From: Candidatus Methylomirabilota bacterium
GTDB taxonomy: Bacteria; Methylomirabilota; Methylomirabilia; Methylomirabilales; CSP1-5
DNA length: 64,000 nt
Reading direction: 5' to 3'
Assembly: GCA_027293415.1 (NCBI GenBank)
Contig: JAPUFX010000102.1
Coordinates: forward strand, 4,803 to 68,802
The position numbers and the translations under genes are program-made. The notes under the pieces are model-generated. The model saw only the letters and a program-made list of their open reading frames with translations. It had not been told where the DNA came from and did not search any database. Positions within the stretch are counted from its first letter, which is position 1; the number at the start of each line of letters is the position of its first letter. Positions 1-64,000 of the stretch are shown piece after piece.

Positions 1-76
1 CGAGGAGCGGCGGCAGTAGGCTCAAAGACTTGTCTTGGTGATTCCTGACGGATTGCAAGAGGAAAGTGGCCACCCA

Positions 77-316
77 ATGGAGGATGAAAAAGAGATCAAG
101 TTCGAGGAGGCGCTGGCGAAGCTCGAGGGGGTGGTGAATCGCTTGGAGTCTGGTGAGCTACCTCTCGAGGAGTCACTCCGTCTCTTCGAGGAAGGAGTTC
201 ATTTCACGAAGCTGTGCGCCCACCGCCTGGAGGAGGCAGAACGGCGGATTGCGATCCTCAAGAAGGACGAACGGGGGGAGTTCTTCGAGGCGTCCTTTGA
301 GGGAGCCGAGGGTTGA
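77..316 (+). CDS. xseB: Exodeoxyribonuclease VII small subunit
   Basis: ORF 35..316. The sequence FEEALAKLEGVVNRLESGELPLEESLRLFEEGV is typical of XseB. I chose ATG 77 as the start; an upstream TTG at 35 is possible. Confidence 0.85.
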   Translation: MEDEKEIKFEEALAKLEGVVNRLESGELPLEESLRLFEEGVHFTKLCAHRLEEAERRIAILKKDERGEFFEASFEGAEG

Positions 317-404
317 GCCGGGGGACGGTCTGGTGGCGGTGGTGACAGACACAGTGAGTCGTTCACGATCTGGTGGCTGATGGTCAACTGGTCGCGGCAG
401 AGCG

Positions 405-1232
405 ATGCATCGAAAACGTCTGGATCAGCGCTTACTGCAGGAGGGGCTGGTCGAGAGTCTGGAACGGGCACGAGGACTGATTCTCGCCGGACGGGTGTGG
501 GTCGATGGTCGGAGGGTCGATAAGCCGGGAACCTTGATTGCGCCGAGCGCGGTGGTCAACGTCCGGAGACTGGAACACCCCTTCGTCAGCCGAGGAGGGC
601 TAAAACTCCGGGCCGCGCTCGACACCTTTGGCATCATTGTCCAGGGTAAGACGTGCCTCGACGTGGGAGCAGGGACCGGTGGTTTTACCGATTGCCTCCT
701 GCAGGCAGGGGCCTCCAGAGTCGTGGCCGTTGATGTGGGCCACGGCCACTTACACTACCGACTCCGAAACGATCCCCGGGTCCTCCTATTAGAACGGTTC
801 AATGTCAGGCATCTCACTCCTCGCCACCTTCCATATCTACCCGATCTAGTCGTAATCGACGTTGCGTTCATTTCTCTTACACTCGTTTTTCCGGTCATAA
901 GAGAGCTTCTTCCCGCTCACGGTGAAATCGTCGCTCTCATCAAGCCGCAGTTTGAAGTGGGCAAACGAGAGGTCGGCAAGGGAGGGGTGGTCCGGGACCT
1001 CCGAAAGCAAGGCGTGGCGATTCGTAGGGTGGCGGAAGCGGCGTGCGGGCTCGGTATGATGGTCAGAGGACTTTGCGCGTCGCCGATCGCGGGGGCGAAG
1101 GGGAATCGGGAATTCTTTATTCACCTGGCAAGGGATAGTGCACACGCAAAGGGTGTCGAAAACGTTGAACGGCTGATAGAGGAAACAATTAGCTCTCTCG
1201 ACGCAAGTATTGTGGTAGGGAAGGCTCGTTGA
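405..1232 (+). CDS. tlyA: TlyA family rRNA (cytidine-2'-O)-methyltransferase (S4 + FtsJ-like domains)
   Basis: N-terminal S4-like RLDQRLLQEGL..R..A..LI..G.V.V. PFVSRGGLKL and the SAM-binding motif DVGAGTGGFTD are present. Confidence 0.85.
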   Translation: MHRKRLDQRLLQEGLVESLERARGLILAGRVWVDGRRVDKPGTLIAPSAVVNVRRLEHPFVSRGGLKLRAALDTFGIIVQGKTCLDVGAGTGGFTDCLLQAGASRVVAVDVGHGHLHYRLRNDPRVLLLERFNVRHLTPRHLPYLPDLVVIDVAFISLTLVFPVIRELLPAHGEIVALIKPQFEVGKREVGKGGVVRDLRKQGVAIRRVAEAACGLGMMVRGLCASPIAGAKGNREFFIHLARDSAHAKGVENVERLIEETISSLDASIVVGKAR

Positions 1233-2113
1233 GGTCTGACGTGGAGACAGGGGTGTTCCGGCGTGTCGGGATCGTAATGAAGCCGCATTGGCCAGAGGCG
1301 CGGGAGGTCCTTCGGCAGCTCATTCCCTGGCTCAAGGCGAAAGATCGTGAGGTCGTCCTTGACGTGGAAACGGCACATCTTGCCGGGACTGAGGAGACAG
1401 GGCTGGCGAAGGCTGATGTTCCAAGGGCGGCAGACCTTGTGGTCGTGCTCGGCGGAGATGGAACGCTCCTCTCAGTGGCCAGGTTGATAGAGTCTGGGGA
1501 GGTACCCATTCTCGGGGTGAATCTTGGTGGCTTGGGCTTCCTAACCGAGATCACGCTGGATGAGCTTTACCCGGTCTTAGGGGGAGTGCTTTCTGGGAAG
1601 TACCGGGCGAGTCGTCGCATGCTCCTGCAGGTAATGGTGCGCCGTGGTGGGGAGCCAATTGCCGAGGATATTGTCCTGAACGATGCGGTAATGACGAAGG
1701 CGGCCTTAGCTCGTATTGTCGACCTCGAGGTTTTCGTTGAACAGGAATATGTAACGACCTATCGGGCCGACGGTCTCATCATCTCTACTCCGACAGGCTC
1801 TACCGCCTACGGTCTCTCCGCTGGTGGTCCCATCCTCTTTCCTACCATGCATGCTCTCATTCTTGTCCCGATCTGTCCGCATACCTTGACCAATCGTCCG
1901 CTGGTCTTGCCTGAGGAGGTTGGGGTCCAGGTGGTGCTCAACTCTGAGAATGAGAATGTGTATCTGACACTGGACGGACAGGTGGGGTTTCCCCTCCAGT
2001 ATCAGGATCAAGTGGAGGTCCGCCGAGCGGACCGAGAAATCACCCTGATCGTGTCTCCGAAGAAAAACTTCTACGAAATTCTTCGATCAAAGCTGAAGTG
2101 GGGAGAACGCTGA
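1229..2113 (+). CDS. nadK: NAD kinase
   Basis: GGDGTLL motif, NDAV, and TPTGSTAYGLSAGGPI. The TTG start overlaps the tlyA stop; GTG 1241 is an alternative start. Confidence 0.9.
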   Translation: MRSDVETGVFRRVGIVMKPHWPEAREVLRQLIPWLKAKDREVVLDVETAHLAGTEETGLAKADVPRAADLVVVLGGDGTLLSVARLIESGEVPILGVNLGGLGFLTEITLDELYPVLGGVLSGKYRASRRMLLQVMVRRGGEPIAEDIVLNDAVMTKAALARIVDLEVFVEQEYVTTYRADGLIISTPTGSTAYGLSAGGPILFPTMHALILVPICPHTLTNRPLVLPEEVGVQVVLNSENENVYLTLDGQVGFPLQYQDQVEVRRADREITLIVSPKKNFYEILRSKLKWGER

Positions 2114-2267
2114 CAGTACAGTTCATAGTTTAGAGTGTAGAGTTGAGGGTTCACGGTTTCGTCCGCGCACTCGCGAGCCGTCGGCTCACAGATAATTCTG
2201 TTCGAAAAACCCAAACCTACACGGGGCTCTGCTGATTGCTGACAGCTGACTGTGGATAGCTATTGAA

Positions 2268-3983
2268 ATGTTGCAAGAGATTGCCATACGACACTTCACG
2301 ATTGTAGAACAGGTACGCGCAAATTTCGGACCCGGCCTCAATGTCCTGACCGGGGAGACAGGGGCTGGCAAATCGATTGTCATAGAGGCCCTGACGCTTG
2401 CCCTGGGGGCGCGGGGGAGCTCAGAGATGATCCGATCTGGAGAAGAGGAGGCAGTGGTGGAAGCCGCCTTTAGCCTCCCGCACTTGAGCCCGGTAAATGA
2501 CCTCCTCGACTCACAGGGGATCAGCCTGAAGGAAGAGGACCTTGTTCTGCGACGGCACCTGGCCAGGGAGGGAAGAAGCCGGGCCTATGTGAGTGGAACC
2601 ATGACGGGGGCGGTTACGCTCAGGGGCTTGGGCGAGCATCTGGTGGACATTCATGGACAACAAGAAAGTGTTCTCCTGCAAAGTCCCCGCCGGCATCTCG
2701 AGCTGTTGGATGCTTTTGGTGGTCTCACAGAAGAGCTCCAAACCTATCACACCCTCTATCGTCGGTGGCAGACCCTGAAGGCAGAGCGGGAAGCGCTGGA
2801 GCGAGACGATCGGGAGAAAGCCCGATACAAAGATCTCCTGGAGCACCAGATTCGGGAGATCGATGCGGTCCATCTCGTGGAGGGAGAGGAGGACGCCCTG
2901 GAAGCGGAACGCGCCATCCTGACTCACCACGAGAAGCTTTTGCACGCGGTAGAGGAGGCTTATGCACGTATGGAGGGGGATGAGGGGGGGATCCTTCCCG
3001 GCCTCGCCGGGCTTGGCACGCGTCTCCGCGAGGCGGGACGAATTGATGCACGCCTCGCCCCCCTCGAAGGAATGGCAGAGGAGGGGAAGACCCTGCTGCA
3101 AGAGGTAGCACTTTCCCTCCGGGACTATCGAGAGCGACTTGATTTTGATCCTGAACGTCTGGAGGTCATTGAAGGTCGTCTCCACGCCATCAGCCGTCTC
3201 AAGAAAAAATATGGGGCCAGCATTCGCGAAGTCTTGAAATACCGGGAACAGGCAGCGCATGACTTGGAGCGGCTCGAGAGAGCGGAGGAGCGGCTTATGG
3301 CTCTCCAGGGGGAGATCGATACTGTTGAGGCAGACCTCTGGGAGCACGGAGAGTGCCTTTCCAAAGGGCGAAGGGAAGCGGCACAAAAACTCGCCCGGGA
3401 GATGATCAACGAGCTGCACGAGCTTGGGATGCCGCGGACGGATTTCCGTGTCGAGCTTAGGAGGACTATGGGAGAAGACCGGCGAGGCATGCTCAAGCCG
3501 GCCGGCCTGGAAGAGGGAGAGTTCCTTATTGCGCCGAACCCAGGCGAGGGTTTCAAAGCATTGGGGAAGATCGCCTCAGGCGGGGAGCTAAGCCGGATCA
3601 TGCTGGCCTTGAAAAACATCCTCGCCTCGGTCGATAAAACTCCCACGTTAATCTTCGATGAGGTGGATGCCGGAATCGGCGGGAAGATGGCTGAGGTGGT
3701 AGGCAGGAAGCTCTGGAGGGTGAGCCGGGAGCGACAGGTGATCTGCATTACCCACCTTCCGCAGATTGCCGCCTATGCCGATACCCACCTCCGGGTAGAG
3801 AAAGGTCTGATCAGCGGTCGGACCGAGGCTCGGCTCATGCCGCTGTCCAGGGAAGCGAAAGTAGAGGAGCTAAGTCGGATGCTCGGGGGATCCGACACCT
3901 CCGCTACAGCCATAAAACACGCCCGGGAACTCTTTCAGAGCGCTGCGCGTTGGAAGCGACAGCACGGAAAGGGACAGGGATGA
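2268..3983 (+). CDS. recN: DNA repair protein RecN
   Basis: N-terminal LTGETGAGKSI Walker A, a long coiled-coil middle, and C-terminal SGGELSRIMLALK..LIFDEVDAGIGG. Confidence 0.93.
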   Translation: MLQEIAIRHFTIVEQVRANFGPGLNVLTGETGAGKSIVIEALTLALGARGSSEMIRSGEEEAVVEAAFSLPHLSPVNDLLDSQGISLKEEDLVLRRHLAREGRSRAYVSGTMTGAVTLRGLGEHLVDIHGQQESVLLQSPRRHLELLDAFGGLTEELQTYHTLYRRWQTLKAEREALERDDREKARYKDLLEHQIREIDAVHLVEGEEDALEAERAILTHHEKLLHAVEEAYARMEGDEGGILPGLAGLGTRLREAGRIDARLAPLEGMAEEGKTLLQEVALSLRDYRERLDFDPERLEVIEGRLHAISRLKKKYGASIREVLKYREQAAHDLERLERAEERLMALQGEIDTVEADLWEHGECLSKGRREAAQKLAREMINELHELGMPRTDFRVELRRTMGEDRRGMLKPAGLEEGEFLIAPNPGEGFKALGKIASGGELSRIMLALKNILASVDKTPTLIFDEVDAGIGGKMAEVVGRKLWRVSRERQVICITHLPQIAAYADTHLRVEKGLISGRTEARLMPLSREAKVEELSRMLGGSDTSATAIKHARELFQSAARWKRQHGKGQG

Positions 3984-4005
3984 CTGTAGGGCATGGGAGT
4001 ATCAA

Positions 4006-4956
4006 GTGACGGGGCAAGACCACCCGCAATACATTCGAGCAGTTGGGGCTTCCGTACTGCTCCACCTGGTCTCTGCAGGTTTCTTCTGGAAGGTCCATAT
4101 TGCGCCCCCCGCCTTCAAAACCCCATCACCTCTGATGGTACGTCTCGTTCCGACTACTCCGATCCCGCGCTTTATCGATCAACCCGACGCACCCCCGGCG
4201 GAGCGACCGATCAAAAGCCGAGATATCTCCCAGGTGACGAGTGAGGCTAGGGGTCCAGGAAAGATTCGGGGTCCGGTTACTACCCCCGAAACCTTAAAGT
4301 CGCCGACTCTTCCGCACTCGTCGCGTTCACCAGAGATTCAGAAAGTCTCTCCCCCAGTTTCTCCACCTGCCCGTCCTGAGCAACCCGCCAAATCCTCGAC
4401 GCCGCCACCCAAACCCGATGCCGACCTCCAGGTAATTCGGCAGCCGACTCCTTCCGTGACCCCGAAGGCTCGCCCCTCACCAGTGCCCACGCCCGAATCG
4501 CCATTGGCACGCCTCTCCTTTCGAGACCAGATCGCTGCATTAGGGAGGGAGAGACTGTTCGGGAAGGAGAGGGAATTCGACGCGGGCCAATCTGGTAATA
4601 CAGGTACTGACGAGCGGACTGTATCACTGGAAACTCAAAGTGCGGAGTTTGCCCCTTACCTCGCCACGGTAAAGCGTCGGATCGAGCAGCAATGGCTTGT
4701 TCCCCGTTATGCGAGAGAGGTGGGTCTCACAGCAAACCTTGTCATGCTCTTCAGTATCACCAGGGAAGGAAAGCTGGCTCAACTGCAGATCAACGAAAGC
4801 TCCGGCGTTTCAATCCTGGATGAGGCAGCGATCGAGGCGGTCAAGACCGCGGCCCCGTATGCCCCCTTTCCACCCCATTTCACGTTTCGGCAGCTCAACA
4901 TCGTTGCGAACTTTCAGTATGTCACGCGGTCCGCTCCGGTCCCCCCTTCGCGGTGA
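4006..4956 (+). CDS. TonB-family energy transducer (N-terminal TM, Pro-rich spacer, TonB C-terminal domain)
   Basis: Hydrophobic N-terminus, a long P/S/T-rich linker, and a C-terminal Y...V...I...W..P.......G......F.I...G......I..SSG...LD.AA..AV motif. Confidence 0.7.
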   Translation: MTGQDHPQYIRAVGASVLLHLVSAGFFWKVHIAPPAFKTPSPLMVRLVPTTPIPRFIDQPDAPPAERPIKSRDISQVTSEARGPGKIRGPVTTPETLKSPTLPHSSRSPEIQKVSPPVSPPARPEQPAKSSTPPPKPDADLQVIRQPTPSVTPKARPSPVPTPESPLARLSFRDQIAALGRERLFGKEREFDAGQSGNTGTDERTVSLETQSAEFAPYLATVKRRIEQQWLVPRYAREVGLTANLVMLFSITREGKLAQLQINESSGVSILDEAAIEAVKTAAPYAPFPPHFTFRQLNIVANFQYVTRSAPVPPSR

Positions 4957-4968
4957 GCCGGCGCGCCC

Positions 4969-7344
4969 GTGATGACATGGGTCGACCGGTACTCTCGGTT
5001 CCTGGTTGTCCTTGGTGCCCGTCTGCTCTCACTTCTCTTTCCTCAGATACGAGGCCGTCTTAGCCTCAAGCGGAGGGGTCGGGAGTCAGTCGCAGGCATC
5101 GATGGACCGGTGACCATTTCTCGGGACCATCTCGGAATTCCTACCATCCGGGCCCAGGCCACTTCAGACCTCTTCTTCGGCTTTGGGTACGCCATCGCCC
5201 AGGATCGGTTATGGCAAATGGATCTCTACCGGCGCGTGGCCCGAGGAAGACTGGCAGAAATCTTCGGGGACCTTCCGCTCGAAGTCAAGCCGGGAGCTCG
5301 GCTGGAACCTCCTTCAGTCGTTCAATTAGATTGCTTGCACCGGGCCTTGGGATTCTCTCGAGTGGCTCACGCCTCTCTGGAGGTCCTCTCTGGTGAGGCG
5401 TGTGCGGCTCTCGATCGGTATGCGTCTGGCGTCAACGCGGCCGTCGCGACAATGCAGAAGAAAAAATGTCTCCCCCTCGAGTTTTACCTGCTGGGATACG
5501 AACCGGAACCTTGGATGCCCGCGGATAGCCTGGCGATCGGCCGCTTCATCGCGTGGATGCTGTGTCTCGCCGCCAGGACGGAGCTCGTGCTGGCGCCCCT
5601 GGCACCTCATCCGGACCTTTCCTCCCTGTTGCCGGTGTACCCCGAAGGAGAACCGGTCATCGTTCCCGGGAGTGGATTCTTGGGCGGTGGTTGGGGGGGC
5701 AGTAACAGTTGGGTGGTGGGACCAGACCGGACACGAAGCGGGCGTCCCCTCCTCTGTAACGATCCGCATCTTCTCATGGGCCTTCCCTCCCTCTTCTACC
5801 AAGTAGCGTTGCGGGGGGCGGAATATCATGTGAGTGGAGCGACCATGCCGGGCATTCCAGCCGTGGTCGTCGGAGCAAACGCCGATGTTGCATGGGGTAT
5901 TACATCAGCCGTGCCGGATGACGCAGATATTTACCGAGAGACATTGCACCCGTCGGACCCACAGTTGTATGCTTTTGATGGGGAGTGGTGCCGTCTCAAG
6001 GTGGGTGTGGAAGAAATCGCCATACGCGGTGGATCCACCCGCCAATGTACCATTCGGTATGTCCCTCACGGCGGGGCTGACTGTCCCCTCCTGAGCGATT
6101 TCCTTCCCCTCGAGGCTCCGCTTTCCCTCCGCTGGACGGGTCTCGAACCCTCTCGAGAGATGGATGCACTGCTTGGGATCTGTCGGGCTCGAGGCCTAGA
6201 GGAGTTTCGTGGGGCATTGCGGGACTTTGCCGTCCCTGCCCAAAATTTTCTCTATGCCGACCGGCAGGGAAACTACGCCTACTTCTGCGCCGGACGATTT
6301 CCAGGGCGCCCGCAAGGCGGGGGGCCCTTCCCCTTGAATGGAGCTTCTTCTTCCTCAGAATGGCAGGCGGATGTCCCCTTTGAAGAACTTCCATGCCTGA
6401 TCAACCCGCCCTCCGGTTTGATCGTGACTGCCAACCACCGCATTGTGGATGATACCTATCCCCATGAACTGACTTACCTTTGGGAAGCCCCGTATCGGGC
6501 CCGACGAATCCTCGAACTGTTGGAAAGGCGAGAGCTTGACGTACCGGAAATGACAACCATTCAGGGCGATGTTTTGTCGCTGCAGGCCAAGATGGTGGTC
6601 ACACAGGTGATTGCTCCTGTTGTCGGGGAACTTTGCGGGGAGGCCCGCCGAGCGGCAGAGCGGCTCCTTCACTGGGATTTTCGGATGACGACGGAGAGCG
6701 GGCAGGCGGCGTTGTACCACAGCTTCTATGAGCGCCTCCGGTTCCTGGTCTTTGCTCACCGACTCGACCAGGTGGCCCCGGATCTGTACCAGGGTTACTG
6801 CTCCCTTATGCATCTGTCGGTGATGCCCATGGACCGGATTCTGGAGGCGGGCGATCCTGCATGGATGCCCGAGGGGCGAGGTCCGGTGGTGAGCCAAGCG
6901 CTTGAAGAGGCGATGGCTTTTTTGGAAGAGAAACTGGGAGGGGAAGGGGAGTGGGCCTGGGGAAAGATTCATGCCTTCACCCTCCGGCACCCGCTAGGCG
7001 TGGGGCGTGGTCGGGGAAGCCGTTTGCTCAACGCCCTCCTGCAACTGAACCGCGGACCATTTCCCCATCCAGGCGATGGGATGACCGTTAACGTTGCCGC
7101 TTATCTCCTCTCGCACCCTTTCGAGCCCCTAGTAGGACCTGCCTACCGACAGATTGTGGACCTGGACGATCTCAACCGTTCCCGGTGGGTCATCCCAGGG
7201 GGAAGTTCTGGAGACCCGCTCTCTCCTCATTACAGTGATCAGTTAGAGGATTGGCGGTGCGGGAGGAACCACCCGATGTTCCATGATTCCATGTTTCCTG
7301 CGACTGTGCTAGAGCTGGTCCCGGCCGGCGGAAAAAATTTTTGA
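4969..7344 (+). CDS. Penicillin acylase family Ntn-hydrolase (penicillin or acyl-homoserine-lactone acylase type)
   Basis: 791 aa. The autoprocessing and nucleophile region is GGSNSWVVGP....GRPLLCNDPHL. Overall length is typical of the family. Confidence 0.85.
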   Translation: MMTWVDRYSRFLVVLGARLLSLLFPQIRGRLSLKRRGRESVAGIDGPVTISRDHLGIPTIRAQATSDLFFGFGYAIAQDRLWQMDLYRRVARGRLAEIFGDLPLEVKPGARLEPPSVVQLDCLHRALGFSRVAHASLEVLSGEACAALDRYASGVNAAVATMQKKKCLPLEFYLLGYEPEPWMPADSLAIGRFIAWMLCLAARTELVLAPLAPHPDLSSLLPVYPEGEPVIVPGSGFLGGGWGGSNSWVVGPDRTRSGRPLLCNDPHLLMGLPSLFYQVALRGAEYHVSGATMPGIPAVVVGANADVAWGITSAVPDDADIYRETLHPSDPQLYAFDGEWCRLKVGVEEIAIRGGSTRQCTIRYVPHGGADCPLLSDFLPLEAPLSLRWTGLEPSREMDALLGICRARGLEEFRGALRDFAVPAQNFLYADRQGNYAYFCAGRFPGRPQGGGPFPLNGASSSSEWQADVPFEELPCLINPPSGLIVTANHRIVDDTYPHELTYLWEAPYRARRILELLERRELDVPEMTTIQGDVLSLQAKMVVTQVIAPVVGELCGEARRAAERLLHWDFRMTTESGQAALYHSFYERLRFLVFAHRLDQVAPDLYQGYCSLMHLSVMPMDRILEAGDPAWMPEGRGPVVSQALEEAMAFLEEKLGGEGEWAWGKIHAFTLRHPLGVGRGRGSRLLNALLQLNRGPFPHPGDGMTVNVAAYLLSHPFEPLVGPAYRQIVDLDDLNRSRWVIPGGSSGDPLSPHYSDQLEDWRCGRNHPMFHDSMFPATVLELVPAGGKNF

Positions 7345-7378
7345 CTCACCTCTGCGACGATGGTATAAGTCGAGAATT

Positions 7379-8458
7379 ATGGCTGAGTGGGGATCGGAAG
7401 AAATCGGATTTTTCCTTGCCCGACAGCTCTCCGGTGTCTTTGAGATTGAGGAGTGGCAGATCCAGGGAGCGGGCGTTCGGTTTCATGGGACCCTCGTGGC
7501 TGAACCTGAAACCACGGTATCGGTCCTCCGCCAGCGGCTGGAGCCATACGGGTTTTCGCCGCTCCTCTTGAGCCAACGAGAGATCCTCATTCTCCCCACG
7601 CCCGCTGTAGGAAAGCGCACCGAAGCCGAGCGACCCTGGACCCAGATTCTGCTCTTCATTGCCACGGTCATCACTACCCTTTTCGTCGGAGCCATTCAGC
7701 TCGGAACCGATCCCCTCACCGACCCAACAAGCCTCTTGGCGGGGCTGCCGTTTTCTTTCAGCCTTTTGTCAATCCTGGGGGTTCACGAGTTTGGCCATTA
7801 CTTCACGGCAAAACGATATGGGGTCCACGTCACCCTTCCCTATTTCATTCCCGCACCAGTCGGCCTCGGTACTTTCGGAGCTTTTATCAAGATGAAATCT
7901 CCGGTAATTGACCGGCGAAGTCTCTTCGATATCGGGATCGCCGGACCGATAGCCGGCCTCATTCTCGCCATTCCGATTTTGATGATTGGGCTTACCCTGT
8001 CCGAAATCGTCCCCACCCGTGGAGTAATGGGAATCTCCCTTGGATCCCCCCTCCTGTTTACGTTCGTCCAGGAAGTGACCTTGGGCCAAATTCCGGAAGG
8101 GATGGATATCGTGTTGCACCCAGTTGCGTTCGCCGGGTGGATTGGCTTTTTTGTCACCGCGCTCAACCTGCTTCCTATTGGACAGCTAGACGGCGGACAC
8201 ATTGCGTACGCCCTCCTGGGCCGCCAGTCTGAGAAGCTGGCCTTTCTCACCGCCATCGTGCTTGCCATTTTGGGAATCACCTTTTGGCCCGGATGGCTCT
8301 TCTGGGCCTTTCTCGCCTTCATGCTGGGGTTCAAACATCCCCCACCCATGAACGATGTGACCCCTCTCGATCCTCGTCGGCGCCTCTTGGCCGTGGGTGC
8401 TCTCATCCTCCTCTTCTGCTTGTTAACCCCTGCTCCATTCATCTCTCCCGAATTCTAA
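7379..8458 (+). CDS. Site-2 protease family (M50) membrane metalloprotease
   Basis: HEFGHYFTAKRYG (HExxH) lies in a polytopic membrane protein, with a second motif LNLLPIGQLDGGH. Confidence 0.8.
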   Translation: MAEWGSEEIGFFLARQLSGVFEIEEWQIQGAGVRFHGTLVAEPETTVSVLRQRLEPYGFSPLLLSQREILILPTPAVGKRTEAERPWTQILLFIATVITTLFVGAIQLGTDPLTDPTSLLAGLPFSFSLLSILGVHEFGHYFTAKRYGVHVTLPYFIPAPVGLGTFGAFIKMKSPVIDRRSLFDIGIAGPIAGLILAIPILMIGLTLSEIVPTRGVMGISLGSPLLFTFVQEVTLGQIPEGMDIVLHPVAFAGWIGFFVTALNLLPIGQLDGGHIAYALLGRQSEKLAFLTAIVLAILGITFWPGWLFWAFLAFMLGFKHPPPMNDVTPLDPRRRLLAVGALILLFCLLTPAPFISPEF

Positions 8459-8469
8459 GGGAAGGACCG

Positions 8470-9486
8470 GTGGCGGACCGCCTCTTGGCCGGCAAGCTTC
8501 CGCGGGGCCTCCTGGCCTCTCTACTCGACAGGTATGCAAGCCCTGTTACAGGTGTGATTCTCGGGCCCCGAATCGGGGAGGATGCCGCGGCTATAGAGAT
8601 GGCTGACCGCTATCTCGTGGTGTCGACCGACCCGATCACCTTTGCGACCCGCGATATCGGATATTACGCGGTAACAATTAACGCCAACGATGTCGTCACA
8701 TGCGGGGCGAGGCCCCGGTGGTTCCTGATGACCCTCCTCGTTCCGGAGGGAGGCACCCATGCCGAGGTCGAAGGGCTTTTTGAACAGGTAGATGCTGCGT
8801 GTCGCCAATTTCAGGTCGGATTGATCGGAGGCCATACCGAGGTGACCCCGGGACTCGATCGGGCTGTCGTGATCGGAACGATGATCGGCGAGGTGGCGAA
8901 GGATCGCTTAGTGGTCACCTCTGGTGCACAAGTAGGAGATGATCTTCTCCTCACCAAGGGGATCGCGGTGGAAGGAACGGCTATTCTCGCCCGGGAGCGG
9001 GAAGGTTTTCTGAGATCACGCGGCTATGCTGAGGCATTCATCCAGCACGCTCAAAGATACCTCTACGATCCAGGCATCAGTGTTGCGGCAGAGGCGCTGG
9101 CAGCGGTGGAGACGGCGAGGGTGAGTGCGATGCACGACCCGACAGAGGGGGGACTTTCGGGTGGTCTGTATGAGCTCAGCGAGGCGGCAGGCGTGGGTCT
9201 CGAGGTGGACCAGGCCGAGATCACGGTCCTGGATGAGACCCGCGCTCTCTGTCAGGAGTTTCACTTGGACCCGTTGGGGCTCATCGCCTCCGGCGCTCTC
9301 CTGATCACCTGTCGCCCAGGAGATAGGGACCAACTGCTCGGGGCGGTGAGGGCAGCAGGGGTCGCTGTGCGGCATATCGGTCGCGTGGTCTCACCGTCGA
9401 GGGGCGTCCTCCTCATTGGGCCAGAAGGGGAAAGATCCTTTCCCGCCTTTGAACGGGATGAGATTGTGAAGAGTTTTGAAGAATAG
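8470..9486 (+). CDS. AIR synthase-related protein (PurM/ThiL/HypE superfamily)
   Basis: ORF 8284..9486. I chose GTG 8470, just after the upstream stop. GEDAA....D..LVVSTDPITF and GGHTEV are typical of the superfamily. Confidence 0.7.
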   Translation: MADRLLAGKLPRGLLASLLDRYASPVTGVILGPRIGEDAAAIEMADRYLVVSTDPITFATRDIGYYAVTINANDVVTCGARPRWFLMTLLVPEGGTHAEVEGLFEQVDAACRQFQVGLIGGHTEVTPGLDRAVVIGTMIGEVAKDRLVVTSGAQVGDDLLLTKGIAVEGTAILAREREGFLRSRGYAEAFIQHAQRYLYDPGISVAAEALAAVETARVSAMHDPTEGGLSGGLYELSEAAGVGLEVDQAEITVLDETRALCQEFHLDPLGLIASGALLITCRPGDRDQLLGAVRAAGVAVRHIGRVVSPSRGVLLIGPEGERSFPAFERDEIVKSFEE

Positions 9487-9579
9487 GTATGCATCTCGCC
9501 ATCTTTTGTTGCCTCTTGTTGTCCTGAGACTGAGGAAGCTGGGGGATCTTGGCCCAGGAGCAAAAACAGGAGTCTCTCC

Positions 9580-10185
9580 ATGCGCCAGATGATCCTTGAT
9601 GCCTTTCAACATCCGTTTCGGGACCCCCAAGCGGTTCGGAAGCTTCTCCTCGGTGCCGCCCTCAATATCCTACCGGTAGTAAACCTGTTGGCCCTTGGAT
9701 ATACGTTACGACTGCTCGAGCAGGTGCTCGGAGGAGAGGAGCAGCGCCTTCCCGAGTGGACGGGCCTCGGCGATCTATTCATCCGAGGGGTGAAAGTCTT
9801 ACTTGTCGGTTCTGTCTACATGGCCTTTCCCCTGCTGCTCCTGGCTGCGGGGGCAGGTTCTTTCCTCTTCTCGATCGCCGCACTCCTCTCTGGGACGTTC
9901 GAGCCGATGGCCCAGGTACATCTCGCCCGGACGGGCCAGATTTGGCCGGCCTTTGCCCTCCCGCAGATCTGGGCTGAGATCCAGTTGGTCTTGCGTGACT
10001 ACCTGGGCGCGCTCGCCATCTGGTACGGGGTCTTCTTTCTCATCGCCCTCGTCCTGTCCGGGACGGCACCTCCTCTGCTTTGGATCCTCGGCTCCTTCCT
10101 CGGCTTCTACCTGTATCTCTTCTTTGCTTCTTTGTTCGGACGCGCCTGTTCTCGGACCCGCATCGTTGGCTACCATCCCTCCTGA
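9580..10185 (+). CDS. DUF4013-like polytopic membrane protein
   Basis: N-terminal FQHPFRDP....KLLLGAALNILPVVNLLALGY..R resembles DUF4013. It is followed by several TM segments. Confidence 0.6.
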   Translation: MRQMILDAFQHPFRDPQAVRKLLLGAALNILPVVNLLALGYTLRLLEQVLGGEEQRLPEWTGLGDLFIRGVKVLLVGSVYMAFPLLLLAAGAGSFLFSIAALLSGTFEPMAQVHLARTGQIWPAFALPQIWAEIQLVLRDYLGALAIWYGVFFLIALVLSGTAPPLLWILGSFLGFYLYLFFASLFGRACSRTRIVGYHPS

Positions 10186-10313
10186 GTCTGTTGTTCCTGC
10201 CCGCGGTTTTCAATCAGAACATCTACCCTGTATCCTCCCACACTCTTCCCACGAATCATCCGGCCACCGCTCATCAACCAGGCCAATCTTCGCCCGCGAT
10301 CCGTGAAGTGGGC

Positions 10314-10342
10314 TTGTAAGCAGGGGAAGGCGTGTGTAGAAT
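10314..10342 (+). promoter_or_regulatory. Orphan sigma-70-type promoter in noncoding DNA
   Basis: TTGTAA, 17 nt, TAGAAT. No credible ORF lies downstream. A transcript from it would run toward and antisense to tRNA-Leu. Confidence 0.35.
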
Positions 10343-10590
10343 ATCGCACGACCTGTGGCATGGGTGGAACGGCAGATGATTCAAGGAGGGGTTGAACAGC
10401 GGCCCGCGATGCCGATTTCCTGAACCAAGAGCGCCCCCTTTCTTGACTGGTGTCGGTTTGCACATTAAAGGGGATATTCTTGAGGGAGAAACGGGCGATA
10501 CGTTTGCTGACTGTTGGAAATTTTGGTGAGAATGGGTAGGCCGGAAGGCCCGATCTAGCGGGAGGCAGCGTAGAAAGGCCGCTTCACGAT

Positions 10591-10677
10591 TGGTGCCGAA
10601 GGGGGGACTCGAACCCCCACGGGCTGACGCCCACATGGCCCTGAACCATGCGCGTCTACCAATTCCGCCACTTCGGC
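10591..10677 (-). tRNA. tRNA-Leu (anticodon CAG), 87 nt with long variable arm and encoded CCA
   Basis: The reverse complement reads GCCGAAGTGGCGGAATTGGTAGACGCGCATGGTTCAGGGCCATGTGGGCGTCAGCCCGTGGGGGTTCGAGTCCCCCCTTCGGCACCA. This gives a 7-bp acceptor stem, an anticodon loop TTCAGGG, and a GTTCGAGTC T-loop. Confidence 0.93.
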
Positions 10678-10687
10678 AACCAGTTTC

Positions 10688-10716
10688 TTTCTAAAGAAGC
10701 TGGAGGGAAAAGTCAA
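10688..10716 (-). promoter_or_regulatory. Sigma-70-type promoter for tRNA-Leu
   Basis: On the minus strand: TTGACT, 17 nt, TAGAAA. The -10 ends about 10 nt upstream of the mature tRNA 5' end. Confidence 0.5.
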
Positions 10717-10793
10717 CGAGAAAGTTGGCAAAAGTGAGGGCTCGGGGAGTGGGCCTTGGCCGGCGGAACATTTTCTACGGGGTGCGTTGGCGC

Positions 10794-11162
10794 GGCCAAC
10801 GGGTCCTGTCGCCTGTAGGCTCACCGGCTCGGGAGAGCATCCTTCGTCGGCGGAAAATTCCAGGGGGTGCCTGGGTGGAAGTCCTGTATTACGCGCCGAG
10901 TGGATTGTGAGGCATTAGGACGGCCATCCCCCACCTCCGCTTTGCTCCGGAGGGCGGGACCCCCTGGCCGAACGCAAACCAGGTTCCGCCTTCCTCAGGA
11001 TTTCCTCCCCTCGCCGGCTCGCAAGTCGTGCCAACGGGTGGCGCCGGGCGGGCGCCCAGCCGCCCGCAGGAGAATTTCGCCACCGACAGCTCTTTTCCGA
11101 ATGAAATGGAGCGTTAATTCTCCGAGGACGGCTGGGCTGCCAGGCGACAGGACCCGTTGGCC
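10794..11162 (+). repeat. Perfect 22-bp inverted repeat enclosing 325 nt of GC-rich noncoding sequence (candidate structured RNA, leader, or MITE-like element)
   Basis: ggccaacgggtcctgtcgcctg (10794-10815) is the exact reverse complement of caggcgacaggacccgttggcc (11141-11162). Pairing continues inward with G-U pairs that work only on the plus strand. No credible ORF lies inside. Confidence 0.6.
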
Positions 11163-11199
11163 GTCGGAGGTCAGGACACGGCGATCTTAGGAGGCCATC

Positions 11200-11598
11200 A
11201 TGGAACTCGTGGATGATCAGCATTGTTTCGTCTGTGGCAAGAAGAATGCTGCCGGACTTCAACTCGACTTCGAGCTCGTGGGGGAGGCAGAGGTGCAAAC
11301 CAGCTTTCTCCCGACAAAACAGTTTCAAGGGTTCAAGGACATTGTCCACGGGGGTATCATCGCCGCCATCCTCGATGAAGTGATGGTGAACGGAGTATGG
11401 CTTCGGGGGATCAGGGCCGTGACTGGAAAGTTGGAGGTTCGCCTCAAAAGCCCTGCAAGGGTGGGGGAACGTCTGCATTTTACCGGGAGGATTCTCCGAG
11501 ACACGGGCAAGACCGTGGAGATGGAAAGTTACGCTGCCACCTCCGGAGGGGCCATCGTCGCTGAGGCATCGGGGCTTCTCGTGAAGGTAGGCAGTTGA
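11200..11598 (+). CDS. PaaI-family hotdog-fold thioesterase
   Basis: 132 aa. Contains CFVCG..N..GL.L.F and HGG..A..LDE. The RBS is taggagg, 6 nt upstream of the start. Confidence 0.8.
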   Translation: MELVDDQHCFVCGKKNAAGLQLDFELVGEAEVQTSFLPTKQFQGFKDIVHGGIIAAILDEVMVNGVWLRGIRAVTGKLEVRLKSPARVGERLHFTGRILRDTGKTVEMESYAATSGGAIVAEASGLLVKVGS

Positions 11599-12407
11599 AG
11601 ATCATCACTCTTCTGACCGATTTCGGGAGTGCCGATCCCTTCGTCGGGATCATGAAAGGGGTAATCCTCGGGATCAACCCGCGGGTGGAAATCGTCGATC
11701 TGTGCCATGGGGTATCCCCGCAGGATGTCCTGGAAGCTGCCTTTCTCCTCCACTGTTCGTACCGGTATTTTCCCAGGGGGACCATTCATGTGATAGTGGT
11801 CGATCCGGGTGTGGGAGGCCCACGGAAGTCCCTCCTGGCCGAGGGGGTTCATGGATACTACATTGCCCCGGACAACGGGGTCTTGAGTTATCTCTTCGCA
11901 TCGGGTGAAATTCAACGGGTCGTGGAAATCACGGCGGAAGGATATTTCCTCCATCCCGTGAGTCAGACGTTTCACGGGCGAGATATCTTCGCACCGGTGG
12001 CGGCGCATCTTTCGGGTGGGGAGACACTCGACCGCTTTGGCAGACCTACCACCACCTACGTGCGCCTGGTGCTCCCCACACCCGAGAAAAAAAGGGAAGG
12101 ACACCTTGTTGGATCCGTGCTTCATGTGGACCGGTTCGGGAATCTGGTGACCAATATCTCCACCTCCGATATTTCGGGATTTCGTGAATTCAGGGTTTCG
12201 GTCAAGAACAGGAAAATTCACGGGCTTGTGGAGAGCTATGAATCTCTGACGGCGGGAGAAATAGGCACCATCCTGGGTAGTGCCGGCTATTTGGAGATCT
12301 TTACGAACCGCGGCAGTGCCGCGCGTGTCCTGAAGGCGGGACGGGGGGCAACCGTTCGCGTGGTGCCGGAGAGAAAGGCGAGAGGGAAGGGCAGGATCTC
12401 GGGCTGA
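11595..12407 (+). CDS. SAM hydrolase / SAM hydroxide adenosyltransferase family protein (DUF62)
   Basis: The N-terminal ITLLTDFGSADPFVGIMKGVI is diagnostic for DUF62. It overlaps the thioesterase gene by 4 nt. Confidence 0.85.
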   Translation: MKIITLLTDFGSADPFVGIMKGVILGINPRVEIVDLCHGVSPQDVLEAAFLLHCSYRYFPRGTIHVIVVDPGVGGPRKSLLAEGVHGYYIAPDNGVLSYLFASGEIQRVVEITAEGYFLHPVSQTFHGRDIFAPVAAHLSGGETLDRFGRPTTTYVRLVLPTPEKKREGHLVGSVLHVDRFGNLVTNISTSDISGFREFRVSVKNRKIHGLVESYESLTAGEIGTILGSAGYLEIFTNRGSAARVLKAGRGATVRVVPERKARGKGRISG

Positions 12408-12858
12408 TTGAGCCGCGTGGGCATTACGTACACGATGCCTCCTCAGCGCTGGGGGCGAATAAACCAGACCAGCTTTTGTAGTCAACGCATTAACCGGGAT
12501 GGCATAGCTCGAGCCGATAGGGGGTTACCTCAGCAACATAACTTGCAGGAATCACTGAAAAAATTTCGTGAAATGCAAGGTCAAAAGATTTACGAACTGC
12601 TCACGAGTCTCAGGAATGGCAACAAGGGCATCAAACAGGTAGTTCGAACCTCGTAGAGAAGAAAAAGCGTGATGCACGCAAGCCCCTGTCGAAGAGAAAG
12701 GGTGAATACATTGCCACGCCGAAAACCCTCGAAGTGAGCCAATCCACTCGATTTCCCTCCTCGATGTGACCCCCCCTACATGGCATAGTTTGTGCAAGCG
12801 TGGAGCGTGGAAGTGTGCCCAATAGTGCCAATGCGGTAATCGATTTCTGTTCCAAGCG

Positions 12859-14973
12859 GTGGAGAGACGAGTGAAGCATCTCAAGAAGATCGGTCTGCTG
12901 CTCTTTCTCTTGGTGATGATCCCGGGATGGGGGGAGACAGCAGGTCTCGATGACGTGCGAGAAGCCGTAGCGCTCTGGGACCGCGTTTTTGTGAGGCTTC
13001 CGGCCCTTGAGCAGTACATTCAAGAGGGGAAGCCGCTGGAGGGCTCGAACCTCGAAGTAGTCGGGGCGGCCCTCACATCAGTGAGCCGAGAGGAGGTCTC
13101 GAATCCCTTTCTCCCCCTGGCCAGGGGAGTTCTGACGGCCCTAAACCGAGGACCGTTCGAGGCGGCAGCCGCCGAGGCCTCCGCCAAGGCAGGAGACCGG
13201 GTGGCGGTCCGATGGCTGCTCTACCGGACGTATCTCCGCCTGGGAGAATGGGAGGCGGCAGATCACGAGCTCCGACAGATCCGAGAAATTCGAGACCGGT
13301 TGGGTCTCGACCGCATCGCCTATATCGGGTGGGACTTGGTCCGTATGGCCGAAGGATACGCTGCTCACGGGGATCGTCAAGGGGCGGAGGATGCTTTAGC
13401 TTTGGCTGGGGAGTTCGCCCCCGACGACCCTCGGGTTTTGTTTGCCAGGGCCCGGATCTTTCTCCCTCGGGGTTCCCTGGGAGCACTTCGCTCCCTGATG
13501 AAAGGTTGGTGGATCAGTCTTACCTCGCCCTTTTATGGCCCGAGCCGTTGGACGAATATTCTCGCTTCATTCCTGCTCGCGATCCCCTTGGGCCTCCTGT
13601 TCGTGGGACTCTTGCTCATCCTGCGCGTTACTCCTCTATTCAAACACGACCTTGCCGAATGGACGCGACAAAAATACTCTCCTGCTACGCTGGCGGTCCT
13701 CCCCATCGCACTATACCTGCTCCCCATCATCTTCGGGCTAGGGTTCCTCCCGGCCGTATTACTCTGTCTGTTACCGCTCGGGATCTATATGACGGGTCGA
13801 GAACGTCTGCTCGTGGGTGCTTTGGTCCTTTCCCTTTTGCTTCTTCCAGGAGGATACCAGTTTCTCGCAACCATGCTCACGAGCACTTCCTCTCCCCGAT
13901 TCGAAGCCCTCCTGCAGGTGGAGGAAGGGAATCAAGGAGGGGGGACCGAGGCCGCGCTCCGTCAGTGGGCGGAAGAGGCCCCTCATGATCTCCTCCCCCG
14001 GTTTTATCTGGGGAGGGTGCATCGTACCCGAGGGAAGCTGAAGCAGGCGGGCAAGAGTTACGCCGATGCCCAGGCGCTGGCACCACATGAAGCGGCGATC
14101 TGGAACAATCGAGGGAATCTGGCCTATCTGGCGGGGGACCTGCCTCAAGCGCAGTCGGCCTATCAAAAAGCCATCGGCTTGAGTCCTACCCTTCCGCAAC
14201 CGCACTTCAACCTAAGCCAGGTATTGACAGAACAGCTCCTCTTGGATCAGGCACAACAGGAGTATGCTCAGGCGATGCGGGAAATGCCGAGCCTGGGGGA
14301 TCGCCTGCAACAGGTCGAAGCAGAAGAGAGGAAATTCGTCGCCGTAGACGCGCCGCTACCGGTAGAACAGGTCTGGCGCCAGCTTCTCTTTCTCGATAGT
14401 CCGTCCCCGGAGATGGCAGAGTTCCTCTGGGGCGAAAGGTTTTTGGGAGTTCCTTTGGCCACGCTTCCCTGGGTGGTCGGAGGATATCTCTTGGCGTTCG
14501 GAGTAGCCTTCTGGCTCCGGAAGCAACGAAGGTTTGCCCGGGCCTGCCAGGAATGCGGAAAGGCTTTCTGTCCTCGCTGTCAGCGAGTGTTAGGTGAGGT
14601 GCGGCTCTGCACCCGCTGTGGAATCATCGAGAGGGCACGGGCGGGGGACTCGACTCGCGGGGTTAAGAATCTTCCTACAGAAGCGCCCTATCGGGAACCG
14701 AGATGGGTCGGGCCAGCTCTTGCGCTCATCCCAGGAATGGAGGGGATGTACCGAGGAAGGACTGTTTGGGGTTTTCTCTTGCTCGCCACCACTCTCGTAG
14801 TGGTCTCCCCACTCCTACGACAGGTCCTGACCCCCGGAACGTATCTGACCGGAAATCCCTTGCCCTACACCGTACCCGCAAGCCTGTTCATGCTCATATG
14901 CCTGTACCTCTTAGCCGCCGCAACCTACACCAGGAGCCGCCGTAGGCGGCTGGGGAACGTCCGATGGCACTAG
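12859..14973 (+). CDS. TPR-repeat polytopic membrane protein with an internal zinc-ribbon (CxxC...CxxC)
   Basis: 704 aa. Signal-like N-terminus, TPR-like helical repeats, multiple TM segments, and CQECGKAFCPRCQRVLGEVRLCTRCG. Confidence 0.7.
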   Translation: MERRVKHLKKIGLLLFLLVMIPGWGETAGLDDVREAVALWDRVFVRLPALEQYIQEGKPLEGSNLEVVGAALTSVSREEVSNPFLPLARGVLTALNRGPFEAAAAEASAKAGDRVAVRWLLYRTYLRLGEWEAADHELRQIREIRDRLGLDRIAYIGWDLVRMAEGYAAHGDRQGAEDALALAGEFAPDDPRVLFARARIFLPRGSLGALRSLMKGWWISLTSPFYGPSRWTNILASFLLAIPLGLLFVGLLLILRVTPLFKHDLAEWTRQKYSPATLAVLPIALYLLPIIFGLGFLPAVLLCLLPLGIYMTGRERLLVGALVLSLLLLPGGYQFLATMLTSTSSPRFEALLQVEEGNQGGGTEAALRQWAEEAPHDLLPRFYLGRVHRTRGKLKQAGKSYADAQALAPHEAAIWNNRGNLAYLAGDLPQAQSAYQKAIGLSPTLPQPHFNLSQVLTEQLLLDQAQQEYAQAMREMPSLGDRLQQVEAEERKFVAVDAPLPVEQVWRQLLFLDSPSPEMAEFLWGERFLGVPLATLPWVVGGYLLAFGVAFWLRKQRRFARACQECGKAFCPRCQRVLGEVRLCTRCGIIERARAGDSTRGVKNLPTEAPYREPRWVGPALALIPGMEGMYRGRTVWGFLLLATTLVVVSPLLRQVLTPGTYLTGNPLPYTVPASLFMLICLYLLAAATYTRSRRRRLGNVRWH

Positions 14974-16118
14974 AGGGCACCCTCCAAGACTTTGCCCTGG
15001 TCGATATCCTGCAGCTCGTCGGAATGCAGCGAAAGACCGGGACCCTCACGCTTACCCGGAAAGAGGAGACGATCACCGTCCTGTTGCAGGATGGGATGGT
15101 AGTCTGGGCCTCCCCTGGGGAGGAGGCCTTTGAGAAGACCATGGGCCGGATTCTGGTCCGTCGCGGACAAATCACCTCGCAGCGCTGGGAGGAAGCAAGG
15201 CAGCTCCAAACCCGCAAGGGGCAGCCGCTGATTCCGTTCCTCTTGGCGGGGCAATGGGTTTCCCCTCACGATCTCGAACGGGTAGTGCAGCGGCAGATTC
15301 TCGAAACCCTCTACCGGACTCTGCGGTGGGGAGAAGGGAAGTACACGTTTGTCGCTCAATCACAGATAGACACAAGTCGAGGTCAGGTCCCTCCCGTGGG
15401 GACTGAAACCATCCTTCTCGAGGCGGTCCGACAGATGGACGAATGGCCTCTAGTTGAGCAACGGCTTCCGTCGCCCGATGTGGTGGTTGAGCGCAAGGGC
15501 CGATTGGTCGATCGCGAGAAGGTGGCACCGGAGTCGCTGGAGGTTCTTGAACTGGTGGATGGGACGCGGACCGCCCGTGAGATCGCAGAACTTTGCGACT
15601 TCGGAGAATTTGACACGTATAAAAGCATCACCGATCTGGTTTCAGATGGGGCCCTCGAGCTCGAGCGGCGGGCCGAGACCACCGAAGGGGTCCGCACGCC
15701 GCGGGTGCGTGTACGGATTCCAAGGAGACTCCCCTCGTGGCTGTCTGCGGCTACGCTGGGGGCCGTCACGCTGGCCGCTCTCCTGTTTCAGTTCTCTTTA
15801 GGATACGACCTCTTCTACCTTCGTTCTTCGGACAGGCCCTCTACACAATCTGCAGTGCTGGCATGGAAGCTCAACGTGGCCAGATCCGAGCTTCCTCAGG
15901 CCTTAGACCTCTACCTCCTACTCCGTGGGGCGTACCCGGATAATTTGACACGGCTGCGCGCCGAAGGTCTTCTTTCTGGTGAGCTTCTGGATCCTTGGGG
16001 AAGACCCTGGGTCTATCAGCAACAGGAATCGACCTATCGTTTGATGAGCCCTGGCCCCGATGGCCGGATTGGAACCACCGACGATCTGGACATCTCCTCG
16101 TCCTGGCACCCTGATTGA
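14964..16118 (+). CDS. DUF4388 domain protein with wHTH-like segment, one TM helix and a C-terminal GspG-like (type II secretion pseudopilin) domain
   Basis: N-terminal LEGTLQDFALVDILQLV...KTGTLTL is DUF4388-like. The C-terminal LLDPWGRPWVYQ....YRLMSPGPDGRIGTTDDL matches the GspG C-terminal motif. It overlaps the upstream gene by 10 nt. Confidence 0.7.
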   Translation: MALEGTLQDFALVDILQLVGMQRKTGTLTLTRKEETITVLLQDGMVVWASPGEEAFEKTMGRILVRRGQITSQRWEEARQLQTRKGQPLIPFLLAGQWVSPHDLERVVQRQILETLYRTLRWGEGKYTFVAQSQIDTSRGQVPPVGTETILLEAVRQMDEWPLVEQRLPSPDVVVERKGRLVDREKVAPESLEVLELVDGTRTAREIAELCDFGEFDTYKSITDLVSDGALELERRAETTEGVRTPRVRVRIPRRLPSWLSAATLGAVTLAALLFQFSLGYDLFYLRSSDRPSTQSAVLAWKLNVARSELPQALDLYLLLRGAYPDNLTRLRAEGLLSGELLDPWGRPWVYQQQESTYRLMSPGPDGRIGTTDDLDISSSWHPD

Positions 16119-16181
16119 CACCACCCTGCCCCTGTGCTAGCGTTATAAAGTTTTAAGGAGTTTACGGGGAAGGGGTGTGTC

Positions 16182-17639
16182 TTGGAATACATCCGAACGA
16201 AGGCTCCTGCCCGGGGAGCCTGTGGGACAATCGGGGTTTCTCTCGCCGCCCTCGTTATACTCGTCTATTCCCCCCCTGTTGCTGCCGAACAGCAGTCCCG
16301 GGCCTTGGTAGAACAACTACAGCAGGTATTCGTGGGGGTGGCGGAACGGTTAAAGCCCTCGGTGGTGAACATTAATACCACCCAGAAGGTACAAACCCGT
16401 CGTCGCCCGGAGCCTTACTTCCGCGGCCCCTTCCGGGAGTTCTTCGGAGAAGAGTTCTTCGAGCGATTCTTCAATCTCCCCCGTGAGTTTGAGCGTCGGA
16501 GCTTAGGCTCTGGCGTCATCGTGGATGGCAAGGGTTTCATCCTGACTAACAATCATGTGGTGGAGCGGGCGACCGAGATTCGCGTCACGCTGGTGGATGA
16601 GCGGACCTTTGAAGCCAAAGTGATCGGGACTGATTCCAAGACCGATCTGGCCGTGATCCAGATTGAGGGGGCCAAGGATCTTAAGCCAGCGACCCTCGGG
16701 GATTCCGACAAGATTCGGACCGGTGAGTTTGTAATTGCGATCGGCAATCCCTTCGGATTGAGCCATACAGTGACAATCGGTGTTGTCAGCGCGACTGGGC
16801 GTGCCGGCATGGGGCTTGCGGCCTTTGAGGACTTCATCCAGACCGATGCCTCCATCAATCCAGGTAATAGCGGCGGTCCCTTGTTGAACATCGACGGGGA
16901 AGTGATCGGAATTAACACCGCCATCGTGGCCACTGGGCAAGGGATTGGCTTTGCCATACCAATCAACCTGGCCAAGGAGATCATGGAGCAACTGATCAAG
17001 ACAGGCCAGGTGACCCGGGGATGGCTCGGGGTTGTAATCCAGCCCCTCACTGAGGAGCTTGCTGAGCAGTTTGGGGTTAAGCCGGGGGCGGGTGTCTTGA
17101 TCGCCGACGTGGTGGAAGGAGGACCTGCGGACGAGGCGGGCGCAAAAACCGGGGATGTTGTTGAAATGTTTGCTGGAATGTCAGTTACCGATGTCCGCCA
17201 GCTTCAGCGACTGGTTGCTTCGATCAGACCGGGAAAATCAGTCCAGGTAAAGGTGAAGCGAGGGAAGGAGGATCTTACCCTTACCGTGACCGTAGGGGAG
17301 ATGCCCAGTGAAGAGGTTGCAGCCGTCACCCCCCAATCCATAGAACGATATGGATTTGGGGTGCAGGATCTGACCTCTGAGTTGCGAGAAAGATTCCAGG
17401 TGGAAGAGGGCGGGGTATTGGTCTCCTCGGTGGAGCCGGGGAGTTCCGCCTTCCGACGCGGCTTGCGGCCAGGGGATGTGATCTTGGAGGTCAATCGTCA
17501 ACCGGTCCAGAGCCGCCGAGATCTGTTGGAAATTCTACGAGCATCCCGACCCGATAGTGACTTGCTGTTGTTGACTCAGCGCGGAAAGAGCACTCGCTTT
17601 ATTGTTGTACCTCCGGTGAAGGGTCAACCACCCCCATGA
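16182..17639 (+). CDS. degP: Do/DegP/HtrA family periplasmic serine protease (two PDZ domains)
   Basis: GSGVIVD..GFILTNNHVV, DLAVI, and GNSGGPLLN form the His/Asp/Ser triad context, followed by two PDZ-like regions. Confidence 0.9.
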   Translation: MEYIRTKAPARGACGTIGVSLAALVILVYSPPVAAEQQSRALVEQLQQVFVGVAERLKPSVVNINTTQKVQTRRRPEPYFRGPFREFFGEEFFERFFNLPREFERRSLGSGVIVDGKGFILTNNHVVERATEIRVTLVDERTFEAKVIGTDSKTDLAVIQIEGAKDLKPATLGDSDKIRTGEFVIAIGNPFGLSHTVTIGVVSATGRAGMGLAAFEDFIQTDASINPGNSGGPLLNIDGEVIGINTAIVATGQGIGFAIPINLAKEIMEQLIKTGQVTRGWLGVVIQPLTEELAEQFGVKPGAGVLIADVVEGGPADEAGAKTGDVVEMFAGMSVTDVRQLQRLVASIRPGKSVQVKVKRGKEDLTLTVTVGEMPSEEVAAVTPQSIERYGFGVQDLTSELRERFQVEEGGVLVSSVEPGSSAFRRGLRPGDVILEVNRQPVQSRRDLLEILRASRPDSDLLLLTQRGKSTRFIVVPPVKGQPPP

Positions 17640-17651
17640 TAGGTTCCGAGT

Positions 17652-18500
17652 ATGGCACGCAGGACACCTCAGTTTTACGAAGAGATAACCGACGAGGCTC
17701 TCTCTACCTATCTCCGGCGCATCGTCAAGATCCCGCTCCTCAGCAAGGCCGAAGAACTCCACCTCGCCACGCAGATCCACAAGAGGGATGAAAATGCAGT
17801 CAGGAAGCTTGTCGAATCCAACCTCCGGTTTGTGGTGAAGGTGGCGTTACAGTACCAAGGCTATGGCCTCTCCCTTTTGGATCTGATCAACGAGGGGAAC
17901 CTGGGACTCCTGGAGGCCTCCTGTCGCTATTCCCCAGACTACAATGTCAAATTCATCACCTACGCCGTTTGGTGGATTCGTCAAGCGATCATGCAGGCCT
18001 TGGCCCGGGCCAGTGGAGCCCTGCGCTTCCCTCTCCGGAAGATCCGCCTCGCCAGCAAACTGCGGAGCCGCCGGGCAGAGATGCTTCAGCAAGAGGGGAA
18101 AGAGCCGACAGAAGAAGAACTCGCGAGGGACCTGAAACTGACTCGCGCCGAGGTTGACGCATTACTTCAGACAAATATACCTCCAACCTCACTGGAGGAG
18201 ATACAGAGGCGAGAGGAAGCCCGGGAGCCAGGGATGGAGCGGGTCCCTCCCGCCGACAATGAACTGGTCCGGAAATCGTTTGAGCAAGAAGTCGAGCGGC
18301 TGCTCAAAGTGCTGACTCCCCGAGAGCGCGCAATTATCGAGCTGCGTTACGGTCTCGGAAAGGAGGAGCCCATGACGCTCGAGGAAGTGGGTAAGCGATT
18401 CAGACTCTCCCGGGAACGCATTCGGCAAGTAGAGGAGAAGGCCAAAAAGAAACTCCTCGCCATGGCAAGGGCTCGGCATCTGCAGGACTTTCTGAACTGA
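17652..18500 (+). CDS. RNA polymerase sigma factor, sigma-70 family (RpoD/RpoS-like, lacks region 1.1)
   Basis: Region 2 is NLRFVV..A..Y.G.GL...DLI.EGN.GL..A and YAVWWIRQAI. Region 4 is LTPRERAIIELRYGL....TLEEVG..F.LSRERIRQVE. Confidence 0.85.
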   Translation: MARRTPQFYEEITDEALSTYLRRIVKIPLLSKAEELHLATQIHKRDENAVRKLVESNLRFVVKVALQYQGYGLSLLDLINEGNLGLLEASCRYSPDYNVKFITYAVWWIRQAIMQALARASGALRFPLRKIRLASKLRSRRAEMLQQEGKEPTEEELARDLKLTRAEVDALLQTNIPPTSLEEIQRREEAREPGMERVPPADNELVRKSFEQEVERLLKVLTPRERAIIELRYGLGKEEPMTLEEVGKRFRLSRERIRQVEEKAKKKLLAMARARHLQDFLN

Positions 18501-18510
18501 GGAGGACCAG

Positions 18511-19611
18511 GTGGCCACCTGGACAGTAGTTGTGCTCATCGTGCTCGCGATGGCTGTGGTGCTTATGGCATGGGCGTTGTGGCAAACCGTCAGCCATCTG
18601 AAGAGGCTCGAGGCCACTAAGGGGCAACCGGACCAGGGCCTGCTGCTGCTGCAGAGAGAGATCCAAGCTTCCCGTGGCGAGGCGCGACAGATTCAGGCCG
18701 ACACTCTGGCGTCAGTAAGGCAAGAGCTTTATCAGTTCAGGACAGAGATGAGCAGCCACATGGGCACTATGGGAAGCGGAGTACAAGAGCAGCTTCGCCA
18801 TGTCACGCAAGTAGTGGGTACGGTGCAAGGCGGACTCGGGAAACTCGGTGAGGCGACCCAACGGGTGTTTGACATCGCCAAGGACATCGCCGGCCTGGAG
18901 CAAATCCTCAAATCCCCTAAACTCCGAGGCGGACTCGGGGAGATTTTTCTCGAAAATCTCCTCGCTCAGATGCTCCCACGAGACCACTATGTGCTGCAGC
19001 ACACGTTCTCGACCGGCGACCGCGTCGACGCAGTCATCAAGATTGGTGACCGGCTGGTCCCGGTGGATGCGAAGTTTCCCCTGGAGAACTTTCGCAGAAT
19101 GCTGGAGGAGCCCGACGAGGAGAAGTGTCGGCAGATGCGGCGAGCCTTTGCCCGCGACGTGAAGGGCAGGGCGGATGAGATCGCCAAGAAGTACATCCTG
19201 CCTGACGAGGGAACATTCGACTTCGCCCTCATGTATATCCCCGCCGAAAACGTCTATTACGAAATCATCGTGAAGGATGAGGCCATAGAGGAGGAAAGCG
19301 CGGCGGCCTACGCCATCGGTCGTCGCGTCATTCCCGTTTCGCCCAACAGCTTCTACGCCTACCTACGAGTCATCGTGCTGGGATTTCGAGGGCTCCATAT
19401 CGAGCGCGACGCTCGGGAAATCCAGGCGCGCCTCATGCGACTGCGTGGAGACCTTGAGAAGTTTCGCGAGACCTTTGAGGTCCTCGGCAAGCACCTGACC
19501 AACGCTCGAGGCAAGTACGAGGAGGCTTCCGTCGCGTTGAACCGAGTCGAGGCGAAGCTGGAAGGGATCGAGGGAATGGGCGAGCAGCCGGCCCTTCCAG
19601 GAACCGTATAG
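18511..19611 (+). CDS. rmuC: DNA recombination protein RmuC
   Basis: N-terminal TM helix and coiled coil. The C-terminal region ..VDA.I......VPVDAKFPLE.F and ..FALMYIPAE.VYYE is typical of RmuC. Confidence 0.85.
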   Translation: MATWTVVVLIVLAMAVVLMAWALWQTVSHLKRLEATKGQPDQGLLLLQREIQASRGEARQIQADTLASVRQELYQFRTEMSSHMGTMGSGVQEQLRHVTQVVGTVQGGLGKLGEATQRVFDIAKDIAGLEQILKSPKLRGGLGEIFLENLLAQMLPRDHYVLQHTFSTGDRVDAVIKIGDRLVPVDAKFPLENFRRMLEEPDEEKCRQMRRAFARDVKGRADEIAKKYILPDEGTFDFALMYIPAENVYYEIIVKDEAIEEESAAAYAIGRRVIPVSPNSFYAYLRVIVLGFRGLHIERDAREIQARLMRLRGDLEKFRETFEVLGKHLTNARGKYEEASVALNRVEAKLEGIEGMGEQPALPGTV

Positions 19612-19849
19612 CGCACCGCTTCTTAATCCTCTGGTGTAAGCATCGTTTCCTTTTCTCTGAGGAAGTGCCCCCAAGCTTTTCTACGGTGCTTGAGAACCCT
19701 TTTTCACACCTCGCTTCTTCTTTAGAACTGTCCATCTGGCCTTTGTATACCCATGCGAAAGTCTCTGGATGGCTTCTGGATTTCTCATCACGCTCCCAAT
19801 TGACTTCGCTGGAGTGCTCTGATAGCATCCCGGAAAACTCACTCCTGAG

Positions 19850-21370
19850 GTGTTCATCGTGACTCTGTTGGACCTCCTGCAGCAATCGACAGAGAAGTTT
19901 GCGATGAGAACCGCCCTGGTAGCGGGCGATCACTCAATCACCTACGCCGAGCTGTGGGCGTCTGTTGTACGCTTAGGGGCCGCATTGCGCCGTCTAGGAG
20001 TCGAACCGGGAGAGAGGGTCGGTGTCATGCTGCCCAATGTGCCGGCATTCGTTCAGGCGTACTTCGGCATCCTGGCGGCTGGCGCGACGGTTGTTCCCTT
20101 GAACATCGTCTATAAGGCGGAGGAGATTCGCTACGTTCTTGAAGATGCGGCGATTCAGCGGATTCTCACCACTCGAATCTTCGAGACTCTCCTCCGGGAA
20201 GCGGCCCATCAGGTTCCGCACCCCCTTCGGGTGATCCCCATGGACTCAGAGTCGGGAGCATTGGAATATGGCGCTTTCGGCGATGTCGGCCAGACGCCGG
20301 GAGGTGGGCCAACGAGTACAAGCCCTGAAGACGTAGCCGTGTGCCTGTACACATCGGGGACCACGGGCCGTCCCAGGGGAGCCCTCCTCACCCACAGAAA
20401 TTTGATGAGCAATGTCATCTCCTTCCACCAGATAGCTCCGTGTAACGAGCGGGATCTTTTTCTTTGCCTTCTTCCTTTGTTTCACTCCTTCGCCGCCACC
20501 GTCCTCATGCTGTTTCCGTTGAGTCTTGGGGCAGGAATTGTTTTGGAGTCTCGATTTGTTCCCGAACAGACCCTGCGAACTCTGGCGAAGCACAAGGTTA
20601 CCGTCCTTTGTGCGGTTCCCTCCATGTATGCTGTCTGGTCACACCTGCCGCCCCTCGAGGTGGATCTTTCCTCAGTACGACTTGGCATCTCGGGTGGGGC
20701 AGCCCTCCCCGTAGAAGTCCTTCATCGGTTTGAAGCGCGGTATGGGGTTCCGATTTACGAAGGTTATGGCTTGACCGAGGCTTCTCCGGTCCTGACCGAA
20801 AATGCTCTGTTGGGTGCTAGAAAGGTAGGATCCGTGGGAAAGCCGCTTCCGGGGGTTGATCTGCGCGTGGTGGATGCTGCAGGGAAAGACGTCCCTCCGG
20901 GAGACGTGGGGGAGATCGTGGCGAGGGGTCCTAATATTATGCAGGGCTATCTCAATCAGCCTGACACCACTGCTGAAGTCTTGAGAGATGGCTGGCTCTA
21001 CACAGGGGATTTGGGCCGACAAGATGCAGACGGATATTTGTATATCGTAGACCGCAAAAAAGACCTGATCATCGTGGCGGGGCTGAACGTTTATCCTCGG
21101 GAGGTCGAGGAGGTATTGGTAACCCATCCCGCGGTGGTGGAGGTGGCAGTGATCGGAGTTCCAGATCCCACACGCGGCGAAGTTCCGAAGGCTTACGTGG
21201 TCGTGGAGCCGGGAGCAACCACCTCAAAGCGGGAGCTGCTGCGCTTTGTTCGGGAGAGGCTCGCCTCTTTCAAGGTCCCTCGGGAAGTGGAGTTTTGCCA
21301 GAACTTGCCTCGGACCATTTCTGGGAAGGTCCTGCGCCAGCAGCTTCGGCCCCCTGCTGAGGCATCATAG
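19850..21370 (+). CDS. Long-chain fatty acid-CoA ligase (AMP-binding enzyme)
   Basis: YTSGTTGRPRGALLTHRN, GYGLTE, YTGDLG..D.DGYLYIVDRKKD, and SGKVLR. GTG 19859 is an alternative start. Confidence 0.88.
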   Translation: MFIVTLLDLLQQSTEKFAMRTALVAGDHSITYAELWASVVRLGAALRRLGVEPGERVGVMLPNVPAFVQAYFGILAAGATVVPLNIVYKAEEIRYVLEDAAIQRILTTRIFETLLREAAHQVPHPLRVIPMDSESGALEYGAFGDVGQTPGGGPTSTSPEDVAVCLYTSGTTGRPRGALLTHRNLMSNVISFHQIAPCNERDLFLCLLPLFHSFAATVLMLFPLSLGAGIVLESRFVPEQTLRTLAKHKVTVLCAVPSMYAVWSHLPPLEVDLSSVRLGISGGAALPVEVLHRFEARYGVPIYEGYGLTEASPVLTENALLGARKVGSVGKPLPGVDLRVVDAAGKDVPPGDVGEIVARGPNIMQGYLNQPDTTAEVLRDGWLYTGDLGRQDADGYLYIVDRKKDLIIVAGLNVYPREVEEVLVTHPAVVEVAVIGVPDPTRGEVPKAYVVVEPGATTSKRELLRFVRERLASFKVPREVEFCQNLPRTISGKVLRQQLRPPAEAS

Positions 21371-21392
21371 ACAACGAAATGGGAAGAGAGTG

Positions 21393-22406
21393 ATGGGGGA
21401 GCGGGTGGCTGTCAAAGATCTGAAGCTCAACGAGACTGTGACCTCATTCTTTTTGGTACGAAATCCTCAACACCGCCTCCGCAAGACGGGCGAACCCTTC
21501 TTAACCCTCCTCGTGGCAGATCAGACAGGTGAACTCCCGGCGGTGATGTGGGAAGACCTGGAAGAGGTCGGAGAGCGGATTCGAGAGGGGGATCTGGTAA
21601 AGGTACAAGGCATCGTCGGAAGCTATCAGGGAGAGATGCAGCTCACCATTCACCGGCTGCGCCCAGCTCGAGAGGGCGAGGCCGCTTTGGAAGATTTTCT
21701 GCCCACCACCGAAGCGGATGTAACCTCGTTGCTCGCCTTTCTCCAGGAGACGGTCAACACTTTCACGAGCGAACCCCTGAAGCAGCTCCTTTCTCGGATT
21801 TTTGAGGGGGAGGGTTTTCGCGAGGCCTTTGCCGGTGCCCCAGCAGCCAAAGGACTCCACCATGCGTACCTGGGAGGTCTACTGGAGCATACGGTGTCCG
21901 TGGTGCAGCTGTGCGAAACCATCGCCGCTCACTATGGGGAGGCGGTCGATCGTGATTTGCTCCTCGCCAGTGCGATCCTGCATGACGTGGGAAAGATCTT
22001 TGAACTCACGTGGGATCGTGGGTTCGATTACTCCGATGAGGGGCGGCTTCTCGGTCACATTACGCAAGGAGTGCTGTTTGTAGAGGAGCAGATTCTGCAG
22101 ATCCCCGATTTCCCGCCTCTGGTGCGGATGGAGCTGTTGCACAACATCCTGAGCCATCACGGCCAGTACGAGTGGGGGTCGCCGCGGCGACCAAAAACGT
22201 TGGAAGCCCTGATTCTCCACGCGGTGGAGAACCTGGATGGGAAAGTCAACCTCTTCTTGAAGCTGGCCAAACGCCACCCCGATCCCCACCGGGAGGGCTG
22301 GACCATCTTTCACCGGAGCTTCGAGCGTCCCCTATTCTTTGGGGAGGCAGACTTGTCCAAGGGGAGTACTGGGGGTGACACGGGAGGAGCCATGAGTACC
22401 CCATGA
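21393..22406 (+). CDS. OB-fold + HD-domain protein, YhaM-like 3'-5' exoribonuclease
   Basis: ORF 21246..22406. I chose ATG 21393, which follows a gggaagagag RBS. An N-terminal OB-fold region is followed by HHAYLGGLLEHT and LHDVGK HD motifs. Confidence 0.75.
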   Translation: MGERVAVKDLKLNETVTSFFLVRNPQHRLRKTGEPFLTLLVADQTGELPAVMWEDLEEVGERIREGDLVKVQGIVGSYQGEMQLTIHRLRPAREGEAALEDFLPTTEADVTSLLAFLQETVNTFTSEPLKQLLSRIFEGEGFREAFAGAPAAKGLHHAYLGGLLEHTVSVVQLCETIAAHYGEAVDRDLLLASAILHDVGKIFELTWDRGFDYSDEGRLLGHITQGVLFVEEQILQIPDFPPLVRMELLHNILSHHGQYEWGSPRRPKTLEALILHAVENLDGKVNLFLKLAKRHPDPHREGWTIFHRSFERPLFFGEADLSKGSTGGDTGGAMSTP

Positions 22407-22570
22407 TGGGCGAGGACTCCAATACCCGCTTGCCTTTGAAGGCCCTCCTGTTACGGAAACCCTATTTCTACCGGAAAGAGATCACTTTCCTTCCTGAGGA
22501 TTGGCCACCTCTGTTCAAGCAGCCTATCACCCGAGGAGAGATATCTTTTGATGGCAGCTTATTTTTTTGA
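22403..22570 (+). CDS. Hypothetical 55-aa ORF (MMGEDSNTRLPLKALLLRKPYFYRKEITFLPEDWPPLFKQPITRGEISFDGSLFF)
   Basis: Found by hand because it is below the ORF-track cutoff. Its ATG overlaps the yhaM-like stop (ATGA). There is no recognisable motif and no clear RBS. Confidence 0.2.
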   Translation: MMGEDSNTRLPLKALLLRKPYFYRKEITFLPEDWPPLFKQPITRGEISFDGSLFF

Positions 22571-22588
22571 AATAGGTGTAAAATTATG

Positions 22589-22618
22589 TTGACAAAAAGC
22601 TATCGCTTGATGTATTTA
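22589..22618 (+). promoter_or_regulatory. Sigma-70-type promoter in an AT-rich spacer upstream of the wHTH-MNT/HEPN pair
   Basis: TTGACA, 18 nt, TATTTA, within the most AT-rich stretch of the window. The ATG at 22642 follows a GGAG RBS. Confidence 0.45.
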
Positions 22619-22641
22619 TTTCATCATGGGGTTGGAGCGAG

Positions 22642-23202
22642 ATGTTGGTTCAACTATTTTCGTCCGAAACCCGAGTAGCAATGCTCGAGTTATTCTTGAC
22701 CCGGCCGGACCAACGGTTCTACGTGAGGGAAATTGCCCGAGAGCTTCGACGCGATATCTCGGGAATTAAGCGGGAGCTAGATAATTTGGAAAAGGCAGGC
22801 CTGCTGACGAGCACGAAGGTTGGCAATCTCCGGTATTACACTGTCGAGAAGTCCTTTCCCCTGTATCCAGAATTGAAGGCGATCATCGATAAGACCCGTG
22901 GAATACCTCAGGCGATTGGCGAGGCGCTTCGGGGTATTTCAGGAATCCGGACCGCATTCATCTTTGGCAACCATGAGGCCACTCAGGGAGAAGCCATTGA
23001 TGTGTTAGTGGTGGGGCGCGCCCACATGGCTCGATTAAATCGGGTCGTGGCGGATCTGGAGTTGCGCCTCGGGCGGAGTGTCAATTACCTGGTCTTTGAC
23101 GAGGGCGAGTATCAGCGGCGGAAGACAGAGGGAGATCCTTTCCTGCGGGAGGTGCTACAGGGAAGGACCACTCTGCTGATCGGGACAGCGCATGATCTTT
23201 GA
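22642..23202 (+). CDS. ArsR-like winged-helix fused to a minimal nucleotidyltransferase (MNT)-like domain; putative antitoxin/regulator
   Basis: The N-terminal R..ML.LF......FYVREIAREL......IKRELDNLEKAGLL is wHTH-like. The C-terminal AFIFGNHEATQGEAIDVLVV aligns with the MNT GSxxRG..DxD region, but the Ser and one Asp are missing. Confidence 0.7.
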   Translation: MLVQLFSSETRVAMLELFLTRPDQRFYVREIARELRRDISGIKRELDNLEKAGLLTSTKVGNLRYYTVEKSFPLYPELKAIIDKTRGIPQAIGEALRGISGIRTAFIFGNHEATQGEAIDVLVVGRAHMARLNRVVADLELRLGRSVNYLVFDEGEYQRRKTEGDPFLREVLQGRTTLLIGTAHDL

Positions 23203-23641
23203 ACACCTAAAGGCGAAAGGGCTGGTAGAAGCGGTGGCACCCGACTTGCACCGGGGGAGCCGTCTAATGGCAAGGGCTCACAAAGACCTGAAGACCGCTC
23301 AGGCCATGGTGGGAACCGATCCGGAATGGGCTTACCTCATTGCCGCCCATGCTATTCTCCGAGCAGCCCGGGCCCTCGCGTTGGTAGAGGGCCTTCGTCC
23401 TCGGGGGCGGGAGCAGGCACGAACGCTCCTCCAGATGGCGGGGTACCTTGTCGGTGAAGGCGAAGCTTCGATGGTGAACGACCTTGACCAAGTGCGAAAG
23501 AAAGGGCAGCATTTTTTGGAGGCGGCAGATCGGCCGATTTCTCATTATGAGCTAGAGGCAACGCTGAATCTCGCAGAGCACTTAGTCGGAGTCGTGACCA
23601 AGCACGTCTATGCGAAAGAGCTTCAGATGCCGTTATTGTGA
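23192..23641 (+). CDS. HEPN domain protein (putative RNase toxin of an MNT/HEPN pair)
   Basis: It overlaps the upstream gene by 11 nt. The protein is helical, with A..DL..A near the N-terminus and an Rx4H motif (RKKGQH) near the C-terminus. Confidence 0.7.
   Translation: MIFEHLKAKGLVEAVAPDLHRGSRLMARAHKDLKTAQAMVGTDPEWAYLIAAHAILRAARALALVEGLRPRGREQARTLLQMAGYLVGEGEASMVNDLDQVRKKGQHFLEAADRPISHYELEATLNLAEHLVGVVTKHVYAKELQMPLL
23235..23250 (+). promoter_or_regulatory. Exact match to the sigma-54 -24/-12 consensus (TGGCAC-N5-TTGCA), inside the HEPN coding sequence
   Basis: tggcac ccgac ttgca, read directly from the sequence. No enhancer-binding protein gene lies adjacent. rpoN is 4 kb downstream. Confidence 0.3.
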
Positions 23642-23695
23642 GATCCCCCGGACAGGGTCGCGGGGGAAGATTCCGAGGAAAGGGGGTGAGAAAGA

Positions 23696-23773
23696 GTGGC
23701 CAAGAAGAAAAAGAAAGCCGCAGGCAAAGCCAAGAAGGCAGCCAAGAAGAAAACCACCAAGAAGAAGAAATAG
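23696..23773 (+). CDS. Micro-ORF 1, 25 codons: (M)AKKKKKAAGKAKKAAKKKTTKKKK
   Basis: GTG start 5-8 nt after the SD-like AAGGGGGTGA, ending at TAG. Duplicated with a conserved leader. Below the ORF-track cutoff. Confidence 0.4.
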   Translation: MAKKKKKAAGKAKKAAKKKTTKKKK

Positions 23774-23830
23774 GAGCGATACCTCACAAGGTCGCGGGTA
23801 AAGACCTGCGAGGAAAGGGGGTGAGAAAGG

Positions 23831-23902
23831 GTGGCAACGAAGAGGAAAGCTGCAGCAAAGAAGACGAAGGCCAAGGCTGCCCCCAAGAAGAAGAAGAAAT
23901 AG
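23831..23902 (+). CDS. Micro-ORF 2, 23 codons: (M)ATKRKAAAKKTKAKAAPKKKKK
   Basis: Same SD block and GTG spacing as micro-ORF 1. The length difference from copy 1 is 6 nt, which preserves the frame. Composition is preserved. Confidence 0.4.
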   Translation: MATKRKAAAKKTKAKAAPKKKKK

Positions 23903-23911
23903 GGGTGCCTC

Positions 23912-23940
23912 GCTGGGGGGAAGTCCCCCCAGCTGTCTTC
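23912..23940 (+). terminator. Intrinsic terminator-like hairpin after micro-ORF 2
   Basis: gctgggggg aagt ccccccagc forms a 9-bp GC stem with a 4-nt loop, followed by tgtcttc. Confidence 0.5.
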
Positions 23941-24161
23941 ATAGTGTTATAATCTGCGTCGAAGGAGTTCGTATCATCGGGGCTCGTCGTCAAAAAGAAG
24001 GAAACCGCGAATGAGGGTGGTAGAGGTGCCAGCCACCTGACGATCGCGGACCCAGAAATTTTTCTCTCCTCCCTCAGGGAGTGTGGGAAATTTGTCTTCC
24101 CTGGGCGGCTACGGTATTTTCCTCCCTCGAACGGTCTTCTCCATTTTCCTCTCTTCCGGGT

Positions 24162-25337
24162 ATGGATATGGAATCATTTGTCGGCCTTGACTACTATCGG
24201 GTGAACGAGTTGTACAGTGATGGAGAGCGTTTGATCCGTGACACGGTGCGCGATTTCGTCGATGCAGAAGTGCTTCCGATCATCGAGACCCATCACCGGC
24301 AGGGGACATTTCCTGTCGGACTCATCCCCCGCCTAGGCGAGTTGGGAGTCCTGGGAGCCAACCTTCAGGGTTACGGGTGTCCTGGAATTTCTGAAGTGGC
24401 TTACGGACTGATCATGCAGGAGCTCGAACGAGGGGACAGTGGGCTCAGAAGCTTCGCAGCCGTCCAAGGGGCGCTCGTCATGTATCCGATCTACGCCTTT
24501 GGGACAGAGGCGCAGAAGAAGGAGTGGCTTCCTCGCCTTGCCAAGGGGGAAAAGGTCGGGTGCTTCGGCCTCACCGAGCCCGACCACGGATCCGACCCTG
24601 AAAGTATGGTAACGAAGGCTATCCGAAGGGGCGATGACTACATCCTGAATGGGAGCAAGCTGTGGATTACCAATGGGACGATAGCTGATGTTGCAGTGGT
24701 TTGGGCGCGGACCGACGAAGGAATTCGGGGCTTCTTGGTGGAAAAGGGGACACCGGGGTTCACCGCGAGGGAGATCCATGGGAAGTTCTCCTTGCGAGCC
24801 TCCGTGACCTCCGAACTCATCTTCCAAGAGTGCCCTATTCCCAGGAAAAATCTGCTGCCCGGAAGCGAGCAGGGAGTAAAGGCGGCTTTCATGTGTCTGA
24901 GCCAGGCGAGATACGGCATCGCTTGGGGGGCTGTGGGGGCGGCCATGGCTTGCTACGACGTTGCCCTCAAGTACGCCAAGGCCCGGGTCCAGTTTGGTCG
25001 GCCGATCGCCGCATTTCAGCTGGTGCAACAGAAGCTGGTGTATATGCTCACGGAAATTACCAAGGCGCAGCTTCTGTGTCTTCGGCTTGGCCAATTAAAG
25101 CAAGCAAAACAGATCCATCACACCCAGATCTCTCTGGCCAAGATGAACAATGTGGAGAAGGCCCGGGAGATCGCCCGGCAGGCCCGGGAGATCTTGGGGG
25201 CCGCTGGTATTGTGGATGAGTACCCGGTTATTCGCCATATGCTAAATCTCGAGACGCTGTACACCTACGAGGGGACGCACGAGATCCACACCCTCATTTT
25301 GGGCAGGGACATCACCGGGCTCAGTGCCTTCGCCTAA
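24162..25337 (+). CDS. gcdH: Glutaryl-CoA dehydrogenase (acyl-CoA dehydrogenase family)
   Basis: ORF 24081..25337; I chose ATG 24162. CFGLTEPDHGSDP, WITNG.IADV.VVWAR...G.IRGFLVEKG, and GKFSLRAS closely resemble GCDH signatures. Confidence 0.85.
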   Translation: MDMESFVGLDYYRVNELYSDGERLIRDTVRDFVDAEVLPIIETHHRQGTFPVGLIPRLGELGVLGANLQGYGCPGISEVAYGLIMQELERGDSGLRSFAAVQGALVMYPIYAFGTEAQKKEWLPRLAKGEKVGCFGLTEPDHGSDPESMVTKAIRRGDDYILNGSKLWITNGTIADVAVVWARTDEGIRGFLVEKGTPGFTAREIHGKFSLRASVTSELIFQECPIPRKNLLPGSEQGVKAAFMCLSQARYGIAWGAVGAAMACYDVALKYAKARVQFGRPIAAFQLVQQKLVYMLTEITKAQLLCLRLGQLKQAKQIHHTQISLAKMNNVEKAREIARQAREILGAAGIVDEYPVIRHMLNLETLYTYEGTHEIHTLILGRDITGLSAFA

Positions 25338-25422
25338 TCCCCCCCCTCCTGCCACGCTCGTGGCATGATCGCTGGCTTCCTCCTTCACTTGTCGGCCCCC
25401 CGTGTGATATACTGGAAAAAGT

Positions 25423-26007
25423 ATGCGATTCTCATTGTCCAACCTGGCGGTCATGGGTGCCCTCGTGGGGATGGGTGTCGTTGGACTTTCTCTCCTGGCA
25501 GGGGCAGAAGGGCACAGCAGACCCGGCATTGCCGCGTCGCCGAGCTCATCACCCGATGCAACCATCGACCGGATTCGGATGACCGAGTCGCGAATGGGAA
25601 AGCCGCTTTGGGAGGTTGAGGCAGACAAAGGAGAGATCTTTGAGGATCGAGGAATCGTCATTCTCACTCGGGTGGTTCACCCCGTGCGGATCGTTATTCA
25701 TAATGGTAAGGAATCGTTAACTACTCTTGCCGACAAGGCGGTCGTGGACCTTACGACAAAAGATTTGCAGCTCTTCGGCCATGTCCGGTCCGAGTCCAGC
25801 AAAGGGATGAAGTTTTCCACCGAACACCTCACCTGGTCTGCGGGAAAACGGCAGATCAGCACCGATGCTCCGGTTGTGATCAAAAAGGCGGGGTTGGAGA
25901 TCCGGGGGAAGGGGATGGTGGCCGACACGATCTTGGAGCACATGACCATCCGCAAGCCGGTCACGACTCTGATCACGCTGTCGAGAAAACAGGAGCCCGG
26001 TCGATGA
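25423..26007 (+). CDS. lptC: LPS export system protein LptC
   Basis: N-terminal anchor plus an OstA-like beta-jellyroll-length protein, located directly upstream of lptA and lptB. Confidence 0.75.
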   Translation: MRFSLSNLAVMGALVGMGVVGLSLLAGAEGHSRPGIAASPSSSPDATIDRIRMTESRMGKPLWEVEADKGEIFEDRGIVILTRVVHPVRIVIHNGKESLTTLADKAVVDLTTKDLQLFGHVRSESSKGMKFSTEHLTWSAGKRQISTDAPVVIKKAGLEIRGKGMVADTILEHMTIRKPVTTLITLSRKQEPGR

Positions 26008-26516
26008 CTCGACTAGCGGGTTGGGTGGGCTGTGTCCTGTTGCTCCTCTGCGGAACGTCCGCACTGGCAGCCCAGGCCCCGTCCTTAAAAGGGAGGGAGC
26101 CCGAGGGGCCTACGACCGTTACCGCGGATCGACTGGAGGTGAGCAGAAAAGAGCGCCGAGCGGTTTATACGGGAAATGTCGTGGCGAAAATGGCCGATTT
26201 TACGGTCACCGCCGATCGGATGGAGTTTACCTTTGATGAGAAGATGGAAGCGGTTGAACGCATGGTGGCGATCGGTCAGGTCCAGATTTCCCGTAGCGAC
26301 GGAACCAAGGTGATCTCCGAACGGGCCATCTATTACATCCCCCAAGAGAAGGTGGTTCTGGAGGGGCACCCCAGGGCCTCACAGGAAGGAAACACGGTGA
26401 GTGGGACGCGAATCATCCTGTATTTCAAAGAGGACCGCCAGGTGGTCGAGGGGGATGGAAGCGAACGAGTAACCGCCGTCATCTACCCCAAGCGGCAGCC
26501 GCGGCAGGCGAGGTGA
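26004..26516 (+). CDS. lptA: LPS transport periplasmic protein LptA (OstA-like)
   Basis: Signal peptide, the motifs ..TADRLE.......A.YTGNV and ...A.G.V......., and its position in the operon. Confidence 0.8.
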   Translation: MTRLAGWVGCVLLLLCGTSALAAQAPSLKGREPEGPTTVTADRLEVSRKERRAVYTGNVVAKMADFTVTADRMEFTFDEKMEAVERMVAIGQVQISRSDGTKVISERAIYYIPQEKVVLEGHPRASQEGNTVSGTRIILYFKEDRQVVEGDGSERVTAVIYPKRQPRQAR

Positions 26517-26525
26517 ATCTGGCTG

Positions 26526-27290
26526 GTGAATCAGCGATCTTCCGTCAGGTCTGGGACGGACATTCCAGAGGATGGTCTTCGAGCGGAGAAGTTGGTCAAG
26601 GCCTTCCGGGGGAGAAGGGTTGTTTCCGGGGTCAGTTTAGCCATCCGACCGGGGGAGGTGGTCGGCCTTTTGGGACCAAATGGCGCGGGGAAGACGACCA
26701 CTTTTTATATGATCCTTGGCCTTCTCCAACCGGATGGCGGACGTGTCTTGCTAGACGGGGAGGAGATTACCAACCTTCCAGTCTACCAGCGAGCGCAGCG
26801 CGGGATGGGATTTCTTCCCCAGGAGGCATCGGTCTTCCGGCGGCTGACGGTCAGGGAGAATCTGATGGCCGTCCTTGAGATCCTTCCCTTGAGTGAGGCG
26901 GAACGGATGAAGCGTCTGGATGATTTGCTCCACGAGCTGAACATCGCTCACCTCGCCGAGGCACCCGCCTATAGTCTCTCCGGTGGTGAACGACGGCGCA
27001 CGGAAATCGCACGCTCTCTGGCGACGTCGCCGGCTTTTATCCTCCTGGATGAGCCATTTTCCGGTATCGATCCCATCGCCGTGTATGATATTCAGACCCT
27101 GTTAATGCAACTCAGGAGCAGGGGTATTGGTCTCCTCGTTACCGACCACAATGTGCGAGAAACATTGCAAATTGTTGACCACGCTTATATCATTCATCAT
27201 GGTGAGGTATTGCTGTCCGGGACCGCTTCTGAGCTGGCCGCCGACCAGAAGGCGCGGGAGATTTATCTCGGGGAGCGTTTTACCCTGTAG
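26526..27290 (+). CDS. lptB: LPS export ABC transporter ATPase LptB
   Basis: GLLGPNGAGKTTTF, LSGGERRRTEIAR, and ILLDEPF.GIDP. Confidence 0.92.
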   Translation: MNQRSSVRSGTDIPEDGLRAEKLVKAFRGRRVVSGVSLAIRPGEVVGLLGPNGAGKTTTFYMILGLLQPDGGRVLLDGEEITNLPVYQRAQRGMGFLPQEASVFRRLTVRENLMAVLEILPLSEAERMKRLDDLLHELNIAHLAEAPAYSLSGGERRRTEIARSLATSPAFILLDEPFSGIDPIAVYDIQTLLMQLRSRGIGLLVTDHNVRETLQIVDHAYIIHHGEVLLSGTASELAADQKAREIYLGERFTL

Positions 27291-27393
27291 GCTGATGGTA
27301 GATGACGCGAGGCGCCTGTGAGCAGGGATAATACGAGGGAACCACCGAGAGATTTGGGCGAAAGGGCAACCACCAACAGTGATTTGAGCAGCT

Positions 27394-28818
27394 ATGGCTA
27401 TGGAACTCCGGCTTAGCCTTCGTCAGACCCAGCGGATGATCATGACTCAATCGCTGCAGCAGGCGATCGGGCTGCTGCAGCTGTCGCGGCTGGAGCTCCT
27501 CCAGACGGTAACGCAGGAACTGGAACAGAATCCACTTCTGGAAGAAGAGCTTGAGGAGGATGCCCAACTCCCGGCGGAGGGGACGGGGGAAGGAAAGGAA
27601 GGGGAGGAAGAGGGGGAACGAAGTGAGGACCCCCTCAGCGATTTTGACTGGGAGAGCTATCTGCAGGACGCCTCAGACTATCGCCGGGAGTTTCCCCGGG
27701 AAGAGGTCGAAGGCTGGTCTTCAGAGGAACGCCTAACCCGTCCCCGCTCCTTGTCGGATCACCTTCTCTTTCAGCTTCACCTTTCCACCTCGGATCCGGT
27801 CATGATCGAGTGGGCCACCGAGATTATAGGAAATCTCGATGAAAACGGGTACCTGAATGTATGCCTGGAAGAACTGAAGGAGAGTAGGTCGGTAGATCTA
27901 ACTGTGATAGAGGAGGGTCTCCGGCTGGTTCAGAGCTTCGATCCCGTCGGGGTGGCCGCGCGAGACCTCCGGGAGTGTCTCGTCCTTCAGCTCGATAGTC
28001 TGAAGGATGGAGCAGAGGTCGCCCTGGCGGGCACCCTGGTCGCCGATCACTTGGCAGAACTCGAAGGGCGCCATCTGACGAGGATTGCAGATAAGCTGAA
28101 GGTCCCGGTGAAGTCGATACAAGATGCGCTCCTCCTGATCTGTTCTCTCGAACCGAAGCCGGGGCGTACCTTTAGCACCGAGGAACCCCGATACATTACC
28201 CCCGATGTCTTTATCCTGAAGGTTGATGATCGCTTTGTAGTAGTCCTCAACGATGATGGTCTTCCCCGCCTCAGAATCAGCTCTTACTACCGCGGACTGT
28301 TGAGCAAGGGACGCTCGGGTTCCAGGGAGACCCGGGACTATGTCGAGGGCAAGATGCGGTCTGCCCTGTGGCTCATCCGCTCCATTGAGCAGCGTCAGCG
28401 CACTTTGTTCAAAGTAACCGAATCGATTGTGAAGTTTCAACGAGACTTCTTGGAAAACGGTATCACTCGCATGCGGCCGCTGACACTCAAGGAGGTGGCC
28501 GAGGATATTAGTATGCACGAGTCTACGGTGAGTCGGGTCACTACGAGCAAGTATGTTCACACCCCCGAAGGTCTCTTCGAGCTCAAGTACTTTTTCCATC
28601 GAGGAGTCCAGGCCGTAGATGGCGGGTCGGTTTCCTCCCTCACAGTCAAGGAGCTGGTCCGAAGGCTCCTCACTGGAGAAGATACAGGCAAGCCTCTCTC
28701 TGACCAGAAGGTCGTAGAGATCTTGAGACAACAGGGCATTGAGATCGCCCGCCGGACCGTCGCCAAGTATCGGGGACAACTCAAGATCCCTTCCTCCAGC
28801 CGGCGTCGGAGATACTAG
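27394..28818 (+). CDS. rpoN: RNA polymerase sigma-54 factor
   Basis: Q-rich region I at the N-terminus, an acidic linker, and a C-terminal HTH with the RpoN box (ARRTVAKYR). Confidence 0.93.
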   Translation: MAMELRLSLRQTQRMIMTQSLQQAIGLLQLSRLELLQTVTQELEQNPLLEEELEEDAQLPAEGTGEGKEGEEEGERSEDPLSDFDWESYLQDASDYRREFPREEVEGWSSEERLTRPRSLSDHLLFQLHLSTSDPVMIEWATEIIGNLDENGYLNVCLEELKESRSVDLTVIEEGLRLVQSFDPVGVAARDLRECLVLQLDSLKDGAEVALAGTLVADHLAELEGRHLTRIADKLKVPVKSIQDALLLICSLEPKPGRTFSTEEPRYITPDVFILKVDDRFVVVLNDDGLPRLRISSYYRGLLSKGRSGSRETRDYVEGKMRSALWLIRSIEQRQRTLFKVTESIVKFQRDFLENGITRMRPLTLKEVAEDISMHESTVSRVTTSKYVHTPEGLFELKYFFHRGVQAVDGGSVSSLTVKELVRRLLTGEDTGKPLSDQKVVEILRQQGIEIARRTVAKYRGQLKIPSSSRRRRY

Positions 28819-28872
28819 TCTCCCTCCGGTCCCCTTCCCGCTGGTTCCTTTTGCTCAGGAGGTTACAAAAAC

Positions 28873-29394
28873 ATGCAGATCTTTCTCACCGGGCGCAATC
28901 TAGAGGTCACCGAGGCCCTCCGGCGATATGCGGAAGAAAAGGTGGGGAGGCTCCAGAAGTATCTCGACAAGATCACGTCCGCCCACATTGTTTTGTCCTT
29001 GCAGAAATACCGTCAGATCGCAGAGGTGACCCTCCACGTGAGGGACCTCACTATCCGCGGGGAAGAGAGCACAGAGGATCTGTATTCCTCGATCGATCTG
29101 GTGATGGAGAAGGTGGAACGCCAGTTACAGAAATATAAGGGGAAGATAGTGAGCCATGCCAATCGGAGCGCGAGGACTCAGGGCATGGCAATATCCCCGC
29201 TGGAGGAGGAGGGGCCTCGCGTGGTGAAGACCAAGCGCTTTGCCATGAAGCCGATGTCACTCGATGAGGCCATGTTGCAGATGGATCTGCTCGGTCACAA
29301 CTTTTATGTCTTCCGCAACGCCCGGACCGATGAGGTCAATGTGTTGTACCGACGCCATGAGGGCAACTATGGCTTGATCGAGCCAGAGACCTAA
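28873..29394 (+). CDS. hpf: Ribosome hibernation promoting factor (long form)
   Basis: MQI.ITGRN.EVT.ALR.Y...K...L.KY, plus the C-terminal dimerisation domain (F.VF.N..T...NV.YRR..G.YGLIEP). Confidence 0.9.
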   Translation: MQIFLTGRNLEVTEALRRYAEEKVGRLQKYLDKITSAHIVLSLQKYRQIAEVTLHVRDLTIRGEESTEDLYSSIDLVMEKVERQLQKYKGKIVSHANRSARTQGMAISPLEEEGPRVVKTKRFAMKPMSLDEAMLQMDLLGHNFYVFRNARTDEVNVLYRRHEGNYGLIEPET

Positions 29395-29488
29395 GAGCCG
29401 TTGGTGGCGCATCGGAAGGAGTCAACGATGCCACTGCCTCTCGTTTGCTTCAGCGGTTAACAGCGGACAATCGGCCAACCGGGGACCC

Positions 29489-30346
29489 ATGGAGTTTATC
29501 ATCATTACAGGGATGTCGGGTGCCGGCAAGAGCCAGGCGATCAAGACCGTGGAAGACCTCGGTGTTTTTTGCGTTGACAACCTTCCCGCCTCCCTCATTC
29601 CAACTGTCGCAGATCTCTGTGCCCACTCGGAACGCCACGTCGACCGCGTTGCTTTCGTTATCGACATTCGAGAGGGGGAGTTCCTTGGCCCCTTACACGA
29701 GGTCTTGGCCACCCTAAGGCAGCGCGGACATGCCGTCCGCGTCCTCTTCTTGGAGGCGGATGATCAGATCCTGCTCCGGCGGTTCAGCGAGAGCCGTCGG
29801 CCCCATCCCCTCGCGCCGCGGGGGTCGATTCTCCAGGGGATCAGTCTAGAACGGCAGCGAATGGCCCAGCTCAAGGCCGAGGCCGACATGGTTCTCGATA
29901 CAGGTGACCTTACCATCCATGACCTCCGGAGACTCTTGGTCAGCGCCTTTCACGACCATCGACCAGGCAGCAAAACGACGATCACAATGGTTTCTTTCGG
30001 ATACCGGCACGGTCTCCCCCCCGATGCCGACCTCATCTTCGATCTCCGCTGCCTCCCCAATCCGCATTTCCAGGAGGAATTGCGGCCGCTTAGTGGGCAA
30101 AATCCCGAGGTTGCCAAGTTCCTCCTAGACAATCCCAGGGCTCGATCGTACCTAGAGCAGCTCTGGAATTTTCTTCGATTTACATTTCCTTACTATCTGC
30201 AAGAAGGAAGGGCCTATCTCACCGTCGCCCTTGGCTGCACCGGCGGGCGGCACAGGTCGGTAGCCGCCGCCGAGTATCTAGTCGGCCAGTTTGAGGCTGA
30301 AGGCCACGAGGTGGGGGTGCGGCATCGCGACATCGATAAAGAGTAA
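29489..30346 (+). CDS. rapZ: RNase adapter protein RapZ (YhbJ)
   Basis: ITGMSGAGKS, FCVDNLP, and C-terminal GCTGG.HRSV. Confidence 0.92.
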   Translation: MEFIIITGMSGAGKSQAIKTVEDLGVFCVDNLPASLIPTVADLCAHSERHVDRVAFVIDIREGEFLGPLHEVLATLRQRGHAVRVLFLEADDQILLRRFSESRRPHPLAPRGSILQGISLERQRMAQLKAEADMVLDTGDLTIHDLRRLLVSAFHDHRPGSKTTITMVSFGYRHGLPPDADLIFDLRCLPNPHFQEELRPLSGQNPEVAKFLLDNPRARSYLEQLWNFLRFTFPYYLQEGRAYLTVALGCTGGRHRSVAAAEYLVGQFEAEGHEVGVRHRDIDKE

Positions 30347-30350
30347 TTCG

Positions 30351-31169
30351 ATGTCCGGAGTCATGAGCATTCCCGGGCGGGGGAAGCACGAAAGCCGCTG
30401 GCGTTTTATTCTGGACGAGCCCCGCGATGGTCCGACCAACATGGCCATCGATGAGGTACTAGCGTCCGGTTGCGCCCGAGGCTGGAGTCCCCCTACTCTC
30501 CGTCTCTACCGCTGGACCATCCCTACCGTCTCGCTGGGCTACAACCAACCCATTCACGGGCAAGTGGACCTGTCTACTTGCCATCAGCGTGGGGTCCCCG
30601 TAGTGCGGCGGCCCACGGGGGGCCGGGCCCTCCTTCACGACCAAGAGCTTACTTACAGCCTTGCCCTGCCCAACCGCCGGGGGAGCCGGGGTGTCCTTCA
30701 AGACTATCTATGGATAAGCAAATGTCTCCTCCTCGCCGTGAGAAAATTAGGAGTGGTGGCGACCTTGAGCCGGGGCGATCGCGCCGCAGGCGCGGCAGGC
30801 GGCCTCTGTTTCAACTCTTCTTCGCGGTATGAGCTGACGGTCGATGGACGAAAGTTGGTTGGGTCGGCACAAAGGCGGTATGACCACGCCCTCCTCCAGC
30901 AGGGATCCCTCTTGATTGAGATAGACCTTGCCGCCTGGATTGCACTCCTTCCACAGGCGAGGGAGATGGCAATGCGGGCAACTGCTCTCCGGTGTGTGCT
31001 CGGGCGATCCGCCTCGTGGGAGGAGTTAGTTGAGGCCATACATGTTGGGTTCGAGGAGGGGGCCGGAGTCGGGCTGGACTTGGGCGAACTAACACCGCGA
31101 GAGTTGAAGACGGCTCAGACTCTGGTGCAGAAACAGTACGGAACCAGCGATTGGACCTTTCGCCGATAG
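30351..31169 (+). CDS. Biotin/lipoate A/B protein ligase family protein (LplA/LipM-like)
   Basis: ORF 30291..31169; I chose ATG 30351. Contains ..P.NMA.DE.L and RR.TGGRA..HD.E.TYS, and a K residue in the ..GRK..GSAQ context. Confidence 0.75.
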   Translation: MSGVMSIPGRGKHESRWRFILDEPRDGPTNMAIDEVLASGCARGWSPPTLRLYRWTIPTVSLGYNQPIHGQVDLSTCHQRGVPVVRRPTGGRALLHDQELTYSLALPNRRGSRGVLQDYLWISKCLLLAVRKLGVVATLSRGDRAAGAAGGLCFNSSSRYELTVDGRKLVGSAQRRYDHALLQQGSLLIEIDLAAWIALLPQAREMAMRATALRCVLGRSASWEELVEAIHVGFEEGAGVGLDLGELTPRELKTAQTLVQKQYGTSDWTFRR

Positions 31170-31219
31170 AACATAGGGCTCAGAAGGTGCTTCTGACGGC
31201 CCCGTGACTGAGTTGCGCC

Positions 31220-31249
31220 TTGACAGGTGTAGCAAAAGTCTGGTATCCT
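31220..31249 (+). promoter_or_regulatory. Sigma-70-type promoter upstream of the TPR gene
   Basis: TTGACA, 18 nt, TATCCT. Confidence 0.4.
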
Positions 31250-31303
31250 AAAGCCGGCAATTGTTTGATTTTTGAGGCTTAGAGCCGATCAGCGAGAAGT
31301 TGC

Positions 31304-32938
31304 GTGAATAAAGACAAGCGAAAGGGCCTTGAAAGGGCCTTGGCTTACATCCAGCAGGGAAAACTCGACCGGGCCTTCGACGCATACCAGACGGTCTTAA
31401 AGGCGGATCCGGCTGATTCTAACGTGTTAAATGCATTGGGGGATCTCTGCGCTCGCATGGGGAATAAGGCCGAGGCCATCACCTATTTCATGCGCCTAGG
31501 CGGAGCCTATCGAGATGATGGTCTTACTGTGCGCGCTATCGCGGTCTACAAAAAGGTGCTCAAGCTTGACCCCTCGCATACCGAGGCTTCGTTAGCTTGC
31601 GCGGACCAGTATGCCGAGCAAGGCCTCCGCGCAGAAGCCAAACAGCAGTTTCAGGGGATCGCCGACCACTACCTCAGGAGGGGCAACTTATCCAAGACCC
31701 TGGAGATCTATGAAAAGATGATCCGGGTTGACCCGGCGCATCGCCCGACCCTCTCGAAGGTTGCGGGGATCCTTACACGGCCGGGCGGAGTGGAGGAGTC
31801 CCTCACCGGACTCAATTCGCTGGGGGAACGTCTCCTCGGGTCCGGACACGCGGAAGTTGCTCGACAGCTGTATGAAGCCGTGGTGGACCTATTCAGGTCT
31901 CATGGACGGGAGGCCGAAGCGACCCGAGCCGCTGAGGGGCTCAACGCTATCCGTCTCGCTGAGGAGGAAGCGAAGACCGCCGAGGTCGCAACAGTCCCGT
32001 CCGCCGGAGAAAAGGGTCTCATCGAGGCGGAAGAAATGGTAGGGGCGGGTGTCTCGGCAGATTTCGTTGAGGAGTCCCAGGTTGCCACTATGGAGATGGA
32101 CACCTCGGGGGGAGCTCAGGAGGTGACCTCTCTTGTAGACCAAGTTGAGGAGGTGGTCGAGGTGGTTGGGTCCCAGACACTGACAGATGAGCTACAGGAA
32201 GCGGAGTTCTTCGTGCAGCAAGGGATGATGCAGGAGGCGCAAAGTGCCTTTCAACGAATCCTCGTACGGGACCCAGAGCATACCGTGGCTAAACAAAAGT
32301 TAGCGGAGATCGAGCGCAAGATTGCGGCACCCGCAAAAGAGAAACCTCGTCGGCCGGCCGCAAAGAAAGATACGGTCTTTAAAGTTGCTGACACGCAAGT
32401 TGTCCAGGGAGATTTCATAGACCTCGCCGGTGAACTGAACGAGGAGCTGGCCCTGGAAGAGAAAGCTTCGTCTGCGGACATTGAACCCGAAGTGCAGGAC
32501 TTACTTCACCAATTCCAGGCAGGGGTCCGTGAACAGATCGATGTGACCGACTACGAGACGCATTACCATCTAGGGATTGCCTATAAGGACCTAGGACTCT
32601 ACGATGAGGCCATTGAAGAACTGCGATTGGCCGCTAGCGATGCCGCCAATCGGGTCCGATGTGCGGGTCCCCTGGGCCTCACCTATCTTGCCAAGGGGGA
32701 ACCGGAGCAGGCGGTAGAAGAGCTGCTCGAGGGGCTTGCTGCAACACAGAACGGGACTGAGGAACGTTGGGGAGTCCTTTACGATCTTGCGACTGCCTAT
32801 GAGGCACTGGGGGACGCACAAAAGGCGCTCGAGGCACTCCAATCCATCCACAGCGAGTCACCGAAGTTCCGAGACATTCGCACGCGGGTCCGGGACCTGC
32901 GAGGCCGCCTTGGTACCGGCCGGGAATCCGTTGGATGA
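31304..32938 (+). CDS. TPR-repeat protein with acidic central region
   Basis: 544 aa. TPR-like A..Y...L..DP repeats at both ends, with an E/V-rich low-complexity middle. Confidence 0.65.
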   Translation: MNKDKRKGLERALAYIQQGKLDRAFDAYQTVLKADPADSNVLNALGDLCARMGNKAEAITYFMRLGGAYRDDGLTVRAIAVYKKVLKLDPSHTEASLACADQYAEQGLRAEAKQQFQGIADHYLRRGNLSKTLEIYEKMIRVDPAHRPTLSKVAGILTRPGGVEESLTGLNSLGERLLGSGHAEVARQLYEAVVDLFRSHGREAEATRAAEGLNAIRLAEEEAKTAEVATVPSAGEKGLIEAEEMVGAGVSADFVEESQVATMEMDTSGGAQEVTSLVDQVEEVVEVVGSQTLTDELQEAEFFVQQGMMQEAQSAFQRILVRDPEHTVAKQKLAEIERKIAAPAKEKPRRPAAKKDTVFKVADTQVVQGDFIDLAGELNEELALEEKASSADIEPEVQDLLHQFQAGVREQIDVTDYETHYHLGIAYKDLGLYDEAIEELRLAASDAANRVRCAGPLGLTYLAKGEPEQAVEELLEGLAATQNGTEERWGVLYDLATAYEALGDAQKALEALQSIHSESPKFRDIRTRVRDLRGRLGTGRESVG

Positions 32939-33064
32939 CATTGCAAATGAGGACGGCTTGCTCGGGCACCGGACTTTCGTTATCGCAGAGGGGGGTGCCG
33001 TTACGCAAGATGCGCCCGGTTGGAGAACGCGTTCGCCCGGTCACGTGATGCCAGGTGGCCATCA

Positions 33065-33634
33065 GTGAATCTGCCGAATACGCTCACCCTGGTTCGAATC
33101 TTTCTGGTTCCCTTCCTTGTGGTTTTCCTGATCGCGAGTGCTGAACCCCGCAATTATCCGGCGGGGGCTATCTTTCTCGCGGCGGTCCTCACCGACTGGC
33201 TGGACGGTCGAATTGCCAGGAGCCGCAGACAGGTCACCACCCTGGGGCAGCTTCTGGACCCCATCGCCGACAAACTGCTCATCGCTGCGGCGCTCATCTC
33301 GCTGGTGGAGATTGGGCGGGTGCCGGCCTGGGTGGCCACGGTAATCATCGGCCGGGATATCGCCATCACTGGGCTTCGAGGCATTGCTGCATCCCAGGGA
33401 CTCATCATTGCCGCCTCCCAGTTAGGGAAGATCAAGATGGTGACAGAGGTCGTCGCAGTGAGCCTCCTGATCCTTGATCTGGGGACCTCACGGGTTCCCG
33501 GTCTCCCCCTTAGTCTTGGTGGTATTGCTCTGGGGGTAGCAGTCGCCATGAGCGTGGTTTCTGGAATCGACTACTTTGCTCGGTTTTGGCGGCAGCTCGG
33601 CCTTGGGGGCACAATTCGGCCGAAAGGAGATTGA
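33065..33634 (+). CDS. pgsA: CDP-diacylglycerol-glycerol-3-phosphate 3-phosphatidyltransferase
   Basis: NLPN.LT..R and the D.LDG..AR.....T..G..LDP.ADK motif. I chose GTG 33065; the ORF opens at 33020. Confidence 0.85.
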   Translation: MNLPNTLTLVRIFLVPFLVVFLIASAEPRNYPAGAIFLAAVLTDWLDGRIARSRRQVTTLGQLLDPIADKLLIAAALISLVEIGRVPAWVATVIIGRDIAITGLRGIAASQGLIIAASQLGKIKMVTEVVAVSLLILDLGTSRVPGLPLSLGGIALGVAVAMSVVSGIDYFARFWRQLGLGGTIRPKGD

Positions 33635-33635
33635 G

Positions 33636-34868
33636 TTGGCCTTGATCATTCAGAAATACGGCGGGACCTCGGTACGAGACGTTGGACGGCTCCAACAGGT
33701 CGCCAGAGGCATTGTTGAGGTGCGGGAGAGTGGGAATGATGTGGTGGTGGTCGTCTCGGCTATGGCTGGAGAGACCAATCGGCTCCTTCAGCTCGCCCAT
33801 CAGATCACCGATGCCCCCAATACACGGGAGCTGGATGTTATCCTTGCCACGGGAGAACAGGTAGCCATCGGGCTGCTTTCCTTGTCCATCCAGGCCTCTG
33901 GCGCCAGGGCCCGATCCTTTACCGGGACACAGGTGCGCATTCTCACGGACAATGTGCACACCAGGGCCCGGATTGTCAATATCGACGTTGAGAGGATCCG
34001 GCACGCGCTCCGGGAAAACGAGGTCGCTATCGTGGCAGGGTTTCAGGGGGTAAACGCTGAGGAGGAAGTCACGACCCTTGGCCGTGGAGGGTCGGACCTG
34101 ACCGCCGTGGCCTTGGCCGCTGCCCTGAACGCAGACATGTGCGAGATCTATACCGATGTGGAAGGGGTCTACACGGCGGATCCCGGCATGGTTCCCACGG
34201 CTCGGAAGCTCTCCCGGATTACTTACGAGGAGATGATCGAGATCGCCAGCCTGGGGGCTAAGGTGCTGCAGCCACGGGCGGTCGAGTATGCCAAGAACTA
34301 CAATGTCTCTATCCACGTGCGTTCGAGCTTCACCAAGAGTCCAGGGACGTTGGTGGTCCAGGAGGATCAAGACATGGAAAGGGTCGTGGTCTCGGGGATT
34401 GCGTATAACAAAAACGAAGCAAAGATCACCATTACCCGGGTGGTCGACCGCCCCGGGATCGCCGCCAAGCTGTTTGGCAACGTGGCAGATGCGGGCGTCG
34501 TGGTGGACATGATCGTTCAGAACATTAGCCAGGACGGGCACACCGATATTTCCTTTACGGTCCCGCGAGTCGATTTTCACAAGGCGAAGGAGCTTGTCCA
34601 GGGCGTGGCCAAGGAGATCGGGGCGGACCAGGTCCTGGGCGATGATCGGATTGCGAAAGTATCCATCGTGGGGCTGGGAATGCGGACGCACTCTGGGGTG
34701 GCGGCCAAGATCTTTGGGGCCTTGGCGGCAGAACAAATCAATATTATGATGATCAGCACCTCGGAAATTAAGGTTTCCTGCGTGATAGACGAACGGGACA
34801 CCGAGCGGGCGGTGCGGGTTCTCCACGATGCCTTTGAGCTGCAGACCGAGCCGCCGATAGGGGAATGA
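33636..34868 (+). CDS. lysC: Aspartate kinase
   Basis: (M)[22 protein letters not shown], and two C-terminal ACT regions. The TTG start follows an aaaggaga RBS. Confidence 0.92.
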
Positions 34869-35266
34869 TGAGACTTCGCATCTTCGCCCCCACAGATGCC
34901 GCTTTGGCGGCGCTCCTTCTGCTGATCCTAACTCTCGTGGCTGTCTCAGGGCTCGTGTTGAAGGAGGAAGGGCCGGGGTTTGCTGTCCAATTGCAGTCAC
35001 AAGCCGGGGAGCGCCCGACACAAGAAGTATTCCGATCCGCAAGGGATTTGCGCGTCAATCTCAATCGTGCGGGGGCATTCCTTCTGGCCACCCTGCCGGG
35101 GATCGGTCCGACACTGGCCGAAGGGATCGTCCGGTTTCGCGAAGTGCATGGTCCCTTCCGGCACGTTTCGGATGTGAAAGGAGTTCCGGGGATCGGTCCC
35201 AAGCGCCTGAGAAAGATGCTTCCATATTTAACCTTGGGGGAGGAGGCGACATGGTCTACCAGGTAA
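34865..35266 (+). CDS. comEA: ComEA-family helix-hairpin-helix DNA-binding protein
   Basis: N-terminal anchor; VNLNRA....L..LPGIGP..A..IV.FR...G.F..V.D...V.GIG.K.... Confidence 0.75.
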   Translation: MMRLRIFAPTDAALAALLLLILTLVAVSGLVLKEEGPGFAVQLQSQAGERPTQEVFRSARDLRVNLNRAGAFLLATLPGIGPTLAEGIVRFREVHGPFRHVSDVKGVPGIGPKRLRKMLPYLTLGEEATWSTR

Positions 35267-35955
35267 GACTTCCAGCTTTTGAAGGACCCCTGGACCTTCT
35301 CTTACACCTCGTCCGAGTCAACCAGGTCGACATCTATGACATTCCCATCGCTCGGATCACCGATGAATATTTCCAGTATCTCCGTATGATGGAGGAGCTG
35401 GATCTAGAGCTAGCGGGGGAGTTTCTCGTAATGGCGGCGACACTGGTTTATGTCAAATCCCGAATGTTGTTACCGCTGGAGCCGACCGAAGAGGAGGGAT
35501 TCGAAGAGGACCCGCGGACTCCCCTGGTGGACATGCTGGTAGAGTACCAGCGTTTCAGGACTGCCTCTGAGGAGTTTGCACTCCACGAGGATCGGCAGCG
35601 ACAATACTTCCTCCGCTCCGAGCCGGTTGAGCTCCCGTCTACCGGAGCACCACTGGAAATTGACCTCGCGGATCTCCTTGATGCTTTTCGAGCCGTGTTG
35701 ACTCGTGCAAAGGACCGGCCCGTCTTGGAACTCATGGCTCGGCCGCTGACAACGGGGGAGCGGATGGTCGCCATCCTCGACCGGTTGGCGCTAGAGGAGC
35801 CGGTCCCCTTTGAGGCGCTATTCTCTGCGGAGGCGGACCGGGCACTGGTTGTTGTCACTTTTCTTGGGCTACTCGAGCTGATTCGGCAGGGCGCGGTGCG
35901 AGTCTGGCAGACCCTTTCCTTTGGAGAAATCGTCATCGCCCGAGCAGTGCCATGA
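35251..35955 (+). CDS. scpA: Segregation and condensation protein A
   Basis: FEGPLDLLLHLV....VDIYDIPIA.IT. Confidence 0.88.
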   Translation: MVYQVRLPAFEGPLDLLLHLVRVNQVDIYDIPIARITDEYFQYLRMMEELDLELAGEFLVMAATLVYVKSRMLLPLEPTEEEGFEEDPRTPLVDMLVEYQRFRTASEEFALHEDRQRQYFLRSEPVELPSTGAPLEIDLADLLDAFRAVLTRAKDRPVLELMARPLTTGERMVAILDRLALEEPVPFEALFSAEADRALVVVTFLGLLELIRQGAVRVWQTLSFGEIVIARAVP

Positions 35956-36524
35956 GCCGGGGGCATCTTCCCATCCTCGAGGCGCTACTCTTTGCGTCAT
36001 CGGATCCTCTTTCGATCCCACAGTTACAGGAACTGCTCGAAGAGGGAGACAAAGAAAATATCATAAACGACATGAAATATCTTCAGGAACTATATGAAAA
36101 CAAAGGCTCTGGATTGACAATAATTGAAGTTGCCGGGGGCTTTCGAATGTCCACGCGTCCTGACCTCCACCCCTGGCTTACCCGGCTGGCAACGGTGCGC
36201 CCTAGCAGGCTGTCTCGCCCAGCGTTAGAGACGGTAGCCATTATTGCCTACCGGCAACCGGTTACCAAAGCAGAGGTCGAAGCCATTCGGGGAGTTACGG
36301 TGGACGGTGTCCTGAGAACGCTGATAGAGCGCGGGCTTATCCGGATTGTAGGCAGGAAGCGAGATGTGGGGCGGCCCATCCTCTATGGGACCAGCCGGAC
36401 CTTCCTAGAGTACTTTGGCTTCCAGAATCTCAGCGAGCTCCCCTCACTAAAGGAAATTGAGACTCTCACCCCTACGAGGGAGGGGACGGCTGAAGCAACG
36501 GAGATGCAGAGTGAAAATTCTTGA
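35952..36524 (+). CDS. scpB: Segregation and condensation protein B
   Basis: LEALLFAS.DPLS, LS.PALETLAIIAYRQPVTK.E.E.IRGV, and GRP.LYGT...FL..FGL. Confidence 0.88.
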   Translation: MSRGHLPILEALLFASSDPLSIPQLQELLEEGDKENIINDMKYLQELYENKGSGLTIIEVAGGFRMSTRPDLHPWLTRLATVRPSRLSRPALETVAIIAYRQPVTKAEVEAIRGVTVDGVLRTLIERGLIRIVGRKRDVGRPILYGTSRTFLEYFGFQNLSELPSLKEIETLTPTREGTAEATEMQSENS

Positions 36525-36580
36525 ACCACTTGCATCCCATGCCTCGAACCTCAGGTGTGCGTGTGGGTGAGCAGGGAGCC

Positions 36581-37660
36581 ATGGGAATCGAAGAGTTCAG
36601 ACGCAAGATCGACGCCATTGATAGCCAGATCCTTGAGCTCTTGAATCGGCGTGCCGAGATCGTCGTCCGCGTCGGTGAGGAAAAGGCCAAGGGAAACATG
36701 GCGTACCACTCCCCTCAGCGGGAGGAGGAGATCATCGATCGTCTCACGCGTGAGAACCGGGGGCCCTTCCCCGGCAGGGGGGTCAAGGCCGTCTACCGCG
36801 AGATCCTTTCAGCCTGCCTCGCGCTCGAGCAAGCCCTCAAAGTGGCCTATCTTGGTCCCCAGGCTACCTTTACTCATATGGCCTGTATGAAACGTTTCGG
36901 TCTGCTGGCGGAGTATGTCCCCCTCCGAGGGATCGGAGAGGTCTTCAACGAGGTGGGAAAGGGGAAGGCCGACTATGGGGTCGTGCCAGTCGAGAACTCG
37001 ACCGAGGGGGTGGTCAGTCATACCCTTGACCTGTTTGTCGACTCCGATTTGACGATTTGTGGCGAAGTCCTGATGGAAGTTTCCCATCACCTCCTTTCGA
37101 AAGGTGGCGAGAAGGGCCAGATCATCAAAATCTACTCCCATCCCCATGCCATCGCCCAGTCCAGAAAGTGGTTGGAAACGAACATGCCGTCGATTGCACT
37201 CTTCGAGGTTGCCTCAACAGCCGCAGCGGCCGAGCTCGCCTCCCAGGATGAGACGGCAGCGGCCATCGCCTCCGAGCTAGCTGGCCGCCTGTACGATTTG
37301 AAGGTGGTGGCGGCCCGGATTGAGGATAGCCCGTATAATTTTACGCGGTTCCTTGTCATCGGACAGCAGCCATGTTCCGCGACTGGCCAGGATAAGACCT
37401 CTATCCTCTTCACAATCCGCGACCGGGTTGGGGCCCTGTACCGAATGCTGGAGCCGTTCGCTCAGAATCAGATTAACTTGACCAAGATCGAATCGCGACC
37501 CTCTCGGTACCGGGTCTGGGAATATATCTTCTATGTGGATTTTGAGGGGCATGTCGAAGACGCGCTGGTGCAGGCAGCCCTGGAGCGGCTTCGGGAAGAG
37601 TGCCTCTTCCTGAAGGTCTTGGGCTCTTACCCGAAAGAGCCCCTCCGTGCAAAGAGTTGA
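36581..37660 (+). CDS. pheA: Bifunctional chorismate mutase / prephenate dehydratase
   Basis: The CM helix is R..ID.ID..IL.LL..R. The PDT motifs are VAYLGP..TF.H.A and ..VPVENS.EG.V. A C-terminal ACT domain follows (TSI.F........GAL). Confidence 0.9.
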   Translation: MGIEEFRRKIDAIDSQILELLNRRAEIVVRVGEEKAKGNMAYHSPQREEEIIDRLTRENRGPFPGRGVKAVYREILSACLALEQALKVAYLGPQATFTHMACMKRFGLLAEYVPLRGIGEVFNEVGKGKADYGVVPVENSTEGVVSHTLDLFVDSDLTICGEVLMEVSHHLLSKGGEKGQIIKIYSHPHAIAQSRKWLETNMPSIALFEVASTAAAAELASQDETAAAIASELAGRLYDLKVVAARIEDSPYNFTRFLVIGQQPCSATGQDKTSILFTIRDRVGALYRMLEPFAQNQINLTKIESRPSRYRVWEYIFYVDFEGHVEDALVQAALERLREECLFLKVLGSYPKEPLRAKS

Positions 37661-37740
37661 GGGTGGAGAACAATGTGTGCGGCTGCCAAGGGGGACTCGC
37701 TCGGATAAAGACGGAGACGAGTCGTGGATGAAGGGCAGAG

Positions 37741-38904
37741 ATGAACCGCGAAGTTAAAAAGCTCCAGAAGCTCGCTCGACCCCAGGTTCTGGGACTGGTG
37801 CCTTACAGTCCGGGGCGACCGATCGAGGAAGTGCAGCGGGAGCTCGGCTTGGATGAAGTGCTCAAGCTCGCTTCCAATGAAAACCCACTCGGTCCCTCGC
37901 CGTTGGCTCTGCAAGCCATTCGCGAGGGACTTCAGGGCCTTCACCGGTACCCCGATGGGGGCTGTCACAATCTACGGGAGGCGCTTGGCCGAAGCCTCGG
38001 CGTCAAACCGGAACAACTCTGTTTTGGTAACGGGAGTAATGAATTGTTGGAGCTTGTCACCCGAGCTTTTGTCGGACCTGAGGATGAGGTCGTGATGGGT
38101 CACCCGGCCTTCATCGTCTATCGAAGTGTCTGTCGAGCAGTGGGAGGCCAGGTCCGAGAAGTTCCTCTCAAGGAATTCACCCACGATCTGGATGCGATGC
38201 TGCAAGCGGTGACACCACGGACAAAGCTGGTCTTTCTCGGAAACCCGAATAACCCCACCGGGACCTGTGTTCCGGTGACCGACCTCTACAATTTTGTGCG
38301 GGAGCTTCCGGGCCATGTCATCCTCGTGGTTGATGAAGCCTATCGGGAGTATCTCCCCCAGCATCTTCAACCGGATCTCCTCAGGTATATCCGGGAGGGA
38401 CGTTACCTCCTAGCCCTGAGAACTTTTTCAAAGGCGTACGGTCTGGCAGGACTTCGGATGGGATATGGGGTCGGCCCCCCGGAGATGGCGGAGATCCTGA
38501 ACCGGGTCCGGCAGCCCTTCAACGTAAATGCGTTAGCCCAGAGAGCGGCAGTGGCGGCCTTGGACGATACGACCCATCTCGAGGAGACGCTGCGGATCAC
38601 TGAGACAGGACGGCAAAGCGTGCAGTCCCTCCTGGAAGGGTTGGGCCTCTCCTATGTTCCAAGTGTGACCAACTTCGTTCTGGTTAATGTCAAAGCTGAG
38701 GGTGCGGCGATTGCTTCTGCTCTTTTCCGTAAGGGGGTGATCGTCCGGTCCATGGAGGGATATGATCTCCCCACATTTATTCGTGTGACGATCGGAACAC
38801 CTGAGGAGAATATCCGAGCGATCGAGGCCTTAGGTACGGTTCTCGAGGAGATGGAGGTTGCGGTAAAGCCCTCGACTCCTCCAGGTGGAAGGAGTGGGAA
38901 ATGA
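37741..38904 (+). CDS. hisC: Histidinol-phosphate / aromatic aminotransferase
   Basis: [19 protein letters not shown], and the [15 protein letters not shown]-lysine motif. Confidence 0.88.
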
Positions 38905-39914
38905 TCATCGTAATGCGATCCGCCGCTACCCAGACGGATATCGACCAGGTGGTGGAACGAATTATTCAGCATGGCCTTAAGCCACACATCTCTCGGGGGG
39001 TGGAGCGGACCATTATTGGCGCCATCGGGGATGAACGGATCCTTCGAAATGTCCCCTTCCAGGCCTTGCCCGGCGTCGAGGAAGTCCTCACCATTCTGAA
39101 ACCGTTTAAACTTGCCAGCCGAGATTTCAAGACTGAGCCAAGCGTGGTAGAGGTGAACGGCGTGGCGGTAGGAGGAGGGCGCCTAGCCGTGATTGCCGGC
39201 CCCTGCTCGGTGGAGGGGCGCGAGATGCTGCTGGATACCGCCCAGAAGATCAGAGAGGCGGGCGCGACGCTGCTCAGGGGAGGGGCATTTAAACCTCGGA
39301 CCTCTCCGTATTCCTTCCAGGGACTGGGGGAGGAGGGGTTGAGGTATCTGGCCGAGGTTCGCGAGGTCACCGGGCTACCCGTGGTTACGGAGCTCATGGA
39401 CCCTCGGGATGCTGAACTGATTATGAAATATGCCGACATGGTACAGATCGGGGCTAGGAACATGCAGAACTTCCGCCTCCTCAAGGAGGTTGGCATGCAC
39501 CACAAGCCGGTCCTCCTCAAACGGGGAATGAGTTGCACGATTAAGGAGCTCCTGATGTCGGCCGAGTACATCATGTCCGAAGGAAACTACAATATTGTGC
39601 TCTGCGAGAGGGGAATCCGGACCTTCGAGGATTACACCCGCAATACGCTTGATCTTTCCGCGGTTCCGTCTCTCAAACAACTCTCTCACCTCCCGGTGAT
39701 TGTTGATCCGAGTCACGGGACCGGAAAATGGGACCTCGTTGCTCCTCTCGCCCTGGCGGCCATCGCCGTGGGTGCAGACGGGATCATGGTCGAGGTCCAT
39801 CCTCAGCCAGAGATGGCTTTGTCCGATGGACCCCAGGCCCTGATTCCCGACCGGTTTAGCACACTCATGGAGCAAATCCGAGCCTTGGCACCTATCGTAG
39901 GCCGAACCCTGTAA
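38901..39914 (+). CDS. aroF: 3-deoxy-7-phosphoheptulonate (DAHP) synthase, type I-beta with N-terminal regulatory domain
   Basis: [22 protein letters not shown], and DPSH..G. The N-terminal ferredoxin-like extension resembles the one in Thermotoga-type enzymes. Confidence 0.88.
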
Positions 39915-40025
39915 TTTTGTCCGTTTCCTGATATCGGACGGCCGAGGGCCAGATGCTAGAGTGGTATCGCTCTACGGGCGTCCGTCACGTCTGGGCCCGG
40001 TACTGCCAAGAAGGTTCAGGAGAGC

Positions 40026-40898
40026 ATGTCAGACGTGAGCCACAGGCCTTTGTTTAATCGGATTGCGGTAGTCGGCGTAGGGCTGATTGGTGGTAGTCTC
40101 GCACGTGCGTGCCGGGACGGCATCGCGAGTCGCGTGATAGGCTTGGATGTCGACCAAACACACCTGCAGCAGGCCCTCAGCCTGGGTCTCGTAGATCAGG
40201 CGGACGATCTGCCAGTAGGAGTAGAGGGGGCCGATTTGGTCGTTGTTGCCGTTCCCGTTGGCGCCATCGTGGGGGTCGTTCGTGCGATTGCACCGCACCT
40301 AGCGGGGGGGTCTATTGTGACCGATGTGGGAAGTGTCAAGGGAGATTTGGTCGCAGAAGTAGAAGAAGAAATCCCTGCCGGTCGGGCGTATGTTGGCGGT
40401 CATCCCATCACGGGGACGGAACGCTCTGGACCCGAAGCCTCGAGCGCAGGGCTCTTTCGGAATAGCTTATGCGTTCTCACACCGACTTCCCGGACACCTG
40501 CGGACGCGTTGGGAAAGGTGACGCGCCTGTGGGAGATGGTAGGATCTCGGGTGATCCCCATGGATCCGTTCCAGCATGATCGAATCTTCGCTCTGGTCAG
40601 CCATCTCCCCCATGTGGTCGCCTATACCCTCATGGCGCCTCTTCTCAGTCCCACGGAGGATGGAGAAGAGCTATTACGGTTCAGCGCTGGCGGACTTCGC
40701 GACTTTACTCGGATTGCGGCGTCTGACCCGGTCATGTGGCGGGATATCTTGATCAGGAATCGGAAGGAGGTGCTGGAGTCGATCGCCAGATTCCAAAAGG
40801 CACTTCAACGGTTTGAGGAGATGATCAGAACGCAGGACGCGGCCGGCTTGATGGAGGAGTTTCAACGGGCCAAGGAGATACGCGAGCAACTTCGATGA
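40026..40898 (+). CDS. tyrA: Prephenate dehydrogenase
   Basis: The Rossmann motif is I.VVG.GLIGGS.A. Also GGHP..G.E.SG and SHLPH..A. Confidence 0.85.
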   Translation: MSDVSHRPLFNRIAVVGVGLIGGSLARACRDGIASRVIGLDVDQTHLQQALSLGLVDQADDLPVGVEGADLVVVAVPVGAIVGVVRAIAPHLAGGSIVTDVGSVKGDLVAEVEEEIPAGRAYVGGHPITGTERSGPEASSAGLFRNSLCVLTPTSRTPADALGKVTRLWEMVGSRVIPMDPFQHDRIFALVSHLPHVVAYTLMAPLLSPTEDGEELLRFSAGGLRDFTRIAASDPVMWRDILIRNRKEVLESIARFQKALQRFEEMIRTQDAAGLMEEFQRAKEIREQLR

Positions 40899-42031
40899 AA
40901 CGATGGTCGAGTTCCCGGCGAGAAGTGGCGCTCCTCATTGGGCTTAAGCAGCCTCATCAGCCCCGCTGGGAGGCAGAGGAGTCCTTAGAAGAGCTGGCCC
41001 AACTGGCGGTCTCGGCAGGGGCCGAGTCGGCGTTCCGTGTCCTTCAGGAGCGGTCCGTACCCGATCCCCGTACCCTGATCGGCCGCGGGAAGGCGGAGGA
41101 TATCCGCGAATTGTGCGAAGAGGGGGTTGACCTGGTCATCTTTGACGACGATCTCACCGGTTCGCAGCAGCGGAATCTCGAAGCGACACTCCAGCGCAAG
41201 GTGATTGACCGAACCGGGCTCATCCTGGATATCTTTGCCCAACGGGCCCGATCAAGGGAGGGAAAGCTCCAGGTCGAGCTCGCCCAGCTGAAATATCTGT
41301 TACCCCGTCTCACAGGGCATGGAGCCGATCTGTCTCGGCTGGGTGGCGGAATTGGAACGCGAGGACCGGGCGAGACCAAACTGGAGGTGGACCGTCGCCG
41401 GATCCGGCGGCGTGTCATCAAGATCGAGGAGGAGCTGGAAAAGGTGCAGCGCCATCGCGCCCTGCTGCGTCGCCGTCGCCAGAAACAGGCCTTACCGACC
41501 GCGGCCCTTGTGGGATACACCAACGCGGGGAAGTCCTCTCTGTTGAATGCGTTGACTCATGCTAAGCTCCCGGTCGCCGACAAGTTCTTTGTCACCCTAG
41601 ACCCGACCTTACGGAAGGTGATCCTGCCCGGCGGGCGCGCGGTCCTCCTTTCTGACACCGTGGGATTCATCAAGAAGCTTCCCCATCAGCTGGTGGCGGC
41701 CTTCAAGGCCACGCTGGAGGAGATGCGGGCCTCAGATCTCTTGCTCCACGTGATCGATATCGCTCATCCTCAATGGCAAGACCAGGAGCAGGCAGTGACA
41801 GCGGTACTGGAGGAGCTAGGGATGGCCACAAAACCGCTGATCAGTCTCTATAACAAGGTAGATAAACTCCCACATCCCGAGGCGATCGCATTCCTGAGCC
41901 GAAGACCGCGATCAGTGGTGACCTCGGCGAATACGGGTGCAGGCCTTTCCGAACTCAAGACTGTAATTGCAGAGATGCTGGAGTCCCTCGAAGAGTCCAG
42001 AGCTCAACGGCAGGTACGTAGGCGGGGCTGA
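40895..42031 (+). CDS. hflX: GTPase HflX
   Basis: L....R....I..IFA.RA.S.EGKLQVELAQL.Y..PRL, followed by VGYTNAGKS.L.N.L. Confidence 0.9.
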   Translation: MKRWSSSRREVALLIGLKQPHQPRWEAEESLEELAQLAVSAGAESAFRVLQERSVPDPRTLIGRGKAEDIRELCEEGVDLVIFDDDLTGSQQRNLEATLQRKVIDRTGLILDIFAQRARSREGKLQVELAQLKYLLPRLTGHGADLSRLGGGIGTRGPGETKLEVDRRRIRRRVIKIEEELEKVQRHRALLRRRRQKQALPTAALVGYTNAGKSSLLNALTHAKLPVADKFFVTLDPTLRKVILPGGRAVLLSDTVGFIKKLPHQLVAAFKATLEEMRASDLLLHVIDIAHPQWQDQEQAVTAVLEELGMATKPLISLYNKVDKLPHPEAIAFLSRRPRSVVTSANTGAGLSELKTVIAEMLESLEESRAQRQVRRRG

Positions 42032-42124
42032 GACGTTCGAGGTCAAGATCCTTGATGTGGTGAGGCAGAGGGGGCAGAGTTCAAGAATCTCCTCGGCAGA
42101 TCTCGGACACGAGGTGCAGTAACG

Positions 42125-42673
42125 GTGATTCTTAATCTTCCCAATGGACTTACCTTCCTTCGATTGATTCTAACGCCCGTGATCGTCATGTTCCTCCTCG
42201 ATGGAGCATTCTTTTGGGCCCTCATGCTCTTTCTGGTGGCCGGAGTCACCGATGGACTCGACGGATTTTTGGCCCGCTCATTACGGGGGTCGACGGAATT
42301 TGGAAGAATTCTTGACCCGCTGGTGGATAAGATCCTCATGGGCTCCTCCTTCATCACCTTGGCGTTTCTAGGACACCTTCCCATGTGGCTTGCGGGAATC
42401 GCTGTGGGGAGGGACTTGGTGCTGATGATCGGATCCTGCATCCTCTATATGGTGACTGGCCGCTTCGGGTATCCAGCGTCGGTGATCGGGAAGCTGAGCA
42501 CCTTTCTGCAGGTGCTCACGGTCTTGGCAGTCATGGTCATGACGAAGGGGGATGGGCGCCTCGATCCCCTCTTCTGGGGAATGGCGATCTTAAGCGTTGC
42601 GTCCGGCCTTGACTATGTTTACCGCGGGTCGGTTGAATTAATCGCGCGTTTGCGGAACACCTCACCGGCCTAG
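42125..42673 (+). CDS. CDP-alcohol phosphatidyltransferase family protein
   Basis: NLPN.LT..R and D..DG..AR......FG..LDP..DK. This is the second family member in the window. Confidence 0.75.
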   Translation: MILNLPNGLTFLRLILTPVIVMFLLDGAFFWALMLFLVAGVTDGLDGFLARSLRGSTEFGRILDPLVDKILMGSSFITLAFLGHLPMWLAGIAVGRDLVLMIGSCILYMVTGRFGYPASVIGKLSTFLQVLTVLAVMVMTKGDGRLDPLFWGMAILSVASGLDYVYRGSVELIARLRNTSPA

Positions 42674-42850
42674 AAAACGCCATCCTGTCCGTTCATTTCC
42701 TCCTCGCGCTTTCCCTCTTTCATTCGATTCCCATCTGGCAGACAGAGCTATCCGTACGTGTCACCGCGGTGATGGTCTGCGTCTGCATTGCGTGCCCTTC
42801 ACCAATCGAGTATGCTACTCGTGGATGACGTGTAAAGGGAGCGAATTGGC

Positions 42851-44206
42851 ATGAAAAGACTGCCCACCGTTGCCATCGTGGGCCGCCCCAACGTCGGCAA
42901 ATCTACTTTCTTCAACCGGTTGGTGGGGGGACGCCGAGCGATCGTGGCGGTAACACCTGGAGTTACCAGGGACCGCAATTACGGTACGGTCCAGTGGCGA
43001 GGGCAATCCTTCTTGCTTGTGGACACGGGTGGCTTTGAGCCAGCGACCTCCACACCTCTAACCCAGCAGGTGGTAGAACAGGCTCAGCTGGCCATGGAGC
43101 ACGCGGATCTCATTGTTTTTCTCGTCGACGCCCAAGACGGGCTCACACCTCTCGATGAGGAGATCGCCCTTCTGTTACGCCGAATGCTGCAGAAGCATAT
43201 TGTCCTGGTAACCAACAAGGTGGATCCACCCATGAAAACCTCCCTTGTCGCTGAGTTCTACCGACTCGGGTTTTCTGAAGTACTACCGGTTTCAGCGGAG
43301 CATGGGACGGGAGTGGGGGATCTGCTTGACCACCTCCTGGGTTTCCTGCCACCGTCCGAGGAAGCGCAAGTAATCTCGGATGCTGTGACCATCGCTGTCG
43401 TGGGGCGGCCCAACGTCGGGAAGTCCTCCCTGGTGAATCGAATCCTGGGCGAATCCAGGGTCATCGTTAGCCCCGAACCCGGCACCACGCGCGATGCTAT
43501 CGATACGCCCTTTACCTACCAAGGACGTCAGTATGTTCTTATAGATACCGCAGGGATCCGGTCCAAGGGGCGAAAAGGATATCCTCTCGAGTATTACAGT
43601 ATCCTTCGAGCCATCAAAAGCGTAGAGCGCTGTGATGTTGCGCTTATTCTCCTCGATGCGACCAGTGGTGTTGTACAGCAGGATGCCCGGATCGCCGGCT
43701 ATGCCTTCGAGGCGGGGTGTGCTCTTATCCTCCTCGTGAACAAATGGGATCTTGTCGAAAAGGAGGCGCGGGCTGCGGATCAGCACCTGCGGCGTATTCG
43801 AGAGCAACTGAGGCATGTCGACTATGCCCCGGTCCTTTTCATCTCGGCTCTTACCGGGCAACGCATTTTCAAGATTTTCACCTTGATCGAGCGTGTTATG
43901 AAAGAACAGGACCGCCGGATTCCGTCGGGGGAGCTCAATCGCTTCATTCGCCATGTGGTGGAAGAATATCCTCCTCCGTCGGCGAAAGGACGACAGATCC
44001 TGATCCGCTACGCCACCCATGTCAGCCGCAAACCACCAACCTTTGTTCTTTTCGTAAACGATCCTGATGGGGTTTCTACCTCGTATGAACGCTACCTGGT
44101 GAATCAGCTTCGTTCAAGATACGGATTCGAGGGAAACCCCATCCGCATCCGCTTTCGCGGTGAGCATCGGCGCCGGGAGCGGCGAGTGTGCGACTCTGGA
44201 GAGTGA
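42851..44206 (+). CDS. der: Ribosome-associated GTPase Der (EngA)
   Basis: Two tandem G domains (GRPNVGKST and GRPNVGKSS) and a KH-like C-terminus. Confidence 0.93.
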   Translation: MKRLPTVAIVGRPNVGKSTFFNRLVGGRRAIVAVTPGVTRDRNYGTVQWRGQSFLLVDTGGFEPATSTPLTQQVVEQAQLAMEHADLIVFLVDAQDGLTPLDEEIALLLRRMLQKHIVLVTNKVDPPMKTSLVAEFYRLGFSEVLPVSAEHGTGVGDLLDHLLGFLPPSEEAQVISDAVTIAVVGRPNVGKSSLVNRILGESRVIVSPEPGTTRDAIDTPFTYQGRQYVLIDTAGIRSKGRKGYPLEYYSILRAIKSVERCDVALILLDATSGVVQQDARIAGYAFEAGCALILLVNKWDLVEKEARAADQHLRRIREQLRHVDYAPVLFISALTGQRIFKIFTLIERVMKEQDRRIPSGELNRFIRHVVEEYPPPSAKGRQILIRYATHVSRKPPTFVLFVNDPDGVSTSYERYLVNQLRSRYGFEGNPIRIRFRGEHRRRERRVCDSGE

Positions 44207-44282
44207 CTGACTCTCGGAGTAGTGCGGCTCATGGCCAAAGCTTGAGCCAGCTCCATAAGGGCGCGAAATGTCAGTCTTTTCC

Positions 44283-44311
44283 TTGACAGCCGCGACCCTC
44301 CGTGGTAACTT
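44283..44311 (+). promoter_or_regulatory. Sigma-70-type promoter in the der-sdh spacer
   Basis: TTGACA, 17 nt, TAACTT. Confidence 0.4.
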
Positions 44312-44428
44312 TACGCCGACTGATGTCTTCCGAAAGCATGCCGCAAGGATAGCCAAACGACGCCGGCGATTTGGAAGGAGTCGGCTGCGTTTCTGACCAT
44401 ACGTTTTACACAGGCAGGGGAGGAGGCG

Positions 44429-44809
44429 ATGGGACGCGAAGGATCGCACAACCCCCCTCCTGATCGACCACCGAATCCAGTTTACCGAAAGGAAATTCCG
44501 CATCCTCGACAACCTATTATTCCCTTCATCCAGGGGGGATGGGATAGGCCTCGCTATATGGCCGGCCAGGCTGCGGGTCCTCGATACCTCCGTAAAGAAG
44601 GCCTTTGGGGAGCGAACAAGATCCTTCCGTGCGCCGTTAATCTCAACGGCGAGTACGATATGACGAGACTCTTTGTGGGTGTCCCGGTCAAGCTCGGCCG
44701 GGGTAGGATCGAGCAGGTAGTCGAAGTTAAATTCACTCCGGAAGAGCAGGCCGCATTCGACAAGTCCACTGGGGCAGTCCGCGAACTCGTGGAGAAGTTA
44801 AAACTGTAG
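44429..44809 (+). pseudogene. mdh: Malate dehydrogenase remnant: only the C-terminal ~64 codons (44618..44809) are MDH-like; they are fused in frame to ~63 unrelated Pro/Arg-rich codons
   Basis: KILPCAVNLNGEYDMTRLFVGVPVKLGRGRIEQVVEVKFTPEEQAAFDKSTGAVRELVEKL matches the LDH-type MDH C-terminus. There is no Rossmann or catalytic region in any frame between the der stop (44206) and 44618. Confidence 0.5.
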
Positions 44810-44832
44810 ACCTGCCGGCAGGAGACCAACAC

Positions 44833-45609
44833 ATGATCGGGAAGGTACTCAAGAATCAACGGGGACAGGTGGCAGGTGCGATGGCGCTCCGAAAGGATAG
44901 CTGGTGGATCCAGCCCTTGCTGACAGTGCTCGGGCTGGGAGCATTCATTGTCTATGCCACCTGGGCTGCCTTTCAGAACGCCCACTATTACACCGCCCCC
45001 TATCTGTCGCCCTTCTATTCTCCCTGCATTTCTGCCAATTGCGAGCACATTACCCTCCCGCTCGTGGGTCCCTGGTGGACCTGGTCCCCCGCGTTCCTGA
45101 TTTTGTGGGCCCCGGGCATATTCCGCCTCACATGCTACTACTATCGGAAGGCCTACTACCGTTCGTTCTGGTGGGCGCCGCCAGCCTGCGCCGTGCCTGA
45201 TGCACGCAGGGGCTACGACGGAGAAACGGGCTTCCTGACCTTCCAGAACATTCACCGCTACACCTTTTATATCGCTGTACTCGTCATCCTTTTCCTCGCT
45301 TGGGATGCGATTAACGCTCATCGCTTTCCTGATGGGTTTGGCGTGGGCGTAGGCACGCTCGTGCTCTGGGCCAACGTCGTGCTTCTTTCGCTCTATACCT
45401 TCTCGTGCCACTCGTGCCGCCACCTCTGCGGGGGTCAGCTCGACGTCTTTTCCAAGGCTCCTTCCCGATACCGGATCTGGACTCTTGTAACCACCCTGAA
45501 CGAGCGGCATGCACTCTTTGCCTGGATTAGCCTTGTCGGCGTGGGTCTCACCGACCTGTATGTTCGGCTTGTGTCTATGGGTATCGTTACAGACGTGAGG
45601 TTATTCTAA
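44833..45609 (+). CDS. Putative succinate dehydrogenase/fumarate reductase membrane anchor (single large cytochrome-b-like subunit)
   Basis: A 258-aa polytopic protein immediately upstream of sdhA, with a 1-nt overlap. It has a Cys-rich CHSCRHLCGG segment and resembles the anchor of actinobacterial Sdh1-type enzymes. Confidence 0.65.
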   Translation: MIGKVLKNQRGQVAGAMALRKDSWWIQPLLTVLGLGAFIVYATWAAFQNAHYYTAPYLSPFYSPCISANCEHITLPLVGPWWTWSPAFLILWAPGIFRLTCYYYRKAYYRSFWWAPPACAVPDARRGYDGETGFLTFQNIHRYTFYIAVLVILFLAWDAINAHRFPDGFGVGVGTLVLWANVVLLSLYTFSCHSCRHLCGGQLDVFSKAPSRYRIWTLVTTLNERHALFAWISLVGVGLTDLYVRLVSMGIVTDVRLF

Positions 45610-47411
45610 TGATATTGGATAAATATGAGACGCACGACTACGATGTGATTGTGGTGGGGGCGGGGGGCGCAGGGCTCCGCGCCGCCATTGAGGCCTCAGC
45701 ACAGGGCGCCCGGACGGCACTCGTCTGCAAGTCACTCTTAGGAAAGGCCCACACGGTGATGGCCGAAGGAGGCATTGCGGCGGCGCTGGGGAACATCTAC
45801 CCCGAGGACAATTGGCAGGTGCACTTTCGCGACACCATGCGCGGAGGCAAGATGCTCTGCAATTGGCGCATGGCGCAGCTCCATGCGCAAGAAGCGCCGG
45901 CGCGCGTACTCGAGTTGGAGGCGTGGGGGGCGCTTTTTGATCGGACGAAAGATGGTCGAATCCTCCAGCGCGACTTCGGGGGCCACCGCTACGCACGCCT
46001 CGCGCACGTTGGCGACCGCACCGGCTTAGAGATGATCCGGACCCTTCAGCAGCATGCGGTCCACAAAGGGATCGATGTCTTCATGGAATGCACTATCTTC
46101 CGCCTATTGAAGGACGGAGACCGGATCGCTGGAGCCTTCGGATACTGGCGGGACAGCGGTTGTTTTGTTGTCTTTAAAGCCAAGGCGATCGTTCTCGCGA
46201 CCGGTGGCATCGGCAAGGCCTGGAAGATCACGTCAAACTCCTGGGAGTACACCGGAGACGGCCTTTCCCTCTCCTGCTGGGCTGGTGCGGACCTGATGGA
46301 CATGGAGTTCGTTCAATTTCACCCGACAGGAATGGTCTGGCCTCCAAGCGTCCGCGGCATCTTGGTTACTGAAGGCGTTCGGGGCGATGGCGGAACGCTC
46401 ACGAACTCGCTCGGAGAGCGTTTTATGTTCAAGTACATTCCCGAGTTCTTCCGGGCGGAGACTGCCGAGACGGAGGCGGAAGCTGACCGGTGGTATACCG
46501 ACAAGAAGAACAATCGACGCACGCCGGATCTGCTGCCACGTGACGAGGTGGCCCGGGCGATCAATGCGGAAGTGAAAGCCGGGCGGGGGAGTCCGCACGG
46601 CGGCGTCTTCCTTGATATCGCAAACCGCCGCGACCCCGAGTATATCAAGCGGCGGCTTCCCTCCATGTACCACCAGTTCAAGGAACTGGCCGACGTCGAC
46701 ATCACAAAACAATCCATGGAGGTCGGTCCCACCTGCCACTACGTCATGGGCGGGGTGCGAGTAGATGCCGATACGACAGCAGCGACTGTTCCGGGGCTCT
46801 TTGCCGCGGGCGAAGTAGCCGCGGGTATGCACGGGGCAAACCGTCTAGGCGGCAACTCGCTCTCCGATCTGGTCGTGTTCGGGCGTCGAGCGGGCTTGTA
46901 CTCGGCTGAGTATGCGAAAAACTTTCAGGGAACGCTCACGATTGATGTGGGCCAGGTCGAAGCGATGGCCCGGGAGTGTCTCGAGCCATTCGAGCGGAGT
47001 GGGACAGAGAATCCATATACGATTCACCAAGACCTCCAGGAGTGTATGCAGAGCCTGGTCGGGATAATTCGGACCGAGGGTGAGCTGAAGAAAGCACTGG
47101 ACGAAATCGGGGTGCTGCGTGAACGGACCCGTCGGATCAAGATCGGTGGGAACCGCGAGTATAACCCTGCCTGGCATCTGGCCCTCGATTTAGATTCGTT
47201 GCTCACGGTCTCCGAAATAGTGACTCGAGCAGCAATGGAGCGGAAGGAGAGTCGCGGCGCCCACACCCGCGAGGATTATCCAAAGATGGATCCGGCTTTC
47301 GGCAAAGCCAATGTCGTGGTGCGACAGGTGAATGGAGAAATTACCGTTCCCCAAGAGCCACTCCCGGAGATGCCTGACGACCTCAAAAAGCTGTTCGAAG
47401 GAGACAAGTAG
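45609..47411 (+). CDS. sdhA: Succinate dehydrogenase/fumarate reductase flavoprotein subunit
   Basis: VVGAGGAGLRAA, AEGG.AA, HPTG, H.MGG, and RGAH.RED. Confidence 0.92.
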   Translation: MILDKYETHDYDVIVVGAGGAGLRAAIEASAQGARTALVCKSLLGKAHTVMAEGGIAAALGNIYPEDNWQVHFRDTMRGGKMLCNWRMAQLHAQEAPARVLELEAWGALFDRTKDGRILQRDFGGHRYARLAHVGDRTGLEMIRTLQQHAVHKGIDVFMECTIFRLLKDGDRIAGAFGYWRDSGCFVVFKAKAIVLATGGIGKAWKITSNSWEYTGDGLSLSCWAGADLMDMEFVQFHPTGMVWPPSVRGILVTEGVRGDGGTLTNSLGERFMFKYIPEFFRAETAETEAEADRWYTDKKNNRRTPDLLPRDEVARAINAEVKAGRGSPHGGVFLDIANRRDPEYIKRRLPSMYHQFKELADVDITKQSMEVGPTCHYVMGGVRVDADTTAATVPGLFAAGEVAAGMHGANRLGGNSLSDLVVFGRRAGLYSAEYAKNFQGTLTIDVGQVEAMARECLEPFERSGTENPYTIHQDLQECMQSLVGIIRTEGELKKALDEIGVLRERTRRIKIGGNREYNPAWHLALDLDSLLTVSEIVTRAAMERKESRGAHTREDYPKMDPAFGKANVVVRQVNGEITVPQEPLPEMPDDLKKLFEGDK

Positions 47412-48158
47412 ATGAGGGACTTCACCTTTCGCGTCTGGCGAGGCGACGAGACCGGCGGAGGCTTGCAGGAGTACCGTGTCCCCGTCGAGGAGGGGATGGT
47501 GGTCTTGGACGTCATCCACCGGATTCAGGCGATGCATGCTAACGATTTGGCCGTCCGGTGGAACTGCAAGGCAGGCAAGTGCGGCTCCTGCAGTGCCGAG
47601 GTCAACGGTAAGCCACGGCTCATGTGTATGGCCCGGATGAGCCTTTTTTCGGCGGACGAGCCCATCACTGTCGCCCCCATGAAGACGTTCCCCCTTGTCA
47701 GAGATCTGGTGACCGATGTGTCGTACAATTACGAGGTGGCCAAGCAGATCCCGACCTTCAAACCGGGGCCGCCCGAGCCGGATGGCACTTATCGAATGAT
47801 GCAGGAGGACATCGACCGAGCACAGGAGTTCCACAAGTGCATCGAATGCTTTCTCTGCCAGAACGTCTGTCATGTCATCCGAGATCATCCAGATAAGATG
47901 AGAGCATTTGCCGGCCCGCGGTTCTTTGTGCGTATCGCCGCCCTCGAAATGCACCCCCTGGACACCGATTCCCGGACCGAACTGCTCCGTGCGAAAGCAG
48001 GACTTGGATTCTGCAACATTACCAAGTGCTGTACCGAGGTCTGTCCAGAACACATTCACATTACGGACAATGTCATCATTCCCCTCAAAGAGCGGGTGGT
48101 AGACGAATACTACGACCCGGTCGTGTGGCTGATTAAGAAGGTAAGAGGAAAAAAATAG
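47412..48158 (+). CDS. sdhB: Succinate dehydrogenase/fumarate reductase iron-sulfur subunit
   Basis: The Cys clusters are C..G.CGSC....NG, C..CF.C...C, and C.....C...CP. Confidence 0.9.
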
Positions 48159-48201
48159 GTCCCCTGGCTCCATCCGCTCCGGTCGAACCTGCGAGGTGAA
48201 C

Positions 48202-49383
48202 ATGAAGATTCACGAGTATCAAGCAAAAGAAATTCTCGCTGCTTACGGCGTCCCTGTTCCCCAAGGAGAAGTTGTTACCGCTGCCTCCGATGCCAAGAGG
48301 GCGGCTTCACGGCTTGGGGGGACTGTGGTGGTTAAGGCCCAAATCCATGCAGGGGGACGAGGAAAAGGGGGCGGGGTGAAGTTGGCCCGATCAGCAGAGG
48401 AGGCGGAACGGATTGCTAGTGAAATACTCGGAAAGCCTCTTGTCACTCCTCAGACCGGACCTGAAGGAACGATTGTCCGGCAGGTGCTGATCGAAGAGGG
48501 AGTTGACATTCGCCGGGAACTCTATGCTGGAATTGTTCTCGATCGAAAGGCAAGCATGCCTGTCGTGATGGCCAGCGAGGCCGGAGGGATGGAAATTGAA
48601 GAAGTGGCGGCCCGCAGCCCGGAAAAGATCTTGAAAGTTGCCGTCGACCCCGCGGTCGGATTCTCTGCCTTCGCCGGGAGAAAACTCGCATACGGGCTTG
48701 CGCTGGACGGAGGATTAGCAGCCCAGGGTGCAGACCTCTTCTCAAAACTCTATCGTGTCTTTCAAGAAAAGGACTGTTCATTGGCCGAAATTAATCCTCT
48801 GGTGCAAACGGACGGAGGGCTCCTCGCGCTTGATGCAAAGATTACTTTTGATGATAATGGCCTCTTCCGCCACCAGGAGATCGTTGCGCTTCGAGATCTT
48901 CACGAGGAGTCCCCACTGGAGGTTGAGGCATCGCACTTTCGCCTCAGTTACATCAAGTTAGATGGGACCGTGGGGTGTATGGTAAACGGGGCTGGCCTCG
49001 CCATGGCCACCATGGACATCATCAAGCTCGCTGGAGGCGAGCCGGCAAATTTCCTTGACGTAGGAGGAGGGGCGAGCGCGGAACAGATTGAAAATGCCTT
49101 TCGCATCCTCCTTGCGGACAAAGGGATCCGGGCTGTTCTGATCAATATCTTTGGAGGCATCCTTCGTTGCGATCGCCTTGCAGAGGGACTGATTCAGGCG
49201 GTGAAGACCCTGCAGGTAAAGGTCCCTGTGGTGATCCGGATGGAGGGGACCAATGTAGAGCTGGGCAGGCAGATGCTTGAGGAATCTGGACTCAATTTCC
49301 TCACCGCCAGCACGATGGCCGATGCCGCAACCCGGGCGGTCGAGGCCGCCAAGGGGGTTCACAGTTCAGGGTTCAGAGTCTAG
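48202..49383 (+). CDS. sucC: Succinyl-CoA synthetase beta subunit
   Basis: [11 protein letters not shown]...GVP.P, NIFGGI.RCD. The C-terminal ...VHSSGFRV tail is encoded by the repeat element described in the findings. Confidence 0.93.
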
Positions 49384-49464
49384 GGTGAAGAGTTCCGGGT
49401 TGGGTTCGTCGGTGATGGGGGAATCGCTACAATTTTCATGAACTCTGAACCTTGAACCCTGAAC
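49357..49464 (+). repeat. Heptad-repeat inverted repeat (23-nt arms, 62-nt spacer) spanning the sucC stop
   Basis: The left arm gttcaca gttcagg gttcagagt pairs with the right arm actctgaac cttgaac cctgaac. That gives 20 Watson-Crick pairs, 1 G-U pair and 2 mismatches. Confidence 0.7.
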
Positions 49465-49476
49465 GGGTCAAGAGCG

Positions 49477-50352
49477 ATGAGCATACTGGTCGATAACAAT
49501 ACACGGCTCGTGGTCCAAGGGATTACGGGAAAAGAAGGAAGCTTCCACGCCCGGGGGTGTCTCGAGTATGGCACGAAGGTAGTGGCGGGGGTGACCCCCG
49601 GCAAGGGAGGGGTGATCCACGAGGGAATCCCTGTCTTCAATTCCGTTATCCAAAGCGTGCAGGAGACCGGTGCTAATACCTCCTTGATCTTTGTTCCCCC
49701 AGCCTTTGCCGCGGATGCTATTCTCGAGGCAGCTGATGCAGGCATCGCCGTGATCGTGTGCATCACCGAGGGCATTCCCGCCCTGGACATGGTGAAAGTC
49801 TCACGATATCTGCAGGGAAAGACCACTCGGCTCGTGGGCCCCAACTGCCCCGGAGTGATCTCTCCAGGCAAGGCCAAGGTGGGGATCATGCCTGGTCACA
49901 TCCATTTGCCGGGTCCAGTTGGAGTGATATCACGAAGCGGAACCCTCACCTATGAGGCAGTGTGGCAGTTGACCCAGCGAGGGATCGGACAATCCACGTG
50001 TGTGGGGGTTGGTGGCGATCAAATTATCGGGACCAACTTTGTAGATTGTCTCCATCTCTTTCGAGATGATCCCCAGACGGAGGCCGTTCTCCTCATAGGG
50101 GAGATCGGAGGGACCGCTGAAGAGGAAGCCGCCACCTTCGTCAAGGCACACATCGATAGGACAGTCATCGGGTATGTGGCGGGGATGACGGCCCCGCCGG
50201 GCCGCCGCATGGGACATGCCGGTGCCATTATCGCGGGAGGAAAGGGAACGGCCACGGAGAAGATCCACGCTATGGAAGCTGCAGGAATCCGTGTCTGCCG
50301 GTCCCCAGCTGAGATGGGGATGATGGTGGAAAAAAGCCTCCAAGGTAGATAG
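49477..50352 (+). CDS. sucD: Succinyl-CoA synthetase alpha subunit
   Basis: [18 protein letters not shown], and GHAGA. Confidence 0.93.
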
Positions 50353-50407
50353 CCAGGAGGAGGCGTCCAGGGAGCTGTGTCGTTGAATTCACGGCGCTCC
50401 GAGACAA

Positions 50408-50439
50408 GGCCACCTGTGTTCCAGGTGGCCTTTGTTCTG
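50408..50439 (+). terminator. Rho-independent terminator after sucD
   Basis: ggccacctg tgttc caggtggcc forms a perfect 9-bp stem, followed by tttgttctg. Confidence 0.7.
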
Positions 50440-50452
50440 AAAGGGGGCAGGC

Positions 50453-50878
50453 ATGGAGCAGACGTTGGCGATTGTAAAACCGGATGCGGTCGACCGCGGG
50501 AAGACCGGCGAAATCATCCGCCGTTTCGAGGAGGCAGGGCTCCAGATCTGTGGCCTGAAAATGGTTCGCATGGAAAGACAAGAAGCCGAGCAATTTTATC
50601 GTGTCCACCGTGAACGTCCCTTTTTTGAAAGCCTGACTACCTTCATGAGCTCGGGGCCCTCGGTGGTCATGGTCTTGCAGGGAGAAAAATCGATCTCGAC
50701 CGTGCGTGCTATAATGGGGGCTACAGACCCGGCCCAGGCGTCCCCCGGAACCATTCGGCGGGAATTTGGCACGGGTATTGAGCGAAATGCGATCCACGGG
50801 TCTGATTCGCCAGAGTCTGCGACCTTTGAGGTCCCCTACTTCTTCGCGGAGATTGAGATCTTGAGATTCGGGATGTGA
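50453..50878 (+). CDS. ndk: Nucleoside diphosphate kinase
   Basis: TLAIVKPDAV, and NA.HGSDS with the catalytic His. Confidence 0.93.
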   Translation: MEQTLAIVKPDAVDRGKTGEIIRRFEEAGLQICGLKMVRMERQEAEQFYRVHRERPFFESLTTFMSSGPSVVMVLQGEKSISTVRAIMGATDPAQASPGTIRREFGTGIERNAIHGSDSPESATFEVPYFFAEIEILRFGM

Positions 50879-50978
50879 GGGTTGCGTTGCTGGCACAGTG
50901 GCGGAGCACTGAAGCGTGTGCATCGCATAGAACGCTGTTATGTCGCGGGGTTATCTGGAGATTGTTCAGGTTTTTCCC

Positions 50979-51007
50979 TTGACATCGCGAGGTACCCTCA
51001 GTATAAT
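50979..51007 (+). promoter_or_regulatory. Consensus sigma-70 promoter for the yceD-rpmF-plsX-fab operon
   Basis: TTGACA, 17 nt, TATAAT, all exact. It lies 27 nt upstream of the yceD start. Confidence 0.65.
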
Positions 51008-51033
51008 TCGCCACATTTGTGAGGTGAAACTGG

Positions 51034-51546
51034 ATGTTCGTTGACATCACCCAGATTCCGTCAGAGGGTCTGGAAGTTCAGTTCCGTGAGGCCGAGGATT
51101 TTCTTGATCCCTCTGGGGAAAGGGTTCATCCGCTCCGGCCAGTTGAGGCCACGCTGCATTTCTGTCGGTCCTCTACCGGGGTCTCGGTGCGGGGGGAGAT
51201 CTCGTCGCACCTCGAGCTCCATTGCAGTCGGTGTTTCGAGTTCTTTAGCCTGCCGGTTTCTGAGGGTTTCGAGGTTCGATATCGCGGCCCCCTCGGGGCC
51301 AGTGTTGAAGAGGACCATGAACTGGGTCCTGAAGAACTGGATGTAAGCTTCCTCGAAGGGGCACAGATTAATGTCGCGGGGCTCGTCCGGGAGAATGTCC
51401 TCCTGGCCCTGCCGGTAAAGCCCTTGTGCCATGAAGGATGCCGGGGGCTCTGCCCCCAATGCGGGAAGAACCTGAACGAGGGGCCCTGCCCTTGTTCCAG
51501 TGCCCGCCTTGATCCACGTTGGAGGGAGTTGGAGTCGCTCTTGTAG
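51034..51546 (+). CDS. yceD: YceD/DUF177 family protein (large-subunit rRNA accumulation protein)
   Basis: Contains C.R.C.......(...)C.E.C.GLCP.CG.NLN...C.C, and occupies the conserved position upstream of rpmF. Confidence 0.8.
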   Translation: MFVDITQIPSEGLEVQFREAEDFLDPSGERVHPLRPVEATLHFCRSSTGVSVRGEISSHLELHCSRCFEFFSLPVSEGFEVRYRGPLGASVEEDHELGPEELDVSFLEGAQINVAGLVRENVLLALPVKPLCHEGCRGLCPQCGKNLNEGPCPCSSARLDPRWRELESLL

Positions 51547-51565
51547 CAGGCAAGAGGAGAGGATC

Positions 51566-51748
51566 GTGGGGCTTCCCAAACGTCGCCATTCCAACGCGCG
51601 AACCAGGAAACGCAGAGCGCATGATGCTCTTTCTGTGCCCGCGGTGACGGTGTGCCCTCACTGTCGAGAGAGGAAACTCCCCCATCGGGTCTGCCCGAGC
51701 TGTGGCACCTACCGGGGCCGTGAGGTCGTCAAGCAGCAAGAGACATAG
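51566..51748 (+). CDS. rpmF: 50S ribosomal protein L32
   Basis: (M)GLPKRRHSNARTRKRRAH plus a CPHC....H..CP.CG zinc ribbon. The GTG start follows gaggagagg. Confidence 0.9.
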   Translation: MGLPKRRHSNARTRKRRAHDALSVPAVTVCPHCRERKLPHRVCPSCGTYRGREVVKQQET

Positions 51749-51784
51749 GGAAGAAGCCGTCAATGCCCGGGACGGCGAGGCGGG

Positions 51785-52816
51785 ATGGATATCAAACCCT
51801 TTTGGCTAGCCCACCGCGGTCGAGTGACGATTGCCCTGGACGCCATGGGCGGAGATGGCGGTGTCGCCGTCACCGTGAATGGCGCAGTTGCGGCTGCCCG
51901 AGAGTTAAACCTTTCTGTGATCCTCGTCGGGGTTGAGGATGAGATTGCCAGAGAGCTTTCCCGACTTGACACCCGGAAGGTGGACATCCGCATTCGACAC
52001 GCCCCTGAGGTGGTGGAGATGCGTGAGTCCCCTGCAGTGGCACTCCGGAAAAAGAAGGATTCGTCAATCAGGGTAGGGGTTGACCTCGTCAAGGAGGGGG
52101 AAGCCGAGGCTATCGTGAGCGCTGGAAACACCGGGGCGGTCATGGCCACCGCTTTGGTCATTCTGGGGCCCCTGGCCGGTGTGGAACGGCCTGCGATTGC
52201 TGCCCAATTGCCCACCCTCGGTGGATACGCCATTCTCGTGGATGCCGGGGCAAACGTGGACAGTAAGCCTCGGCACCTTGTTCAATTTGCCATCATGGGC
52301 ACGGTCTATGCAAGGAAGGTCCTGGGAAAATCGGATCCGCGGGTCGGCCTGCTCAGCATTGGAGAAGAAGAGACGAAGGGAAACGAGCTCACCAGGGAGG
52401 CATTCCGTTCGTTGGAGGATGAGCCTGGAGTAGACTTCATTGGCAACATCGAGGGTGTTGATGTCTTCAACGGAAAAGCCGATGTGGTAGTTTGTGATGG
52501 CTTTACTGGAAATGTTGCGCTGAAGATCGGTGAGAGTGCGGCTGAGATGATGCTCACCCTCTTCAAGGAGCAGTTGAATCGCGGCCTGCTCGGGAAGGTG
52601 GGCATGTTGCTTCTCCGGTCATCGCTGGAGCGTTTCCACCGACGCATCGATTACACGGAGTACGGCGGCGCCCCGCTCCTCGGTGTGAGCGGGGTTGTTG
52701 TCATTGGCCACGGGCGATCGACGGCCAAGGCGATCAAGAACGGGGTTCGCGTAGCGGCGGACTGCGTCAAAAATCGGATGATCGAGAGCATTCGGGAAGG
52801 GGTCGCCCACAGCTAG
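51785..52816 (+). CDS. plsX: Phosphate acyltransferase PlsX
   Basis: IALDAMGGD, SAGNTGA, and GG..LLG..G.VV..HG.S. Confidence 0.92.
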   Translation: MDIKPFWLAHRGRVTIALDAMGGDGGVAVTVNGAVAAARELNLSVILVGVEDEIARELSRLDTRKVDIRIRHAPEVVEMRESPAVALRKKKDSSIRVGVDLVKEGEAEAIVSAGNTGAVMATALVILGPLAGVERPAIAAQLPTLGGYAILVDAGANVDSKPRHLVQFAIMGTVYARKVLGKSDPRVGLLSIGEEETKGNELTREAFRSLEDEPGVDFIGNIEGVDVFNGKADVVVCDGFTGNVALKIGESAAEMMLTLFKEQLNRGLLGKVGMLLLRSSLERFHRRIDYTEYGGAPLLGVSGVVVIGHGRSTAKAIKNGVRVAADCVKNRMIESIREGVAHS

Positions 52817-52824
52817 GGGGGGTC

Positions 52825-53808
52825 ATGGAGCGGAGCCGAATTATCGGCACGGGATCAGGGGTACCATCGCGGATCTTGCGGAACGCGGACCTGCAAGGGC
52901 TGGTCGAGACCAGTGATGAGTGGGTCACTTCTCGAACAGGGATCTCGGAACGACGGATCTGCAGTCAAGGTGAAGATACGGCTACCCTTGCGGAGACGGC
53001 AGCAGTTCAGGCTCTGGAGGCTGCCTCACTCGACCCGATTGATCTAGACCTTATCCTGGTGGCCACCATCACTCCTGCCCTTCTGTTCCCGGCCACGGCG
53101 TGTCTCCTTCAGGACCGATTACATGCCCGGCGGGCGGCGGCCCTTGATGTTTCAGCCGCCTGTTCAGGGTTCATCTATGGTCTCGCCATTGCGGATAACT
53201 TCATCCGAACCGGGATGTATCGAACCATTCTCCTCGTGGGTTCCGAAACTCTCTCCACCCTCACCGATTGGAGTGACCGGAACACCTGTGTCCTGTTTGG
53301 GGATGGAGCAGGGGCAGTCGTTCTCCAGGGCCAAAAGGGGGATGGGGGAGTTCTCTCCACACATTTGTACTCTGACGGAACGCAGTGGGATCTTCTGGTG
53401 GCACCGGGGGGCGGATCGCGGTGTCCCGTGACACCCGAGGTCCTCGAGCAACGTCTCAACACGATCAAAATGCCAAACGGCAATGAGGTGTTTCGGATCG
53501 CCGTCCGGGCCATGGAGGACGCCTGTATCGCGGCCTTAAAACACAACCGTCTGGAGATCTCGGACGTCGATCTGCTTGTTCCCCACCAGGCCAACAGCCG
53601 AATCATTCAGGCGCTCGCCCATCGGCTCTCCCTTCCTCCGGAGAAGGTAGTTACCAACATTGTTCGGTTCGGGAATACATCGGCCGCCTCCGTTCCTCTA
53701 GCTCTGGATGAGGCGGTTCGCACCGGAAAGGTTCGTGAAGGGGACCTCATTATCTTAGTGGCATTTGGTGGAGGGCTGACCTGGGGCTCGGCGGTGGTTC
53801 GTTGGTAG
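52825..53808 (+). CDS. fabH: 3-oxoacyl-ACP synthase III
   Basis: D.SAACSGF.YGL, PHQAN.RI, and GNTSAAS.P.AL. Confidence 0.92.
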   Translation: MERSRIIGTGSGVPSRILRNADLQGLVETSDEWVTSRTGISERRICSQGEDTATLAETAAVQALEAASLDPIDLDLILVATITPALLFPATACLLQDRLHARRAAALDVSAACSGFIYGLAIADNFIRTGMYRTILLVGSETLSTLTDWSDRNTCVLFGDGAGAVVLQGQKGDGGVLSTHLYSDGTQWDLLVAPGGGSRCPVTPEVLEQRLNTIKMPNGNEVFRIAVRAMEDACIAALKHNRLEISDVDLLVPHQANSRIIQALAHRLSLPPEKVVTNIVRFGNTSAASVPLALDEAVRTGKVREGDLIILVAFGGGLTWGSAVVRW

Positions 53809-53870
53809 AAGACCCCTCTCGGTCGACTTGGGAACAAGGGCAGCCCAAGGCACACTGCACGCAAGGGGTA

Positions 53871-54812
53871 ATGGGAGGTAAGACCGCATTCGTTTTTCCG
53901 GGTCAGGGGTCCCAGTACGTAGGCATGGGCTGGGACATGGCGCGGAACTTTCCTGCGGCGCACGCTCTCATGGAATCGGGGAGTGAGGTCCTTGGGCTCG
54001 ATCTGGGGCGTCTTTGCTTTGCGAGCACCGAGGAGGAACTCAGCCTAACGGCCAACACGCAGCCAGCAGTCCTAACGGTAAGCACCATGGTCTTAACCGT
54101 TCTCCGTGAGCAAGGAATTCATCCAGACTTTGTGGCTGGGCACAGTCTGGGAGAGTATACGGCTCTCGTCGCTGCGGGGTCGTTAGCCTATTCGGATGCG
54201 CTACGGGCGGTCCGGCGCCGTGGAGAACTGATGCAGGAGGCGGTCGCCGTCGGGGCCGGTGCCATGGCTGCCATCATCGGTCTCAGTCCTGATACGGTGG
54301 AAGAGATCTGTCGGGACGCTGCCCGGGGCGAAGTCGTTGAGGTGGCGAATTTAAATGCACCGACGCAGACGGTGGTGGCGGGGCATACTGTCGCCGTGAA
54401 CCGCACGTCCGTGGCCGCCCGAGCCAGGGGAGCAAAGCGGGTCCTTTTCCTACCCGTGAGTGCCCCGTTTCACTCGAGCCTGATGCGGTCCATCGCGAAG
54501 GAATTCGCGACCGTATTGGGCGGATTGGACATCCGCGCTCCAAATGTCCCATTCATTGCTGGCCTTGACGCGGAACCCAAGCGGACTGCAGCGCAGGTGA
54601 CCCAGAGCCTAATCGAACAGCTCGACCATCCCGTCCGATGGGTCGAAGTCATCCGCCGTCTGACTCGGGAGGGTGTGGAAACCTTCATCGAACTCGGGCC
54701 AGGAAAGGTCCTCTCGGGGCTGATCAAGCGGATCGATGAAATGGTGCGAGTCTACTACATCGAGGACCGGAAGAGTCTAAAGGAGACCCTCGCCGCAACG
54801 GCTAAGGCATGA
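53871..54812 (+). CDS. fabD: Malonyl-CoA-ACP transacylase
   Basis: ORF 53802..54812; I chose ATG 53871. Contains [18 protein letters not shown], and VS.PFHS. Confidence 0.92.
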
Positions 54813-55549
54813 CCCTGCAAGGAAAGGTCGCTGTTGTCACCGGAGGGTCGCGTGGAATCGGCCGAGCGGTGGCTACAGTATTGGCCAGGGAGGGCGCGGT
54901 GATCACGCTCTGCGCGCGAGACCGTGTCCTACTCGAGAAAGTTGCAGCAGAGCTTGAGTCTTCGGGAGTTCAAGCTTTGGCGGTTCAGGCTGATGTCACG
55001 CGGGCCTCCGAGGTCGAGCAGATGATAGGGGCGTGTGTCGAGCGGTTCGGGCAGGTCGATATCCTGGTGAACAATGCCGGGATCACCCGGGATAATCTCT
55101 TGCTCCGGATGAAAGATGAAGAGTGGGATGCGGTGCTGAGCACGAATCTGAAAGGGGTATTCCACTGCACCCGGGCTGTCCTGCGACCTATGATCAAACA
55201 GCGGAGTGGGCGGATCATCAATCTCACCTCCGTGGTGGCAGTCATGGGGAATCCCGGCCAGGCCAACTACGTCGCTGCCAAGGCTGGGATCATCGGTCTC
55301 ACCAAGGCCACCGCCAGGGAGGTGGCCTCGCGGGGCATTACGGCGAACGCCGTGGCCCCTGGATTCATTGAAACGGATATGACACACGCCTTGGATCTTG
55401 AGCTTCAGGAGCAGATGCGCTCGCAAATTCCTCTCGGGAGATTCGGAAGACCTGAAGACGTTGCAGAACTCGTGGCGTTTCTTGCCTCGGATCGAGCAGC
55501 CTACATTACGGGTCAGGTTATCCATCTGAACGGCGGTCTTTGGATGTGA
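54809..55549 (+). CDS. fabG: 3-oxoacyl-ACP reductase
   Basis: [13 protein letters not shown], and Y.A.KAG..G. Confidence 0.92.
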
Positions 55550-55585
55550 CAAACAGGGGGTGGTCATTTCGCTGGAGGTGAGAAG

Positions 55586-55828
55586 GTGAGCGGGACCGTG
55601 GATGTCGCGGAGAAGGTGAAAAAGATCATCGTCGAACAGCTTGGGGTTGAGGAATCTGAGGTCAAGCCCGATGCCTCCTTTATCGAAGACCTGGGGGCGG
55701 ACTCCTTGGACACCGTGGAGTTGATCATGGTTCTTGAGGAGGCATTTGAAATTGAGATTCCGGATGAGGATGCGGAGAAGATCGTGCACGTAAAGGATGC
55801 CGTGCAGTATATTACGGACCGGACCTGA
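55586..55828 (+). CDS. acpP: Acyl carrier protein
   Basis: The [14 protein letters not shown] phosphopantetheine-attachment motif is present. Confidence 0.93.
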
Positions 55829-55854
55829 AGGAGCAGAGTGCTCCAGGAGACACC

Positions 55855-57105
55855 ATGCGGCGAGTCGTGGTGACAGGGTTGGGGGTTGTCTCCCCCATTG
55901 GGATTGGGGTCGAATCTTTTTGGTCGCGCCTTTTGAACGGAACCTCTGGCGTCAAGCGAATCACTCGCTTCGACCCGATTGATCATGATTGCCAGATTGC
56001 GGCTGAGGTAAAGAACTTTGATCCCCTCACGTGGATCGAGAAGAAAGAAGTCCGGAAAATGGACCTCTTCGCCCAGTACGCGGTGGCAGCGGCCCTCCTC
56101 GCCGTTGAGGATGCCCACCTTAAAGTTTCCGATACGAACCGCGATCGAGTCGGGGTCCTGGTTGGGACGGGTATGGGCGGAATCCCGTTGCTGGTCGAGC
56201 AGCACGAGGTCCTCTTGAAGAAGGGACCCGGCCGGGTAAGTCCCTTCTTCATTCCCGGTATCATTACCAACATGGCCTCGGGGCGCATCTCGATGCAGGT
56301 GGGTGCGAAGGGTCCAAACTCGTGTGTGTCCACGGCCTGCGCCACCGGTAATCACGCCATTGGGGACTCGTTTCGCATCATTCAGCGGGGGGAGGCGGAC
56401 ATCATGCTGGCGGGCGGGAGCGAGGCGGTGATTGCCTCACTCTGCGTGGCCGGATTTAGCGCCTGCAAGGCCCTCTCCACCAGAAATAATGAACCAGAGC
56501 GGGCTAGTCGTCCCTTTGATAAGGAACGGGACGGTTTCGTCATGGGTGAGGGGGCGGCGGTACTGATCCTGGAGGCTTTAGAGCATGCCCTGGATCGCGG
56601 GGCGACGATATGCGGCGAGGTGACCGGTTACGGGATGAGTGGAGATGCGTATCACGTTACTGCTCCGGCCCCCGAAGGGGAAGGGGCAGTGCAATCCATG
56701 CAGCACGCGCTGCACGATGCTGGCCTCCGTCCAGAGGAGGTGGACTACATCAATGCTCATGGAACTTCCACCCCGTACAATGACGCCAATGAGACCTTGG
56801 CCATTAAGCGCGTTTTTGGTGATCAGGCGTATCGGATGCCCGTGAGTTCCATCAAGTCAATGATCGGTCATACATTGGGGGCCGCCGGAGCGATTGAGGC
56901 GGCAGCCACGATCTTGTCCATAAAGCATGGGGTTGTGCCGCCGACGATCAACTACGAGAACCCCGATCCCGATTGTGACCTGGACTATGTTCCGAATAAA
57001 GCCCGGAATTTGACAATCCAGGTTGGCCTAAACAACTCCTTCGGGTTTGGGGGGACGAACGCCACGCTGGTCTTCCGCCGCTACGACGGCAAAGAGAGAG
57101 GATAG
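55855..57105 (+). CDS. fabF: 3-oxoacyl-ACP synthase II
   Basis: RRVVVTG.G..SP.G, active-site context ACATG, HGTST..ND, and GH.LGAAG. Confidence 0.93.
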
Positions 57106-57277
57106 TCTGTCCTTTCCGGTCCTTGATTGATCCCTCCCTCAATTGTACCGCCTCTTTCTCTTAGGTGTTTTCCGCCGCGCGGCGATTGCCGTGCCTTTGC
57201 GTGGCGGTGCCCCTTCCGTAATTACAGCTGTTTTTCGTTCTCTGGCTATTTTTTCGTGGGATGGGTGGATGGAGGGG

Positions 57278-57712
57278 TTATCGTTCAGCGGGTTCTAAGA
57301 GAGGAGGCCGGGTGATGGCACGGATCTTATCCAAGATCCCGTTCACGAACCGGCCGGAGTCCTCGCTGCCATACTGCTTTGCGATCTCGATGGCCTCGTT
57401 GAGGATCACCTTTTCGGGAACCTCTTTGCGGAAGATGAACTCATAGGTTGCCAACCGGAGGATGTTGCGCTCGACCAGCGCGATCCGCGAAAAGTGCCAG
57501 TGCTCCGTGTATTGAGTGATTAAGGTGTCGATTTCTTCCCGATGCGTGAGGGTTCCCTCAACCAGCTCCCTGGCATAGGTCCCGACCTCTAGCGGCGGGC
57601 CACGGTGGTCCGCCCAAAAGAGGTCTAGGACCTCCTCGTGTTTCTCTGGACGAAACTCGCGCTGGTAGAGAATGGTCAGGGCGAGTTCTCGCGCCCGTCG
57701 CCGTTTACCCAT
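57278..57712 (-). CDS. nusB: Transcription antitermination factor NusB
   Basis: ORF 57278..57784; I chose ATG 57712 ([17 protein letters not shown]). It overlaps the ribH stop. Confidence 0.88.
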
Positions 57713-58217
57713 CTGATCCACTCCACCGGGCCGGATCCTCCTCCTGTTCCTTGTCGAGCTGAGCGAACAGATGGGCCATCTCAATCGCGGCCAGAGCCGC
57801 CTCGAATCCCTTGTTCCCCATTTTGGTCCCAGCCCGTTCGATCGCCTGCTCGATGGTGTCGGCCGTGATCACGCCGAAGGTTGTCGGCACACCCGTCTTC
57901 AGGGCTGTCGTGGCCACCCCGTTCGCGGCTTCGCCAGCGATGTAATCAAAGTGAGGGGTCGCTCCGCGGATGACGGCCCCCAGGCAGATAACAGCATCGT
58001 ATCGACGACTCGAAGCCAGACGCTGTGCCGTCACCGGGATCTCAAAGGTGCCCGGAACTTTGACTACGTCGATTTTGTCTGGATCTACCCCGTGACGGAT
58101 GAGACCGTCGACGGCCCCGTCGAGGAGTTTTGCCGTGATGAACTCGTTGAATCTGCTGAGGACGATGGCAAAAGAAAACCCCTGGCCAGACAGGTGCCCT
58201 TCCAAATGTCGCACCAT
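57705..58217 (-). CDS. ribH: 6,7-dimethyl-8-ribityllumazine synthase
   Basis: F.IV.SRFN..I...LL.GA.D.L, and VPG.FE.P. Confidence 0.92.
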
Positions 58218-58218
58218 A

Positions 58219-59445
58219 CTATCTCCCTGACCCGTGCGCCTCCGGGATTCGGTCCAGTAGGTGACCGAGTTTCTCCTGTTTCGTTGCCAGATAGCCGCGA
58301 TTTTCCGGAATGGGGTGGACCTTTAGGGGCACGCGCTCTACGATACGAAGTCCGTACCCCTCAAGCCCCACGATCTTTCGAGGATTGTTCGTGAGGAGGC
58401 GCATCTTGCTCACCCCAAGATCGACCAGGACCTGCGCTCCGATCCCGTAGTCGCGGAGATCCGCCTTGAACCCCAACTTCTCGTTGGCCTCCACTGTATC
58501 ATAGCCTTGGTCTTGCAGTTCATAGGCGCGGAACTTGTCCGCGAGACCGATGCCTCTTCCTTCCTGCCGCATATAGAGGAACACCCCCGTGCCTTCCGCT
58601 GCAATCAGTGCGAGGGCACGGTCCATCTGCAACCCGCAATCGCAGCGTAGAGACCCAAACACATCACCGGTCAGACACTCGGAATGGACCCGGACCATCA
58701 CTTCATCCGCTGGGGTGATATCTCCAAGGGTAAGAGCCAAATGCTGGTCGTTCCCTACCCGATTTTGGTAGAGGAGGGCCCGGAAGGTCCCGTGGAGGGT
58801 GGGTACGGTGGAATCTGCTACTCGCCGGACCAGCTTCTCGCGCCGCATGCGGAAAGTAATCAGATCCTTGACGGTGATGATTCGGAGGCCATGAGAGGCA
58901 GCGAAGTCCAAGAGCTGGGGGACTCGGGCCATACTCCCGTCTTCGTTCATGATTTCGCAGATCACTCCAGCGGGGTAGAGACCGGCGAGTCGGCTCAGGT
59001 CGACGGCCGCTTCGGTCTGGCCCGCCCGGGCGAGAACGCCTCCCTCCTTTGCTCGGAGAGGAAAGACATGGCCCGGTCGCACAAGGTCCTCCGGTCGCGT
59101 GTTGGGGTCGAGCAGCGCGCGAATCGTCGTAGCGCGGTCATGAACCGAGACCCCGGTAGTGACGCCTCGTCGAGCCTCCACGGAAATACAAAAAGCGGTC
59201 TCGTGGGGAGAGGTATTTTCTGAAACCATCAAAGGGATGTGCAGTTCATCGAGCCGCTGGATGGGGAGGGAAACGCAGATGAGCCCGCGCCCCTCCTTGG
59301 CCATAAAGTTAATGGCCTCAGGCGATACCCGATCGGCGGCCATCGTCAGATCCCCCTCGTTTTCTCGGTCCTCGTCATCGACGACAATAATCATCTTTCC
59401 GTCTCGAATCCCTTTGACGGCGTCTTCGATGGAGTCAAAGGACAT
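58219..59445 (-). CDS. ribBA: Bifunctional 3,4-dihydroxy-2-butanone-4-phosphate synthase / GTP cyclohydrolase II
   Basis: [13 protein letters not shown] in the N-terminal half. [18 protein letters not shown] and R.Y..GAQIL.DLGV in the C-terminal half. Confidence 0.92.
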
Positions 59446-59478
59446 CTGTGCCTCCCGGTGTTGGTCTGTGCACGGTGT

Positions 59479-60129
59479 CTAGGAGAAACCCTGCTCGAGG
59501 AGCAGTTCCGGTCTGAGGGGGGATCGGTCGCGAACTTTTTCCCCGGCAAAAAGGCGTTCGAGGTAGCGACTCAAAAGATCGACTTCCACATTAGCAAGAC
59601 TCCCAGGCCCTTTCGCCCCGAGGGTCGTCACGGCCGGCGTATGGGGGATGAGGCAGACGGAGAAGCTTTCCTGCGAAACGTCCACGATCGTCAGACTCAC
59701 CCCATCAATGGCGATCGAGCCTTTGGACGCGATGTACACTGATAGGGAAGGGGGGAAGGCGATCCACATCCATGTAGAGTCACCCAGGGATTCGCACCGG
59801 ATGACTTGTGCGACACCGTCGACATGTCCGGTGACGAAATGCCCGCCCAGGAAATCTCCTGCCTTCAACGGCAACTCCAGATTGACTCGCTCTTGGGGTT
59901 TCAATCCGCCGAGGGTGGTCCGTGTGAGGGTCTCGGGGGAAAGGTCAGTGGTGAAAGTCGTCCCCTCACGAAGGATGACTGTGAGGCAGACGCCGTTGAC
60001 GGCGATACTCTGTCCCACCGCGAGATCCGCAATCGACGGTCCGCCATGGACCGTGAAGCGGGCACCTTCTCTTTCACCCCGGGTAAGGGCAACGACTCTT
60101 CCCTGCTCTCCTACGATGCCGGTAAACAT
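59479..60129 (-). CDS. ribE: Riboflavin synthase alpha chain
   Basis: MFTGIV...G and the duplicated GDS.AVNG.CLTV motif. Confidence 0.9.
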   Translation of the reverse strand: MFTGIVGEQGRVVALTRGEREGARFTVHGGPSIADLAVGQSIAVNGVCLTVILREGTTFTTDLSPETLTRTTLGGLKPQERVNLELPLKAGDFLGGHFVTGHVDGVAQVIRCESLGDSTWMWIAFPPSLSVYIASKGSIAIDGVSLTIVDVSQESFSVCLIPHTPAVTTLGAKGPGSLANVEVDLLSRYLERLFAGEKVRDRSPLRPELLLEQGFS

Positions 60130-60133
60130 CTCC

Positions 60134-61231
60134 CTATATCACCCAGGGGGCAACTGGCTCCGTCAGGTAGCCCTCGAGCACGACATCTTGGCCCAGTCGT
60201 TCGACTGTGAGCTGTGTGACGTGGAGGGCCTCGACGAGCTTCTCAATCCCGTCTCCTTGCAGCAGGGTGGGGGCTTTTTCCCCTCCAATCAGGACGGGAG
60301 ACAGCATCACGGTCAGCTTGTCTACGATCCCCGCCTGGAGCGCGGAAGTTGCTAGTCTTCCGCCTCCCTCGATCATCACCGAAGTGATCTTTCGGCGTCC
60401 CAGCTCGCCCAACAGGTCGCGGAGGGAAAGGCCCCCGTCGCCGTAGGGTAGTGCCGTCACGTCCGCTCCTGCCTCTTTCAGTCGGCGGAGGCGAGTCGCG
60501 GGGACTCGGGGGCCAACCGCGACCAAGGGGGGACGAGACCCACTCCTCAAAAGCTGGGCGGTGAGGGGCAGGCGCCCTCGGCTGTCCAGGACCACCCGCA
60601 GGGGATCACGTCCCTCTTGCCCCTCCAAACGGGTGGTGAGCATGGGGTCGTCCCTCAGGACAGTTCCGATGCCTACGGCCACGGCATCCACCGCGTTGCG
60701 CATTTCATGGACCCGACGGCGGGCTCCCTCGCCAGTAATCCATTGTGAGTCTCCAGTTCGGGTGGCCAGTTTACCATCCAAGCTCAAGGCAGCCTTAAGG
60801 AGGACGAACGGTTTCCTGTTACGAATGTATTTAAAGTAGGCCTCGTTGAGCCGGGTCGCCTCCTCTTGAAGAAGACCGACCTCCACGGATATCCCGGCAT
60901 CCCGGAGCCTTCTCACGCCTTCCCCTGCCACGAGGGGGTTGGGATCGTAGGTTGCCACCACCACCCTGGTGACCTCTGCCTTGACGAGGGCCTCCGCGCA
61001 GGGGGGGGTCTTGCCGTAATGGGCGCACGGCTCCAGCGTGACGTAGCACACCGCTCCCCGGGCGGCTGATCCCGCTGCCTTCAGGGCCACTACCTCCGCA
61101 TGATCGCCACCGGCATAGGCGTGATAGCCTTCGCCAACGATCACCCCCTGCCGGGTTAGGACCGCCCCAACCATGGGGTTCGGGCTCGTTCGTCCCCTCC
61201 CTTGGGCCGCCAGGCTGAGAGCCCGCTCCAT
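60134..61231 (-). CDS. ribD: Bifunctional riboflavin biosynthesis deaminase/reductase
   Basis: ORF 60134..61333; I chose ATG 61231. Contains M..AL.LA..G.G.TSPNP.VGAV and HAE..AL....TLEPC.H.GKTPPC. Confidence 0.9.
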   Translation of the reverse strand: MERALSLAAQGRGRTSPNPMVGAVLTRQGVIVGEGYHAYAGGDHAEVVALKAAGSAARGAVCYVTLEPCAHYGKTPPCAEALVKAEVTRVVVATYDPNPLVAGEGVRRLRDAGISVEVGLLQEEATRLNEAYFKYIRNRKPFVLLKAALSLDGKLATRTGDSQWITGEGARRRVHEMRNAVDAVAVGIGTVLRDDPMLTTRLEGQEGRDPLRVVLDSRGRLPLTAQLLRSGSRPPLVAVGPRVPATRLRRLKEAGADVTALPYGDGGLSLRDLLGELGRRKITSVMIEGGGRLATSALQAGIVDKLTVMLSPVLIGGEKAPTLLQGDGIEKLVEALHVTQLTVERLGQDVVLEGYLTEPVAPWVI

Positions 61232-61363
61232 GTATTTCTGATTCACAGTAAACACCCTTGTCCTCGCAAAGCCCCTGTTTTTTAAGGGATTACCGCTCAC
61301 GCTATCACCGGGAATCAAAGGTGTCAAGGTCAATCAGGGTCGTCGGGACAGGCGGGAGGCGAA

Positions 61364-62275
61364 TCAGGCCCCTGTGCTGAGTAACGCCGAGGCAAACGTC
61401 GAGGGAGAGAAGGGTTCAAGGTCCTCGATCCCTTCCCCTAGTCCTACGTACGCTACTGGAATCTGAAGTTCGGATACAATCCCGACGACCGCCCCTCCCT
61501 TAGCTGTTCCGTCCAGCTTGGTGATGATGAGCCCGGTAATCCCAATCGCTTGGTGGAACCCCCTTGCCTGGGCGGCCGCGTTGAGGCCGGTCGTGGCATC
61601 CAACATGAGTAGGGTCTCATGGGGGGCCCCGGGAAGATGTTGGGCGATAACCCTGCGGATCTTTTTGAGCTCCTCCATCAGGTTTTTCTTGGTGTGGAGG
61701 CGACCCGCCGTGTCGATGAGCAGAAGATCCATCCCCCGCGCCTGGGCTGCCTGGAGCGCATCGAAAACCACGGCTGCCGCATCGCCGCCTGCCTGATGGG
61801 TGATGACATCGGCTCCAACTCTGCTCCCCCAGACCTGGAGCTGTTCGATGGCGGCCGCCCGAAAAGTGTCCGCGCCAGCCAGGAGGACCCGCTTTCCCTG
61901 GCGGACTGCCCGAAAAGCAAGCTTGCCGATCGTGGTCGTCTTGCCAACCCCGTTCACCCCGAGAGCCAAAACCACATGGGGATGCCCTTCGGGGATATTC
62001 CCATGCGGAACCGAGAGGATCGACGTCACCTGCTGCTCAAGGAGGTGAAGAAGCTCTGTGGGCTCTGTTATCCCGGAGGGAACGGCTTTTATGAGCTGCT
62101 GGGTGGCGAACATTCCCAGGTCGGCCGTGATCAGAATCTCCTCGAGTTCCTCCAGCACTTGCGGGTCCACACGCGGCTGCTGAAGAAGCCGTGCGATCCT
62201 CTCGAAGAGGATTTCGCGGGTCCTTCGGAGGCCTGTGGTGAGATGGGAGAAAAGGGGAGGGTGCTCTACCATCAT
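61364..62275 (-). CDS. ftsY: Signal recognition particle receptor FtsY (NG domain only)
   Basis: GVNGVGKTTTIGKLA, DTAGRLH, and TKLDGTAKGG. Confidence 0.92.
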   Translation of the reverse strand: MMVEHPPLFSHLTTGLRRTREILFERIARLLQQPRVDPQVLEELEEILITADLGMFATQQLIKAVPSGITEPTELLHLLEQQVTSILSVPHGNIPEGHPHVVLALGVNGVGKTTTIGKLAFRAVRQGKRVLLAGADTFRAAAIEQLQVWGSRVGADVITHQAGGDAAAVVFDALQAAQARGMDLLLIDTAGRLHTKKNLMEELKKIRRVIAQHLPGAPHETLLMLDATTGLNAAAQARGFHQAIGITGLIITKLDGTAKGGAVVGIVSELQIPVAYVGLGEGIEDLEPFSPSTFASALLSTGA

Positions 62276-62293
62276 CTGAGTGCTCGGCTGCGG

Positions 62294-64000
62294 TTAGGAA
62301 GTGGACGCGCTGACTTTCTGCTCCGCATGTGGCCCGAGCCGAACCGAGATGAGTTTCGAAACCCCCGGCTCCTCCATGGTGATCCCGTAGAGCAGACTCG
62401 CCACCTCGATGGTCCGGGGGTGGTGTGTGATGAGGATGAACTGGGAGAGAGAGGCGAGATCGAGAAGGAGGGATACAAAGCGATCCACGTTCTGATCATC
62501 CAAAGCAGCATCCACCTCATCCAGGACGACAAAAGGGCTGGGGCGTACGGCCCACAGGGCCATGAGGAGGGAGATGGCACCGAGGGTCTTCTCACCGCCG
62601 GAGAGGAGTGAGAGGACGGTAGTTTGCTTTCCAGGGATCCGCACTCGGATTTCCACCCCCGGCTCCTCAGTCTCCTCTCCCTGGCTGAGGACAAGCTCTG
62701 CCTCGCCACCGCCGAAGAGACGCTGCCAGAAGCGGTTGAGGTGTTCGTTGATAGCGTTCAGGGTCTGCTCAAAGCGCTGCTTAGTTGTCTGATTAATCTC
62801 AGCAATGGTGGCCTTGAGCGAGGTGACAGATGTGCTGAGATCTTCCGCCTGATCTGTCAGAAAACGGTACCGTTCGGAAAGTGCCTCATACTCCTCTAAC
62901 GCAGCCATGTTGATCGGGCCCATGGTAGCCATTTTCTGGCGGAGCTCTTCTCCTTCCTGCTCGAGCGACTCCGGATCCTGCGATGGATCTTCTGTGTGAG
63001 TGAGGTTCTGAAGATCAGCCTCCTCTCTTACTTCTTCCTGTAAGCGTTTCTGGAGGAGCGAACGCTCTGTGTGTATGGTCGCCTGTTTCGTGGCGATCGA
63101 GGCTCGCTGCTGCTGCAGGTCGGTGAGATCGCGCCTGGCATTTTTCAAAGCCTCCTCGTGGACAAATAGATCCTGCCGGAGCCGATCCCGCTCATCCTGA
63201 AGTACTTGGACCGCCTGAACCTCTTTGACCTCCTGCTGCTGTAGGGCCCCCAGGGACTGCTGGAGGGAGACGATCTCTTCGGCGAGTCGTTCCTCGCGAG
63301 ACCGCCCCTCCTCCTCCTCATGACGAATTTCTGCCTCTCGCCTCCGTTCTCTGGCCAGATCGGATTCGAGGCGGTCCATGGAGCGGGCTAGGGCTTCTCT
63401 CCGTTCCTGAAGGGAGATCGAACGAACTCGAACCTCTGCCACTTCTCGCTGAAGCTCTTGCTGTCTTGCTCGAAGGAGGCTGACCTGGTGGTCTTGGTCG
63501 GCCGATTCGGTCTTGAACGTCTTCTCCTGCCGATCCAGCACCTGCAGTTCCTTCTGAACCTCTTCGACCGTACTGGCGAGGTCGCTTATTTCCTGTTCCA
63601 TCTCCGCTCGCTCAGAATTTAATAACTCCATCTGGCGTCCGAGCCGGGAGGCAACTGTGCGGACCTCGGCTAAAGATCGTTCTACCTCGCGCCGGGCCTC
63701 TTCGGCACCTTTGAGGGCTTGCTCCTGCGTACTCAATACCTGGCGGCATTGCGAAAGTGCCTCTTGAAGAGTCGCCCATTCGCCTTCCACCGCATGAAGT
63801 TGGTCGGTCACCCGAGCAATCACCGTGGGAAGCTCTTCTAACTCCCTTCTCCGGCTCAGGAGGCTTACGGCGGTAGTTTTTCCACCATGGATGGGACCCC
63901 ACGAGTTCAGCACGACACCCGATGTCGTCGCCACCCGGACAGGCCGAGGGAGGTTCCGGATGAGGGTTACAGCGGTGGAAAGGTCCTGCACGATCAAGGC
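62294..64000 (-). CDS. smc: Chromosome partition protein Smc (C-terminal ~568 codons; N-terminus lies beyond the window)
   Basis: Long coiled coil, hinge-proximal region, and C-terminal LSGGEKTL.A..LL.A.......PF.VLDEVDAALD. The ORF runs open to the window edge. Confidence 0.9.
   Translation of the reverse strand, partial: ALIVQDLSTAVTLIRNLPRPVRVATTSGVVLNSWGPIHGGKTTAVSLLSRRRELEELPTVIARVTDQLHAVEGEWATLQEALSQCRQVLSTQEQALKGAEEARREVERSLAEVRTVASRLGRQMELLNSERAEMEQEISDLASTVEEVQKELQVLDRQEKTFKTESADQDHQVSLLRARQQELQREVAEVRVRSISLQERREALARSMDRLESDLARERRREAEIRHEEEEGRSREERLAEEIVSLQQSLGALQQQEVKEVQAVQVLQDERDRLRQDLFVHEEALKNARRDLTDLQQQRASIATKQATIHTERSLLQKRLQEEVREEADLQNLTHTEDPSQDPESLEQEGEELRQKMATMGPINMAALEEYEALSERYRFLTDQAEDLSTSVTSLKATIAEINQTTKQRFEQTLNAINEHLNRFWQRLFGGGEAELVLSQGEETEEPGVEIRVRIPGKQTTVLSLLSGGEKTLGAISLLMALWAVRPSPFVVLDEVDAALDDQNVDRFVSLLLDLASLSQFILITHHPRTIEVASLLYGITMEEPGVSKLISVRLGPHAEQKVSASTS

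Follow-up and report, generated by a model that had tools for sequence, protein, structure and literature searches.

Gene context of the element

The window analysed here is a single stretch of DNA of 64 kb (64,000 nt), and all coordinates refer to it. Within it, an element of 369 nt (10794-11162) occupies the spacer between a tRNA-Leu gene and a thioesterase operon. Homologues of the thioesterase are labelled Candidatus Methylomirabilales or NC10, and a locus identical to that of the window is present in GCA_041931505.1 (L001). The features of the locus are as follows.

10591-10677, minus strand: tRNA-Leu(CAG) gene, transcribed divergently from the thioesterase operon
10688-10716, minus strand: putative tRNA-Leu promoter (TTGACT at 10716-10711, 17-nt spacer, TAGAAA at 10693-10688)
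10739-10790, plus strand: orphan left half of a type II A-module (GGCTCGGGGAGTGGGCCTTGGCCGGCGGAAC...), an internal direct repeat with 10826-10875
10793-10815, plus strand: left arm, which contains the 20-nt end motif M (GGCCAACGGGTCCTGTCGCC, 10794-10813) and lies about 10 nt before the first A-module helix
10824-11026, plus strand (functional strand not assigned): type I A-module of nested helices, with copies at other loci
11029-11162, minus strand: unit B, a hairpin repeat recognized by covariance model R1
11141-11163, minus strand: right arm of the inverted repeat, where unit B has its M end and where the composite ends on the right
11200-11598: 4HBT/PaaI-type thioesterase gene, with its ATG at 11200 and a 4-nt overlap with the SAM_HAT (DUF62) gene

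An earlier note on this DNA, made from the sequence alone, had described a structured non-coding element closed by a perfect 22-bp stem, and several of its measurements hold. The arms are exact reverse complements (10793-10815 and 11141-11163), although the repeat is 23 bp, one base longer than had been given. The inverted repeats bound 371 nt in total, with a 325-nt segment between them. The right arm does end 37 nt before the thioesterase ATG, and the 4-nt overlap bears out the coupling of the thioesterase and DUF62 genes. With tRNA-Leu(CAG) placed on the minus strand at 10591-10677, the untranslated gap measures 522 nt, in keeping with the earlier figure of ~520 nt. The 23-mer occurs only twice in the 64-kb window, at the two arms, when up to three mismatches are allowed, and none of 100 dinucleotide-preserving shuffles matched the 23-bp inverted repeat. 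Further copies of the element in the window were not found by motif search, covariance model or BLAST, so that it is present there once only.

The spacer also contains a block, aaaagtcaa(c/t)g.gaaagt, that is kept in every orthologous spacer read and that on the minus strand reads TTGACT-17-TAGAAA. Its conservation and position suggest that it is the tRNA-Leu promoter; this candidate is absent from the output of a consensus promoter scan. In all spacers read, the extra DNA at the tRNA-Leu/thioesterase locus lies beyond this block. A conserved promoter-like site on the plus strand (10314-10342) could transcribe through the element. Within 10793-11163 itself, the scan found no sigma-70-like promoter, and there is no terminator signature inside the element either. 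The view that no believable protein is encoded there is upheld: neither the 107-aa (plus strand) nor the 187-aa (minus strand) ORF inside the element has a match in Pfam, and a coding role for them was dropped.

Dispersal of the end motif

The end motif M, taken as the exact 20-mer GGCCAACGGGTCCTGTCGCC, was sought in collections comprising one genome per GTDB species, JGI metagenomes and IMG/VR, using public scans that detect exact 20-mers only. Among the GTDB representative genomes it occurs in 14 stretches, mostly in metagenome-assembled genomes (MAGs) of NC10, with seven of the 14 being different contigs of one MAG; those outside NC10 include one Acidobacteriota MAG and one Thermoanaerobaculia MAG. 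Only one of these 14 stretches (L032) is the orthologous locus, and the MAG that holds it, a GTDB representative from a sister lineage, has exact M at that locus only. A further 34 stretches with exact M were found in the JGI metagenomes; the thioesterase, the SAM_HAT gene and tRNA-Leu(CAG) are missing from all of them. When flanks were clustered across genome and metagenome loci, the 45 exact-M sites with enough flank fell into 32 distinct upstream contexts. Where neighbours of the units were checked, they include genes for IF3, L20, PheS, a tRNA-editing protein, DapA, an aminotransferase, HPPK (folK-like) and dNK. For example, one housekeeping locus has the order infC-rplT-(unit)-pheS-(unit)-tRNA-editing gene, and units thus occur inside operons, in the rplT/pheS spacer and past pheS. 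No match to M was found in IMG/VR. A viral origin was rejected on this basis, with five matches to an 18-mer from the A-module being due to chance, as they show no extended similarity.

M stands directly upstream of the A-module in the window and in L032, L020, L049, L053 and L066, and a diverged M does so in L034 and L060. It is the same in NC10 and Acidobacteriota copies despite their completely different interiors. By hand count, M is self-complementary at only six of ten positions, which leaves it unable to fold into a hairpin. Neither GTAG nor CGTC is conserved beside the units.

The hairpin unit and the nested-helix module

In most copies, M forms the 5' end of a hairpin of 112-140 nt, which we call unit B. 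From its 5' end, this consists of M, an asymmetric bulge (CCU/U), covarying stems, a variable tip and, at the 3' end, GGCGCCACCCGTTGGCA. The stem of 11 bp (GGCCAACGGGT/ACCCGTTGGCC) is followed by the bulge and then by CGCC/GGCG. The covarying stems take different sequences in different copies, for example CCCAGCCG/CGGCTGGG versus CCCCACCG/CGGTGGGG, and those of the Acidobacteriota copies are entirely different. The two ends of a simple unit are asymmetric, M' being without the CCTGT bulge of M.

A covariance model of the hairpin unit (R1) identifies 32 strong units in the fetched loci. Applied to 11029-11162 of the window, it scores 127.5 bits on the minus strand (E 1e-26) and 25.6 bits on the plus strand, which makes what had been described as the right arm the 5' end of a unit B on the minus strand. 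In the family alignment of 28 distinct unit sequences (A4), 92% of cells are paired compared with 35-48% in slid controls; 15 of the 34 pairs have changed on both sides, a number not reached in any of 500 shuffles. One U-G pair is conserved in 24 of the 28 units when they are read in the M-first orientation. The units contain 53 G-T cells and 25 A-C cells, with 45 of the 53 G-T cells in three conserved pairs; when these pairs are excluded the counts become 8 and 23. Taken together, the counts give no consistent strand signal.

The second component, the A-module, is built of four helices: P1 (CCGGCTCGGGAGAG/CTCCCCTCGCCGG), P2 (ATCCT/AGGAT), P3 (GGCGGAA/TTCCGCC) and P4 (CCAGGGGGT/ACCCCCTGG). A joiner, GGCCGAACGCAAACCAG, is conserved and the interior is variable. 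Copies are present at other loci (L020, L059/L021/L050, L049, L060, L048 and L029), among which L020, another contig of the MAG that holds L018, has A at 83% over 248 nt, and L059/L021/L050 have a version with a long interior (~330 nt). Two flavours of A can be distinguished, in which P2 covaries (ATCCT/AGGAT versus GGGCCT/AGGCCC). In a small sample of nine copies, and with a structure drawn by hand, 79.5% of cells are paired compared with 37-56% in slid controls; 11 pairs have changed on both sides, and none of 500 shuffles reaches the covariation score. The minimum free energy fold of the element uses the same helices as the hand-drawn A-module.

Composites in which M is followed by an inverted M are found at other loci, with lengths of ~193 nt (L021/L050/L055), 370 nt (L049) and 538 nt (L043). 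Since composites recur at unrelated loci, the 369-nt element is a full-length composite of M, A and an inverted B. The family as a whole is built from an invariant 20-nt M, the hairpin unit B (M...M', 112-140 nt), the nested-helix A of variable size, and M-A-(inverted B) composites. At the window locus, the segment 10739-10790 matches type II copies (L018, L048, L029 and L037), those of L018 and L037 being resident copies in decay, which suggests that a newer type I composite replaced most of an older type II element.

Folding and the origin of the long stem

The earlier note had proposed that the pairing is specific to the plus strand, on the grounds that G-U pairs there become A-C mismatches on the other strand. 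Reading the sequence confirms the inward pairings as described, G-U pairs included: GGCUCA/UGGGCU includes two G-U pairs, and CUCGGGAGAG/UUCUCCGAG has one bulge. The local hairpins exist as well. However, the predicted fold energies are -201.2 kcal/mol for the plus strand and -206.7 kcal/mol for the minus strand (z of -7.8 and -7.7), and because the strands fold equally well, plus-strand specificity fails for the element as a whole; its right third fits the minus strand, as the R1 scores indicate. The long-range helix between GGAAGTCCTG (10877-10886) and CAGGATTTCC (10996-11005), for which the same asymmetry had been claimed, is 10 bp long with one G-U pair, and to that extent stands. However, it is lost in L020 and L048 (sequences compared by eye), and it is the competing ATCCT/AGGAT helix that covaries.

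Similarity between the ends explains the inner pairings. Over their first ~45 nt, the A and B sides are homologous, inverted and 80% similar, and the pairings beside the arms reflect this similarity. In lineages with inverted copies, the A-side arm has drifted to 19/22 matches or worse, and there is no compensating change in the other arm. Such drift without compensation indicates that selection does not maintain the long closing stem as a helix. The 22-23-bp 'stem' is two M ends in opposite orientation and not an evolved RNA helix.

The orthologous locus in relatives

Every fetched relative that includes the genes concerned keeps the order AIRS - DUF4013 - tRNA-Leu(CAG, minus strand) - thioesterase - SAM_HAT, which allows the spacer to be compared directly. 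The length and content of the spacer vary as follows.

L011, L012, L014-L017 and L036 (three lineages): tRNA-to-ATG spacer of 72-75 nt, element absent
L013: spacer of 269 nt, with an unrelated insertion of ~194 nt
L037: spacer of 208 nt, with a decayed fragment of the element
L018: spacer of 405 nt, with a diverged homologue that has no left arm
L005 (same species): spacer of 254 nt, with 10729-10997 of the window missing, a deletion of 269 nt

In L005 the flanks are 99.3-100% identical to those of the window, and what remains of the element has 4-10% mismatches, which are clustered. Several of the comparison loci are short metagenomic contigs, and two of the comparisons concern loci for which chimeric assembly is possible (L032 and L073). 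In the first, from a distant lineage, 10661-11162 is 93-100% identical to the window and the adjacent coding DNA 80% identical (60% at third codon positions); identity drops to 78% immediately past the right arm at 11162. The second comes from a close relative with 96.4% identity in the SAM_HAT gene. Here, between collinear flanks, the segment bounded by the inverted repeats is inverted in its entirety: it is 93.5% identical when flipped and cannot be aligned in the same orientation. The A-module is inverted too in L034/L035, which are independent assemblies that agree with each other, and in L072, where unit B itself is flipped. Nine contigs that have an identical thioesterase and cover the region show the orientation of the window or are too short to tell, with L005 showing the deletion. 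Elsewhere, the rplT-pheS spacer contains three different module combinations among close relatives.

The mismatch in identity between element and flanks, along with the inversion and the deletion, indicates that the history of the element is decoupled from that of its flanks. As judged from the aligned loci, deletion, inversion and, apparently, exchange between lineages have all occurred at the window locus. Homologous recombination between repeat copies is probably the cause of these rearrangements.

A dispersed family of palindromic repeats

The DNA lodged between the tRNA-Leu gene and the thioesterase operon is most likely a repeat, and probably a mobile one, rather than a regulatory RNA. 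We consider it likely that the element is a copy of a dispersed, mosaic family of non-coding palindromic repeats, selfish or structural DNA of the MITE, REPIN/BIME or ERIC kind. The family appears to be previously uncatalogued; it is found in the Methylomirabilota (NC10), and two Acidobacteriota MAGs also hold members. The comparisons above demonstrate family membership, dispersal, structural covariation, presence or absence at the orthologous site, and inversion. The suggestion in the earlier note of a MITE-like insertion is essentially borne out: the element is a dispersed family copy with inverted-repeat ends, but neither a target-site duplication nor an autonomous partner was found.

A possible history can be proposed on this basis. 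Copies may spread as DNA through a putative protein for which the M ends are the recognition site, perhaps in the form of a folded strand with the conserved bulge, and recombination between homologous copies would then shuffle the modules. In the window spacer, an older type II A-module was probably already resident, leaving the remnant at 10739-10790, with the newer type I composite coming later; this composite has since lost part of its sequence, been flipped in full or, apparently, passed from one lineage to another. Any influence on the thioesterase operon or on tRNA-Leu would be incidental, for example that of a hairpin stable enough to matter within a long 5' UTR, as is known for REP, ERIC and Correia elements. 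Should transcription of the operon start from the promoter-like site at 10314-10342, the element would lie within such a long, structured 5' UTR.

In this respect, no direct repeat lies beside any copy inspected, the flanks often extend the palindrome, and there is no clean pair of empty and filled sites from close relatives among the loci. A search for an M and an inverted M at the spacing of an insertion sequence (0.7-6 kb) gave none in the 465 kb of fetched loci, and no transposase was seen beside the copies that were checked. Since there is neither an M pair spaced in this way nor a neighbouring transposase, any mechanism of mobility is conjectural.

Alternative explanations

Different explanations can be proposed for the same observations. 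It is possible, and in our view unlikely, that the family is kept for what it does as RNA. Hairpins in operon spacers and UTRs would then modulate mRNA decay, termination or translation, as REP and ERIC elements may, or the units would be small RNA genes; the window copy would be a structured 5'-UTR element of the thioesterase operon, which is compatible with a mobile origin. An M that is invariant in two phyla, with interiors that covary, also fits a family selected in this way: compensatory changes are found in both A and B modules, M is identical in NC10 and Acidobacteriota copies with wholly different interiors, and units lie inside operons (at rplT/pheS and past pheS). The U-G pair that 24 of the 28 units keep when read M-first, and the conserved plus-strand promoter-like site at 10314-10342 that could read through the element, point the same way. 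However, the pairing carries no consistent strand signal (8 G-T versus 23 A-C cells outside the three conserved pairs), units adopt either orientation relative to neighbouring genes and flip between relatives, the element has neither a promoter nor a terminator signature, and whole copies are dispensable in close relatives.

It is also speculative, and of low probability, that the units bounded by M represent a new class of mobile or invertible DNA. Their ends would be recognized as a folded single strand, with the 11-bp stem and the conserved asymmetric CCU/U bulge, both unchanged in two phyla, acted on by a dedicated recombinase (HUH/Y1, IS110-like or tyrosine), or the A-module would encode a structured RNA that aids its own mobility. 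If this were true, such activity would flip the 325-nt segment between the tRNA promoter and the operon.

Flipping of that segment is also the basis of a very unlikely reading as an inverton, in which the direction of the segment would set the expression of the thioesterase/SAM_HAT operon or of the tRNA-Leu gene that diverges from it. The layout is the expected one, a divergent promoter region holding a 325-nt segment between perfect 23-bp inverted repeats, and both orientations exist among relatives with collinear flanks (the window and L032 versus L073, L072 and L034), between lineages only. However, flipped copies differ by 6.5% and their arms have diverged without compensation (19/22 or worse), which indicates old, fixed inversions rather than ongoing switching. 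Among the contigs with an identical thioesterase, those long enough to judge have the orientation of the window, and L005 has the deletion. These inverted repeats also form the boundaries of composites at unrelated loci, there is no internal sigma-70-like promoter, and no recombinase is present among the genes within ~10 kb (L001 gene list).

The reading favoured in the earlier note, of a riboswitch-like leader or of an RNA excised by RNase III that is dedicated to the thioesterase/DUF62 operon, is hardly tenable. The position immediately upstream of the operon, the strong fold (z = -7.8) and some plus-strand G-U pairs beside the arms are what made it attractive. They are outweighed by the orthologous operons, where a search upstream of the thioesterase/DUF62 pairs found spacers of 72-75 nt and no element in three lineages, and where the element is inverted in others. 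Its modules adjoin unrelated genes, the minus strand folds as well and is the one that unit B fits, and the closing stem has no compensatory change in relatives. A search of Rfam 15 over both strands of the window region gave only the tRNA at E ≤ 1, and Rfam likewise gave nothing over the repeat units in 14 loci (gathering score) or in L059/L049 (E ≤ 5).

Other candidates were also set aside. Resemblances in snippets to RNase P RNA, tmRNA, HDV-like ribozymes and the c-di-GMP and cobalamin riboswitches were dropped, as there was no Rfam match. Integration at the tRNA gene was dismissed, as the element is found next to the promoter, at the 5' side of the gene, and not at its 3' end. The attC sites of integrons are imperfect hairpins of 55-140 nt with R''/R' core sites (RYYYAAC ... 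GTTRRRY). GGCCAAC...GTTGGCC matches this core at six of seven positions per end, with a spacer that is fully paired, unlike that of attC; the attC reading was rejected on orientation and context, as the units stand alone or point in different directions in housekeeping operons, and do not form single-orientation cassette arrays with intI.

Relationship to known repeat families

As a copy of a dispersed palindromic repeat family, the element has its nearest relatives in function and architecture among REPIN/BIME elements, ERIC/RIME elements and MITEs with terminal inverted repeats. According to the definitions given in PMC3337134, PMC3116915 and PMC3333891, REPINs and BIMEs are REP doublets and bacterial interspersed mosaic elements, respectively. 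Like these elements, which are mobilized by RAYT Y1 transposases, the family is intergenic, non-coding and multi-copy; two inverted conserved end motifs form a long hairpin of ~110 nt, and copies are mosaics of a few modules in either orientation. REPINs and BIMEs have no target-site duplication, and none was recognized at the copies inspected here; both are located inside housekeeping operons. A GTAG or CGTC tag is the signature of the two REP superfamilies (PMC3733652). M differs from REP sequences in that it is not a hairpin or palindrome of 20-40 nt and has neither tag, and strict membership of the REP class fails. The A-module, a multi-helix domain of 200-330 nt, is without a counterpart in REP, and according to the gene list there is no RAYT gene within 10 kb of the window copy.

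The ERIC or IRU elements of enterobacteria and the RIME elements of rhizobia are imperfect palindromes of ~127 nt in transcribed intergenic regions, with size variants that arise by internal insertions. Their presence varies among close relatives, an element may be more conserved than its flanks, and they have no known transposase. The family described here is like them in its palindromes, size variants, patchy presence, conservation above that of the flanks and absence of a known transposase. It differs in its host phyla and in having exact 20-mer ends common to two phyla, and similarity of sequence is not expected.

With MITEs that have terminal inverted repeats, such as the Correia/NEMIS elements of Neisseria, the family shares small size, the absence of an ORF and perfect terminal inverted repeats. 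The copies of both are dispersed, with nested and composite forms and insertion beside promoters, and the long duplex, if transcribed, is a plausible substrate for RNase III. The ends of the simple unit are asymmetric, which is a difference, and strict MITE membership is unproven since no target-site duplication or parent insertion sequence was found. Invertons such as the fim and hin switches also have a promoter-proximal segment flanked by inverted repeats, with both orientations among relatives. The element differs from them in having no internal promoter or nearby invertase, in its fixed and diverged orientations, and in the occurrence of the same repeats at many loci. A full-text search found no paper on repeat elements in Methylomirabilis.

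Significance

The case is a false positive for RNA discovery, as a perfect, long 'P1' and a strong fold z-score can both arise from the inverted ends of a repeat family, and it shows how a pattern of this kind that mimics RNA may be spotted. The element has no bearing on the regulation of the SAM hydrolase or the thioesterase. For the annotation of NC10 genomes, it provides a repeat family defined by its end motif, hairpin unit and multi-helix module, together with a working covariance model for the hairpin unit, that is absent from Rfam. Repeats of this type may break metagenomic assemblies. They also mark hotspots of recombination, linked in this case to the deletion, inversion and apparent exchange between lineages of one promoter-proximal spacer. 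Furthermore, a 20-nt end that is unchanged across two phyla hints at a conserved protein partner.

Other repeats in the window and in comparison loci

Besides the dispersed palindromic family that carries the 20-nt end motif M, short repeats of other types occur in the window and in comparison loci.

Window 49356-49460: inverted heptamer tracts of the GGTTCAG/TGAACC type
Locus L074 (comparison locus), 1-100: a heptamer tract of the GGTTCAG/TGAACC type, just upstream of the thioesterase ATG
Window 23674-23911: two direct-repeat pairs with a spacing of 126-135 nt (35 nt at 91% and 32 nt at 75% identity)
Contig L049 (metagenome), 3230-3663, minus strand: bacterial class A RNase P RNA, scoring 305.8 bits

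Tracts of the GGTTCAG/TGAACC type flank M-hairpin units in the NC10 loci L025, L039, L042, L047, L051, and L063, and they may constitute a second family of repeats, occurring alongside the M repeats. The direct repeats at 23674-23911 have the appearance of a short unit, with AAGAAGAAGAAATAG in it, that was duplicated in tandem. The metagenome contig L049 carries the RNase P RNA together with a full copy of the M...inverted-M composite; the value of this RNA is solely as a marker of a chromosomal contig.

The neighbourhood of the thioesterase operon

The thioesterase gene has 88.5% nucleotide identity to its orthologue, whereas the neighbouring SAM_HAT gene has 96.4% (window 11200-12290 compared with 553-1640 of the orthologous locus L073). 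Such mosaicism suggests that recombination in the neighbourhood has extended beyond the repeat itself. In a further orthologous locus (L013, GCA_044230885.1), the spacer between tRNA-Leu and the thioesterase gene contains an insertion of ~194 nt (2739-2932) that is unrelated to the M repeat family. It lies between the tRNA-Leu promoter and the tRNA-Leu 5' end, has TAGC at either side, and includes the inverted repeats GTGAATAAT/ATTATTCAC. The insertion resembles a small mobile element of another kind, lodged in the same spacer.

Window 10186-10590: stretch of 405 nt without a called gene, from DUF4013 to the tRNA-Leu 3' end
Window 10314-10342, plus strand: promoter-like site TTGTAA-17-TAGAAT, kept in the orthologous locus L072

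The stretch between DUF4013 and tRNA-Leu is only partly conserved among relatives, with 66% identity over ~200 nt to the orthologous locus L017, and the gap is ~200 nt in loci of the L011 type compared with 405 nt in the window. In L072, the conserved TTGTAA-17-TAGAAT site directly adjoins the antisense side of tRNA-Leu. The predicted promoter could drive the thioesterase operon, reading antisense through the tRNA-Leu gene, and if so the leader in the window would be ~850 nt.

What the first reader, a model, noticed from the sequence alone, without database searches (positions are those of the whole stretch)
23656..23940. Tandem pair of conserved leaders, each driving a 23-25 aa poly-Lys/Ala micro-ORF
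There are two back-to-back units about 135 nt apart.
- Each unit begins ggtcgcggg and carries an identical 21-nt block, cgaggaaagggggtgagaaag. That block is a strong SD-like GGGGGTGA, placed 5-8 nt before a GTG.
- The two ORFs read (M)AKKKKKAAGKAKKAAKKKTTKKKK and (M)ATKRKAAAKKTKAKAAPKKKKK. Both end ...AAGAAGAAGAAATAG.
- The coding parts have diverged by substitutions and a 6-nt, frame-preserving length difference. Both keep the K/A/T/P composition.
- The leader and the last 16 nt are nearly identical between copies. This is what selection on an expressed small ORF would produce.
- A GC-rich terminator hairpin follows copy 2.
- Both ORFs are below the 60-aa track cutoff and would be missed by routine annotation.

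In size and charge they resemble histone-H1-tail-like peptides and the tiny basic ribosomal proteins Thx, bS22 and bL37. That comparison is only an analogy. They sit immediately after an MNT/HEPN pair in a lower-GC islet, so they could instead be a third component of that module.
Basis: partly seen in the sequence, partly recalled or inferred. Interest (0 to 1): 0.62.

Follow-up and report, generated by a model that had tools for sequence, protein, structure and literature searches.

The report
Oligolysine micro-genes in an MNT–HEPN operon
Two unannotated genes for 23-25-residue peptides made almost entirely of lysine and alanine are real, and in NC10 (Methylomirabilis-type) bacteria they form a conserved extra part of a toxin-antitoxin-like nucleotidyltransferase/HEPN operon, suggesting an untested role for genome-encoded polycationic micropeptides.

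Summary
In detail: two about 135-nt units each carry an identical 21-nt block with a long Shine-Dalgarno sequence, a GTG start, a 25- or 23-codon Lys/Ala ORF and a TAG stop. A perfect 10-bp G/C hairpin follows.

The organism is an NC10 (Methylomirabilales) bacterium. Relatives show that the Lys frame is the coding frame:
- Start, stop and SD are kept in 12 lineages.
- Gap-free comparisons give 7 synonymous and 4 non-synonymous changes in that frame, against 1 and 9 in each other frame.
- The Glu-rich frame, which public gene callers annotate as an 88-aa protein, acquires a stop in four haplotypes.

The micro-ORFs (one or two, 13-25 aa, net +8 to +15) always sit directly after a wHTH-MNT gene and a HEPN gene (PADLOC PDC-M05A/B). 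This holds when the HEPN is only 41% identical and the downstream genes differ. Six plasmid-borne homologues outside NC10 lack them.

In the NC10 clade the canonical MNT (GS...DxD) and HEPN (R-x4-6-H) motifs are degenerate, and the locus is syntenic among housekeeping genes.

Best reading: translated distal cistrons of a domesticated MNT/HEPN operon that act through bulk positive charge, probably on nucleic acid. Expression and function are untested.

The parts
22589..22618 (+). Putative operon promoter: perfect -35 TTGACA (22589-22594), 18-nt spacer, weak -10 TATTTA (22613-22618) preceded by TG
   Evidence: Read from the sequence. The consensus scan did not call it. Inference only.
22642..23202 (+). 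wHTH (ArsR-like) + MNT-like nucleotidyltransferase-fold protein, 186 aa (PDC-M05A type); NT catalytic motif degenerate (FGN...AID)
   Evidence: PADLOC PDC-M05A E 7.6e-43. Pfam HTH_20/HVO_A0114, weak. The AF2 model (pLDDT 89.5) matches ArsR/SmtB repressors in its N-terminal part and MntA chains 6m6w_F and 6m6u_A. Motif comparison.
23192..23641 (+). HEPN-fold protein, 149 aa (PDC-M05B type); overlaps the upstream gene by 11 nt
   Evidence: PADLOC PDC-M05B E 1.5e-06. Pfam HEPN E 0.005, below threshold; homologues carry PF05168. AF2 model pLDDT 88.7; top fold hits are HEPN proteins 2hsb, 3o10, 1wol, 4nqf and 1o3u.
23644..23667 (+). Stem-loop just after the HEPN stop: TCCCCCG-N10-CGGGGGA
   Evidence: In the MFE and centroid fold. 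Present at the HEPN 3' end in the other lineages as ATCCCC[C/A]G...C[G/T]GGGGAT, with a C:G to A:T double change and a C-to-T change giving U.G.
23674..23694 (+). Leader block 1, with the extended Shine-Dalgarno AAGGGGGTGA (23680-23689)
   Evidence: GGAAAGG[G/A]GGTGAGA is found before the micro-ORFs of the 186-aa-type loci (regex).
23696..23773 (+). Micro-ORF K1: GTG start, 25 aa, MAKKKKKAAGKAKKAAKKKTTKKKK, net +15, TAG stop
   Evidence: Orthologues of 20-25 aa in L010, L011, L013 and L014.
23792..23811 (+). Stem-loop before SD 2: UCGCGGGU-AAAG-ACCUGCGA
   Evidence: Predicted. In L011 a G-to-A change turns a G.U pair into A-U; in L013 one pair is broken. Weak support.
23809..23829 (+). Leader block 2, with the extended Shine-Dalgarno AAGGGGGTGA (23815-23824)
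23831..23902 (+). Micro-ORF K2: GTG start, 23 aa, MATKRKAAAKKTKAKAAPKKKKK, net +12, TAG stop
   Evidence: Orthologues of 21-23 aa; the ...AAPKKKK(K) C-terminus recurs in L024, L025, L026 and L018 with synonymous codon differences.
23912..23933 (+). Operon-end hairpin GCTGGGGGGA/TCCCCCCAGC, followed by TGTCTTCATAG
   Evidence: 10 nt, 100% complementary. Unique in the window. Both arms are conserved in sequence in all 12 lineages. Probable terminator or 3' stabiliser; a role as a protein-binding site is not excluded.

Best explanation
The two units are real, translated micro-genes.

**Operon layout (shown or strongly supported).** They are the last cistrons of a four-gene operon:
- a wHTH-MNT-like protein,
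- a HEPN protein,
- K1,
- K2,
- a terminal hairpin.

**Distribution (shown).** The operon is inherited vertically in NC10 (Methylomirabilales and related) bacteria.
- The upstream pair is of the PADLOC PDC-M05 (MNT/HEPN toxin-antitoxin-like) type.
- In this clade the canonical catalytic motifs of both proteins are degenerate.
- The locus sits among housekeeping genes.

**Expression (inferred).** Each micro-ORF has its own very strong ribosome-binding site and a 5' stem-loop. The peptides are therefore probably made in large molar excess over the two proteins.

**Mechanism (inferred).** Selection keeps the composition (only K, A, T, P, R, G), the MA(K/T)K N-terminus, the KKKK C-terminus and the net charge (+8 to +15). 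It does not keep the exact sequence or length. The peptides therefore most likely act as disordered polycations that bind a polyanion. The most probable target is RNA or DNA, bound together with or under the control of the DNA-binding wHTH-MNT-like and RNA-binding-type HEPN partners.

The tandem copy in this lineage arose by duplication and is homogenised by gene conversion.
For: **Coding frame**
- SD, start and stop are kept in every lineage.
- Variable sites in gap-free comparisons: 7 synonymous and 4 non-synonymous in the Lys frame, against 1 and 9 in the +1 frame and 1 and 9 in the +2 frame, the latter including a stop gain.
- A GCC-to-GCT change that is synonymous in the Lys frame creates TAA in the Glu frame in L011, L013, L014 and L015.
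- Paralogue pairs differ only at synonymous sites: two in L028, and in L040 one plus a stop-to-stop change.
- All indels inside the ORFs are multiples of 3. Those outside are 1-2 nt.

**Module membership**
- Micro-ORFs follow the HEPN gene in 12 of 12 NC10 lineages, with HEPN identity from 100% down to 41%. Downstream genes are of at least three kinds: acyl-CoA dehydrogenase/lptC, DUF362/CoA-transferase, and aldehyde dehydrogenase/OCD.
- Six plasmid-borne PDC-M05 homologues in Proteobacteria and Actinobacteria have none.

**Identity of the pair**
- PADLOC hits and fold matches.

**Degenerate motifs**
-.

**Composition and charge**
- 25 distinct peptides analysed.

**Gene conversion**
- In L013 and L014 the 5' end of ORF1 has the ORF2-type sequence.
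Against: - There is no expression, peptide or transcript-end evidence.
- AAG-rich DNA slips in units of 3, so in-frame indels are partly a mutational bias.
- Substitution counts are small.
- All positive lineages belong to one phylum, so they are not fully independent.
- The charge-based mechanism rests on composition alone.
- The NC10 HEPN keeps many invariant Arg residues (R57, R69, R73, R77, R102). The pair could therefore still be enzymatically active through non-canonical residues.
- Co-transcription is inferred from spacing and the lack of an intervening terminator.
Confidence: 0.5

Rival explanations
1. The peptides are translated, but are functionally independent of the MNT/HEPN pair. 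They would be a free-standing tiny basic protein, such as a nucleoid- or ribosome-associated polycation like an H1 tail, Thx, bS22 or bL37, that merely shares the transcript and terminator.
For: Size and charge resemble these proteins. The strong SD suggests high expression. The neighbourhood includes rpoN and hpf.
Against: The linkage to the HEPN gene survives changes of every other neighbour and 59% protein divergence. Peptide length (13-25 aa) and sequence change even between strains whose HEPN proteins are identical, which is unlike a protein fitted into a ribosome. There is no NCBIfam or Pfam match.
Confidence: 0.2
2. The pair is an active toxin-antitoxin or anti-phage system (PDC-M05), and the oligolysine peptide is its effector, toxin or third regulatory component. 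Examples would be a membrane- or nucleic-acid-damaging polycation, or a translational sensor made of Lys codons that reports tRNA-Lys or ribosome status to the HEPN protein.
For: HMM matches to PDC-M05A and B. HEPN/MNT pairs are type VII toxin-antitoxin systems (PMC7641770). The HEPN anticodon nuclease PrrC targets tRNA-Lys (PMC3710099).
Against: The NC10 clade lacks GS...DxD in the MNT part. The HEPN motif Arg is replaced by Gln or Glu, and His107 is not conserved. The locus is syntenic among housekeeping genes rather than in a mobile island. The motif-intact homologues on plasmids have no micro-ORF. PDC-M05 itself has not been validated (PMC12988326).
Confidence: 0.15
3. The region is not translated in the Lys frame. 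Either it is a purine-rich (AAG)n-like non-coding element whose ORFs are incidental, or the true product is the Glu-rich 88-104-aa ORF (23638/23686-23952) that public gene callers report.
For: All three frames of purine-rich DNA tend to be open. Gene callers annotate the Glu frame (P0001, 88 aa, 14 member sequences). The ORF bodies are hypervariable, like a microsatellite.
Against: The Glu frame is cut by TAA in four haplotypes (P0002 and P0004 end early). It has no conserved SD or start. Only the Lys frame keeps SD-N6-start and a stop in all lineages. The substitution pattern favours the Lys frame. About 40% of codons are GCN, ACN, CCN or GGN interspersed among the AAG codons, and they vary synonymously.
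Confidence: 0.07
4. The micro-ORFs are Lys-rich leader peptides of an attenuator that controls the downstream acyl-CoA dehydrogenase/lpt genes through the hairpin that follows ORF2.
For: The Lys-rich ORF ends 9 nt before a strong hairpin, so a terminating ribosome would reach its base. The downstream gene is an acyl-CoA dehydrogenase.
Against: The downstream genes differ between lineages while the micro-ORFs and hairpin stay with the HEPN gene. In L040 the hairpin lies 130 nt from the stop. No alternative antiterminator pairing was seen. Tandem ORFs each with their own SD are not attenuator-like.
Confidence: 0.05

Closest known systems
HepT/MntA (HEPN/MNT) type VII toxin-antitoxin systems (PMC7641770)
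   Same: An adjacent, overlapping MNT-fold gene followed by a HEPN-fold gene. The model of the upstream protein matches MntA chains and the downstream one matches HEPN structures.
   Different: The MNT part is fused to an ArsR-like wHTH. The GS...DxD and R-x4-6-H motifs are not conserved in the NC10 clade. One or two oligolysine micro-genes are appended. The chromosomal context is syntenic and housekeeping.
PADLOC candidate defence system PDC-M05 (nucleotidyltransferase M05A + HEPN M05B; PMC12988326)
   Same: Both proteins hit the PDC-M05 models, A at E 7.6e-43 and B at 1.5e-06.
   Different: PDC-M05 is described as a two-gene, unvalidated, archaea-enriched candidate. Six bacterial plasmid homologues examined here have no micro-ORF. 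The NC10 version has extra cistrons and degenerate motifs.
Lys/Ala/Pro-rich histone-H1-tail-like bacterial proteins (AlgP, Hc1/Hc2, C-terminal tail of mycobacterial HupB); from general knowledge
   Same: K/A/P/T composition and the AAPKK-type motif. Presumed electrostatic binding of nucleic acid.
   Different: Those are tails or proteins of about 100 residues or more, with repeats. Here the whole product is 13-25 aa and is encoded as separate cistrons. No homology could be tested.
Tiny basic ribosomal proteins bS22, bL37 and Thx (bS22: PMC10081302)
   Same: Size of about 20-35 aa and very high pI.
   Different: Those are Arg-rich and conserved in sequence and length. The peptides here have almost no Arg and no aromatic residues, and they vary in length between strains. 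No family match.
Amino-acid-rich leader peptides of transcription attenuators (his, leu, thr and similar operons); from general knowledge
   Same: A short ORF dominated by one amino acid, followed by a G/C hairpin.
   Different: The linkage is to the upstream genes, not the downstream ones. There is no alternative-pairing architecture. The copies are tandem, each with a strong SD.

Membership tests
HEPN/MNT (HepT/MntA) type VII toxin-antitoxin | Minimal nucleotidyltransferase fold in the first gene product | tested here: met
   The AF2 model (pLDDT 89.5) aligns over 99-104 columns with MntA chains 6m6w_F and 6m6u_A. It also aligns with plasmid 'nucleotidyltransferase domain-containing' homologues.
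HEPN/MNT (HepT/MntA) type VII toxin-antitoxin | Catalytic GS-X(9-11)-DxD motif of the MNT | tested here: not met
   The window protein has FGN...AID. Other NC10 members have PIR, AIR or ALD. The plasmid homologues keep GS...D[VI]D. None of these positions is invariant among 30 NC10 sequences.
HEPN/MNT (HepT/MntA) type VII toxin-antitoxin | HEPN fold in the second gene product | tested here: met
   AF2 model pLDDT 88.7. The top PDB matches are HEPN proteins 2hsb (TM 0.80 on the target), 3o10, 1wol, 4nqf and 1o3u.
HEPN/MNT (HepT/MntA) type VII toxin-antitoxin | Conserved R-x4-6-H RNase motif | tested here: not met
   The window protein reads RKKGQH, but the His is R, T or M in other NC10 members. 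The position that aligns with the plasmid homologues' RNxxxY Arg is Gln or Glu. R102 is invariant, so non-canonical activity cannot be excluded.
HEPN/MNT (HepT/MntA) type VII toxin-antitoxin | HEPN toxicity neutralised by MNT-catalysed AMPylation | not testable with these tools
   Needs biochemistry and genetics.
PADLOC PDC-M05 candidate defence system | Both components match the M05A and M05B profile HMMs and are adjacent | tested here: met
   E 7.6e-43 and 1.5e-06. The genes overlap by 11 nt.
PADLOC PDC-M05 candidate defence system | Embedded in defence islands or mobile DNA | tested here: not met
   The order AMP-ligase, OB/HD, pair, acyl-CoA dehydrogenase, lptC/A/B, rpoN, hpf is conserved in loci with HEPN identity down to 66%. 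The plasmid homologues, by contrast, sit beside integrases, MazEF and AbiE.
PADLOC PDC-M05 candidate defence system | Protection against phage | not testable with these tools
   Not validated for PDC-M05 in general (PMC12988326).
Tiny basic ribosomal proteins (bS22, bL37, Thx) | Sequence-family membership, with conserved length and sequence | tested here: not met
   No NCBIfam or Pfam hit at E up to 5-10. There are 25 distinct peptides of 13-25 aa, varying between strains.
Tiny basic ribosomal proteins (bS22, bL37, Thx) | Physical presence in the ribosome | not testable with these tools
   Needs ribosome purification or cryo-EM.
Attenuator leader peptides | Constant linkage to a regulated downstream operon, with alternative terminator and antiterminator pairings | tested here: not met
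   The downstream genes differ. The fold shows independent hairpins only.
Protein-coding small ORF (generic) | One frame preserved with ribosome-binding site, start and stop, and an excess of synonymous change | tested here: met
Protein-coding small ORF (generic) | Direct evidence of translation | not testable with these tools
   No Ribo-seq or proteomics was available. None of the 10 peptides looked up is in a 15-billion-protein collection.

The most novel reading that the evidence does not exclude
The oligolysine peptides are the functional output of the operon. An ancestral MNT/HEPN toxin-antitoxin or defence pair lost its enzymatic motifs and was repurposed in NC10 bacteria as the regulator, chaperone or nucleic-acid-targeting scaffold for abundant genome-encoded polycations of 13-25 aa. 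These peptides would compact, shield or phase-separate RNA or DNA. That would make them the smallest known ribosomally made nucleic-acid-binding 'histone-tail' peptides, and the first three-part MNT/HEPN system with a micropeptide partner.
Probability: 0.25. Interest if true: 0.8.

Novelty: new variant of a known kind. Interest (0 to 1): 0.64.

Why it matters
HEPN/MNT pairs are considered the most abundant toxin-antitoxin-type modules in prokaryotes, and PDC-M05 is a widespread but unvalidated defence candidate. A phylum-wide version that has lost the canonical catalytic motifs and gained oligolysine micro-genes would be a clear case of such a module being domesticated for another purpose. It would also add a micropeptide partner that no annotation pipeline sees. 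Public gene calls either skip the region or annotate the wrong, Glu-rich frame. The find also gives a concrete, testable example of selection acting on the charge and composition of a 13-25-residue peptide rather than on its sequence.

Tried and rejected
- **Glu-rich 88-104-aa ORF as the real gene.** Rejected: it acquires stops in four haplotypes and has no conserved start.
- **Scattered intergenic repeat.** Rejected: the block, the hairpin and Lys-rich ORFs are each unique in the window.
- **Known RNA family.** None at gathering score. The best sub-threshold hit in 23500-24250 scores 21 bits against a cut-off of 58.6.
- **Known protein family for the peptides.** No NCBIfam or Pfam match. Exact look-up of 10 peptides found none in the collection.
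- **Leader pattern scans.** The genome collection gave one Methylomirabilis species representative. The metagenome collection gave one true locus (L015) plus two chance hits (L016, L017). Those two are ordinary genes with the same strong SD, so the leader core is essentially a consensus SD.
- **Literature.** Searches on HEPN with lysine-rich or small ORFs, on Methylomirabilis small proteins, and on lysine-rich bacterial small proteins found nothing describing this arrangement.
- **Acidic partner hypothesis.** The two proteins have net charges of +3 and +1, so simple charge neutralisation of an acidic partner is not supported.
- **Codon-position count on a nucleotide alignment.** Variable columns at positions 3, 2 and 1 numbered 15, 9 and 4. 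This is only a modest bias, because alignment of the low-complexity ORF bodies is ambiguous. The gap-free comparison is cleaner.
- **Other window matches to AAGGRGGTGA.** The three other matches lie inside larger ORFs and look like chance.

Full report
**1. The observation**

- The 21-nt block CGAGGAAAGGGGGTGAGAAAG occurs exactly twice, at 23674-23694 and 23809-23829. At up to 3 mismatches none of 100 shuffles gave two matches.
- The direct-repeat families are spaced 134-135 nt apart.
- Six nucleotides after each AAGGGGGTGA lies a GTG. It opens an ORF of 25 aa (23696-23773) or 23 aa (23831-23902), each ending AAGAAGAAGAAATAG.
- An in-frame TGA inside the SD closes the Lys frame upstream, so the GTG is the only possible start.
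- A perfect 10-bp hairpin, GCTGGGGGGA/TCCCCCCAGC, lies at 23912-23933. It has no T-run, and the terminator scan does not call it.
- The block, the hairpin and Lys-rich micro-ORFs are each unique in the 64-kb window. The unit is therefore not a dispersed repeat.

**2. Organism and context**

Exact look-up of the neighbouring 149-aa protein found the same locus at 99.6-100% identity in nine public contigs. A leader-pattern scan of one genome per species found a single hit, in a Candidatus Methylomirabilis MAG. Source names for homologous proteins read Methylomirabilales or NC10.

The gene order is AMP-dependent ligase, OB-fold/HD protein, a 186-aa protein, a 149-aa protein, the micro-ORFs, acyl-CoA dehydrogenase, lptC, lptA, lptB, rpoN and hpf.

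**3. Which frame is coding**

Public gene callers annotate the +2, Glu-rich frame as an 88-aa protein (P0001). I used that miscall to retrieve diverged relatives (L010, L011, L013).

- In all relatives the Lys frame keeps SD, GTG and TAG, with products of 20-25 aa.
- In L011, L013, L014 and L015 a GCC-to-GCT change is synonymous in the Lys frame but makes TAA in the Glu frame.
- Gap-free comparisons give the following counts of variable sites (the E and R labels printed by that script are swapped):

| Frame | Synonymous | Non-synonymous |
|---|---|---|
| Lys frame | 7 | 4 |
| +1 frame | 1 | 9 |
| +2 frame | 1 | 9, including the stop gain |

- Paralogous copies within one locus differ only synonymously. 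In L028 the differences are ACG/ACC and GCG/GCA. In L040 they are AAG/AAA and TAA/TAG.
- Indels inside the ORFs are 3, 6 or 15 nt. Those in the flanks are 1-2 nt.

Two caveats apply. AAG-rich DNA slips by triplets anyway, and a column count on the nucleotide alignment shows only a modest third-position excess (15, 9 and 4 at positions 3, 2 and 1).

**4. Linkage to the upstream pair**

Homologues of the 149-aa protein were fetched at decreasing identity.

| HEPN or M05A identity | Loci | Micro-ORFs | Neighbouring genes |
|---|---|---|---|
| HEPN 76% | L018-L023 | two, 19-23 aa | acyl-CoA dehydrogenase, lptC |
| HEPN 71% | L024 | one, 20 aa | contig ends |
| HEPN 66% | L025 | one, 17 aa | 388-aa protein (no Pfam hit on record), lptC, lptA |
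| HEPN 45% | L028, L029 | two, 16 aa | aldehyde dehydrogenase, OCD |
| HEPN 44% | L030 | one, 16 aa | not identified |
| HEPN 41% | L026, L027 | two, 17-18 aa | DUF362, CoA-transferase |
| M05A 62% | L037, L038 | two, 13-14 aa | rhomboid upstream; OCD, aldehyde dehydrogenase |
| M05A 57% | L040 | two, 14 aa | aldehyde dehydrogenase |

Every lineage has one or two Lys-rich micro-ORFs directly after the HEPN gene. Each is preceded by GAA(A/G)GG(A/G)GGTGA and followed by the same G6/C6 hairpin.

Across the 25 distinct peptides only K (59%), A (27%), T, P, R and G occur, apart from one S and one V. Net charge is +8 to +15. The MA(K/T)K N-terminus, the KKKK C-terminus and a recurrent AAPKKKK motif are kept, the last with synonymous codon variation.

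Six plasmid-borne homologues of the 186-aa protein have the HEPN partner but no Lys-rich ORF. They come from Cupriavidus, two Legionella, Sulfuricella, Bradyrhizobium and Rhodococcus, at 27-34% identity.

**5. What the pair is**

- PADLOC profiles identify PDC-M05A (E 7.6e-43) and PDC-M05B (E 1.5e-06).
- PDC-M05 is a nucleotidyltransferase plus HEPN candidate defence system. It is archaea-enriched and unvalidated (PMC12988326).
- The AF2 model of the 186-aa protein (pLDDT 89.5) matches ArsR/SmtB wHTH repressors in its N-terminal part, and also MntA chains. The model of the 149-aa protein (pLDDT 88.7) matches HEPN proteins.
- The plasmid homologues keep GS...DxD and RNxxxY. In the NC10 clade these read GN...AID, PIR or similar, and Q/E...H/R/T/M.
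- None of these positions is invariant in 25-30 NC10 sequences. R102 and several other Arg residues of the HEPN protein are invariant.
- The conserved synteny among housekeeping genes contrasts with the integrase, MazEF and AbiE neighbours of the plasmid versions.

**6. RNA and DNA features**

- A stem-loop lies at the HEPN 3' end: TCCCCCG-N10-CGGGGGA at 23644-23667. It recurs as ATCCCC[C/A]G...C[G/T]GGGGAT, with one C:G to A:T double change and one U.G change.
- A second stem-loop, at 23792-23811, precedes SD 2.
- The terminal hairpin is conserved in sequence, not just in structure, and is followed by a -10-like hexamer. This remains unexplained.
- No Rfam family matches.
- A plausible promoter lies upstream of the 186-aa gene: TTGACA-N18-TATTTA at 22589-22618. 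There is no terminator between the HEPN gene and K1.

**7. Interpretation**

Shown:
- the tandem units;
- preservation of the Lys frame;
- strict linkage to the wHTH-MNT/HEPN pair in NC10;
- absence of micro-ORFs from six non-NC10 homologues;
- degenerate canonical motifs in the NC10 pair;
- absence of the peptides from annotation.

Inferred:
- co-transcription with the pair;
- high translation from the strong SD;
- action as polycations on nucleic acid, in concert with the two proteins;
- concerted evolution of the two copies (the 5' end of ORF1 in L013 and L014 has the ORF2-type sequence).

The rivals, with their weights, are given separately.

**8. Verdict**

This is a real feature. It is a new three- or four-gene variant of a known module type, with an unknown but testable role. 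Interest is moderately high.

Noticed in passing
window 23686-23952 (+2 frame): Public gene calls annotate the Glu-rich frame across both units as an 88-aa protein (P0001, 14 member sequences; truncated forms P0002 and P0004). This is almost certainly a mis-annotation caused by the purine-rich sequence.
   Followed up: yes
window 23912-23953; L018, L024, L025, L026, L028, L030, L037, L040: Both arms of the terminal hairpin keep the same sequence across lineages whose HEPN proteins are only 41-45% identical. A -10-like hexamer follows 6-9 nt later (window CATAGT, then TGTTATAAT at 23945-23953) rather than a T-run. It could be an operator or an RNA ligand as well as a terminator.
   Followed up: partly
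window 23644-23667; L026, L028, L040 (inside the HEPN C-terminal codons KNPQ): A conserved stem-loop lies at the 3' end of the HEPN gene, with one compensatory C:G to A:T change and one U.G change. In the 189-aa-type loci its 5' arm is inside the coding sequence.
   Followed up: partly
L018-L023, L007 against the window: Strains whose HEPN proteins are identical still differ in the micro-ORF bodies by 3- and 6-nt indels, while leaders, SD, termini and hairpins are invariant. The ORF bodies behave like in-frame microsatellites. L007 lacks one GCA (Ala) codon of K2.
   Followed up: yes
window 22403-22570 (+): A 55-aa ORF overlaps the stop of the OB/HD gene by 4 nt, in the 44-46% GC stretch before the operon. 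It is called as a gene in near relatives (L001-L005, L011), has no Pfam match, and was not called in the 76%-identity loci.
   Followed up: no
window 23934-24164: The about 230-nt non-coding stretch before the acyl-CoA dehydrogenase start (ATG at 24165) is well conserved in L010, L011, L013 and L014. It includes a GGTGG...CCACC hairpin around 24016-24037 and pyrimidine-rich repeats (ATTTTCCTCCCT at 24116 and 24143). It has no Rfam match.
   Followed up: no
L016 595-618; L017 396-419: The only other metagenome matches to the leader core are ordinary genes in unrelated contigs that start GTGGC right after the same SD. The core GGAAAGGGGGTGAGA is therefore a generic very strong SD, not a signature specific to the micro-ORFs.
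   Followed up: yes
L031 (Cupriavidus), L034 (Sulfuricella), L036 (Rhodococcus): Motif-intact PDC-M05-type pairs on plasmids sit next to MazEF, tyrosine recombinase or integrase genes and AbiE genes. This is typical mobile or defence context, unlike the NC10 chromosomal locus.
   Followed up: partly
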